The notes under the pieces were generated by a model. That model saw only the letters and a list, made by a program, of their open reading frames with translations. It did not search any database and had not been told where the DNA came from. Shown here in pieces: positions 1 through 59,924 of a stretch of DNA of 59,924 nt; within the stretch, counting starts at the first letter, position 1; the number at the start of each line of letters is the position of its first letter. Origin of the DNA: Girardia tigrina (taxonomy: Eukaryota); the NCBI GenBank assembly GCA_001938485.1, contig MQRK01206452.1, positions 1 through 59,924 of the forward strand, written 5' to 3'. The position numbers were made by a program, and so were the translations under genes.

Positions 1-538
1 AAATTAAATAATAATGAAAGAAAAGTAAAATTTTTTTTAATTTTCTTTGGGTATAAATACCCATACAAATTTATTGAAATTAGAAATTTTGAAATTTAAA
101 GAAAAATTTAAAGATTAAGTAAAAATAAAAAGGAAGAAGGAAAACTTTTAAAAAAGAAAAAATATAGAAAAGAAAAAATATATATAAAACAATTATCAAA
201 TATATAAAAATTATATTTTCCAAGTCAACTCAAAGCAATTTGAGTGTCGATTCAAAAAAAATTGAGACACTTGCCAATTGTAAAAAGAATTGAATTGTAC
301 AATTTTATAGTAACAATCCTAATAAATATAAACCAGAATTTTCATTTGTTGTTGTTCAATTGATTCAATTGTTTGAAAAACTTATTAAGATCACTACTTA
401 ATATGATAATTGATTTGCTTTTAAATCAATCAAATTTTGGAAAATTTTTGGAAGAATCTTCTGATTTATTTGGAGTCAGAGAATTAGTTATTTCAAACTC
501 AGTATTTGAAAAATAAAGAAAAAACAAATACCCAACAA

Positions 539-1207
539 TGTTAGGGTTCCGAAAAATATAAATTAAAATTGTAACTAAAAGATCATGTAGAAAAAATTGA
601 AAATAATTCTCTGGTAAAAATCAATAATTTCGATTAACATAATAGTTGTTTTAATAAAATTTGAAGAATATTTATAAATATTTTGAGATTTTTTTCAGTT
701 AATCAATTTTCAAGGTTATAAAAATTAGTATAAAAACAACAATGAATTCAATCATAACCTCACCAATAATTTTCTATAATAAATTTTTAAAAGAATAATT
801 CGTGTCTCTACGAAGTAAACTTTATTATTTAATTAATCTGTTTGTTTTTATTTCCAAATTCAACAATCGAACTAAGTATCCTGTATTGGAGAAAAGAGTT
901 CATTTTGACTTTGGAATTACGGTTATCTTTCGTTTAGAAGATTTATAGTATCGATATTAAAAACTTTGATCTGACAAACTCGCATCGATTATCTGCTTGT
1001 GAATACGTTTACTATTGATTTGAACAATATAAAGCTGTGTGCTATTTTGTGTTATTGAAAATAAAGTTTCATAAAAGAATTTGTGTTCATTATTTATATA
1101 TTTATGTTGGAAGTCCGTACTGATTAATTTGTGTCAGATTAAAGATTAACTAATAAAGATTTGTGTTTTAAAAAGTAAATATTTTAATTAAAGTTAATTA
1201 CCCAACA
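539..1207 (+). mobile_element. Probable LTR (TGTTAGGGT...TACCCAACA), abutting the 3' end of a related LTR that ends at 537
   Basis: TG...CA ends with short inverted termini; AATAAA near the 3' end in both copies; both end in ACCCAACA. No TSD recognised. Confidence 0.5.
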
Positions 1208-1240
1208 AATATAACGGATCATCTAATCCCAAAATAACTA

Positions 1241-2900
1241 TTATGGGTCTTTTTGCACATCCTGTGTTCTTGGTTCGTTCAATTCTAACAATTTTATTAT
1301 CTCCCTGATATCCTTATTGGTTTTCTGTATTTTTAAAATATTACAAATATCTGCTACATTTAGAATATTTGAATACTTAAATTTGGTTTTAATAGTCCTT
1401 GCTCCGGGAGATATTGCAAACACAGTGATTTTACTATTTGTGAAATTCCATCTACATTTGAATGGCAGGATCAATTTCTAAACAACAATTCAAAATTAAA
1501 GGAAGATAAATCTTTCAACCAATTCGGAAATTATGGACTGATGGACTTGCTTGAAAAAATTCATAAAAAATGCTTTGTAATCAGTTTGAGCTATAAATTT
1601 TCTCCCGTAGAAATAATGTTTGAAATGCAGTACAAAATTTCCAAGTGCCAAAAGTTCCATTCCAGATACATAATAGCAGCATTTGTTAAATAAAAGTTCG
1701 AAATCCATATACAATTACTCGTTCCGAATCATCTTTTTGACTTTGAATTAATAACCTCCAATTGCTAAAAAACTGACAACTGTATCTAGAATCATTTCAC
1801 GATTATTATATGGAAAACTTAGTACTGGAGTTGTAGAAGGATGTTGTTTCAGTTCTTTGAAACTGGTTTCGCATTCTTCCAACTAATAATATTTATCCTT
1901 TATTGAACAATGTACATATAACGGAGCTACAACATGAGCAAAAGTTTTCTAAACTGTCAGTAATATTTCGTCAAACCAAAAAACTATCGTAGTTGAGTTA
2001 TACACTATGTTGTTGGTGCTCTAATGATTAATTTAATTTATTCCTCATTTGTTTCAATGTTTGCTTATAGTGTGTCATAAGAATTGAATTTCTGTTCCTT
2101 TAATCCTACACTTTCTTGGATTTATTTTTAGATCTGGTATAGGTATTCTTTGAAAATTTCTTCCAATTTTTTTTATCATCTTCCAGTTCTAATGTTTTAT
2201 AGACTAGTGTGTCATTCAATTATATTAATACGTCTTTATAAATCATATCATGAAAAATGCGAGAATATCTTTACAGCAAATCGAACAGTAACCCTTCAAC
2301 TGACAATCTTTTTAGCGACTGTTAACATATTGTTAATCTTTAAAACATTGTTCTGATTTCAGGGTTCAGATTCAAGTGGTGGTTTACTCCACAACTTGTA
2401 ATAAAATATCCTTGCTTTCATTTTCATCAATTCTGCAGGAAATTGAATTACTTTATTTAACTTTTCATATTGACCACTTTGCGTTCCATTCATCATATCT
2501 CGCTTGATATGATGATATTATGATTCTCGTGAACACGATTCAATATTGGACTTCTTTGAAATGCTTTTTTGCAGATGTCACGTATGTTTGATGATGCTGC
2601 TTTTATTAAGGCTACTGGTTTATTTGGTGTTAAACTTAAGAAAGTTATTTCTTATTCTCAACGTCTTTCATTTGTAAAATTAAGCTCCAAGAAAATAGTT
2701 TCTTTCAGTGTTTTACTTTGCAACTTTTGAAGGATGAAAGAGGCAATATATTCTTCTTTTAAGGTCTGCTTCTAAATAACTTCATTCAACAATTCTCGCA
2801 GATCGCTTTTGTAACTACAATATTCCCATCATAAAATATAGGAAACCTCTATCAGAAACATTTAAAATGCAAATCGTAATTGTTCAGGAATATATGGCTA
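1241..2900 (-). mobile_element. Degenerate Ty3/Gypsy pol fragment (RT/RNase H)
   Basis: ELLALGNFVLHFKHYFYGRKFIAQTDYKA resembles the RNase H ELLA...TDH motif; FFGLTKYY...FAHVVAPLY is RT connection-like; many stops and frameshifts. Confidence 0.8.
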
Positions 2901-3196
2901 TATATATAAGATGGTTCGGATTAAGACGAGAAAAATATGTGTATATGTATAAATGTATATATTTGATTTTGTAGAAAATAAATAAAAATTAGTTTTAGGA
3001 ATTTCGCCTTGTATAAAAATATGTAAATAAATTTGTGATCACAAGGATTTAAGATTCAATAAGGTATTAGATAAAGCAATTACAATGTATGTATATGGAG
3101 TATTTGATAGTGAAAAGCAAAGACGAAAAGATGGTACAGTTATTGTATAAACACAGTATTAGAACTGTAAACAACAATTACGAACAGAAATAATAT

Positions 3197-3570
3197 ATGA
3201 AGTAAGTTGTATCTAAACCTTTTATATTTACATATAGAGTACATATCAGATTGAAAAAGCACTGAAAGGATATCCTCAATTCCGTTGAGTATATTCGTTG
3301 GATAAAGTTCCAGATTATCTACTCGATTGAGGATATATAATTAATACTCAGACTTCTAATTTCCCAAGAGAACACTGGATTACAGTACATGTGACTGCAG
3401 ATCTAATGCGAGTATTCGATCCACTTGGGACGTATTACCTATCAACGTTGGTGACAAAATTGGAACGAATGCAACAACCTGCCATATATAATGATGTAAT
3501 GTATCAAAATCCACTAACATTTCTTTGTGGAAATTATTGTATATACTGGCTTAAACGCCAATTGTTATAA
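3197..3570 (+). pseudogene. Adenain-like (Polinton PRO) cysteine protease pseudogene
   Basis: YIINT...EHW...FDPLG...YN...YQ...CGNYC carries the His/Asp/Gln/Cys catalytic pattern; two in-frame TGA stops. Confidence 0.85.
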
Positions 3571-4559
3571 AAAAGTTGCTATGTTAATAAATTGTTATTA
3601 TTGTCTACCTTCTTTATTTATTTTGAGAGATTTGTGGATAAATATGATGAGTACATGATTAAAGAGCTGTGTATAATGTCTGTGGACAATATGTTAAATA
3701 CATTACATTATGTATTTCAGTAAGTTAAATTAGTGTTGCAAATGTAATAATATGTGTGGGTGCAATTTCTAGACCTAAAATGCATTGCTGCTCAAACAAA
3801 GCACAAAGAAAAAATGCTCATTTAACATTAACTCATCATAAATTGATGTGGGAAGAACACAATACCAAGTTTTGTCCGATTGTTTAATGCGAGACATTCG
3901 ATCACGATGTAATTTAGCTGAAGCATTGTTTTATGTCAAGGATAATGATGATGGACGAAAGGAAAAGTTGATAAAGTCTTTATTTCCTGATCTGAGAATA
4001 TGCACACATAAATGTGACAAACTAAAAGCGATACCAAAAACATTACTTGTATATATCGTGAACATGGTTCACATTGTGCTTATGTTAGGGTTTCGAAAAA
4101 TACATATAAACACTTTTGATAAAATTTTATGTAGAAAAAATTTAAAATAATTCTTTTGGTAAAATTATTAATTTCAAACAAAATACTTAAAAAAAATTTA
4201 TTTATTGATTTTTGTACTTTTGCACATGTGCAGCTTGAAAAGCACTGTGCTAGCGCATTAAAAATGTGCTTCAAAATGTGCACAATCGATTAGCACTTTT
4301 AAAATATCGACTAGCACATCTGGACACTGTGCAGCGATTGATTAGCACTTTTTCTATGGTTTCTATAGAAAGGGTCACTGTTGTTATGGATACGGTAACC
4401 GTTACCATGGGTACAATCGCCTTGAATCACTGTATCCGTTGTTAATGAAAGACGTCCCTTGTATATCGTTGCTATGGTAACTAAGACCTTGGTTACCATT
4501 GCTAAGGTGATCGGAACCGTTGCTATGGTGACCGGAACCGTTACTACCTAGGATTAAGG

Positions 4560-4775
4560 TGATCGGAACCATTGCTAGGGGATTACGGACCAATAAGAAG
4601 TGTTTTTGGGTAATCGCGACCGTTGCTAGGGTAATCAGAACCATTGATATGGGATTACTGACCAATAAGAAGTGTTTTTGGGTAATCGCGACCGTTGCTA
4701 GGGTAATCAGAACCATTGATAGGGGATTACTGACCAATAAGAAGTGTTTTTGGGTAATCGCGACCGTTGCTAGGG
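4560..4775. repeat. 72-bp tandem repeat, three copies, inside the Maverick TIR
   Basis: Unit ...ACCAATAAGAAGTGTTTTTGGGTAATCGCGACCGTTGCTAGGGTAAT... is repeated; this produces the 24-aa periodicity in the ORF track. Confidence 0.9.
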
Positions 4776-4892
4776 TACCAAGAACCAATCAGAAGGATTT
4801 CCAAGTGAGCCGTAACCGTTGCTAAGGTAACCACGATCATTGCTATGGTAACCCGGGGGGTGTGGGGGGAGAACCCGCATTTCCCCCCTACT

Positions 4893-5955
4893 AAAATGGT
4901 GAAGAAACACAACCACTGCGCAAATGTGGTAGAAGCAGAAGCCGCAGAAATTATTTATAATATTCAAAATGATGCTAAAACATTTAATAACTTGCGTCAC
5001 TATATCATTTCAAGTGACGTTGCAACTTGCTCACAAGTAGCATCCCTATACTTCTAACGATTTATACAATGAAAGGTACGATACGCAAAGTAAGAAATCA
5101 TCATATTGATTGACTAATTCAACTATCTCACATCAGAAATTTATTTTTCCAGAGAATGACGCTAAACTACGTGGAGGGGAAATTTTCCTAAGGGATTTTG
5201 GACATGAAGACAACTGTAGGATAATCATCGATACGAAGAAAGGGAACATTAGGAAAATATTTTAATCGACAGTATCACCGATGTCAATATCTACAGATTT
5301 TGAAAAGGCCACAATTAATGCTTGTAGAAAAGTATTTCCAAATGCTGAAAAAGGGGGTTTCTTTCAATTTTCGCAAAGCATTTATCGTTCAATTCAAAGT
5401 AATAGATTGAAAAAGCGGTACGAAACGGATGTTAATTTTTCATTAAACATGAAAATGCTGGGTGCAATTGCATTTGTTCCTATTAAAGCAATAGTATATG
5501 TTTTTGAATATCTATGTGACAATTTAATATTTCACCGGAAGCACAAGAAGTTATCGAATATTTTAAAGATACGTGGATCGGACGTCCGACCAAAATCAAG
5601 TTACGTCGACCTCCACTGTTTGCTCATGAAATGTGGAATATACATTTAGTTCTTCGCCAAGGATTACCACAAACTAACAATTCTACAACACAATAGTTAA
5701 AAATAACAATAAAAGAGACTTCTAACAGTTTATAATAGAAATACCAGTGTAATTGAATATTTGAAAGGTATTTCTTATTAATAAAATTTGTTATCTTTGT
5801 TCGGTTTATTTTTTGAGGTAAATAATATAAGTTTATATTTTTCATTAAATCTTTAGTCGATGAATTTTCCGACGGTGAACTGTTGGGAGTATGAATTTAC
5901 CAGCGATGAATTGCTGTTTCTATGAATTGCTTTCGATGAATTTTCCGGATTCCTT
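4893..5955 (+). mobile_element. MULE/Mutator transposase remnant
   Basis: TDFEKATINACRKVFPNA..FFQFSQSIYR (MULE DDE domain); downstream PQTNN; TIR-like GAATTT(A/T)CC repeats at 5860-5955. Confidence 0.8.
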
Positions 5956-7056
5956 TTTTTCTGGTTTAATGGGTATGGAGTTCGATAGCAGCTACTTAGG
6001 GACGCAAGTGTCATATCTATAAATAACCATACCGCGTGCCGGTATTCCCGGTATTGAAACTGGTTTGCGATGATGTACCATAGTTGAGTTAAGTAGAAAA
6101 TGAACAATTTTTAGTGATTCATTTCAATTCCATTGCTTTATCTATTCAAGTAAAATAAAAAATTTTAAAACCTGAGAGGTCAAATATTGACGAATTTACC
6201 ACTGTAGGAAATTTCAACCATGGCTTGAAGACCACTGGTGTAACTGAAGACGGGCGAATATGAAAATTGTTTGCTAAACGTGTGTCATAATGGGTAATGC
6301 GATATACTTTTGGTATCAACTCCTCCCTGTGAGTTAAATAAAATTCAGACTGATTATCATCGAACAATAGAGGACAGGGAAAATTTCTCAAGAACAGTAC
6401 GTTATCCATATAATTTTGTAACGGTGCATTACATATCATATACCGTGATTGTAGGTTTGCGATGTTGGTTCTCTCAATACGAAATTTGCATCCATTTGTA
6501 GTTTCATTCAGATTGCTTACAGAAAAAATAAAGAAAAAAACTTAAAGGAAATTTGAAAAAGGTAGAATTTTCAATTTGGTCCAACTATTTGAAGAGGTAG
6601 TCAACATCAGAGATATGCCCCAACAGTCAAGTGGATTCACTACTGTGATGGTAAATTGTGGGGTTTTAACTCGATAGTGGTTAAATTGTTGTGGGAGTGA
6701 ATATAAAATCAACTTTTTTATTTTATAAAAAATTTTTTACAGGAATATTTACGGATTTAGCTTAAAAAAATTTCCAAAATCTGGTTAGCGATCAGTGTGA
6801 TAGTAAATGAGTCTATTCGATAAATACATATATAATATACATCACTCAAATCAACATTGAGACAAATTTCTTTAATTATCCGTTAGACAGAAGAATCTTT
6901 AATCCCAGCTCCTAAATTGTCATAACTATTCTTTCACAATATCTTGGTTATTTAAAACATAATAAGAATTAATAGTATATGAAAATTCATTTGAAAATAA
7001 AATTTCATAATGTTATACAATTTTTGACTTATTTTAAATATTTTTAGATTGAATTA

Positions 7057-7229
7057 TAGTCAGACCTCTCGTATCCGTCCCTCTCCTAACCATCACCGTC
7101 TCATTCCGTCGCGATTTTCATTTGACGGAGCTTCAAATCGCCATTGAAAACGAACTCTCATATCTAACACCATCTCAATCCGTCACACTTTCGAAAAAAC
7201 GACCCCGACGAATACGAGAGTTCTGACTG
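7057..7229. mobile_element. MITE (pogo/Tigger-like TIRs) about 460 bp upstream of the MED1 ATG
   Basis: AGTCAGACCTCTCGTATCCGTC ... GACGAATACGAGAGTTCTGACT inverted termini. Confidence 0.7.
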
Positions 7230-7689
7230 TTGTATTTTAATACAATATTGAACATTTGATCTAACAATTTCAGATATTAATAATTCATAAAAATCAACTG
7301 TATACAATAAAGCATTTTCAGATTATTTAAAAACAATCAATATAAAAAACTAACCAATCCTCCTAAATTTAAAAGTTTTACTTGCGTCCGTGACAAAAAC
7401 AGTCTTGATGTTATTTAATAATGATATTAATAAAAAAACCTACGAAAATGCTTGTAAAATCTAAACTCTATTACGAAAATAATGATAAGAAAATTTAATT
7501 TACAATTAATAATAATTCCAAAAAAAATTTTTTTTATAAAAATTGTTTAAGTATTACAAAAAAAAACTTTCAAGTTTGTTTTATTGCATCAATGAATTAT
7601 TTATTTAACTTTTATTTTAACTTTCTTCTTTGAAATAATAGAGAAAAAATCTTTTCTTTTTCTTTTTCTTGCTGCTCCCGAGATTTATA

Positions 7690-10600
7690 ATGGCTTATAA
7701 ATACGTAGATATTTTAAAGTCGACAAATAGCCACAACAAATGGGAAGAAGTGACGAGTTTGTTGACGACTTGTTCCAAGGTTGATTTTTTGATTTTTTCC
7801 GATTAAATTCTGACGCAATAAGACGCAATATTAGGACCCCAATGAGATAATCGATTCGATTTCGAAAAGTCTTCTTCATTTGAATAATTATTCCTCGAAA
7901 ATCCGCAAACAAATCTCAAGAAATGACAAAGAGAAATCGTTGAAATATATCAAATTGATTTGCAAATTGAATCATTTGATTTATTGCGAAGTATGACGTT
8001 GATTTATGGCTCTTTCGAGACTTGATTTATTGTCCATTGAAATCGATTAAAAAAATAGAAATTGAAATTAAAAATCAATTTAAAAAAATTTCAAAAATTA
8101 TTTTTAAAATATTTTCAACTTTTTTTTGTATATAAAACTTTTTTGTTAATAATAATATTTTTTTAAAATATTTTAGAAAAATAATTTTTATAAAAATAAT
8201 TATTATATTCATAGAAAAAAAATAATTAATTAATAATTAATGAAATAAATAATTCTATTTTTTTGCAGTATTTTTTATTATTAGAATTTTTATTTATTTA
8301 AAATATTTTGTTTATTAATTTAATTAATTATTATTAAAAAATTTTATGAAAAATAAATTTAATTACAAAATTTATTATTCCACTTTTATGGAAAATTTTT
8401 TTAATTGAAATTGTATTTTTTCTGCTTTTAATTTTTATTATTATGATTTTTATTTTTTTAAATAATTTTCAAAATGACACAGAGAAATCGTTAAAATATA
8501 TCAAATGGATTTGCAAATGGAATCATTTGATTAATTGTGAACTATGGCGTTGATATTTGTTTTGAAGATTTGTTTTTTTTGTCCATTAAAATCGATGAAA
8601 AAATTAAATTAGAAACTAAAAATCAATTTGATAAAAATTAAAAAAATATTTCCAAAATAATCAGTAAGAAACTGTGGTTTAAGTAACATTATTTAATTCG
8701 TCCTCACAGACCTCATTTCGTTTTTACGGTGATAACTGCTTTTTTTATCATTCTGTTGTAGTTTAATAATTAATAGTTTTGGTTATTTTGATGTTTTTAT
8801 CCATTCAGTTTGCTCCTTTACAAGTTCCATTTCCTGGTTTGTTATATTCTCTCCATTTTCTATAAATCTCAAAAACTTTTCATCATTTGTTTTTTATAAA
8901 TTTCTGATTTATGTGGAATTTCTTTCATATTTTTTTCCGATTGTCCGTGATCTTGAGACACATTAACATGGGGAAAAGCAATTTTTTCTACAATATTAGT
9001 GATTAAATTTGCACCGTTTTAATTTTTTTTGAATTCGAGTTGAATTCCGAAGATGTTATTTCATCGCTTTCGTTTTTCGAGAATAAATATTTTTCCATAT
9101 CTTTTTTTTATTCTCGATATTGTTCCTTTGTTAGTGAAAAATTCTACTGCCAATTTCCGTTTTGTTTTGAGTATTCTTTCGTTTTCACAAATTCTAAATT
9201 TCGTTTTTCATAAATTCTAATTAAAAAAAATATTTATCTGATACTTCACCAAAAAAGATTAAAGCAAATTTAATTTTTTATCAAATTATTTTAAAGTCAT
9301 TTTTTAATTAAAATCCTTTTTTTATAATTGTTAAAAAATATGAAATAAAAATATTTACAAAAAACCAAAATTATTTTCAACTTTTTTTTTGATTTTACAA
9401 TATTGTTTTTGATAATTTTTAAAAATATTGTTTGGATAAAAATTTAATTAATAAAAAATTATTTTAGAAATTTATAAGAAAATTTTAGTTTTTATTATTA
9501 TCATTTTATTTTTATTAATTAAAATTATATTTAATTATAAAAACAAAGTATATTTTTATTAATAATTTAAATAAAATAATTTAGAAAGGTTTCTAGAAAA
9601 TAATAATAAAAATATTTTCGTTTATTTATAATTATTTAATTAATTTATTTAAATTTAAAATGCTTTTTGGATATATTAAATGATAGAAATAAATTGTCGA
9701 CAATTCTTATTTTTTAATTATATTTTTTTCATATTTTTTCAAGCGTATAAAATAATTATTTTGACATTTTTTTTATTAAATTCAAATATTAAAAATATTT
9801 CACTTTTTTTCTATTTTTTCAGTATTTTTTTAAACTAATTTAAGGGAAATTAAATTTCATTCTTTTTTATTATTTTAATAAAATATTTTAGAAAGATTTC
9901 TAAAAATTTTTGTTTTTATTTTTAATGTTTAGTGAATTTAAAATATTTTCTTGGGTATATAAAAAATTAAAAATAAATGTTCCAAAATTCTTTATATTTT
10001 TTGATATTTTTTCATTGTAATTTACAATTTTTTTTAAAAATTGTATATATATATATATATATATTAGGTTGATCGGAAAGTTTCAGCATTTTTCTAATTA
10101 AAAAAAGACAAAAATTATACAATATTTAACAAATTTTATTATAAAATATAATTCCCCTTGTATTCTATATCATTTTGACACTTGTCCGACAGCAAAAAAT
10201 ATTTTTTTTGTAAAAGCTCTCCTCTTTTGATTTGGAAAACAAATTGAGGAAAGCTGTTAACTAATTTTCATCGGGAAATCTTTTTTCTTTTAATGATAAA
10301 TTAAATAAATTAATGAGAATCCGACGGAGAATAAGGCGGATGAGGTAAGACTTCCCATCCGAGCTCAGAATTATTTCTTGGATCTTCTTTGCCGTGTGGG
10401 GTCTAGTGTTTTCGTATTGTAAGACTACTCCGCTTCTGAAAGATTAGGTTGTTTTTGCTTGATGTTCTTATTCAATGAAACCAACTGCTTATATTATAGG
10501 TCTACAGTAACAGTTTTGCCAGGTTTTAGCGTTTAATAATAAATTATTCCCTGGTAATCCAAATAAAAACATAACTATACTTTTTGAAGAGTTAAATCAG

Positions 10601-13600
10601 GTTTTGGAATAGTTGAAGGCACTTGATTTTTCGAAAACCATTGTTATTTTCTTTTTCTGTTGTTTCACGCAATCCACTTTTCGTCTTCCGTCACAATTCG
10701 TTTTAAAAATATGTCGACAATAAATATTTCTTAAAGAATATCACGTATCCGACCGCATGTTTTCGTTCTCTTCAGTAAGGTCATTCAGTACCCATACTCC
10801 ATCTCCAGTATTTTCCGTTTTTCGCGTGTTCTTGTACTGTAAATTTAGGGACACCCAAGTGTGTGTGATAATTCAGATATTGTTAATTTTGGGTTCGACT
10901 TTATTCTTTCCAGTAAATCGGCATCATCCAATTGAATTGATCATCTAGACTTAAATTTCCAGATCAAAATTTTTTAAACCACGTTTGACAAGTTTGTAAC
11001 TTCAGATTATTGGGACATATAGCACAAATGTTATTTGTAACAACTGTTGCCGAATTTTTTATATGAACGCCGTACAACATCAACACATGGAAACCCCTCT
11101 ATCATTTTCGAATGGAGATGTGTTTAAGGATATAAAATCTATTTTTAGACACTGAAGGACACAAACAGTTTAAATTATAAAAAAAAACATTCGTTCAATG
11201 TGATAACTTCGGTAAAACTGACCGCAAATATATGTTATAAAAAACGCTGAAATTTTCCGGTCCCCCTAATATATATCAATATTGTCACTGATAAATAGAA
11301 TAAAAATTCTTCTGGGACAAAGTCTCTCTAGAGTCATATTTGGAGATGGTAAATGACACGTATAATAATCTATTAGACATCACGAAATGGCGTCAGTTGT
11401 TTGGAATTATCCGCGGACTGTTTCCGCATCATAATCGTATTGAATGATAACTGGCCGATGCAGGGTGACAACAACTATGTCATTTTCAAACAGATCCTCT
11501 TTGAGCTCAATAAAGAGAAACCGAAAGTATTGTTCTTTATTAGTATTTCGATTTTTCATTGATAATTTTTTATTCTTTAAAAATCAGTGGCAAGCGGGAA
11601 AACAAATATTATTTTTTATATTATTTTCACTATTTTCATAATCATTTTTATAGCGAAGATTCAGTGGATAGAGAATTTTTATTTTGCACTTTTAACCGAA
11701 AGGTTAATTACATCAATTAGATGACAATTAAATCTCAACAAACATAATTTCTCTGTGGTCTCCGGTTGTAACTTTGATTTTTTATAACTTCAAAGAATCT
11801 CTCGAATCCATCAGCATCAAAAAATCGATCCCAGATCCATTTCACCTGAAAAACTTCTTTGAAAGTGTTTAGCTGTTAGTGTAATTCTTATTTCATTCTA
11901 CACATCTTTTTTGTGATCGATAATCCTTTCTTTTTGTGTTCCAGTTTGAAAGTTGCACATAAAATTTTAAAGATAATTTATTAATAGGTTGTTGCAAAAA
12001 CAGTTTACAAAAGAAGTAACTCAGCACAGAATAAACTTTATTAATCGAAATAAAAACCATCAGAATCGATACATTTTTGCCAACTAGAAACAAGTTTATT
12101 GATGCTCCTAGTGTAGGAATCCTGAGTTCTAGATGCGATGAAAGCGTAAAAAGCGCTTTTGGTGTCGTCTTGGTTTTGAATTATTTTTCATGGATGAAGT
12201 TGTCCAGATGCTTGAAAAAATGGTAGTTGGTGGGCGAGAGGTCCGATGAGTAGGGTGGATGAGGTAACCCAATTTGTTTAGCTTTTGAAGGGTCGGTTTT
12301 GCGATGTGTGGTCGGGCGTTGTCGTAGAGAAGAATTGACCCCTTCATATTGACCAATCTTTGGCATATACGTCGGAGCTCGTGATGCATTTTGTCAATTT
12401 GTGTGCAGTACTTCTCTGCGGTGATCGTTTCACCCGTATTCAGAAAGCTGTGATGAATGAGACCGGCTGCAGACCACCAAACAGTCACCATAACCTTCTT
12501 TAGGGGAAGTTTCGGTTTCGGAAAGTGGTGAGGAGCCTCATCGCGGTCCAACCATTGCGCCGAATGTCGCCGATTGTCGTAGAGAATCCACTTGTCATCA
12601 CACTTCAAAATTTTATCGAAAAACGGGTCGTTCTTGTTGCGCAGAAGAAGCGCGGAAGACACCTCAAAACGACGATTTTTTGACTTTCGTTCAATTCGTG
12701 AGGCAACCATTTATCGATCTTTTTCGACTTTCCAATTTGCTTCAAGTGCCGAGCGACGGTTGAAGGATAAACGTTAAGCTCTTCTGCAAGTACTCGAACA
12801 GTTGTGCGTGGATCGTCTTCCACCAGTTCCTTCAACTCGTCGTTGTCAATCGTCGATGGGCGACTGTCATGAGGCTCCTCTTTTAGACTGGTAATGCCAG
12901 AGCGAAACTTTTGATACCAGCGCTGCACCGTGCATTCGTTGACACTTCCATTATCCCAAATTTCTTTGATATTTCGAGCGGTTTGAGCTGCATTACGCCC
13001 CAGCTTGAACTCGTAGAAGTAAATTTTGCGAAAATCACGTTTTGACATGTGCAATTAAAATCGAAATTAGTAACAGAAGAAACATTATGATAAGTTTTAG
13101 ACAAATGTATCTGAAAGAGTGTAAATTAGGCTTTCGAATGACTCATAACATCACACATTACATAACATTTTCCATTGCTCAGCAGTGGTTTGGAAACAAT
13201 CCATGGCCGCTACTTCAAGATAGTGCACCATGTCACACCTCTTGCTTGGCAAAACATTTCCTGGAGGAGAGTGGTAAAACGCGCGAAGAAATACTTGCCA
13301 ATGCCACTTACCTGTGGATGCATGATGCTGACATAAAGACTGCGGCTTTTAATTGTGTGCTCTCCATGTCACACAGAGTTCGAGAATTGCATGTCATGAA
13401 GGGCGGTCATACTCATTATTAAACAATTCACAATCTTGGAACTCAGTAGTGGGTTTTATATTTTCTAGCTTGGCGCAATTAATTTGACCAACGTAGTACT
13501 TAGTGATGTCAAAATGTACACAGACTTCCCCATTAAAATAAGCTTTATTCTTACTCTTTAGGTAAATACAGTGCGTTCAAAAAGTAACTGTGCACCTGCA

Positions 13601-16600
13601 ATTTCAAAATAAGAACGATATACTGTGTTCTAAAAATCAATAACAAAATATTTTGAATAGTCAATTTTATGTGAAGAACAATGATTCTCTTCGGGAAGAT
13701 CTCATTCAAAAAACGAAGCGAAATGTTTGCGGTATGTGCTGTGGCACCATCCTGCTGAAAATAGCCAGTCGATCGTTCTTCTTTAGTTAACTGGTCGATG
13801 AAAGCAGAAAGGATTTCCTTGCAGTACCNNNNNNNNNNNNNNNNNNNNNNNNNNNNNNNNNNNNNNNNNNNNNNNNNNNNNNNNNNNNNNNNNNNNNNNN
13901 NNNNNNNNNNNNNNNNNNNNNNNNNNNNNNNNNNNNNNNNNNNNNNNNNNNNNNNNNNNNNNNNNNNNNNNNNNNNNNNNNNNNNNNNNNNNNNNNNNNN
14001 NNNNNNNNNNNNNNNNNNNNNNNNNNNNNNNNNNNNNNNNNNNNNNNNNNNNNNNNNNNNNNNNNNNNNNNNNNNNNNNNNNNNNNNNNNNNNNNNNNNN
14101 NNNNNNNNNNNNNNNNNNNNNNNNNNNNNNNNNNNNNNNNNNNNNNNNNNNNNNNNNNNNNNNNNNNNNNNNNNNNNNNNNNNNNNNNNNNNNNNNNNNN
14201 NNNNNNNNNNNNNNNNNNNNNNNNNNNNNNNNNNNNNNNNNNNNNNNNNNNNNNNNNNNNNNNNNNNNNNNNNNNNNNNNNNNNNNNNNNNNNNNNNNNN
14301 NNNNNNNNNNNNNNNNNNNNNNNNNNNNNNNNNNNNNNNNNNNNNNNNNNNNNNNNNNNNNNNNNNNNNNNNNNNNNNNNNNNNNNNNNNNNNNNNNNNN
14401 NNNNNNNNNNNNNNNNNNNNNNNNNNNNNNNNNNNNNNNNNNNNNNNNNNNNNNNNNNNNNNNNNNNNNNNNNNNNNNNNNNNNNNNNNNNNNNNNNNNN
14501 NNNNNNNNNNNNNNNNNNNNNNNNNNNNNNNNNNNNNNNNNNNNNNNNNNNNNNNNNNNNNNNNNNNNNNNNNNNNNNNNNNNNNNNNNNNNNNNNNNNN
14601 NNNNNNNNNNNNNNNNNNNNNNNNNNNNNNNNNNNNNNNNNNNNNTTCACGAATCTATTTCATAGTTCGATTTCATAGAAATTTGCATTTAAAAAGTCTG
14701 CTACAACGCTCATTATCTAAAAATAAACCAGACAATGAAAGGTGCACAGTGACTTTCTGAACGCTCTGTAGCATTGTTACTGATAAAAATTTCTTTAAAT
14801 GCAAATTTTATGACATTTTTTTCTGTTAAAATGTTCATGGACTTCGACAATCATAGCATTATTCGGTTTTCAGCTTTCAGAAAAAATGTGCCTCATTAAA
14901 GTACGCAAGCCTATGAGTTTTATAGACAGATAAGTCTTATTATAGAGGCATTTTAAATGAGTTTTCGTCAAACATAGAGGAATTGAAATCGACAGTGGAT
15001 ATTTTGTTTCGGAAAACGATGAAGTTCATTCCAAAAAGCGTTTTCTGACCAACTTTTCCGATTAAAAGTTTTCCATATTAATGAAAGCTATATGGGAAAC
15101 TGATATTGGTTATAAAGCTATCTAGAGAGGTTATTTAAAATACAATTTTTTTGACTGTCTTATTTCTAAATGGGATAATCAATGAATTTATGACACCAAA
15201 ACGTAAAAAAAGTCATTGAGACTTTATAAAACAAAAATCAAATCATTTAAATATCTGCAAATATGCGCTAGAATATCGAATAAACGAACTTCTGGTTTAA
15301 CATTAGGATTCTATAATGACAGTCATGACAGTCACATATAATAATACAGATTCTATAATGACAGTCATGACAGTCACATATAATAATACAGAACTGGTAG
15401 TCCTGTAATATAATGTTATATTTTTTAAAGACATTTTTTTCTCACTGAAAAACATTTTTCTAGGGTTGTCCCGAATTACTTAAATCTATGTCTGAAGGCT
15501 GCTATGATCAACTTTTAATTCATATCAACGAACTGCAGACTCTTTATTCAGTTGGTCATGACAAGTAGTTTTTTCATTTGTCTCCTATACAACATTACTT
15601 CACTTAAACGACTTCAGATCAGAACAATCAAAGGCTTTTCTTTGCCTGCAGTCTCTTGAGGATGACATTAATAAATTATCGAAATGTCCGATCAACATTA
15701 CAAACACTGGATTAGATTATAATCCAAATATTCCACCACCAAATAACATAATCGGTAATGTGAAAATGAGATCCGGTGGCATTCCAGCTCAGTTTGTCTT
15801 TTATTGCCCCAACAGTTCTAAAACCGATTGTGATTCACTGAATGATCGATTTAAAATAACGTTACAATTGATGAATCACAATGAAAAAAATCTACTTCCA
15901 TATATCCCTTTGGTGAATTTACAAAAGGATATCAACGGAAATTGGTAACGTTATTTCTAGCTGTTTTCTCTCACACCTTCAATAATTTTCATAGAGTATT
16001 GAACAATTTGTTACTTAAAATTAAAAATTGAGTTATTTCTAAAGATCGCATAACTACTTCTGTGTGATTACAATCTAAAATTCATAAAAATGTCAGTTAT
16101 TCAAGGTGTACCAGTTATCCATAAAATTCTAACAACGTTTCTCAACACTTTTTTAAAAACAGTTCAATAGTAACAATAAATAATAAATTTTGTTCAGAAT
16201 GAGCTACACATTCCTTCAATCATTTGAATAAGTCATCGCAATGTCTCAAGTCAGATCTAATCCCAGACTTTGATTGACGATCGTTCTAATGATTCTACAA
16301 TCTGTGATTCTTTACCATTCACCAATCTGGTTTCAATTGGGGACAGTTATCGCAATTGAAGTCTTCTCCCACTAGATTTACCAAACATAAAGAGTTTTCT
16401 AGAATCCCTTCCGAATCATAGTTGTCTCCTTTTTTGAATTCTTTCAACAACCTTTTTTTCTCGAGAATCCTCAAAACTAAAGATTTTAAACGCCTGATTA
16501 ATATCAAAAAGTTTCTCATCTGTGTTATTCGATTGACAAGTGTTTCAGAGGGCCTAAGATCGCGATTTTTTCATTACTTTAGCTGCTGCCGTTTCTGATA

Positions 16601-19600
16601 TTTGCTTGGCGTTGGCACGAGGATTTACAATACGGATGTGTGAAATTTGTCGTTTTTATCGAGTTTCGCTGAATATTGTTATTGTTTCTTGCAGTCTTCT
16701 AACTTTTTCGACCCAAACCGGTCTTCATATCTCTTGATGTCGTGGTTTACGGTTGTGCGTGATTGATTCAGAAATCGCACAATATGTTGCTGACCAAATC
16801 TTAATTTAAGTGCTTCAATTAGCGCGTCTCAATAATTTCGTTTCATATTGGACTAAACAATGTAAATCAGATAAGATTAGTTGAGAAAAAGTCTGAAACA
16901 ATAATATATATATATTAGGTTCGAGATTAAAATCAGAATTAATGATACAACTTTTATTAATACAGCAATATAACAATTTTTAAACAAATTTATGAGGAAC
17001 AATATTTCCGATTTGCATAAACCAGATATCAACATTTTAAATAATATACACCAAGGCCCCGCTTTGCGTCTCTATTCGGTTCCGAAAGTTGAGACGCTAA
17101 ATGAGTGTCGATGCAATATGTCTACATTACAATATGTCTACCTGAATAAAAATCAAACTAAAACAAGTGTTTATCGAGAAATAGTACGAAAATTGCGCTC
17201 TTAATCCATTAAAACTAATCAATAATATAAAATCAGTAAAAGTGAGTGTGCATTACAAATATAATTATCAAAACTTCTTTCAAAATCAAAATTTACTTTC
17301 TAAAACATTTTTCCAAAGTGGTTTGTGCTGCACCGTCTTTTGTTCCGCATAAATTTCTCTATAGCAATTGATGCTACCCAGAACTGATCTGTTCACTCTC
17401 GAACTTCTTTCGTGATTAGGGTCATCTTGATTGAATATCTGCAGAGCTTGATCGTTAACGTTTGTTCTACGGCGATATCTTCGATTTTTTCCTCAGAATC
17501 ACTGCTGTGTGCTGTCTGAAATTCAATTTCCATTAATTGAGAAGTTGTTATCTCTTCATTGTGCGAATCAAATAGTTCTTCTATATCTTCGACCTCCATT
17601 CGAAATTGTTAAACAAATTTAATGTTTAAATTAATGTTAATTAATTAATTAATTTATTTAATGTTAAATTTTATATGGCAAAAAATAAAAAATCAATCGA
17701 CGCAAAAGCGAATAGACACATAGCGGTGCTTTGGTGTATATAAAAGCCCAAAGTCGGTGCAGGGCTTTCGCTGAAAAACGCCGGGATGCCGACAAAATCG
17801 ACCAACTGTTAAATCAACACCGAATTTGAAATAATAAATGATAAATTACAATTGTGATTTTAAAATTAAAACAGAAACTTTCAAAAAATAAAATGTAGCT
17901 CTTCCGTCTTATATGACGGGTCTTTTTCTAATATAAAAATAAACGTATACCGTTTTTAATTTGTGAATAATTATTTATTCGGAATTTTAAATTTTTATAT
18001 AAAATTGAAAGTTATGTGTTTTTTACAATTTTATCATAAATCAAAATTAATTAATACACAATTTTCGTTTGTTTAATATTTTACAATTCCATTAATTTAC
18101 TCATCCATTTTAATTTATTTGTAACATATTTCTTAATTTTTGAATAATTTCGTCAAAACTTAATTCTCAATTTTTAAACTTAACTTTAATAATTAATTTT
18201 TATTTTGTTAAAATATTTGACTTTAATTATTTTTTACAATTTAATTAAACTAGTAAATCAAAAAAACATTTTTTTCGTATTCATTCTTTATGCGAATAGA
18301 ACTCAAATAGACCAACATATTTTTTTGGTTATTTTTTGTAGAAGGGAAAATCACTATTACATTTTTTAAATGTGCAAAGTTTGGAGAAAATTGATTGAGT
18401 AAAAAGCCTTCAAAAATAGTTTCTAAATTCCGTTTCTAAATACCTAGAAAGTAAGCTTATATAAAGAATGGAAAAAACACTTGGTTTTTTATTTTAACTT
18501 AGATTTAAATTTTGTACACAGCATTTCAATTAGATACTGGGGTTTAAATATTTTAGATATTAAAAAATTAAATATTCAAAAATTTCAAATTGGCCAGAAA
18601 TCTTAACAATATATACCGTATTACTTCGATTTAACGCCGCGGCGTTTATTTCAAATACTGATTCGAAGGTGCGGCGTTAAATCGAAGTAATATTGTATAT
18701 ATATATATATATATATATTTTCCGTCACAAATATAAGTTTCAAGATTTTTTAGCTTAAAGACAAGTGAACGGTTTTTTTAAAAAGAGAAAAAATTCATAA
18801 AAAGGCGGCGTTTATTATAAAATATCGCATAAGGATGCGGCGTTAAATCGAAGTAGTACGGTATGTATAAAAGCCCAAGTCTGTATATGTGTATGATCGT
18901 AACGTTCAATGCCTACTATGATTAAAAAAATGTGAAATGTTGAAGGAACCAAAGAAAATCCACGTAAAGACGTAGTCAATCTGGATAGCCTTACACTGAG
19001 ATGGTTCTGTTGGTTCAGCCCATTCACCGAAAGACGCAGAATAGCCGACGAAATCGACCGAAAACCGTGCTTGTCGACCGACTGTTAAATCAACACCGAA
19101 TTTGAAACAATAAATAATTAATTATAATAATTATGATTTAAAAAGTAAAACAGAAACTTTCAAAAACGAAAATTCACCCCCCCCCGTCATACATGACGGA
19201 CCGATTGCTACTAGCAACTTGCTAGTATATATACAGATGTACCGTTTATTTAAGACAACTAAAAATGTGAATGATTACATTTTTAATTGTTCGCCATTGC
19301 ATTAAATATAAAAAACATCATTAGAAAAGTTGTTTAATACTGAAAATCTTTTGAAATTCAATGAAGGTGTATTTACCTAACGTTGTCGATTAATAATCCT
19401 CTATTTTTTAGTGTTCCTTCATTTTTGGTAGCCGATTCTTTAAAATGCGTTCCTTTGGCTGCAAAATTTGTATTGAAATTATCGAAACCGATGATCGTAT
19501 CAGACACGAACATTTCCTCGATCATATCAATCACCGGTTCGATTTTCAGGATTATTGATTATTGACTTTGTGTTTGATCCACAGGTTTGGATGTTGTGAC

Positions 19601-22600
19601 CACTGGAATGAAGACAAATTATATTGATATGATACTCCAACAGAACGGTTCATCTTTGATCCACAAGGATCAGTTTTTTAATGTTAGTTTTTTTATATTT
19701 TAATAATTGTCATTTTAAAATTATCATTAACCAATGTGAATAACATGGAACACAATCGATTCTACTTCCAGATTATTTTTTAATTGTTTAATTATTCTTT
19801 ATTTATTTGAATAAACATTTTCAGATTCTACCGAATGATACTCAAATGGCTTTCCAAATAACCGATGACGAGATCAATTGCTACTCGAAAACCGTGTCCT
19901 GTGTTCCCTTTCTTCTTCCGAATCAATTACCTCGGGTCATCGCCATTTTAAAGAAGCAAGCTATTATCAATTGGATGATGGAATCCTTTCTTTTAGCCGA
20001 TCTCAACACGTCATTTATCAAAGGTCTTTTTTACTTGATCAACATTCTCACTCGTTACTCCGATAATCGATCAACAATTATTTAGATTTCAAAAATGCTC
20101 AAATTGTCAACGTATCGATTGTGTCCCACGATTATTTTATATTCTCGTACACTCAGCAAAACAATCCGGGAAATATTACCAAATGTAATTCGTTTATATT
20201 GTGTTGTTATTGGGAAAATCTTTTCAAAATAATGTTCTTGTGTCGATGAGTAAACTGTTTTTTTGGTAAAAATATAAATGCGCCCAAAGAACTGGTGTTC
20301 GATTCAAATACAGTTCAAAAGATTGTAGTCGATATAACAAACGTCGATACAATGAAATCCTCGATATTACGAATTATTTTCAAGAGGTGGTTGACCGGCC
20401 GTTACACTGTGTATATAAAGATCTTTCGATGTAACGAATTTTTCGATATACACCCAGGCCCGCTTTGCGTCTCTATTCGGTTCCGAAAGTTGAGACGCTA
20501 AATGAGTGTCGATGCAATATGTCTACATTACAATATGTCTACCTGAATAAAAATCAAACTAAAACAAGTGTTTATCGAGAAATAGTACGAAAATTGCGCT
20601 CTTAATCCATTAAAACTAATCAATAATATAAAATCAGTAGAAGTGAGTGTGCATTACAAATATAATTATCAAAACTTCTTTCAAAATCAAAATTTACTTT
20701 CTGAAACATTTTTCCAAAGTGGTTTGTGCTGCATGTCTCTTGTTCCGCATAAATTTCTCTACAGCAATTCATGCTACCCAGAACTGATCTGTTCACCCTG
20801 GAACTTCTTTCGTGATTAGGGTCATCTCGATTGAATATCTGCAGAGCTTGATCAATTAATTGAAGAGCTTGAGCTAAACGTTTCGTCTTTAACGTTTATT
20901 CTACGGCGATATCTTCGTTTTTTTTCCTCAGAATCACTACTGTGTGCTGTCTGAAATTCAATTTCCATTAATTGAGAAGTTGTTATCTCTTCATTGTGCG
21001 AATCCAATAGTTCTTCTATATCTTCGACCTCCATTCCTTCAACTTGCAATGCGGATGCTAAGTCAACTGTCTCTTTAATTGCAGTTATCCTATCATTATT
21101 CGTGTCATTTTCCAATGGGCGATGTACACATTCCGGCCATAATTTACGCCAACAACCGTTCATGCTTTTGTTGGACACTTCATTCCAAGATCCTGCAATA
21201 TATTTAATCCCATCTAATATCGTGAAGTTTTTCCAGAACGTTTTCATTGTAATCAATCGACGCAAAAGCGAATAGACGCATAACGGGGCTTTGGTGTACA
21301 TACATATATGTACACGCTACAAACATTTTCAATGTTTATTCAATTCATTGCTATTTGTTTCAATTTTAGTATTAATTTATTTATCATTAAAGAAATTAAA
21401 AATCAGGGGAATGTTTTCCAATACTATTATAAAGATAATTCCAAATTTTAATAGCGTTCGAAAATAGTTTCAGCGAATTCGTAAAGATTATCTGGTTCTT
21501 TTTTCGGAGCTTTTAACGTAAATTCGACAAGAATTTCTTTAAATTCATTCGATAAAGATAGAGATTTACAATCACTGTACGTCATTTGAATCAATATATT
21601 TTTTTCAGAAAATTTTGCGGAGATTCCGCTTATTTACAATATTTAAACATCAGCATTTTCTTTTCCTTTTCACATAATTAAACTTGCATAAATATAACAA
21701 AACGTTTCACAAAAAACACATGTATAATAATTTAACATTTTTTTACATATAATATATTAAATTTTTAAACTAATTAATTTTTTTAATTATGTGTACATAC
21801 ACGCTCCAAACATTTTCAATGTTTATTTAATTCATTACTATTTGGTGTATCGAAGTTTAAAACTTTGTTTGATTGAAATTTTTGTCTCGATATTATAAAG
21901 TCAGAGTAGGTATATCATATCAATTATGCGGCAAAAATCGAAATGGATGATATAACATACCCAACAACTTTATGAAGCTTTTAAAATAGAAATTTTTTTT
22001 ATTGGAAAAAATTCAAAATGATAACAACCCAACTGAAGGAGCGATCCTCTAATGTCGAATAAAGAAAACAAAACAGAGCAAAATAATTGATATTTATTTA
22101 TTCGCGTAGATTGTCCTTATGCTTAATAGACATTTTATATGTTTCGGGTTCATTACATTCCTTTCATTGGTGCAGTTCTGTCGCCACCCAAGCAAATATC
22201 AAAATATGACAATACATAAGATATTATAAGTATTCCAGGAAAAATATTTTAAAAATTAAAAAAAATATTTAAAATTTTTTAATAATCTAATTTTAAGGAA
22301 TAAGAGTTAGTGAACTAATTTCAACCAATGAATTTGAAATCCCCCTAATCCTTTGAATAAATCAATTCGGCACTCCGGAATAATATATATTGATTTCGTA
22401 AACACAAACTTCACTGACTTATTTTAGAAAATATTCGTACCACGTTTTCATATGGAAATAAATGTTTAAAACTTTATTTCATACTTTTCCACGTATGCTT
22501 AATGTATTTAAATTTTTTAATAGTTAAAATTGAATAATTATTTTGGAATTGTTTTTTCTGTATTTTAAATTATTTTCAGTTAATTTTTCTAAGTAAAAAT

Positions 22601-23248
22601 GAGCAAAAATAAAAAATAATTTTTAGAAATGAGACAAAACAAATTTAATTTTAAAAAAATAAGTTAGCGATTATGTAATCAACATAGATATTTTTCCTTA
22701 GGGTTAGTTTACTTTAAAATTATTAAGAACACCAACATGACTTTTCGAACTTTTATTTTAAATACAATTAGAATTGTCTTTCGGACAACTCTCAGCAAAA
22801 CTTTCGTAATTCGACATCGTTCTAAATTGATGAATTTTTGTTAATGTTTTTTATTAAACAAATTTTTATTCGAACAAATTTTTCATTATTTTCAGATTTT
22901 ATTTTTAAAGTTCAAAATTTGTAATTTTAGTAATAATTTTATCTACATATTAATTCTATTTAAAAATTATTTTATGTAAAGAAGAACATTTATTTAATTT
23001 AAAACTTAGTTAAAAGCTATTTACTTTATTTAAATTTTTAATATGAAAATTTGAAACGATTTAATATTTTTAAAGTTTTTTAAATATCTTATGCTGTACT
23101 TTAAAATGTAAATTATACTCGAATAATTATTGATCGTGAACATCCAAAATATCAATTTTCCATTTGTGTGGGAGAAACACATTTCCAAATACTAAACTCA
23201 ACATACAAAATTCAACAAACCAAATATTTTTCCTGATAAGCTTATGAA

Positions 23249-23304
<56 letters not shown>

Positions 23305-23354
23305 NNNNNNNNNNNNNNNNNNNNNNNNNNNNNNNNNNNNNNNNNNNNNNNNNN

Positions 23355-23388
<34 letters not shown>

Positions 23389-26300
23389 CATATTTTTATT
23401 TTTGCTTGGGCCGCTACGAAACTTTACCCATTTCATTACACATTCCACCCCCCAATGAGAGTGGGACGGCTTTAGATCACTTGGTTTAAAAACAAATTGG
23501 TCTAAAACAAAACACTCAACATAACAATAAGTGAAATTACAAATATTATCGTTTGCATTAATTATGAATTAATGGTTTTACTAAATCTTAATATTTATGT
23601 TCAAACATAACAAAAATCAAATGTAACTAAATTATCAAAAAGAGACTATTGAAAATTATTCAGTCATTTGTAATTGAGTGTCTCTCCTTTATTATTACCG
23701 AATTCCTGTTTAAGACAGTTTATTCTTTGTCGGATCTTTTACAATTTTAATTTCACTTATTGTTATGTTGATTGTTTTATTTTAGACCAATTGGTCGGCT
23801 CCCGAGTGAGACACCTTCTAAATTGAAATTTCTTGAGAAATCCATGATCCTAATTGTATTTCTAGTGGGATTTTCGATATATCGAACTTTCAATTAAATT
23901 TCAATTTAAAAAACAAAAAGCAAAGCATTTAATTAGATTTAAATTAAATTCATTTTTAACAATTTTATATTTTTTTTATTATTTTGAGTTTTTATAAAGA
24001 AATGATTAAAATTATTATTATTATTTTTAATTAATATTTTTAGAAATTAAATATTTTAGAAGATTTAGAAAAATTGTTCCAATAATCATGATTAAAAATA
24101 GAAATAAAAAAAACAATTAAAGCGATGTCAAACGGTGAACGATCTTGCGAGAGTTGTGATGACTCTAAATGTGATAATAATAAAAATTCTAATGAAAATT
24201 GTATCAATGTTCTTCACACATCATATACAAAGTGAATGGTTGTATTATAAATTTTAAAGTAAAATCGAAAAAGATGGCAATTTTCATTTTTAAAAGACAA
24301 AAAAAATCATAAACATTTATTGAGATTAATTTCGATGGATCAACCGTTATCATCAGGCAAAACTAGATCAATACTGTTAAACTAACCTTTATATATCGAA
24401 TGATTGTTTACACAATCACTAAACCTATTACGTATTCGCATATTAATTTTTGTAACAAGAGTCTTAAACATCAGTGGTTCACACATCGCCCTCTCCTTTG
24501 ATAAAATTGTGAACACAAATTTTTAAAATTACTTAAATCTATGTTGAGCGATGTAACTCTCATCCTCTTTTTGATGTTACTGGATTCCTTTGCAGAGATG
24601 ATGACACGTCTCTCCGATGTGATTTAAAAGTCACGTAAAATAGGAAGTATCTATAGCAGTAAATCCACCATTCCTATCGGTTTACGTTACCAGTTTTAAT
24701 GTAATGGGCATGATGCCACATACATCGGAGAGATTTGTCGTCATCTCTGTTAACGAATGCAGGAACATAATCGAAAAGAGGGTGATAGTTACATTGCTCA
24801 AATTCTTGCTTATTTCAATTTTTGTTGACATTTTAATTAAAACATATTTATACATTTCAAGTTGAAGTTCAATCATGCGATCAAACATTTAATTCTTTCT
24901 CGTTTCGTAGAGTAAACTCGCTATTTTTTCGTTTTCCATGTTTATTCTATTGGCTTTAGATTCTTTAGTATTTTTTTTAATCGCTATGACTATTTCATTG
25001 TGAGGTGTTTTTGTATATCTTGTTTGACATTATTTATTCCATTTATTCCTTCTTTTTTAAAATCTGGTCTTGTTCATATAATATTTTGTGCATATGCAGC
25101 CTTTCCATACAATTGGTAGTGTCTTGTTTTTTTTAATCGTCACTTGTATGATTACTTCCTTCTTTGAATCTTCTTTTATATTGGAGTTTATGTTTAACTT
25201 TCCATTCATCCAGCATCATATATCGCATTAGTTTATTTTTCCCATCTGTGTAATTTATAAATAGTAGAAACTACATCCTTTATATCATCTGGTTCTTAAG
25301 CTCCACTAATTGTTAATTACGTCTTAATATCATTATCAGAAAGTAGATCTTTCTCAGAAAGTTCTTTCTTAAATATTTATTCTTTCATCTTTCTCTGGTT
25401 CAGATAACATGTATATCCTTTCATCGAGTATTTCTGAGGTCTCGAATCATCTGTGGACTTACCTTTGTAGTCTGTTACTGCTGGCGATTCATATTTATTA
25501 GTATTGGATGTAGTAATACTCGAAAAAGCCAATCAAATATTGTAAATTGGAGTCTGGTCTAAGACATGTAAAAATGTATAATTAAAATAATTTCATATAA
25601 TCAAATGAATATTAATCGACTATTAATATATTAAAAATATTATTTGTAAATGAAACATTATTTTTATTTTCAGTTTATATAACATTCAATGATCTGAGTC
25701 AACATTTGGTTAAATTCATTCCGACAAATAAAATTGATATTGATCATCATATCGCTACGAAATTTCCGCAAATCTTACAAAAATACAATAATTTACCAAT
25801 GGCTCTATTTTGGCTGTTACATAAATCCGGTGGTATCACTCTCATGGAATCATTTAATGACAAAAAGGAAGTCGACACTATTTCCGACTCTTCTCTTAAT
25901 AAAACTGCACTTAGATTTATCAAAGATAATGAATTTGTAGAAGAATGTGTACAAATTGTCAAGAACAACCTGTCTATATGTTCCGTTTATCCGAAAGATT
26001 TATTTCCTACAATTAAAATTGAACCTAAATTAGAACTGATGACAACGACGTCTCAACAGATAATCAGTCCGCATTCAACAACATTAATGCATGACAGCAT
26101 GAGTACTATTGGGAAAAAACCAAATTTTCCTCATCATCAAGATCATATAAGTCAAACTATGACGCAAAGTTCTTGCCAAATCGACGGAAATATTCAGCCA
26201 CAATTGCCCACCATCAATAACAACAACAACAATAATAACACTGTACTGACACCTCAAATACAGCAGCCTCTCAAATCTGAACCAATGTCATCGTATTCTA

Positions 26301-29300
26301 ATTATGGGTCCAAACATATGAGTCTCGATCAAATGCTGTCTTCAGATTTTACCATGTCCTTTCCATCAGAAAATATGGGGTCATTGAATAATCTCTCCCA
26401 TTCGACTCATTATTCAGAACATTCCTCACATTCTTCCCATCCGGTGATGTCGACTGTGGCTAATAACACGTATCCTGGACATTTTATGCCTCACCAGAAA
26501 GAAGTCAATCCCAAAATCGGTAATAATTTTTAACATTTTCTAAAAATATATTAAAAAAAATTAACAAAAGCTATAAAAATCTTTGACAAATTTTTCAAAA
26601 AAAATTAAAGATAAATGGTTTTTTTTAAGAAAATCAAAATATACAAAATTCTACTTGTATTTTTCTTGAAAATATTGGAAATAAAATCAATTGTATTTAT
26701 AGTTCCACTTAAATAAATATCTAAATTAAAATAAATTTCTAAAGAAATAATTACAAACAAATAAATTTAATAATGATAAATCATTTTTTAATGCCCCATT
26801 AAAAAAACACCTACGGTTGTTTATTCTTGAAAAAGAAACAGATTTTCGTTTATTTTATCAGCGTGCGTATCATTTCTCCTCCGGTCGTTTTATTCAATGA
26901 CAAAATCTTTATATAAAATGAAAAAATATGAATTTAGAATTACAAAATTTTAAAACAGTGTCAAAAAATTTATATTCAATGACAAAATTTGAACAGTTTC
27001 AATTTTTATTTGATAAAATAGGTGTCTTCATTTTTTGCCCAATTTTTTTCACGCCTAAATTTTTGTGGATGGGACATTTAAGACTTCGTCCTCTCAGTTC
27101 TATCAGCTTTTAATAATACATGCTCTGAGAGGTGAAGACAGCTTTCCAATTCTATATTGTTTCTTAAATAATAAGAATCAACAAACATATTCAACGATAA
27201 TTTTAAAAATTACACAAAAATTAGAAGAGCTAAGAATACAAATAAGACCAGGAACAATCCATATTGATTTTGAGGCAGCATTATTTAATGCTCNNNNNNN
27301 NNNNNNNNNATTAGCTGAGATGAAAGGGTGTTACTTTCATTTTGCACAAGCAGTATGGAGGAAATGCATGGAACTTGGTTTTAAACCTTTATATTTTTCG
27401 AACGATCGTTTCAAAAGAATTATTAATTTTACATGCGCTTTTCCTTTGGTCCCTAGTAACTTAATTCAAGACACATGGTCCATAGTATTGGAAATTAGAA
27501 ATAGTATTGATATATATATATTTCCAATTTTATAACATATTTTGAAAGTACTTGGCTCAATGTAAATAGATCTGTATTTACTATAACGGTGTGGAATCAT
27601 TTTTTAAACCCGGGACCAAGAACTAATAATAGCGCTGAAGGGTTTCATAGTAAGCTAGTAAGAGCCGTAAATAAGACAGAACCAAACTTTTACCAGATTC
27701 TCAAGACAATTATTGATATAAAAAATTTAGGCGAGAAAAAATTTGGGCGAAAAAAGTTGGAACCGATAAAATAATAATTTAAGTTTTTTATTCATTTAAT
27801 TATGAGGTATTAAATTAAATAAAAGTGTTTTTTTTTCGGAGGAGAAACGACCTGTCCCCTTTTATCGGTCTCATATTACCCAAAATTAGTATCTATTAAA
27901 ATATTTTTTGGAATGGTAAAATCCATTCTTCTGAGGGTTTCAGTGTTGATATTCTTCCACTTTGTTTTTTTCGCGTACTTCAAATATCATAAAGATAGTG
28001 TGGAATATATTGTTATACAACAGATTTGAGATTCCATCTAAGAATTGTGAATTCCTGATAATTGTGAAAGAATGCACTCCATGGGAAGTCTTTGTCCAAT
28101 CTTTTTCCACATAAGTTTTTGTTCAAATATTTACACACATGCATCTGACAAAAAAAGGTTTGTCATCGACTTCTGGGAACATCCTAAAAGTAGTCAAACA
28201 AGAAGGTCAGCAGTAGATTTAACTAAGTTGTGTCTATGATATTAAAATTATTGAAAAAGTAAGGACCAATGATTTCCTCATATTACAGTCCAGACCATGA
28301 TCCTAAGTTGGTTTTGATAATGTCCTTCCGCATTTCAGTTTGGATTCTTATCTTGCCAATTGCATATTGTGTAGCCATTTACTTCGCCTCTCAAAAGAAA
28401 AATTGCTTCATCGCAGACAATTCTAATCGCTTATCTTTATAATTACCGCATGCACAAGTTGCACTTTGTACGCATGAAATTCGTAACTCATGAGAGACAA
28501 TAAGATACACTGATAATTTTTTAATCGTCTTCCTCGTCAAAACATAACAGATTTTCTTAATCAGTTGCATTCTTTTCGGTAACATCTCTTACAGTGTTCG
28601 GCAACTGAGTCAGTTTCTTAGGAGCATTGGATCAAATGGCAATTAGTGGTTTGCATTATTGTTAACTCTTGCTCAATTTATTGTGCTTGTATTCTCTATC
28701 TACAGAGTGATGTGTGCTACCACATTTCTTATAATAAAATAATTAAATCATGTAATTAAACAAAAATAGAAAAAAATGCAAATAAATAATAATTAATCAA
28801 TATTGATCCCTATTGACTACTTAAGCACCTACTTTGATTTTGCTAAGTAAAAGTGTTTGTTTTTTTATGTTAATTAAAAACTCGTATGTTACGCTATTTT
28901 TGGGACACTATATTCAAACTTGCCGGTTATGATGAGTTACTTAAAATTTTCAATTCTCCAAATAATTTATGGATTTCTAACAAAAATTAAGTAAATACGC
29001 GAAACATAAAAGACACAAAGTTTATGAAATTTAAAAGAAGCTAAAATAAAATGATTTTTCTAAAAAAACCAATATAAATTAAATAAAGATATAAAACCAA
29101 AAAAAGTTTAAATTAATTAAAATCGATATATTGTAATAGGAAAGTCATTAATAAAAGTTTTAAAATAAGAATTTTAAAATAAATAATAAACGGGATAACA
29201 TTTATAATATATTTACGAAATGATTTTGAAACTCAAAAGTTAATTATAAATTAGATTTGATAAAACTAAGTTCGGATGAAAATCTTCTTTTAATAACCAA

Positions 29301-32300
29301 AGTCATCCATTTAAAAATATATTTTAAGACAATATATTTCGACGGATCTACCGTCATCTTCAGGTCACTAATTAATAATCAATTCACCTGTATATAAATA
29401 CAAAAATGATGATTATGTAATCGAATGCATGAAATCATGCTAATCAAAAATTCTCAATAAGTTGGTTGAGACTGCCGATTGAACATTGATTTTAGGGAAA
29501 CGTGACCTAATTAACAATGCTTCACACGACACTCTCTCCCAATAACTGTCAAAATGCTTACACAGTAATGCCCGTCATCTCTGTAAACGAATTCAAGAAC
29601 ATGGTCGAAAAGAGAGTAAGAGTATTATTGCAGAACATAGGAAAAAATGTAAATGTGATGTTAATTTTGATAATTTCAAAATTCTGTGTAAGCATTTTGA
29701 CAGTTATTGGGAGAGAGTGTATACAAATGACTATTCAAAAACCTTTATCTTAAATATTTGGAAGAATTAATACTAGTTAGATTTTAAACTTTCCACAGCA
29801 AACAGAAGTATAAATATTTGTTAATTTAACCTGGTAAGTACTAGATTTTTTTTCTTAAAATTTTTGCATAAAATTTACTTATTATGATGAATTATTAATG
29901 ACTCAATTTCTCCTCATATAATTTTCGGAGCTGAAAGATAACACATGAGACAATAGGGTGACATGCTTCCTAGTTGATAATGACTAAACTTCCTGTAAAC
30001 TGATGTGCAATATCAGAAAAATTAATAAAAATTGACTGATCCACATTAGAGGCCTATGGTACTTAATGGGTTAATATACAATGTAGTGCCCTACTTACTG
30101 ACACTGCATGACTGTTTTGTTTGTATGTCTTTTGACCTTTGTGTTTCTTTCAATTTACTTCTGTACAAAGCCTTGGAGTGACTAGTTATTTTTTATACAT
30201 AGGGATTCCCATGTGTGGAGGCGTGTGATGCATATTGTTTTTTTTTGATGTTATTTTTGAAAGCCGTTTTCACTTCTTAATACAAAGTATTCTATCGTCA
30301 GTATTAAGTTTTCAAATAAAAGATGAAAAACCAAAAGTTCTCGGAAAATTTCTTTAAACTAGTGAACATAATTTCTACTGCTTCAACAATACGATTTTAT
30401 GTGATGTGACGAGCACTGTTGCCTAAGAAAACAAAGTTGAACAACTATGATCCAAAGATTAGTGAAAATGAAGTTGATTTTGACAGTAATGAAAAATTGT
30501 ATAATCAGATAGTGTGAATTAATTTTTAATGAAAGTTGCGCAGCAAGATCAACCATTAAAAAAACTGGACAGAAAATGTCTGATAAGCTTAACAGATAAT
30601 GATTCTGAAATTGAAGTATCCGAAGAAGACATTCATTTATTCAAACTCAACAGTTTATGATCCAGAAGAGAATTTGCTTCTCTTGCCTCATCTAAATGAA
30701 TCATCTCTGTTACATAATATCCGTTTAAGATTTTCCAAGAATCTAATATATACGTATGTTGGGAAACAATTGTTTTTCGGATACTGTTGGATTCGGTTAC
30801 TTGTATTCGAGCTGGAATGATTATGAATGCAAGTCGATGTGGGAAACGTGTAACACTTAATTTTAGTCATGTTAATCATTATATCGTCCTAATGGGATTG
30901 TATTTACAGGAATCTTAAATTAAATCGTGATCTTTTTCGTTCAAATAAACTCGTATATCTTCAACAAAGGCGTGTTACAGAAAGGAATCGATATTTTTTC
31001 TAAAGCGACAGAAGAAGATATTAAATTAAGATAATAAATAAAATCTGAAATTAAATCGATATTAATAATCGACTCAAGAAAGATAATTAAATTAACTTAC
31101 TTACCACGTTATGACAATGCATTATCGGATTAATTAACGTTTATGAATCATGAAATTCGACGATTTTGTTTTTTTATTCACGTATGTAAGCTCGTTATTG
31201 AATTTGTTTTTTTTTGGTGTTCACAATTAAAGATTTTTATTAACTGTTTAACTTTATTTTATTTATTTACTTTTATTTATTTGTAAGTAAAAATAGTTGA
31301 TCTATCATTATCACGGGATCAACTATTTTTACATACAACTTATCCCAATTTGCTTTAGTTTTTTATTTTTACTTAATCTTACTTTTTTGATATTTATATA
31401 TTTAATATTTAAAATTATTATTATCATTATTACGACTATGTAATGCATTTTGTTATTAATATTACATAGTTCGTCCATATGATACACAATCTTCAGTTCT
31501 TGTAAATCTGCTTAATTGTAACGAAAATCCAGGCTCCAATAACTCAACTGGATTTATGAATCGTCCGTTACTTAGAAATATTTCAAATCCTCCCCAAATG
31601 TCTGAACAGTTTGAGTCTCCGGCATCTTATCAACATATGTCCAGAATTCATCAATTACCAAGAATGAGAATGCCAAATCCCAATCCACCAAAGTCTACTG
31701 CCACAACTGCTTCTCCTCGCCCGACTTTATCAAACATATCGTCATCACCTCCTTCTAAACCCGATATAATGATGATGCCATATCCTCAAGACACAGGTAA
31801 TGGTCGTGCTCTTATGTCTCGAAAACCAAGAAAAAGAAAGATGACAACTTTAGAATTAAATCAACGTCTTCCGAAGCAACCACTTATGCAACCTCCAACA
31901 CTTCGTCAGCCAGTTCATCACGATATGATGCATAATAATATGCCAATCTCGAGTCATTCCATGCCTCAAATGCCGAGTAACATTCAACAACAACATCAAC
32001 CACCTTCTATTTCAAGTAATTTCTCTTCTCCTACTACAATGGATCAATCTATTTATGATTTCGATGATAATGCTGACTGTGGTCGATCTCGTAACATGTC
32101 GTCATCTGCTAGTAGTTCTTCACAATCGAATAATTTCAATAACCTTGCAAATCGTAAAATATCCAATACTGCTGTATCCAAAAAACCATTAAGAGTAAAA
32201 ATATCTCGGAAAGCCATATCACAAAATCCCGGATCACAAGAATTTAAGACAGATCCTGATTTGAAAATGAAAGAAAAATTAGCGAAATCAAGCAGCCACA

Positions 32301-35300
32301 TCCCAGGATTTAATCAGAATATGTCCAATCCTCGCGGTTCCACTGCAATAATGAATGCCATTGATTCTCCATTGACTTGTTCTTCATTGTCTAGTATGCA
32401 AACAAGTCCCCATGGTTCAGTTAACGTATCTTGTTCTCAAATGCCCGGCTCAATGGAAAGTATGGGAGATCAAATCTTGTTAAAGAAACGGCGTAAACGT
32501 CGTATAAAATCTGAAATGGAGGAAATATCAGAAAGTTTGAGGAAAAAAGAAAAAATCGAACTGAAAAAAAATCGTAAAAAGAAAGAATTACTTTCAATTA
32601 ACGGTAATTCTCAATCCGGATTAAGTTCCAATAGTTCCATGGAAACTGTTCCAAGTATCGATACAGCTATTAAAGCACCTCTACCGATTAAGTTGTCATT
32701 AAATGCTAAAACTGGATCAGTTAGTAGTAATAACAACAATTTGAATAATTCTCTCCATAATCGTAATTCTAAACTAACATTACCGATGGCGTCTCAACCA
32801 TCAAATTCTAGTAACGCATGGATGAACCAAAACAATCCTCTTTTAAAACAATCAATGAAATCAGAATCGAAACATTCAAATAGTTTAGCAGAACCTATCT
32901 TAAAGAATTATAAAATTCCTAAGAAGAAATCATCAGATCAACAGCAACAACAACAGGTAGTCTCTGTTCCTTATCAGGACTCAGTAAAAACAATATTACA
33001 TTCCAATCCATCGTTTAATAAATCTCATCAAATCGTCTCTTCAAATGAACTTTCAAAAGCTGTGAAAGAATCTGTAGAATATTTAAAATCAGAAACTGAA
33101 GCGTCGTCCCAAATGTCTAGTGTTATCATCGACCGAAATGAGCGACCGAAAACTCCAATAATGCTACACCCAGACGCTGCTGTTAGTCTACCCATGCAGA
33201 CTCAACTATCAAATTCAATGTCAGAAAACGATTTTAAGCATAATTGTCCTGATTTGTCATCTAACACTGGCTCGACACCGCCAGTCAAAGCAAAAAATAT
33301 CCACGATATTGTCGATAAATTACGAGCCAGAACAAGCTCGACAAGTGGTAGCGGAGGTAATATTGATCCATCTTCAGTCTCCAATGCCAGCAGTGCTATC
33401 GCTAGTGCCATCATTTCGGAATATTCTTCTTCGTCTTTGTCTAAACCTACTGGAGCATCTTCTTTTACCACTTCGAATAATTCCGAAAATAATAATAATA
33501 ATCAGAATTCAGAAAACATTTTCGAAAAATTCTCCGGTTCCAAAAACAACGGCAAATCTGAGTGAGATTAATAAATTTTTGTTTTTTTTAATATTACTTT
33601 TTATATAAAAAATTTCTTTTCTTTTAACTTTATTTTGTAAAATTTTCGATAGTAAAAATCGAAACAATGTTGTTGGTTACGATAAATTTGACTAAAACTT
33701 ATCGCCGTATCGATAAACGAAGTCTAGAACATCACATGGCTCTTAAAATCATATTTTCAAATACTTTAATGTGATAGGAAAAAATCACATTTCATGTTTA
33801 TTATGTTTTATTAAAAAGCAATATTACATTCCATCGTTTAATAAATCTCATCAAATCATCTCTTCAACTGAACTTTCAAAAGTCGTGAAAGAATCTGTAG
33901 AATATTTAAATTCTTTTCTAATTTGTGTAAGTCGTTTCCTTCGTACAAGAATTGCTAAACACACTAAACGAGTAGAAATAGTTCGATTTTGGCCCATAAT
34001 ATAAATGTTAAGATTGACATTGTGAAGGTTATAATAAATATCTATGAATGATTTCAAATAATCTTGACACAAATTATGTTATGATTGTTGTCGCGGTATT
34101 GTAAATCGGTTTTTATGGTAATAAATTATCGAAGGGCGCATGGAGGTATTTACTGGAAAATGACCATTTAAAACTTCAACGTTGGGAAGGGTAAATTAAT
34201 CGTACAATTGTGAAATTTTATGATTTTGTCCAATAAAGTACAAAGTTATTTCAGTTCCATGTTATTTAGTTTTTTTATTGATATGGTCCCCTAAAACGTT
34301 GTAGTAGTAGTCAAAACATTTCTGATGTTCTAGTGTTCAGTATAAAAAGGTATGCGTAATATATATTTTTAGTTTTCCAAGATAAAGTTCACATAGAAAT
34401 ATTTCTGTATTTCTTAACTACATTCAATATACAGGGACTGCAGCTATTTGAGAACAAAATGATGTCCACGGGAAAAAGTGAATGGACAAAAGATAAAGAA
34501 CATTTATTACACCCTAAAACTTTATATAGATTAACGCATACATCAAGGACGATATCATTCAATGAGCCTGCAATCAGCGGCCACAACTGCTTCTATACAC
34601 TGTCGAAACCGACTGCAGGCAGTAATTAAATGAGTCTTTGGAATGTTCGCCAATACATCCACTACAGCAGCTCCTAGAGCTGAAAAAGTGTTTTGGGGAT
34701 GACTATTGGAGTTCCTCTGAACTACGTTGCATGCATAAAAATCCAGCGGATTGACATCTGGTGAGCTTGAGGGTCAAACGTTAGGTTGGATATGGTCGTG
34801 AAAATTCTCAGTTTTCCGTTCTCTGTTTTTTTGGCTGTATGAAATGGTGCTGAGTCTTGTGGAAAAACATGCGGCCTCCAATGTGTTACAGTAGCAATAC
34901 AAGGCTTGACAACTGTAGCTAATACCTCTGTGTAAGCGACGGCATTGACTCTGGCATCTGAAGTAAAAAAATGTGGAGGTATCACATCACATTCACTACT
35001 AGCAACACCGAGAATCATCAATCATGGGGGAAATTTGGTACGCTGGGCCATCGGTATCTCATCAGGGCTTTTACACAACCACCGTATTAGCTACAGTTGT
35101 CAAGCCTTGTATTGCTACTGTAACACATTGGAGGCCGCATGTTTTTCCACAAGACTCAGCACCATTTCATACAGCCAAAAAAACAGAGAACGGAAAACTG
35201 AGAATTTTCACGACCATATCCCACCTAACGTTTGACCCTCAAGCTCAATCATCAATCATGGAGGAAATTTGGTACGCTGGGCCATCGGTATCTCATCAGG

Positions 35301-38300
35301 GCTTTTACACAACCACCGATCATTTTTGAGGTTCACCTTCTTGTTCAGAATAAAGTTCTTCTCGTCTAAGAAAATCCAGATCATTCCTGAATCCTCGTGA
35401 TGTTTGAGCTTGTTCAGAAGACACTGGGCTCTTTTAGAGCGCTTCACCTACGTTCTTTCTGACATCAACTATCCTCTCCTCATCAGGTATGATTTGTAAC
35501 GGAGCTATGTATGAACCACGCCTCATATGGTAGCATCATCAACCTGCAGCTTTCTGATCAGTACCATCATCAAATTCCAAGGGTCCTCTTCAATGTCATC
35601 TTGGAATCGGCTAATCAAATCTGGCGTCTTGATACTGTCAGAACGTCGACAATGTCGTTTCCTTTTCGAAACTTCCTCCAGATCACCCTTTGCAGTTCCC
35701 ATTTCTCTCCGAACTTTGAATACAAATAATGGGGCGACTTTCAAGAATGCAGCAGATTTTGAATCGGAGACAATAACTGCATCTCTCTTCATTTCTTACG
35801 TGAGAGTAGGTTCTGCCAAGTCAACCTATAACAGAAAAATAATGTTACCATAACATACAGGAAAGTTTGGAGCCTATATTGTGTGTTCTCAAATAGCTGC
35901 CGTACTCTGAATTAATGATGTTCACAACGGATTAGTGATAATCTTCCATTCTTGGATGTTCTTTTAACAAGTATAAATTGTAAATATGAAATTGAATGAC
36001 ACAAAAAGACAAGAAACACGATTTAATACATCATCCAAAAACTAATGTGTGAAGAAATGCTAAAATGGTATATATATATATATCCCATAATTTTTCTCAC
36101 AAATCAATGGTTTCATCTATGGACACATTCGGAAATAAAATTGAGACATCAAGTAGGATCATACATTCGGAGTCGCATTTAGGTATAGTAATCCTCTATA
36201 TCATATTACTCAACGCATTTTCATATTAGTCGATTTTATGTCCTTCGTATAATATGTGTTTTTACTCATATAACGTAGATATTATATTTAATTAAGTTTT
36301 TTTTATTTAAAATATCCATAATTTGATTTTAATAAAATATGTCGTTCATAACATAGTTTTTCCTTATTATTTGATTGAAAACCCTTTTATTGAGAAAGGA
36401 TACATATGAATCATTTGTACATAACACGTTTTATGGGTTAATATTACCATGTTATAGGCGGATTACTGTATTTTATTCAAAATGAAATCTTTGAATTTAA
36501 AGCTAGCCCAGATTTCAAATTTGTTAGAAATCAATGGACTCAATAATTAGTCAAAGATTTTCGCGATCCTGTACTGCACAGTGTCCAGCATTAATATCAT
36601 ATGAATTGTATAAGAGTGGATGACAAGCCTTATGTATTTTATTTCGTCCAGTATCAGTAGTCATCTTTGAAGAGTGAATTAAAATAAGATATATGTGAGA
36701 GGTTTATATTATCACTAATTAGGAAAGCATGAATATAATATATAGTTCGAGTATTTTGTACACGATCCTTAATATTATAATTTATATTTTTGTACTATCC
36801 ATTCGGACACGTAAAATTTTAAATTAATAATAAATACTTATTCGTATTATAAATTAACTATCTTGATATTTAAAGGTAATCTAAATACAATTCTAAAATA
36901 ATTTGAAGAAACCATATTAAAAGGTTAAATAATAAACATTCAGTTAAATAACAGACATTCGTATTTAAAAATTTGTTCTGATTCAAAAGAAATCGGGCAC
37001 CTGCTATTTAAAATCTTTTAACATAGCCCTTTGCTTTTATAACATCTTCCATTCATTGAATTGTATAAATCCTGACATTTATCAATGGGAAAACTATTTC
37101 ATATTGCTAAAATTTTATTCTTCAAATTAATTTTATTTTTATGACGATTTTTACAGTAATTCCTTTTTCATAATTGCCTAAACATTCTCTATATGACTTA
37201 AATCTAGACTTCCCAAAGTCAGAAGGAAATATTATTTTTTTTCATTAAAGTATTTGTAAACTTAGATGTATGACAAGATTTTCCATTCGGTTGAGAAATA
37301 AAATCTTCATTGTCAAAATATTATGTAATAGTTGGGATGAAACTTTCAGTTGTTATCTTTGTATACTCTGTAGATTTCATTGTACCCTCAATAAGGTGAA
37401 AACTCCAAAGTCATTTGCTTGTCATACAATCCCAAATCATTAAACTCTCGAGAAATTTCATTAAAAAAATCTCACCTTGCAGAATGAATTATTCGATTCA
37501 TGTATTCGACGTAGACAAGTGGACGGACTTCGTTGATTACTTGAGCAATAGAACGACGATATATTTTTAATAAAAATATATATAATATTTGTCTAAAAAG
37601 TGTGTTTGTTTGTTTGTTGGTCACGCTCTTAAAAAAATAAAATATTATAAGTTATATAATTTTATTTTTTTGTTAAGTGTCCGAATTCTTTTGAATTAGA
37701 GAACAAATTTTTAATTGCGAATAAAATTTTTGTTATTTAACATTTTTATTTGATTTCTTCAAATTGTATTTAGATTATCTTAAAATATCAAATTAATTCA
37801 TCTGTACTACCATTAAGTATTTATATTTATAATTTCAAATTTTTAATACAAATTTTTTACGTGTCCGAATACATATGAATTTCGGTAGTTGTAAGGATTC
37901 TTTTAACTCAATTAAAGTGTTTTTTTCTTTTAATCATTTTCAATGATTTATTGACTGATTCTATCTTCATTAGCCATCGTCAATTCACCAACAGTCGTTT
38001 TCCTGATTCTTCTTGCATGGTAATATAATCTCTAAACTTAGATGCGTTGTATTTAATACCTTTCGTCTGTCATAGAATATGCAACGATATTCTTATAACC
38101 GTCCTCCAGCTGGATTTCCAGCACCGAAAATCAGACCTCCTGCTGTCGGGGCTCCGATCCAATACGGAATCCCTCGGCAGCATTATATGAATAATCCAAA
38201 TATGTATCGAATGGATGCTGCACCTGGGAGAAATTTCCCCCCAGGAAACCCTGTAAACAATCCATATGGACAGAAGAAAACTCCCAACAATTCTTTCCCC

Positions 38301-38312
38301 AAGAAGAAATGA
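7690..38312 (+). CDS. MED1: Mediator complex subunit 1 (MED1/TRAP220), 13 coding exons: 7690-7779, 7835-7990, 11377-11526, 15464-15564, 15618-15944, 19412-19536, 19585-19682, 19825-20023, 20086-20184, 25674-26519, 31470-33561, 37974-38019, 38076-38312 (4566 nt, ~1521 aa)
   Basis: All introns are GT-AG with matching phases. Translations resemble the vertebrate MED1 N-terminal domain in the same order: GCPELL (SCPELV), KAFLCLQSLEDDINKL (KMYLALQSLEQDLSKM), IGNVKMRSGG (VGYLTPRSGG), LPYIPLV (LPIAPLI), AKFVLKLSKPMIVS (ACFFLKFPQPIPVS), PNQLPRVIAILKKQAIINWMMES (HPGRVPLILNLIRHQVAYNTLIGS). These are followed by an LxxLL motif (LVNLL) and a long S/P/N/K-rich disordered C-terminus. Exons 1-3 and 12-13 rest mainly on phase and splice-site fit. 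Confidence 0.88.
10064..11269 (-). mobile_element. Full-length degenerate mariner in MED1 intron 2
   Basis: TIRs TTAGGTTGATCGGAAAGTTTCAGC / GCTGAAATTTTCCGGTCCCCCTAA with TA flanks; VTEDEKW and GWEVLPHPPYSP remnants. Confidence 0.85.
11984..13160 (-). mobile_element. Mariner transposase pseudogene in MED1 intron 3
   Basis: ORFs 12605-13054, 12129-12710 and 12181-12366: HTH, WLPHEL, DDKWILYDN, YDNARPH, HPPYSSDLSPTNY; frameshifted. Confidence 0.92.
13170..13500 (+). mobile_element. Tc1/mariner transposase 3' fragment
   Basis: LLQDSAPCHTS and a C-terminal KGGHTHY. Confidence 0.65.
13569..14768 (-). mobile_element. Tc1/mariner-superfamily element (DD37D/DD41D-like) spanning an N-gap
   Basis: TIRs CAGTGCGTTCAAAAAGTAACTGTGCACCT / AGGTGCACAGTGACTTTCTGAACGCTCTG with TA flanks; YFQQDGATAHTA on the minus strand. 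Confidence 0.8.
15308..15392. repeat. 42-bp tandem duplication just upstream of MED1 exon 4
   Basis: GATTCTATAATGACAGTCATGACAGTCACATATAATAATACA occurs twice. Confidence 0.9.
17049..17736 (-). mobile_element. pogo/Tigger deletion derivative, copy 1
   Basis: CACCAAGGCCCCG / GCTTTGGTG termini with TA flanks; highly similar to 20451-21296 apart from an internal deletion/replacement. Confidence 0.85.
17737..17932 (+). mobile_element. Non-autonomous Helitron-like fragment
   Basis: TATATAAAAGCCCAA start; 3' hairpin CCGTCTTATATGACGG; homologous to 18865-19225. Confidence 0.55.
18616..18861. mobile_element. MITE with TIR CCGTATTACTTCGATTTAACGCCGC and internal (TA)n
   Basis: Near-perfect ~25-bp inverted termini, TA flanks, and an internal repeat of the TIR motif. 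Confidence 0.8.
18865..19225 (+). mobile_element. Non-autonomous Helitron-like element
   Basis: 3' palindrome CCGTCATACATGACGG followed ~12 nt later by CTAG (Helitron 3' signature). Confidence 0.65.
20451..21296 (-). mobile_element. pogo/Tigger deletion derivative, copy 2
   Basis: ORF 20852-21301 TFWKNFTILDGIKYIAGSWNEVS...CWRKLWP (CENP-B/Tigger DDE_1 C-terminus); TIRs and TA flanks. Confidence 0.88.
22721..23238 (-). mobile_element. Solo-LTR-like element (family L), 5' end degenerate
   Basis: Close paralog of 47532-48056, including the AT-rich spacer; ends GTGTTCTTAATA. Confidence 0.75.
23253..23384. repeat. (TA)n microsatellite spanning an N-gap
   Basis: Direct reading. Confidence 0.95.
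23468..23803. mobile_element. MULE-type MITE
   Basis: Long TIRs (AATTGGTCTAAAACAAAACA..CAACATAACAATAAGTGAAATTA and its reverse complement); 9-bp TSD GAGTGGGAC / GAGTGAGAC. Confidence 0.75.
24110..24218 (+). mobile_element. Family L LTR 3' module (ends TGTTCTTCACA)
   Basis: AAGCGATGTC start, AGAGTTG/TGACTCT hairpin, AATAAA, CA terminus; similar to the other family L copies. Confidence 0.6.
24300..24830. mobile_element. Penelope-like element fragment, two GIY-YIG pieces in inverted arrangement
   Basis: Plus strand YQF..NGHDATYIGEICRHLC.RMQEH; minus strand IGETCHHLCKGIQ.H, followed by a pLTR with a hammerhead motif. Confidence 0.8.
24322..24357 (-). ncRNA. Degenerate minimal hammerhead ribozyme
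   Basis: CUGAUGA-UAACGG-UUGAU-CCAUC-GAAA-UUAAUCUC; stem II has mismatches. Confidence 0.5.
25674..26519 (+). CDS. MED1: MED1 exon 10
   Basis: Overlaps ORF 25706-26533. Acceptor ttttcag|TT and donor G|GTAATA; phase 1 at both ends matches the neighbouring exons. Confidence 0.85.
26850..27860 (+). mobile_element. MULE transposase pseudogene in MED1 intron 10
   Basis: DGTFK..FYQL..IH, IHIDFEAALFNA, GCYFHFAQAVWRK, RTNNSAEGFHSKL. Confidence 0.9.
29280..29730. mobile_element. Penelope-like element fragment, inverted arrangement
   Basis: Plus strand RHLCKRIQEH...FDNFKILCKH; minus strand WERVVCEALLIRSRFPKINVQ (GIY-YIG C-terminus) followed by a hammerhead. Confidence 0.85.
29328..29367 (-). ncRNA. 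Minimal type I hammerhead ribozyme (Penelope pLTR type)
   Basis: CUGAAGA-U-GACGG(UAGAU)CCGUC-GAAA-UAUAUU-GUC: intact core boxes, 5-bp stem II, palindromic AAUAUAUU stem III. Confidence 0.75.
30654..30763 (+). pseudogene. Orphan myosin motor-domain N-terminal fragment in MED1 intron 10
   Basis: EENLLLLPHLNESSLLHNIRLRFSKNLIYTYVG matches the myosin head motif L..LNE.SLL.N.R.RF....IYTY.G; similarity stops before the expected IL..VNP. Confidence 0.75.
31470..33561 (+). CDS. MED1: MED1 exon 11 (large low-complexity/IDR exon with LxxLL and basic NLS-like runs)
   Basis: Contains the 669-aa ORF 31556-33565. Acceptor catag|TTCGT at 31470 is in phase with exon 10. LVNLL at 31499-31513; RKPRKRK and KKRRKRR motifs; donor GA|GTGAGA at 33561. 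Confidence 0.85.
34430..35900 (-). mobile_element. Tc1/mariner-superfamily (DD37D/maT-like) pseudogene with internal rearrangement
   Basis: IFLDEKNF...NLKNDRWL, MILGVASSECDVIPPHFF, FPQDSAPFHTAK. Confidence 0.85.
35920..36070 (+). mobile_element. Penelope-like RT C-terminal fragment
   Basis: LPFLDVLL.......HKKT resembles the PLE LPFLDV...YRKPT motif. Confidence 0.55.
36960..37560 (-). mobile_element. Degenerate Tc1 transposase fragment
   Basis: MKF..SLMIWDCMT...HLIEGTMKSTEY...QPNGKSCHTSK remnants. Confidence 0.7.
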
Positions 38313-40564
38313 TTTTTATATTATGCGAACTTTGTTTACCTTTCTATTGTTTTTTATTGAATAGATTGATTTGATTCTTTTTTATTATTTTTTTATTAAT
38401 TAATTGCAAATTAACTTTTCGGTTTCCAAATCTTTTTGCCCACAAACTAACTCATTGTCTGTTAGACAATTGTGTAAATATAAAATATAATGAGAAAATT
38501 ACAAGCAAATCGAAATCGCTGATGGCACATGTGAACAGCTTTACTATTTATGAGTGGCTTTTGAAAACAAATCAGAAAAGAGAAGTAAGTTAATATGTAA
38601 ATATTAATGTAAAAATTTGATCGAAAAAAATTTTTTAAGATCCCTAATTGGGAAAAAACGGAAAATTCGGAGTTCCCGAACAATATTAATTGCAAGATAT
38701 CTACTTATAAATTATAAGTAGTTTATATTAATTTTTAATGTGTTTTTTTAATTAAAATTTTTAATTTTAAAATCTTTGTCGGCAAAGTAGAGTTCTGTCT
38801 GCATAAAGAATGGATATAAAAAATTAATTTTTTGATTTACTAGTTAACTAATTTAAAATAATTTTCAGACAATAAACGGTGAAACATTCAGGCGCTAGAT
38901 ATTCATTTTTTTATGTTAAACTTAATCCAGTTCGAAGAGTTGTAATCGAGATTTGAATTTAGGTTCGATTCGTCGTGACTTTATGTATAATAGCAATTGG
39001 TATCAAAAATCACTGCAAACCCGTTTCTGAGAGAGAATCATTGTATATTTCGACGAAGATTGAGGTGATAGTAGATTAACGCTCTTCAAAGTTTAAAATC
39101 ACTGAAAATTGACAGAAATCATGTTTTTGTAGAAAGTCTCTTATTTTTATTCTTTTCTTTAGCGAATGAACATTCCATACTTGTTGTAAATGCATTTAAG
39201 TTTAACAATAAATGAAAGATATAAAAAGTTGTAAAGTCCTTTAGAAATTCCTATTTGTTGATGTTAATTCCTGAAGAAACTACCATGTGGACATTCTGTT
39301 TCTATTGTGTTGATGAGAACGTTATGGTATAGCAAATGAATATTTCCAATGTATTAAAAAATTAGTTTTGACCTAAAGTATTGAAAAATAGGAATTCAAT
39401 TTATTGGTTGCGCGAGGTAATTTGTTAATAATTTATATTATTAGTACAAATATTATTATTTACCTAGGGAACCACAAAGAATGCGTGCAATCAATTTTTG
39501 AGTCTATTTTCTTATGAAATTTAAATATTTCGTTTTGAAAGATATATATTGCCACCAGAAATTATAAGTTAAATGCTTCTACCCCGCTGTTGCCTATAAT
39601 AGCTGAATTTAACTATGGTCATGTATGACCTTTATAAGATTAAATACAGTAACAGTTGATGATAATATCTTAAAAAATCAATCTCGTTTTGAATAATAGT
39701 GGTATAAAATATTTGTGTTCAGATTGCAAATATATCTGTTGAACGTTAATCAAACATTTTGTATGAAAATGTTGTGGTGTTGTAATGTAATGTGTTGTAA
39801 TGAACTGATGAGAGACACTTTCTTTTAAAAAATATTGGTTTTATTTAACAACAATTTTTTGTATGAAAAAATGTTAATAACTTAGTTGCAAAGACTTAAG
39901 AAGCTTTTCCTGACACAGGATTGTAAAAATAAAAGTTGAAGCAAAAAATGAAGTGTAAGTCTACAGATAAATTATATATTGTTCGGGTCTTTAAATTAAA
40001 ATTTGAAAATTTAAAAAGTATATTGAAAATTTTCAAATAATTTTTGATAAGAAATTAAAAATTGTCTGTAAATTTATTATAGTAATTATAAAATCATTAT
40101 ATGATTATTTTGATAATTGATAAACAATTCTATAAGATGTGTTAACATATCAATTTCTAAACTCGTAAATTTTTTCTGTATATATTAAAAAATTGATTGG
40201 AAAGCTTTATAAAATAACAAGATCTTGATTATAGATTGAGTGCTATTCTCAAAATACAATAGTAACTGGATAGTAACCATTTTAAGAAAGTAGTAGCAAT
40301 CTTAAGAGTTAATGAACCCATTCATACTAAGAACTATTTTTTAAGTTAAACACATGTATTTAACTTGTAATAGTTCCTGAAACAGTACCACGAAACCGTT
40401 AAAGAACGCTATGTTAGATTGTTTATAAATATGTGAGAATAATTAATAACTATTTATTTATGAATTAAAATACATGTAGTTATTTATATCAATATCATAT
40501 TGTATCAAATGATTCTGAATACATAAAACTCCTGAGATTGTTTAAATCAATCAGTGTAATTCGT

Positions 40565-41160
40565 AAGCCAATAGTACTGATTTATGTGAAGTGTCCTTTT
40601 GATAAGAAGGAGAACTTGGACAATGCGTACAGGGACAACTTGTCTAAGTACAAACCTCTCCGTGATGCAATTAAAGATAAATACCGTGATCACACAGTTT
40701 TGCTTTACACATTTGTTGTAGGTGCTCTTGGCACATGAATCCCTGCCAATAGCAAACCACTAGATGCCGTTTTCCTATGAGACAGAGAAAAGGCCATTGC
40801 GATTGCCTCTGTCCGATCAAACATCCGATGGTCTGCAAAAATGTGGAAAGCCTTCTGTGATGGACGTGATGCGCACGACTTGTTGGAGTTTCGTGATCCT
40901 AAACACAATCCTAGAGATACTCTTCTACTCCAGGAAGAGGCTGTGTTAGACGAGGAAGATTCTGTAGACGAATTGTGAGTTCATGTTTGAACTTCACGGC
41001 ACACTCCTATCTTGGTTAGATGTACTTGAAAAAACTGAAGTATTGAGCTCACATGCAGTGGGCACCGACTAGCGAACCATGCCGCGGCAGAAAAAAAACA
41101 GCCAACAAACAATCAGATAAAGTCCCGTCTGGGCAATTGTAAAATTTTAATAATAATAAA
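40565..41160 (+). mobile_element. 5'-truncated RLE non-LTR retrotransposon (NeSL/Utopia/R2-like): endonuclease C-terminus and 3' UTR
   Basis: YVKCPFD...LSKY...FVVGALGT*...SNIRWSAKMW; stop at 40976-40978; GC-richer 3' UTR ending in (TAA)n. Confidence 0.8.
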
Positions 41161-41249
41161 TATTTTTGATTTTTAGACGCGCATTATTTAATTGTGAAAG
41201 AAAATAAACGCTAATCATTTTATTGTATTTTTAAAATGGAAAATTCTTT

Positions 41250-41930
41250 TATGGCGATCACGCCAATTTGGCACCAGCAATATTCGATGGACACGATGAT
41301 TTGGAGCAGTTCATTACCGACTGCCCCAGATTCTTTCAAGTTTTGCAAATTTAGGAATGAATTCAATCGTTATTCGTCAAAGTATTCATCAAATAAGATT
41401 TAATATCTACTTATGAAGCAGTAGATGCGAAAATCACAAATTTCGTGGATCGGTTACGGAAGGCATTTAAACATCCAACATCGTTAATTTAAGATTTGCA
41501 GGAGCTCATGAATTACAGAAAAGGAACCGAAACAGCAATGTTGTATGTCAACAAAATTGAGAAGATGGTAGATAAAGTTTTATGCCACAAATGGAAAAAA
41601 CCGGAGCTTATGACATATTTTTTAACTGACTGTATAGAAGAGGTTAGCGCCAAAACTCAAATTTACCTTCAAGAAGCTAAATCTCAGGATTAAATTAAAG
41701 CAGTTATAGAGAAGATGGACATTATTAAAACAGAAATCAAAGAAGTAGAAGTCGCCTATATCCACAGACGAAAAACCGATTCCGATACACTAAAGGAACG
41801 AACGGTTTTCACAAATAATTTTTAACAACAACATCAACAAAGAAATATTCAAACCAATGACTATAACAGACGGACAATGACGGGATATTCGAGACAAAAA
41901 ACAGGTAACATGGATATGTATTTTCAAATT
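41250..41930 (+). mobile_element. Gypsy gag remnant
   Basis: PAIFDGHDDLEQFI..C..FF and a downstream coiled gag-like sequence with stops. Confidence 0.55.
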
Positions 41931-41939
41931 CACCTGATT

Positions 41940-43170
41940 GTACATGTTAAATATGTCGGAGAGTGATGCAGTTTCAGTAGAAATTTATAGTTCTAGAAAT
42001 AGTTGTTGTAGTTTCTCTCGATTTGTAGAAGTAAGTCTCAGACTTTTCCACGCAGCTCATACAATCTACCCAGTACACACCCCCTTGAAAGCCATCGAAC
42101 TTCTGTATGTGTAATAGTCTCTTGTGCTCATCGTCACAACAAAGTTCTGCAAACATCGAGATATTCAAATTGATCACTTTGATGCAGATTGACATTACTG
42201 TCTCGAGATCTGGAGAGAGCTTCTCGGTAGATAATGCTAGGTGGTGTATGAAGCAATGGATGATTTTGCAATTAGGTGCCATATTCTTCAGTCGAGCATA
42301 GAATCCTTGGTTAATTCCCATCATCACAGCAGCTCCATCTGTACAGCAAGCTACTAAATTTTAATAGATAATCTGATGCAACAGGAAACAATCGTTTACA
42401 GTTGCAAATATGTCTTCTCCCTTTGATGTGGTTGCCAAACAGACCGAGTGAAGGAGATCTTGTTCTATATTTCCATTCTTCGTAACATACCGGACAAAGA
42501 TGAGCAATAATGTCTCGCCAGCAACAGTTATACTTTCGTCCAGTTGAATTGCGAATTTTGTTGAACGAACTTCATTAATCAGTTGTTCTTTGCAATCCAG
42601 CGACATCTCATAAATTCGTTTTTTAACAGTGTCATCAGACAATGGAATACTTCTTATCTTACTAGCCTCATGATCACTACATAACATATGTAACCATCTC
42701 AATACAACAGGGTTTGATCAGATTTTCTGAAATCGTCTGTGACTTTTTACTTTTAGCAATTGCTAAACACTCACGGTAGCATGCTTCAGCAGCTTTTTCC
42801 AAGTCTTTCGTTTGCTTACTAAATACCTTCACAATATTCGGAGGTTTATTGGAGATGTAAAGTTCTTTTTTGCTCTAAAATATAGAAACTGAGCAAATGG
42901 GGAAAAGTGTATTTGTAAGAAAGAACAGACATAGCACCTCAATATACATTCGATCTTGGTTAACTGTTCCTGGATGCTTGCTTTCTTGATGTCGCTTGAG
43001 TTTAGCAAGCTTCATTGCCTCATTGCTCAATAAATCACCACAAAAAAAATATTCCGGCTTCATCTTATCAACTTTAGATTCCATGAAGCCAAACGTCAAA
43101 TATTCCAAACTTTAGCAACGAGTTTTTTCCCTGTCTGTTGCTCAACGCTTTTTCATTGTCAAGGACAGCA
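41940..43170 (-). mobile_element. hAT Buster/Charlie-type transposase pseudogene
   Basis: EYLTFGF...LSNEAMKLAKLKRH (BED finger), IPLSDDTVKKRI, FAIQLDES, CTDGAAVMMG, IHCFIH. Confidence 0.9.
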
Positions 43171-43177
43171 ATTTTTT

Positions 43178-43750
43178 TTACAAGCTTTTATTACGTTTCA
43201 TTTGTTTGTTTGTTTGTTTGTCTGTATGGATCAAATCTTGCGATCGAAATTTCACCCACTTCCCGTTGTGCTAGTGACTTGAAATTTTCAGGAGTGATGT
43301 ATTCTAGATGACAATACACTATTTCTTGAAAATTTTTGAAAAAAAATAATTTTTTAAAATTTCTTTTGCAAAAAACCACTTAAGATTATCTACAAATTTA
43401 TACACTGTATTACATAGCANNNNNNNNNNNNNNNNNNNNNNNNNNNNNNNNNNNNNNNNNNNNNNNNNNTAATTATTACAAGTTTTTATTACGTTTTATT
43501 TGTTTGTCTGTCTGGATGCATCAAATCTTGTAATCGAAAATTCACCCACTTCCCGTTCACCTAGCGACATGAAACTTTCAGGACTGATGTATTCTAGGTG
43601 ACAATACACTTTTTCACTGTCACTGCTCATCTACCGCCTTTAGTTTGCCTGCAAAAAGTAATTAGTGTCGTTCTCATGTTTTCCTCAGTAGTAGTCTTTG
43701 AAATATGCTACATCTAAATGCAAATGGAAAGCGGGTTTTCGCCTAGTAGG
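43178..43750 (+). mobile_element. Helentron/DINE-like non-autonomous elements (two partial tandem copies around a gap)
   Basis: Repeated ACAAG.TTTTATTACGTTT start, (GTTT/GTCT)n microsatellite, 3' GCGGGTTTTCGC-CTAGT. Confidence 0.5.
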
Positions 43751-44809
43751 CTTTGATAATTCAGTCAAAAAAATGTGGGAAGTGGGTGAAATAGATACAG
43801 AACCGCAAACATATGATAAATTATAAAAGCTTGTACACCAAAAATTTTTTTGGTATGATATTTATTAGTTTATATGATTGATTAGGATTCAAATTACAAA
43901 TGTTATCTAAAAATATCAAGTAATTCCCATTAATCGTTTCAAATAATTGATTGGAGTCTAATTTAATATTTTTAAATGAATTAATGAAATTTTGCTTTTC
44001 AATTATTTTGACTAAATAATTTTAAATTCTTAATTTGAAAATTTACATTACTTTCACTAAAATTAATTTTATCTGATAGTTTAACTAATTCAATATTAAT
44101 TTTATTCAACTTTACATTAAAATTTTGTTCATTATTAGAATTTATATTGGCATTCATACTCAGTCTGTCCGAACTAATACAATTTACCTTCAAAATATTA
44201 GAACTTTCTTTGCATGTTGTTGAATTGATTGTTAATATAAATATTAGCAAAGGAGCCATTAGAATTCACAAATTTTTGTCCGAGTTCATAGTTACTTGCT
44301 CCATTTACCAGCGGCGCACTGACTGAGATATTGTACATTGGTTGAGATAGGATGTTAGATGTTTGAGATGATAAGTTCAAAGGATTAAGCGTAAAGTTTG
44401 AAAACAGATCCTGTGATGATGAATAGGTTTGCATATTCGGATTAATAAAATGACAACTAGAAAATCTAATATTTTGATCTTTTAAATTATAAATTATTAA
44501 ATCTATTAATTTTAAATCTATAAATTATTTAGATTTTTATTAATTAAATATAGAATCTAGATATGATTGAATAGTCAAACACAAAGAGACGAAGGATAAC
44601 TGTCGCTACATGTGAGAAATACTTACACTTTATTCGATATCAGCAAACTCTACTCTAATTGGTTAATAACTTTCAACCGTTACTTCACATCTTCCTACCA
44701 CACTCATCACATTTTAACATACTCCCCTACGCATGCACACTCGCATATTCACTTACTTCTGTTATCAAACAACTTTATTATTCTACTAATATTGTGGACT
44801 CTCAAAACA

Positions 44810-44894
44810 TAGACGGACCCTACCAGTCTGAGGACCCTTTCCAGTGTTTTGTGAACCCCTTTGGGGTCCGTGGACCCCAGGTTAAGAAACACTG
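44810..44894. mobile_element. hAT/Charlie MITE terminus
   Basis: GGGGTCCGTGGACCCC palindrome followed by AGGTTAAGAAACACTG. Confidence 0.6.
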
Positions 44895-45039
44895 GTTTAG
44901 AGTATGATCACATTCTGGTTAACCCACAATATTTTACTAGATACTCAATTATTAATAATTCTTAGTAATAATATTTCTCAATAATTAATTTACCCGTTTG
45001 ATTTCATTGAATGAGTTTAATTGATTTTGTTTAATTGAT

Positions 45040-48000
45040 CTGAGTTTATATTTTAATTAATAATTTAATTATTAATTTAATTATAGCACGGGTGTAGCCA
45101 CGAGTAAGGAATAGAGAGGACTGTCGGAATTTTAGGGGGCTTATTTCGTCATCATTTATTAAAGCGTTACTCTTTTTCAAAAAGTACTCGAACACAATAC
45201 TGATTAAGGAACAGAATTTACAATTTGATTTATTCATTCTTAATGACAACATAACACAAAGTTTGATCAAAAATATTGTAATTTCCAATTTTTGTTTAAG
45301 TTTAAATCTTTGGAAGAATTTTTTCATATTGATACATTTGGCTCGATTTGATTCAAAAGCTATACATATCAAATCGAACTGGCGAGTGTGATTCATCGAC
45401 TGTCTTTCAGGAATGTTAAGGAGAGTTAACATACAGAAAGTGGGTTCGCATATAGCCGTGCTGCATCCAACGGCTTCTTTACTGGCTAGCATTTTGTATG
45501 TTTCTTCAAACGCAACTCGCTGTTCATATTTTGCCTGGCAGGATAAATATAAAACAAAAGATACGCATTGTCTCAGAAGATACTAATAGAAGCATATAAA
45601 ACTCAATTTCACTTGGAAAGCATCTGAATGAGGGTTTTTTATCACAATAGCTCTTAACCACTACCAGCTCTTTCTTTGAGGGGGTGATTATTCAAAAGGA
45701 AACGAAAGGTTTTAATTTGAGGAAGTCTTACTTTTAATTATACTAGATTTATTACAATTATTAACAAAACCAGAAAAAAAAGATACAGAAACAGAAACAC
45801 CAGGGATAAAATGGTCAGCTATTTATAAGAAAAAGAAATAAAATAATTAATACCAATGTTAATACCAATCGTAAACGTTCAAAATGATCTTCTCCCAAAT
45901 AATGGAAAGAGAAATTTCACACAATAGTGATGATAAATTGTCCTTGAAAATAAACTTTTCTGTCAGTTAATATAGGTACAATACCGTTTAGATCGGACGG
46001 AATTTGATATCTTTCTTTCTTCTTTTAACCCAAATACGACTTAAAAATAGATTTAGAATATAACAGTTGATATCGACGGTAATAAGATTTTCTAATTGAC
46101 CAAAAATAAATTGTTTTACAAATACGGTTTTAATTCACCAGACAAAGGTAAGTCTGTTAATAATTATAATAAGTCTCATAAAAATTTAGATTATTAAAAT
46201 TAATAATCAATTCAAATTCAAATTGATTATTTAAATTTAAATTTTATATCTGCATAACTACCCATGGTAGTTATGCAAATCATTAAAAAATAATAATAAT
46301 AATTAAATAATAATACATAATAATAATACATAATATAAATACATAATAATAAATAAAGTAATTATATATAAATGTAGTGTTATTAAATTAAAATTCAAAG
46401 TGAGATGTACAACAGAAACAATGAACGTATGGTATTTTCCTTTGAGGTTTCGCCTGTATATTTGCTTGGAGGCCTCCCGATGATCTTCTAATGCCATCTT
46501 AGCATTGAATCAGCAGATAATTTATATTCAGTTTGTTTACTTTTAGCGTTGTCAGTGTTAAAGCTGTCAGGGACTCTGCATCCGTATTTACAGTATTTTT
46601 GATCAAAAATAAAGATCCCAATGCTTTCCAATCCTTAACATATCGAATTTCAATGGCTATACTTTCTCTATTGCACATGTTTTTGTCCCGTCTTCTAACA
46701 AAGTGTACCATGTAATATCAGCTGTAATTATGTCATTCACAGAATTTTCTCTGACTAACTCAGCCGTATAATATCATTTTGTATTTCCGGTAACAAATAG
46801 TTGGCATTTTTTGGAATGTGTTCATAGTACTGTACCAAACAGGTGTCCTTTTGAATTTTAAATTCAAGCAGATTTCTAAACAGAGAATGTTCTTCCTTTT
46901 CATCAATATAGTAGCATCTTCGTTATGCTAGTTTATTTGAAACAAGAAATTAAATGATGTCATAAAGGGATTGTAAATAGTATCTGTTATCCCAAAGTAC
47001 TTTTCATTCAAAAGAGTTGTTACTGAAAGTCCTTTTTGTTCGCAATAATAATGCCATAAAATCATAGCTGGTCGATGGAATTATGCCACAATGCTTTGGA
47101 AATCTTCTCTCCATGTCCAGAGCTTTTTTCAAATTCACAAGACCTTAAGAAGTAAAAGCTTTTTATTTCCTTTCTTGTAACTGAAAAAACATCAGGGATA
47201 ACAGAGTGCAGTATCTCAATCTTCAGAATACTCCAACCATGGAAATCCTTTAGACCAGAAGTTCTGAAAACTCTAACCGTCTTCGTTTTTAGGATAACTT
47301 CTTTTCTCTGAATTTGCAGAAGAGAGAAGTGGTATTGAAGAATGATGCGAAATAGGTGATACATCAGAGCTGCTTTGTACAGATGACGAAGATGTGAAAT
47401 CCACGTTGTGGATGTCGCAAAAACAATCAAAGAAGCTGGAGAAGGTGGAATGGGTAATTACGATGGGTCTGTTGATGAATTTGCTATATTTAAGCGAAAA
47501 ACAAATTTATCCATTATGATTGTAAGGCAGTTATTAAGAACACCAACATGGCTTTTCAAACTTTTATTTTCATTACAATCAGAATTGTCTTTTGGACAAC
47601 TCTCAGCAAAACTCTCGTCATTCGACATCGTTCTAAATTGATAATTTTTTATTAATGTTTGTTAATAAACAATTATTCGAACAAATATTTCATTATTTTC
47701 TGATTTTATTTTTAATCTTCAATTTTGTAGTTTTAGTATTAATTTTTATTTACATATTAATTTTATTTAAAAATTATTTTATGTAAAGAAAGAACATTTA
47801 ATTAATTCAAAACTTTGTTAAAACTATTTATTTTATTTANNNNNNNNNNNNNNNNNNNNNNNNNNNNNNNNNNNNNNNNNNNNNNNNNNNNNNNNNNNNN
47901 NNNNNNNNNNNNNNNNNNNNNNNNNNNNNNNNNNNNNNNNNNNNTAAAATATCAATTTTCCATCTGGGTGGGAGAAACACATTTCCAAATACTAAACTCA

Positions 48001-48553
48001 ACATACAAAATTCAACAAACCAATTTCAACATACCAAATTTAAAATATTCCTCACAGCAGTAAAAATGTGTAAATGAAACCACTTTCACCATATAAAGCT
48101 ATACACACGTACATACACAATATAATTAATAATTCATGCCCCAGACGTAGATTTATGTGCATGATGATATGTTCTGAGTACCTGTATGTGTGCATTGCAT
48201 TATTATTCTTATATTATTTCTTAATTGTGGTTGGAGTGAATGTTTGAAGTGAAATTATTCTTCTATAACTCCTCTCTCTTTAGTTGTGAATTCCTTTCTA
48301 CTCTTTTCTGTGCTCAGTTATTATAAAGTGTTGGTGTAGAGAAAGAGCTGTATGGGGTGGGTGAATAAGCGGAGTGCTGCTGTAAGAGATAGTGTGATGG
48401 TCTATTGATGTATGCAAATTCATAATGTGTCCGATTATTAATGATTTGAAAGTATAAAAATTCTGTTTCTCATTGCTTTCTTTAAAAAAAGTTCAAGTGA
48501 AATTTTTCACAAGAAATATTTAATGGGGGCTGACATCTTTTCTAGGGGGCTAC
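45040..48553 (-). mobile_element. Fragmented hAT (ZMYM1/DUF4371-type) element, interrupted by other insertions
   Basis: C-terminal CSTAICEPTF (dimerisation-like) at 45046-45492; WLEYS...CYP zinc finger and EIRYV remnants at 46400-47430; AGCCCCC subterminal motifs at 48525-48553. Confidence 0.7.
47532..48056 (-). mobile_element. Solo-LTR-like element (family L) with 5-bp TSD, inserted in the hAT element
   Basis: TGTGAGGAATA...GTGTTCTTAATA; TSD GCAGT at 47527-47531 and 48057-48061; internal N-gap. Confidence 0.85.
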
Positions 48554-49058
48554 AGTTTTGTATTGTATACAAACGTAATATAATTGTATTTTAAAAATAG
48601 TTTTACATAATGAATTTTAAATGAAATTTAAATAACATAAGTTATAAAACCCAAAATGGTTTAATTATAAATCGAATATCTAAATATTTGAAGATTAAAT
48701 AAATATTAAATGTTATTGAAAAATGAGGAAATTTTTTCGAATAATCATTATTAAAAAATCCAGAAATAACACTAATTAGAACGATGGAAAATGGCGACGG
48801 ATCTTCCGAGACTCTAATTTTAATGATACGAATGTTTTCATAATAATTGTGTCAGTACTCTTAACCATTATCCATAACAATATATCTGTATATATTTAAT
48901 GTAACATAAAATAACGTAAATTATAACACAAAACGATGTTTCAAAAATATAAAAATCATTTCAAAATAAAAGATCTTAAGTCTAAATCAAAAAATACAAC
49001 ATTTGAAATTAAAACCTCATAATTATCTGAAATCAATAATAATTAATTCTGATAAATA

Positions 49059-50210
49059 TTGGGTTGGCCAAAAAGTCATTGCGTTTTTTTACTAAAATAT
49101 TTATTATCAAAAAAATGACATGGATGCACAAATATTTTTACACGATATACTGTCCATTATTTTCAATCACTTTCTTCCACCTTTCCGGTAGCTTCATTAT
49201 TCCTGATTCATAAAAACATTTGCCTTTGTCAGCAAAAAAAGCCGTCTAGGAACGATTTGATGTCATCATCACTGGCGAATGTTTTTCTGTTTAAAGAATT
49301 CTGCAGTGATCTAAACAAGTGAAAATCCAATGGGGCCAAGTCTGGAGAATATAGTGGGTGCGGCAAAACCTCCCAACCCAGTGATAAGAGTTTCTGGCGA
49401 GTGGCCAAACTTGTTTGCGGTCTTGCGTTATCATGCTGAATTACAACTCCTTTTCGATTTGCCAATTCAGGACGTTCCTGTTGAATTTAATGAGCCAATT
49501 TTCCAACTGACCACAATATCTGTCTGAATTGATGGTTTCATTCCTCGGAAGGAGTTCAAAAAACACAATTCCTTTAAAGTCCCACCAGACGGAAAGCATA
49601 ACTTTCTTTTGTTGAATTTCTACTTTTGGGATCGTTTTGGCAGGCTCACCACGTTTTGTCCATGATCGGTGGCGTTACACATTGTTGTAAACAATCCATT
49701 TTTCGCCACCCGTAACCAAGCGCTTCAAAAATGGATCACTTTGTTCTCGCTTCAAAAGGGAATCTTAAATGTCTATGCGTTTCACCAAATGAATTTCTTT
49801 CAGTTCATGTGGTAACCACATATCGAGTTTACTGGCGAATCCAAGTTTCTTTAAATGACTTCCAACACTTGATTTTGATATTTCCAGAGTCTCTGCAACT
49901 TCACTTGTCGTCATATGTGGATTAGATTTGATCAGTGCTGTTATTTTGACGCCATCAACTTCAACTGGTCGACCGGAGCGTGGTGCATCTTTCAGATAAA
50001 TTTTTTCAGAACGAAATTTAGAAAACCAGTATTGACACTGTCGACGTTTTAAGGAGTCACTACCATATACAAAACATATCTTCTTATGAGCTTGCACAGC
50101 GGTTTTCCCTTTGCGAAAATAATGCAACAAAACATGACGAAAATGCTCATTTTGATTTTCCATTTCGAATTGACGGTAAAGTAATAAATTAAAACAAAAT
50201 CAATTAATAT
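49059..50210 (-). mobile_element. Mariner element (frameshifted transposase, 5' TIR missing)
   Basis: ORFs 49765-50163 and 49229-49465: WLPHEL, HDNARP, HPLYSPDLAPLDFHLF; TIR TTGGGTTGGCCAAAAAGTC. Confidence 0.95.
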
Positions 50211-50417
50211 GATTTATACGCTCCTGAGTTATAGTTTAATCATTAACTTATATTATTATTTCGAATATTGTTTTAATACTAATTAATTTTGTTTGGTTGA
50301 TTAATTAATTTTTTGTAATTTAATTACTGATGTAATTCGATATATGAACAGAAGGGGTATATAAATTCAACTCACTTTATTAAATAGTTGTCTATGAAAT
50401 ATTCTGAGGATAGTAAT

Positions 50418-51053
50418 TAGGGAATTCAATCCCGGTAGTTGTTCCAATTCCGGGATACCGAAACAATTTTTCCTCCAGTCCCTGTATCCCGGGATCCGGG
50501 ACTTTCGAGATTGATATTTATAAAAAATTAAAATAAGAAAATTATATAAAGAAAAACTTTTTTCCACAAATTATATATTTAATACAACTTAATTCAATTT
50601 AATACAGTCATCCACATGTTGGAAATAAAATTTCAATGAGGTGAGTCTACTAAGAGTATCATCACAAAGTCTGGAGCGAAGCCTTGTCATAAAAAGACCA
50701 CTAACAGAGAAAGCTCGCTCTGCATCAATAGTTGTAAGTGGAATGGTCATTAAGACTTTATATAAAGATTCCAGTCTTTTCCAATGCTGACCAGTCGAAT
50801 GATGAAAAGCCATTTCTCTTTTGATAGTGACTTTCACATTGTCATCAGCTTGAGAATTTGATAAATGATGACACTTTTTCAGCACATCATTCAGCCTTTC
50901 AGCGATAGTGAGTTCCTTTAAAGGTACTTTATCCGCAATGCTAATTTCATCCGTCCCAGACACCAGGTGAAGTTTCTCAGCCAATGTGGTCAGAGTTTCT
51001 ATGATTGGTGTGAGATCAGCATTGTTTGAATTTTGTAATTCCTGTCGAAACAA
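50418..51053 (-). mobile_element. hAT 3' end with dimerisation domain
   Basis: IPLTTIDAERAFSVSG...RSRL; TAGGG terminus with CCCGG/CGGGAT subterminal repeats. Confidence 0.85.
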
Positions 51054-52631
51054 GACATAAATCGTTTACATTAGGACACTTTCTCGGTCTGAGATTCTTT
51101 TTTTATCAATGCATCAATCGCCATGTTATTCTTCTGCTTCTGGAGCTCCTCAATAGCAAAGTTTACACAAGCAATTGCCATATAAATTTTTACTACACTA
51201 TGTCAAATAATAATAATTGTATTTCATTTTCGTAAATTGTATTTCAAAAACTCATAAAATAAAATAAAAGCAATTGTATTTTAAAGAATAAAAATTTCAT
51301 TTCATTTTTAAATTATGATTTACTGTATTACACTGTAGAAAACGTAAATATGTTAACTAAGGTAAAAATTCAATGATAAGAGATATTTCAAAGTTTGAAA
51401 TTAAAGCAAAATTTTATGCAAACAAACATAACGCACCAGATAGAACCCGATTGCAACTGTTTGCAGATGACGGATGGAGAGTTCCGGTTCCCTGAATATC
51501 GAAAGGTGAACCTACCGAGTATGAAAACAGACCAACAGTTATAAAGGGGGGTCACCTACAACCTGAGGGTTCAGAGTCTAGAAAGGGTCTGAGACTCCAA
51601 AGTGTCAACTTAAAACCATAGATAACTCGACATTACTTACAGTGTGGAGAAGGTTCCGATAAATTGGTCATAGAAGAATCCCTAAATAGTTATAATGTTA
51701 GATTGCCAGTAATAAGTTATGAGGTTCTGAAATTGGTCGACAGTAAATGGAAATTTGGATATAAGGTGTTCACGAAACCTAGTTAACGTGTAAGATTTCC
51801 TGAATGATGTTTAACAGGAGTTGTAACGAGTGGTAAGCAACAATTGCGTTGATATCGATTGGGTATCGAGGCATGTGCAGGATATACAACAAGGATTCTA
51901 ACTAAACGACGGAGGGGAATATTGACAATTGTAGACAAAACGAAAACAGACAGCAGCAGTAGCATGTAGGTCGAATGAGAAAAAACCAGGTGAGGGAGAA
52001 AATAGTGTGTGAAGATCAAACACGGAAGGGATATCCCTGGTAGAATGACTGTGTGAAATGGAGTTCAAGTGGGTTCAGTTCAATAAAGTTAATTTTATAC
52101 TTCTAATTTGTATATCGGAACTGAAATCTTTGCTTGTATATTCGGATCTGTAGTGGAAGTCATGAGGTTGTATTGAATTTTAATATATTGTTTGATAGAG
52201 CGTTTGTGAAATACAATATTATTCTTCTGTTTGAGTTAGAAAATTTGTTCGAAACTACAGAGGTCATACGTTTTCGTGGAACATTATAATTTCTTTATGT
52301 TCTGCAATTAAAAGTGGAACAGTATAATTTCTTTATGTTCTGCAATTAAACTCGAGTTTTTTTGTAACTTTCGGTGATCTATAGCAATCTGAGCACAATA
52401 CATATCAGCAGTAATGACTTGTTCTCGTAAAGTCTACCAAAATATCATCATAATCTTTCTTTGGAATTGTTTCTGGGGCTCCCCTGTGCTCAATCCAATG
52501 GCTTAATCTTCCGGGATTGTTATAGGTCCACTGTTAGTCACAGGTGACAATTGGATCAATGAAAGGATTTCTGCCTACTGATAAAATTCAACAATTGTAG
52601 ATGGTAAATTGAGTCCTTATCTTGTTTTCAC

Positions 52632-52960
52632 TCAATATTTGTCAGGCTTTAGCGTAAAATCAATAACATAGGTGCACGTACTGATGGTCAATTCATTATA
52701 TATGATTATTTTAGCAATTTCGTCATACTTTGGACATGGATTGTCACCCACACACTTACAAATGTCTTCGTCTTCACATATTACTAGACATCGAGAGTAG
52801 AAATCGTTTTCCAGGCTTTCATTTCCTGATTGAAAGTGTGACACCTAATCTGTCAGAGTCGTTCCTTAAAGGATTTCATATCTTCCTAGTAGGTACAGAG
52901 ATGCCTTCAAACCACTTCGAAAACTGGAACACTCCATTTAAAGGAAAAAATAATCAATAG
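52632..52960 (-). mobile_element. Degenerate mariner N-terminal fragment
   Basis: HFQSGNESLENDFYSRC resembles the mariner F..G..SLED..RSGRP motif. Confidence 0.55.
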
Positions 52961-53149
52961 TGAAATCGAGTTTTAATTTAAATTTGCTTTTCATGAAGAC
53001 AAGAACAGCACAATTTTCGAAAATAATATCCAATTTATAGCAAATTAGTACGATTGCCCTTCTAATGATTTGTTATTAGAAGTTTCTAGAATTGCCCGGC
53101 AGAAATTTACTCATATCTTCACGGAACGGCACTCGATGAAATTTTAGTT

Positions 53150-53392
53150 AGGCATTGCATTTATGGCACGCAAGAACACTTCTTTGTAATGATATTGCAA
53201 GAACTGATAATGCCATTGGAGGACGACACAATTCATTCAGAAATATATTTGGTAATTTGAATCCAACACTTAAAAATTTTATGCAGAAAGTAAAATTCGA
53301 AGAAAGATCATGTTGTCGAAAATTCATAATGTTGACGAATAGTGAAACCATTAGGAGAAAAAATAATTATGTGATTTTTAACGAAATAATAA
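53150..53392 (+). mobile_element. MULE transposase C-terminal fragment
   Basis: RTDNAIGGRHNSF (RTNN.EG.HN motif). Confidence 0.55.
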
Positions 53393-53617
53393 CCCATTAA
53401 TGCCGAGAATTACGTAATATGAATTTTCCATGCCAAATGACTCTTTATGATGTTAATAAACAACTGAAACACTCAAAACGAAACAAAACAAGTTCCGTAT
53501 GGGTTCTGAACCTTCAGAGTACACACCGTATCAAGGAAACATAGCTAAATACAATGTCTTTACTTTTACAGCCATTTTTATTAGCTGGGCATGAATGTTC
53601 CGTTTGGCGTTAATGGG
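53393..53617. mobile_element. piggyBac MITE
   Basis: CCCATTAATGCC...GGCGTTAATGGG; flanks ATAA and TTAA. Confidence 0.8.
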
Positions 53618-53748
53618 TTAATAGCTTTTTTAATGGACCGAGCCAATAGAAATCCAGAAATATATATTTTGGAATCGACTGATTTTATTTATTATTAATG
53701 ATAAAAACCAGGTGAGGGAGAAAATAGTGTGTGAAGATCAAACACGGA

Positions 53749-54139
53749 AGTAGGGGGAATTGTATATTCTGTCCCAGTACCCACTCCCCGGGGGTGCGTC
53801 ACCCGTTGCCATGGCAACGGTACCATTTACCATAGCAAGGTCGCGGTTACCTATCGATTAGCATATCTGGGAACTGTGCAGTAATCGATTAGTACTTTTT
53901 TCTTCGGTTGCTATCGTTACCATGGTTACAACAGCCTTGACTCACTGTATCCCTTGTTAATGAAAAACGTACCTTGGTTACAGTTGCTATGGTAACTAAA
54001 ACCTTGGTTACCGTTACCAAGTGAACCGAAACTGTTACTAGGGTGATCGGGACCGTTGTTATGTTAACCGTTACAGTTGTCATGGCAACAGGTGACCCGC
54101 CACCGGGGGTTGTGGGGATAACATACATTTTCCCCTACT
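53749..54139. mobile_element. 391-bp non-autonomous Maverick/Polinton-derived element
   Basis: AGTAGGGG...CCCCTACT ends, ~70-bp imperfect TIRs, interior homologous to 4290-4560; empty site at 52011-52040. Confidence 0.8.
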
Positions 54140-54206
54140 GGAAGGGATATCTCTGGTAGAATGACTACGTGGAATGGAGTTCAAGTGGGTTGAGTTCAAT
54201 AAAGTT

Positions 54207-54381
54207 TCGACGTTTTTTTCGGTGTTTTAACGTGCCCCGATTTGGATGGTTGTCAAGGTGACTTTTATGGTTGCTAAGGAAATCAAAACCGTTGCTAGGG
54301 TAATAGGAACCAATCAGAACTGTTGCCATGCCAACTTTGACCGTTGCCGGGGGTATTACTGAACTCTCATTTGCCCCTACT
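54207..54381. mobile_element. Third Maverick-type terminal fragment
   Basis: CCGTTGCTAGGGTAAT..GAACCAATCAG motifs as in 4760-4795; ends CCCCTACT. Confidence 0.65.
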
Positions 54382-55325
54382 CATTGGCAGTAGCAATATT
54401 GCCAGACGAGTTCACTCTGCGCTAACAGTACCGTACAAGATCGATCAGTCTTGTTTCATTCAAATGATTTCTGGCACAAATATCTGATGATCAATCAACG
54501 GACTAAGAGACATCATAAAAACAGAGATGAGTCGATTATTGTCGTGTAGCAAGTGTCTTTCGATAGAGTGATAGGCGGCCGATTCGTGTTGCCAATGGTA
54601 ACATGGGTCAGTGTGTTGAGACAGCAAGAGACAACACGTGACACAGGACAATATCTCATAGATTGATCGATCGATTACAGTGTGTCGGTGTGAAGTGGAC
54701 AAAATATTTTTGTCAGAAATAACATACGTGAATTATAACAACAACAATTACAGGAACAAAAGATCAAAAGAAGACAATATAACATTGAGTCGTGTGTGGT
54801 TGTTGGAACGATAAATCAATTGTGACAACACCAGATATCGATTATTTATAATGATAACTGCACAGAATTTACAGAACGAGTCCCAGTGCGTGTGTTGGTT
54901 CATGACTGCAAGTATTGTGCGGGTGGCTGCAGCAACTTCACGTTCTCTTGGAAATTGCTGATGTATATTCGCATCGTTGAACTGCTCAATTTGGAACCCG
55001 TCAGAAGATAGTGGACGAGTTTCGTTACGGTTTGTAGATATTGATTGGCCTGGACGATCGGTTCATTGTTAACGAGAGCCAACATTTTCACGCATTCTAC
55101 ACACATGTTCTCCCGAAATGCCGTGATCAACGAGACCATATCGCCCAACTCTGTTACCTGTAACAAACAATTCGAATTACAAAAATTAAAAATTTTGAAT
55201 TTCATTGTTTCATTCCATTTGCTTTACATTAAAGACACGGGAAAGATACACTATTTTATACACTGCTGTTAAAGTTAAGCTAATATCTAAAAACATTTAT
55301 ATTGTTATAAAAAATTCAGGGTACT

Positions 55326-55734
55326 TATTAAGAACACTAACTTAATTTTCATTTATTGGTATGACAACTTGAATTGCCGCTAGGACAATTCACAACAAAA
55401 CATGCGACCTATTCATCGTTCTTGATTGATAAATTTATTAAATAATATTTCTACACGTCTTTTTCAAACAAAATTAAATTACAATTGTATTTACAATTCG
55501 ATTAGAAAATAATTTTTAATAAAAAATTACAAAAATAATTCTTATTTATTTTAAGAAAAATATTTTTAATATATTAAGTTAATTTTAAAGTTGGTTATTG
55601 AAATTTTAAAATTGAATAAATAATCTGACGTTTTAAACATTTAAAATATCAATCTTCCATCTGGGTGAGAGAAACACGATCCTAAAACATACTGAACAAC
55701 ATACCATAAACACCATTCAAAAATATTCCTCATA
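55326..55734 (-). mobile_element. Solo-LTR-like element (family L), divergent copy, with 5-bp TSD
   Basis: TATGAGGAATA...GTGTTCTTAATA; TSD GTACT at 55321-55325 and 55735-55739. Confidence 0.85.
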
Positions 55735-55740
55735 GTACTA

Positions 55741-56967
55741 TTAGGTTGGCCAAAAAGTCATTGCGTTTTTGAGTACGTCCTAATAAAAAGCTTGAAAGTA
55801 TAAAACGATGTGATAAAATTTAAATTCAATTATATATTCTGAAACCTTAATTTTCTGACTATGTTTATACAAAATATTAATTGATTTTGTTTTAATTTAT
55901 TACTTTACCGTCAATTCGAAATGGAAAATCAAAATGAGCATNTTCGTCATGTTTTGTTGCATTATTTTCGCAAAGGGAAAACCGCTGTGCAAGCTCATAA
56001 GAAGATATGTTTTGTATATGGTAGTGACTCCTTAAAACGTCGACAGTGTCAATACTGGTTTTCTAAATTTCGTTCTGAAAAAATTTATCTGAAAGATGCA
56101 CCACGCTCCGGTCGACCAGTTGAAGTTGATGGCGTCAAAATAACAGCACTGATCAAATCTAATCCACATATGACGACAAGTGAAGTTGCAGAGACTCTGG
56201 AAATATCAAAATCAAGTGTTGGAAGTCATTTAAAGAAACTTGGATTCGCCAGTAAACTCGATATGTGGTTACCACATGAACTGAAAGAAATTCATTTGGT
56301 NNNNNNNNNNNNNNNNNNNNNNNNNNNNNNNNNNNNNNNNNNNNNNNNNNNNNNNNNNNNNNNNNNNNNNNNNNNNNNNNNNNNNNNNNNNNNNNNNNNN
56401 NNNNNNNNNNNNNNNNNNNNNNNNNNNNNNNNNNNNNNNNNNNNNNNNNNNNNNNNNNNNNNNNNNNNNNNNNNNNNNNNNNNNNNNNNNNNNNNNNNNN
56501 NNNNNNNNNNNNNNNNNNNNNNNNNNNNNNNNNNNNNNNNNNNNNNNNNNNNNNNNNNNNNNNNNNNNNNNNNNNNNNNNNNNNNNNNNNNNNNNNNNNN
56601 NNNNNNNNNNNNNNNNNNNNNNNNNNNNNNNNNNNNNNNNNNNNNNNNNNNNNNNNNNNNNNNNNNNNNNNNNNNNNNNNNNNNNNNNNNNNNNNNNNNN
56701 NNNNNNNNNNNNNNNNNNNNNNNNNNNNNNNNNNNNNNNNNNNNNNNNNNNNNNNNNNNNNNNNNNNNNNNNNNNNNNNNNNNNNNNNNNNNNNNNNNNN
56801 NNNNNNNNNNNNNNNNNNNNNNGGAATAATGAAGCTACCGGAAAGGTGGAAGAAAGTGATTGAAAATAATGGACAGTATATCGTGTAAAAATATTTGTGC
56901 ATCCATGTCATTTTTTTGATAATAAATATTTTAGTAAAAAAACGCAATGACTTTTTGGCCAACCCAA
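55741..56967 (+). mobile_element. Mariner element with both TIRs (centre in N-gap)
   Basis: TTAGGTTGGCCAAAAAGTCATTGCG / CGCAATGACTTTTTGGCCAACCCAA with TA flanks; ORF from 55921 is essentially identical to 49765-50163. Confidence 0.95.
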
Positions 56968-57159
56968 TATTTATCAGAATTAATTATTATTGATTTCAGA
57001 TAATTATGAGGTTTTAATTTCAAATGTTGTATTTTTTGATTTAGACTTAAGATCTTTTATTTTGAAATGATTTTTATATTTTTGAAACATCGTTTTGTGT
57101 TATAATTTACGTTATTTTATGTTACATTAAATATATACAGATATATTGTTATGGATAAT

Positions 57160-57845
57160 GGTTAAGAGTACTGACACAATTATTATGAAAACATTCGTAT
57201 CATTAAAATTAGAGTCTCGGAAGATCCGTCGCCATTTTCCATCGTTCTAATTAGTGTTATTTCTGGATTTTTTAATAATGATTATTCGAAAAAATTTCCT
57301 CATTTTTCAATAACATTTAATATTTATTTAATCTTCAAATATTTAGATATTCGATTTATAATTAAACCATTTTGGGTTTTATAACTTATGTTATTTAAAT
57401 TTCATTTAAAATTCATTATGTAAAACTATTTTTAAAATACAATTATATTACGTTTGTATACAATACAAAACTTACGTAGTTTATGTTTTAATTTATTTGA
57501 AAAATATTTCATTTAAATTCTTAAAAGTTATTAAAACTAATGGTAAAATTATTTCAAACATCATAATTTTTATTTGATAAAAATACATTATGTAATTTTT
57601 AAAATAAACATTAATTTTTTAAAAATATTAAATTTAATAAGTTAAAATCGTTTACTGAAAATATTATTAAAATTCATAATTATCAAACTTTAATTAATTA
57701 GTACTTTAATTTAATATNATTAAATTAATTTCATTAGATTCAAATAATTAATCAAATAACATATCAATCCCATCTGAGTAGGAGAGTCACAAATCTAAAC
57801 AGAATACAAACAACAAACTTACAACATTCACAATTATCCCTCACA
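57160..57845 (-). mobile_element. Family L LTR-like element, divergent copy
   Basis: TGTGAGGGATA start, CTCTCCTACTCAGATGG box, AGAACGATG module; no TSD seen. Confidence 0.65.
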
Positions 57846-58029
57846 CATCTAAAATGTATTTAATTAATACGTTAAATATTTTTATTTAAATTTTGAAAAA
57901 GATTACTTATTTTTAAAATTTATCCTAACTTATTACTTCTTAAATTTAAAACTTATCGGATTATTCAATTTTCATTAATTTGAAATATGTAAATTCTGTT
58001 CGAATGATTACTTATATCAAATACAATAA

Positions 58030-58125
58030 AGCAAAAATTTCCGAAATGGGTGGGATAATCACAATTCCAATATCACACTCAAATGAACACACCACATTCA
58101 TACACAATTTAAAATATTCCTCACA
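58030..58125 (-). mobile_element. Family L 5' module only
   Basis: TGTGAGGAATATTTTAAAT...ATCCCACCCA hairpin. Confidence 0.6.
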
Positions 58126-58183
58126 TATATTGTACATGTTAAATTGCAATATTTAAACGCATAAGATAGAGTATACTCTAAAT

Positions 58184-58394
58184 CAGTGATTCCAACCTTT
58201 TTTTATTAATGTACCCCTCTACCTGATTGTTTACTTAGTGGGTACCCCTAACACACACATACACATATATATTTTTTTTGAGTTTTTAGGCTACATTTGA
58301 ATTGCATTTTCCGCCATGATACTTTTTTTGGGTACCCCTAATCAACCTTTCACGTACTCCTATGGGTATGCGTACCCCAGGTTTGGAACCACTG
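58184..58394. mobile_element. hAT/Charlie MITE
   Basis: CAGTGATTCCAACC...GGTTTGGAACCACTG; perfect 8-bp TSD CTCTAAAT. Confidence 0.9.
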
Positions 58395-59019
58395 CTCTAA
58401 ATAATATATATTCACAGCAAAATAAAAATAAATTGAACACATTATAGTACAAAATAACAGTTCGAAAATTGCTTAATCATTTCAAAAGAAAAAATATCAA
58501 TTTAAATTAAACACTATTTATCTTCAAAATTAAAATTATTTTGCAGCTTGATACTAAGTGTTGATTAGGTAAATAATTTTCATCACAACGAATTTTAGCA
58601 GAATGAAATTTAATTGGTACAACACTTATTTGGAGAATGATGTACTGGGAAATCCCGTTGAAATTTACAGTAAATTTTCACAATGACATCCTCAAATTTT
58701 GCATACAGAATTAAATATAATATTTTTACTAAATTTTTAATTACAAAAACTTTTAATAAGATAATTTGAATTATAGATAAATTTTTGACTAAGACGCTAC
58801 GTTATCAATGGACTCATAAATTTGTTTTTTATGTCAGTAAATAAACGAGTAAATAAACGGTTTTGAATGTCACTAAATAAACGAAAACAATTACGAACAA
58901 GTATTGCCAATAAACAAATGTAAATTTTTGTTTTGAAGGTTCGATTCGGGTAAAAGAAATTTAAATGGTTTTAATCAATCCAAATGCAATCTAGAACTAA
59001 AATAAATCTTCAAATACAA

Positions 59020-59924
59020 TTTCCATTATTCACAGTGCTTTAACTCTTGGAGGCACGGAGATTTTATGTTCACAAACGTTCTCTTGAAAAATTACGATCG
59101 CATTAAACGATATATAAATACTGACTACGTTGTAACAAAATGTGTCCTTGACAACCAACATTTACTTATCATAAAAGTGAAGTAGAGATCGTTAAAATGT
59201 CATAAATATGTGTATGGAGTTACAGTACAATTTCAGAATGGGTTCGGGAAGGAATCGTGTCAGTTGTAGCAAAAGCATTTTATATAAATACCTAGAAAAA
59301 GGAATTTAGAAAAGATTTAAAAAGTTAAAAGAATTAGGAAGTGGATGAAATAAATTGTATCAATTTGTCAGAACTATTCTATCGGGATCATAATCTCTGA
59401 AGGTCTGTGAAACATACTTTAGGAGAGAAAAAAATTGGTTTTCATTATTTTCATTGTAAATTTTTCAAAATAAAACTTCCACATCAAATCATTTCAATAA
59501 ATACTATCATTAATTTGCTACATTAAACCTTTTTAAAGTTCGTATACTATATTTTTATAAATCAATATAATGCAATTAACAGAAGTAGAGCTTAGGAACA
59601 TGTATCCACCAAGGAACCCATGGCCACAGGCAACGTTTCTTATACAGAATCGTCAATGGAGACGAGAAATGGTGTTTCTATGTGAATATGAAGCAAAGGA
59701 AAGAGTGGGTGAGTCTTGGAGAAAAGCCTAAGACCAGGATAAAGAAAGACCTGCACCCAATGAAGACAATGATTTGCGTATGGTGGGATTGGGAAGGTTT
59801 AATCGACTGGGAAATGCTTGGAAAGAACATGACAGTAGAAAAGAATCTCTATAAAGCCCAATTGCATCGAGTCAATGAGGCAATTCAACAAAAAAGACCG
59901 GATCGACAAGGCCAGGTGATCCTC
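59020..59924 (+). mobile_element. Degenerate mariner, runs off the window end
   Basis: RIVNGDEKWCFYVN...LHPMKTMICVWWD. Confidence 0.85.

Follow-up and report, generated by a model that had tools for sequence, protein, structure and literature searches.

Polintons, or Mavericks, are defined by a polymerase and an integrase in one unit. In the available text of the reports describing them, they measure 12.7-25 kb and carry an AGT-type end motif, long terminal inverted repeats (TIRs), and a 6-bp target duplication (PMC8097293, 10.1101/2023.08.22.554363, PMC4405056); the Maverick duplication is given as 6 bp in the accessible parts of two papers (PMC8097293, PMC3014272) and as 5-8 bp in those of another (10.1101/2023.08.22.554363). 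The family analyzed here has the same type of motif, TIRs, and duplication and, like Polintons as these excerpts present them, genes for pPolB, an rve integrase, an A32-like ATPase, a capsid-like protein, and an adenain-like protease. Against the Polinton length stands a unit of only 391 bp without genes, and the core genes of the family lie on two TIR-bounded units (modules) of ~8 and ~9 kb, whereas those of Polintons, in the same excerpts, lie on one.

In C. elegans, as here, partial Polinton copies and TIR-only insertions occur, and pPolB lies beside a TIR without integrase at 10 loci; the available part of that report describes the copies as remnants and contains neither a census of two-ended copies below 500 bp nor a complementary second module (10.1101/2024.01.15.575659). 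Non-autonomous Polintons are apparently absent from the anole, according to the portion of the anole paper at hand (PMC3014272). Bidnaviridae and the Drosophila Vesanto virus have several segments with similar terminal inverted repeats, as do our modules, and the bidnavirus polymerase is of Polinton descent (10.1101/2020.10.16.342956, PMC4405056; partial texts). These segmented pPolB viruses are described there as ssDNA, whereas the modules here are integrated dsDNA with an integrase and Polinton-type capsid-like genes, and the likeness is known here from genomic arrangement. Further Polinton literature was consulted in excerpt (PMC6431247, PMC8504770, PMC8532177, 10.1101/2025.02.07.637071), and a term search in the accessible text of 10.1101/2022.07.12.499685 returned nothing. 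No paper on MITE-sized or bipartite Polintons was found in the literature searched, which was partly excerpts, thin in subscription papers, and without Repbase or supplements. Repbase presumably lists non-autonomous Polinton entries. Among DNA transposons, Ds-like internally deleted elements and MITEs retain both ends and the target duplication while the interior is gone, and a MITE family is defined by amplification of one junction. The 391-bp unit resembles Ds-like deletions in its kept ends; unlike a MITE family, it shows no amplification of one junction.

Structure and insertion site of the 391-bp element

The window analyzed is a whole contig of 59,924 nt (C206452) from the Girardia tigrina assembly, which comprises 1.43 Gb in 255,254 contigs. 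The element begins AGTAGGGG and ends CCCCTACT, with the termini AGTAG...CTACT (Table 1). It is a real, Polinton-derived feature: an earlier note, made from the sequence of the window, had called it a gene-less Maverick/Polinton derivative, and both its ends and the genome matches bear this out. It has no ORF of at least 100 aa in the ORF list and no match in Rfam, and its interior, as the note also claimed, is homologous to the TIR of the window's own Maverick fragment (83-84% identity to 4305-4542). The TIRs were rightly described as imperfect, but their proposed length of ~70 bp was too short: the left and right arms align over 104 columns at 73%. Folding of the 391-nt strand gave end-to-end pairing with z = -7.4 (0 of 100 shuffles as good).

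DNA searches of the genome scored the best 40 of 3212 and the best 40 of 635 candidates. The element divides in two: positions 104-391 correspond to the outer ~290 nt of family ends (76-86%), and positions 1-103 correspond to those ends in inverted orientation; the closest relatives among the scored candidates are 81-86% identical. Inward of position 104, all 20 other displayed loci lack a second terminus and mostly continue with further TIR. Because the inward sequence elsewhere is mostly TIR and never a second terminus (20/20 displayed loci), the element consists of two fused ends, 103 nt from one and 288 nt from the other. The first 152 nt of the element have 41 other matches (with the best 40 of 635 candidates scored), and none of them spans the internal 103/288 junction; the only loci to cross it in a set of 298 that were fetched are the window's own five.

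Table 1. Coordinates of the element, its surroundings, and the two modules of the parent family. Positions are those of the window unless a locus is named.
Feature	Position	Strand	Basis or remark
Right end of integrase-capsid module copy	3045..4892	+	Comparison with module B copies
Protease-like gene, open part	3331-3570		Within fragment 3045..4892
ORF	3842-4150		Within fragment 3045..4892
TIR	4187-4892		Within fragment 3045..4892
LTR-like unit (putative), TGAC...GTCA, purine tract before	51923..52162	+	Likely donor of 110-nt piece; holds unsplit site
Unrelated high-copy host repeat	53082..54243	+	Interrupted by small TIR element and by LTR-like piece with element
110-nt piece of nearby LTR-like unit, split by element, itself inside another repeat	53703..54206	+	Alignments; joints 53698-54209/54213
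GGA, left target-duplication copy	53746..53748	+	Sequence; likely 6-bp duplication minus 3 nt (loss presumed)
Gene-less two-ended Maverick/Polinton derivative, 391 bp	53749..54139	.	Sequence and genome comparisons
Left arm, outer ~103 nt of one TIR	53749..53851	+	Family ends at most 81%; right arm 73%
Outer ~288 nt of other TIR	53852..54139	-	TIR continues inward ~1 kb or more in family copies
GGAAGG, right flank	54140..54145	+	Identical to paralogous unsplit site 52024-52029
Third, orphan terminus of family, ~135 nt	54245..54381	-	Sequence comparison
Module A	L105:271-8342		pPolB and TBP-like ORF between family TIRs
Module B	C223974:9435-18479		ATPase, integrase, capsid-like, protease between same TIRs

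The repeat split by the element (53703-53748 and 54140-54206) matches 51981-52090 over 48/48 nt on the left, 2 of which fall within the element's first AG, and over 62/67 nt on the right. The earlier claim of a split repeat with an uninterrupted copy therefore stands as to the split, but the 'empty site' is paralogous rather than allelic. The unit holding this site, putatively an LTR to judge from its sequence, is nearly unique (15 genome matches, 3 of them the window's own; the other long ones at 68-73%). In copies of the host repeat elsewhere, only ~8-20 nt separate ~53699 from ~54205 (4 of 11 loci had matches on either side), and the joints of the 110-nt piece in the host repeat are also present in two outside runs. 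The exact target duplication of this copy is GGA, 3 bp, one of the two versions (GGA or GGAAG) offered before; the duplication of the family is 6 bp, neither 3 nor 5, and is not found at this copy. GGA is best read as a GGAAGG duplication whose left copy would have been shortened next to the terminal AG.

A parent family apparently in two modules

The family TIR is ~1-1.7 kb long with an AGT/AG-type terminal motif, and its 15-mer terminus has 14,600 exact matches in the genome (control 6). Longer elements sharing the TIR do carry Polinton genes, as a check suggested in the earlier note anticipated: pPolB, an integrase, and a weakly matching ATPase were found, but on two modules. The same note had considered that the TIR might belong to a non-Polinton transposase element; in the TIR-bounded units scanned, no cut-and-paste transposase was seen apart from a mariner piece inserted in L227.

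Module A contains a PF03175 pPolB type with an endonuclease VII domain and a TBP-like ORF between inverted family TIRs. PF03175 has 93 scored genome matches belonging to at least two families; it occurs together with PF02945 in L105, L124, L110, and L114, and inverted TIRs lie on both sides in L103, L105, and L109. Whole module A units with exact 6-bp duplications are 8072 nt (L105) and 6710 nt (L103) long. The TBP-like ORF (L105:6762-7382; PF00352, E = 1.6e-10) lies beside the TIR in several module A copies and is absent in others. In module B the protease-like gene lies just inside the TIR, with the capsid-like gene, the integrase with a chromodomain, and the ATPase following upstream, and then another TIR. 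The rve domain (E = 5.9e-8) and the chromodomain were recognized, Pox_A32 weakly (E = 0.003, below the cut-off). The protease-like and capsid-like assignments both scored close to certainty, the latter with recognition slightly below the tool's mark; neither protein has a Pfam match, and the protease has none among PDB sequences. Module B forms a 9045-nt unit in C223974, where its duplication has one mismatch; C226144 has a deleted form with an exact duplication. Both modules, A at ~8 kb and B at ~9 kb, thus exist as units that carry 6-bp duplications of their own. A ~115-nt stretch, ~80% identical, is common to both modules (L105:5657-5770 and L224:2590-2706) and lies within ORFs pointing inward from a TIR.

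We tallied what lies next to the inner ends of the modules, where overlapping loci may be counted twice. A TIR came next at 23/28 left ends of B (3 locus edges, 2 other), 24/36 right ends of B (7 edges, 4 other, 1 B), 12/12 right ends of A (3 of these more than 400 nt away), and 7/13 left ends of A (the other 6 being A pieces); in no case of this tally was the other module next. Module A DNA was present in 1 of 20 ATPase-anchored contig regions, and 3 of 156 loci held both modules, with a TIR between them in L212 and L218. At C243586:13313-23819, pieces of both share one orientation, separated by 2.5 kb in which no TIR was found; this is possibly an unsplit relic, a nesting, or a misassembly, and it counts against a clean split. 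This locus aside, pPolB and integrase were not found together in one TIR-bounded unit among these regions and loci, the mark of an autonomous monopartite Polinton. The module tallies rest on a short-contig assembly and on the best-scoring copies. As to arrangement, we consider it probable that the parent family is bipartite, with a pPolB module and an ATPase-integrase-capsid-protease module under the same TIRs.

Polymerase-only units and integrase/capsid-only units are each found as discrete insertions, which makes the trans mobilization suggested earlier plausible within the family; a satellite family is not supported. Modules A and B would act in trans, supplying one another as well as two-ended remnants of any kind. 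The interest lies mainly in this apparently bipartite and very abundant family: a split, very high-copy family implies trans complementation and links Polintons to segmented pPolB viruses. It would also escape Polinton mining, since the filter, in the available text of the method, asks for the core genes inside a 20-kb span (10.1101/2023.08.22.554363).

L125/L126 carry an integrase, a capsid, and an ATPase that were rejected as the mobilizer, because they belong to another Polinton family and our terminus there faces away. In this second family (C237301), pPolB, ATPase, DJR capsid, and an integrase with a PLA2-like domain lie in one stretch; BLASTP between the capsids of the two families was not significant.

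Short copies and the origin of the element

We searched the genome for two-ended copies with exact end motifs in four size windows (222-282, 283-343, 376-406, and 407-467 nt); the patterns demanded both ends, so that end retention in short copies is built in. They returned 12, 12, and 2 loci of 222-282, 283-343, and 407-467 nt, respectively, against 0 in the controls. For 376-406 nt, 3 matches against 9 in the control were obtained with a looser 8-nt motif, a count that is no evidence by itself; two matches were retained for their sequence, not for the pattern count. Dropping three of 23 distinct short pairs left 20 sites including the 391-bp unit. L060 was dropped because an N gap next to a tandem end lies within it, and a 252-nt pair because it is nested within a 431-nt site (L152:1501-1931), where the left end and its 6-bp flank are tandemly duplicated. 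The 297-nt L147 belongs to another family; at L147:1501-1797, AGTAG...CTACT termini and near-perfect ~75-nt TIRs are surrounded by further inverted sequence, with no duplication.

The tabulation of short copies and duplication lengths proposed earlier thus yielded 19 other sites of 226-448 nt, of which 17 have a 6-bp duplication (9 exact, 8 with one mismatch), one has two mismatches, and one has none. The 6-bp duplication also flanks nine larger copies. Sets of 305 and 339 nt, each on four contigs, were rejected as families, since their identical flanks make each a single insertion. Among the 20 short sites only L129 and L131 (253 and 232 nt) align over at least 80% of both lengths, at 86% identity and with different flanks; both are largely tandem 21-mers, and they may share one junction, a doubtful pair. 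Larger two-ended copies, script-selected for a 6-bp duplication, measure 2002, 2110, 3813, 3955, 5884, 6710, and 8072 nt, and their deletions differ. Some two-ended copies retain only ~13-25 nt of one end, and in L112, one of the larger copies listed, apparently only ~13 nt is left. The 391-bp unit is therefore one point in a 0.2-8 kb continuum of different deletions. It is short and gene-less with TIRs and a target duplication, as MITEs are, but many dispersed copies of one short structure were not seen in the four size windows or among the scored candidates.

Family pairs per size window numbered 12, 5, 2, and 2, where the 12 include one pair nested within the 431-nt site. A rough model in which each copy has one uniform deletion predicts 3.1, 3.8, 2.4, and 5.3 for windows of 61, 61, 31, and 61 nt. 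The observed counts fall with size where the model predicts a rise, which points to an end-proximal process and fits aborted repair and defective replication products alike.

We find it rather likely that the 391-bp unit resulted from a longer copy at the same site through a single internal deletion and is not a member of a satellite family, because its junction is unique among the copies examined, the junctions of short copies differ apart from the one doubtful pair, and ~20 sites are few (~0.3%) beside the ~7,300 insertions to which 14,600 termini correspond, unlike a MITE burst. As the anatomy shows, another repeat received a copy of a short piece from the nearby LTR-like unit, presumably by repair. 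A family element would then have integrated into this piece, likely duplicating GGAAGG by the 6-bp rule of its relatives and likely by means of the module B integrase. Its interior would have been lost, probably through aborted gap repair after excision or a break, as is known for cut-and-paste elements, which copies a short stretch of either end; finally, three bases of the left duplication would have disappeared. The footprint would, however, be identical if a ready-made mini had inserted de novo in a single event, and no allele with a longer element at 53749-54139 was found. The arms are only 73-80% alike, against ~96% between the flanking LTR-like piece and its donor, which is difficult to square with identical arms at the time of insertion; given this divergence, the unit could already have been degenerate on arrival. 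The outer 100 nt are variable in other family copies too (83-97%).

Such a ready-made mini might have been a short defective product of template switching in protein-primed replication, integrated once in trans by the family integrase. Trans action is implied by the discrete insertion of polymerase-only and integrase-only modules with 6-bp duplications, the arms diverge more than the flank does from its donor, the folded strand could form an end-to-end panhandle, and the size skew toward short units also fits; yet short templates should out-replicate and recur, while the junctions are almost all single, and we regard this origin as rather unlikely. That the minis in general are de-novo integrated products is doubtful, and it is unlikely that the family is a bipartite polintovirus in an animal, its gene-less minis being defective-interfering genomes replicated and integrated in trans.

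Assembly collapse or gap-filling that joined both ends of a longer element appears improbable. In its favor are the strong fragmentation of the assembly, the many listed termini close to contig starts, and the N gaps that separate the ends of 2 of the 19 other short sites; against it, the internal junction has no N, no repeat, and no long microhomology, and contigs from the two outside runs cover both outer junction regions at a depth close to that of a single locus. These runs come from one study and may lack full independence, and bridging of the internal junction is not among their results; the contig over 54122-54278 shows six differences and has only 18 nt within the element, below the 31-nt bridging rule, and single contigs show variants at 53760.

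Quite improbable is the minimal satellite of the earlier note, an amplified MITE-like family member defining the minimal cis-acting origin: short two-ended copies do exceed the control and one pair possibly shares a junction, but no second copy of the 391-bp junction was present among the matches scored, the multi-contig sets are single sites, short copies are a minute fraction of insertions, and an origin is unreadable from this unit, as shorter two-ended copies exist and both ends were required by the patterns. Taken alone, the 391-bp unit amounts to a modest fossil, showing that Polinton ends can survive as sub-500-bp two-ended remnants. The hundreds of natural deletions that the family offers could serve to map, from observation, which end sequences are needed.

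Other features of the window

A third terminus had been placed at 54207-54381; the terminus is confirmed, but it starts near 54245, and ~54207-54243 is host repeat. At ~53390-53620, a small element with terminal inverted repeats lies inside the host repeat and is missing from its other copies. The whole finding is enclosed by a ~1.6-kb inverted repeat (48554-50218 / 55866-57472; 99-100% identical, with a 522-N gap), which contains a mariner HTH fragment and may be an assembly duplication. A stop-to-stop frame of 701 aa at 31460-33565 has no Pfam match.

The window's own Maverick fragment had been described as bearing capsid and protease. Its protease-like gene was confirmed, whereas the capsid was not supported: the fragment covers only positions 5420-6462 of the capsid-integrase module, the protease end, 3045-4892 has no capsid match, and the coding stretch to the left (~1414-2091) is a Gypsy RNase H. 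The protease-like gene lies directly inside the TIR and has 150 scored matches of 492 candidates.
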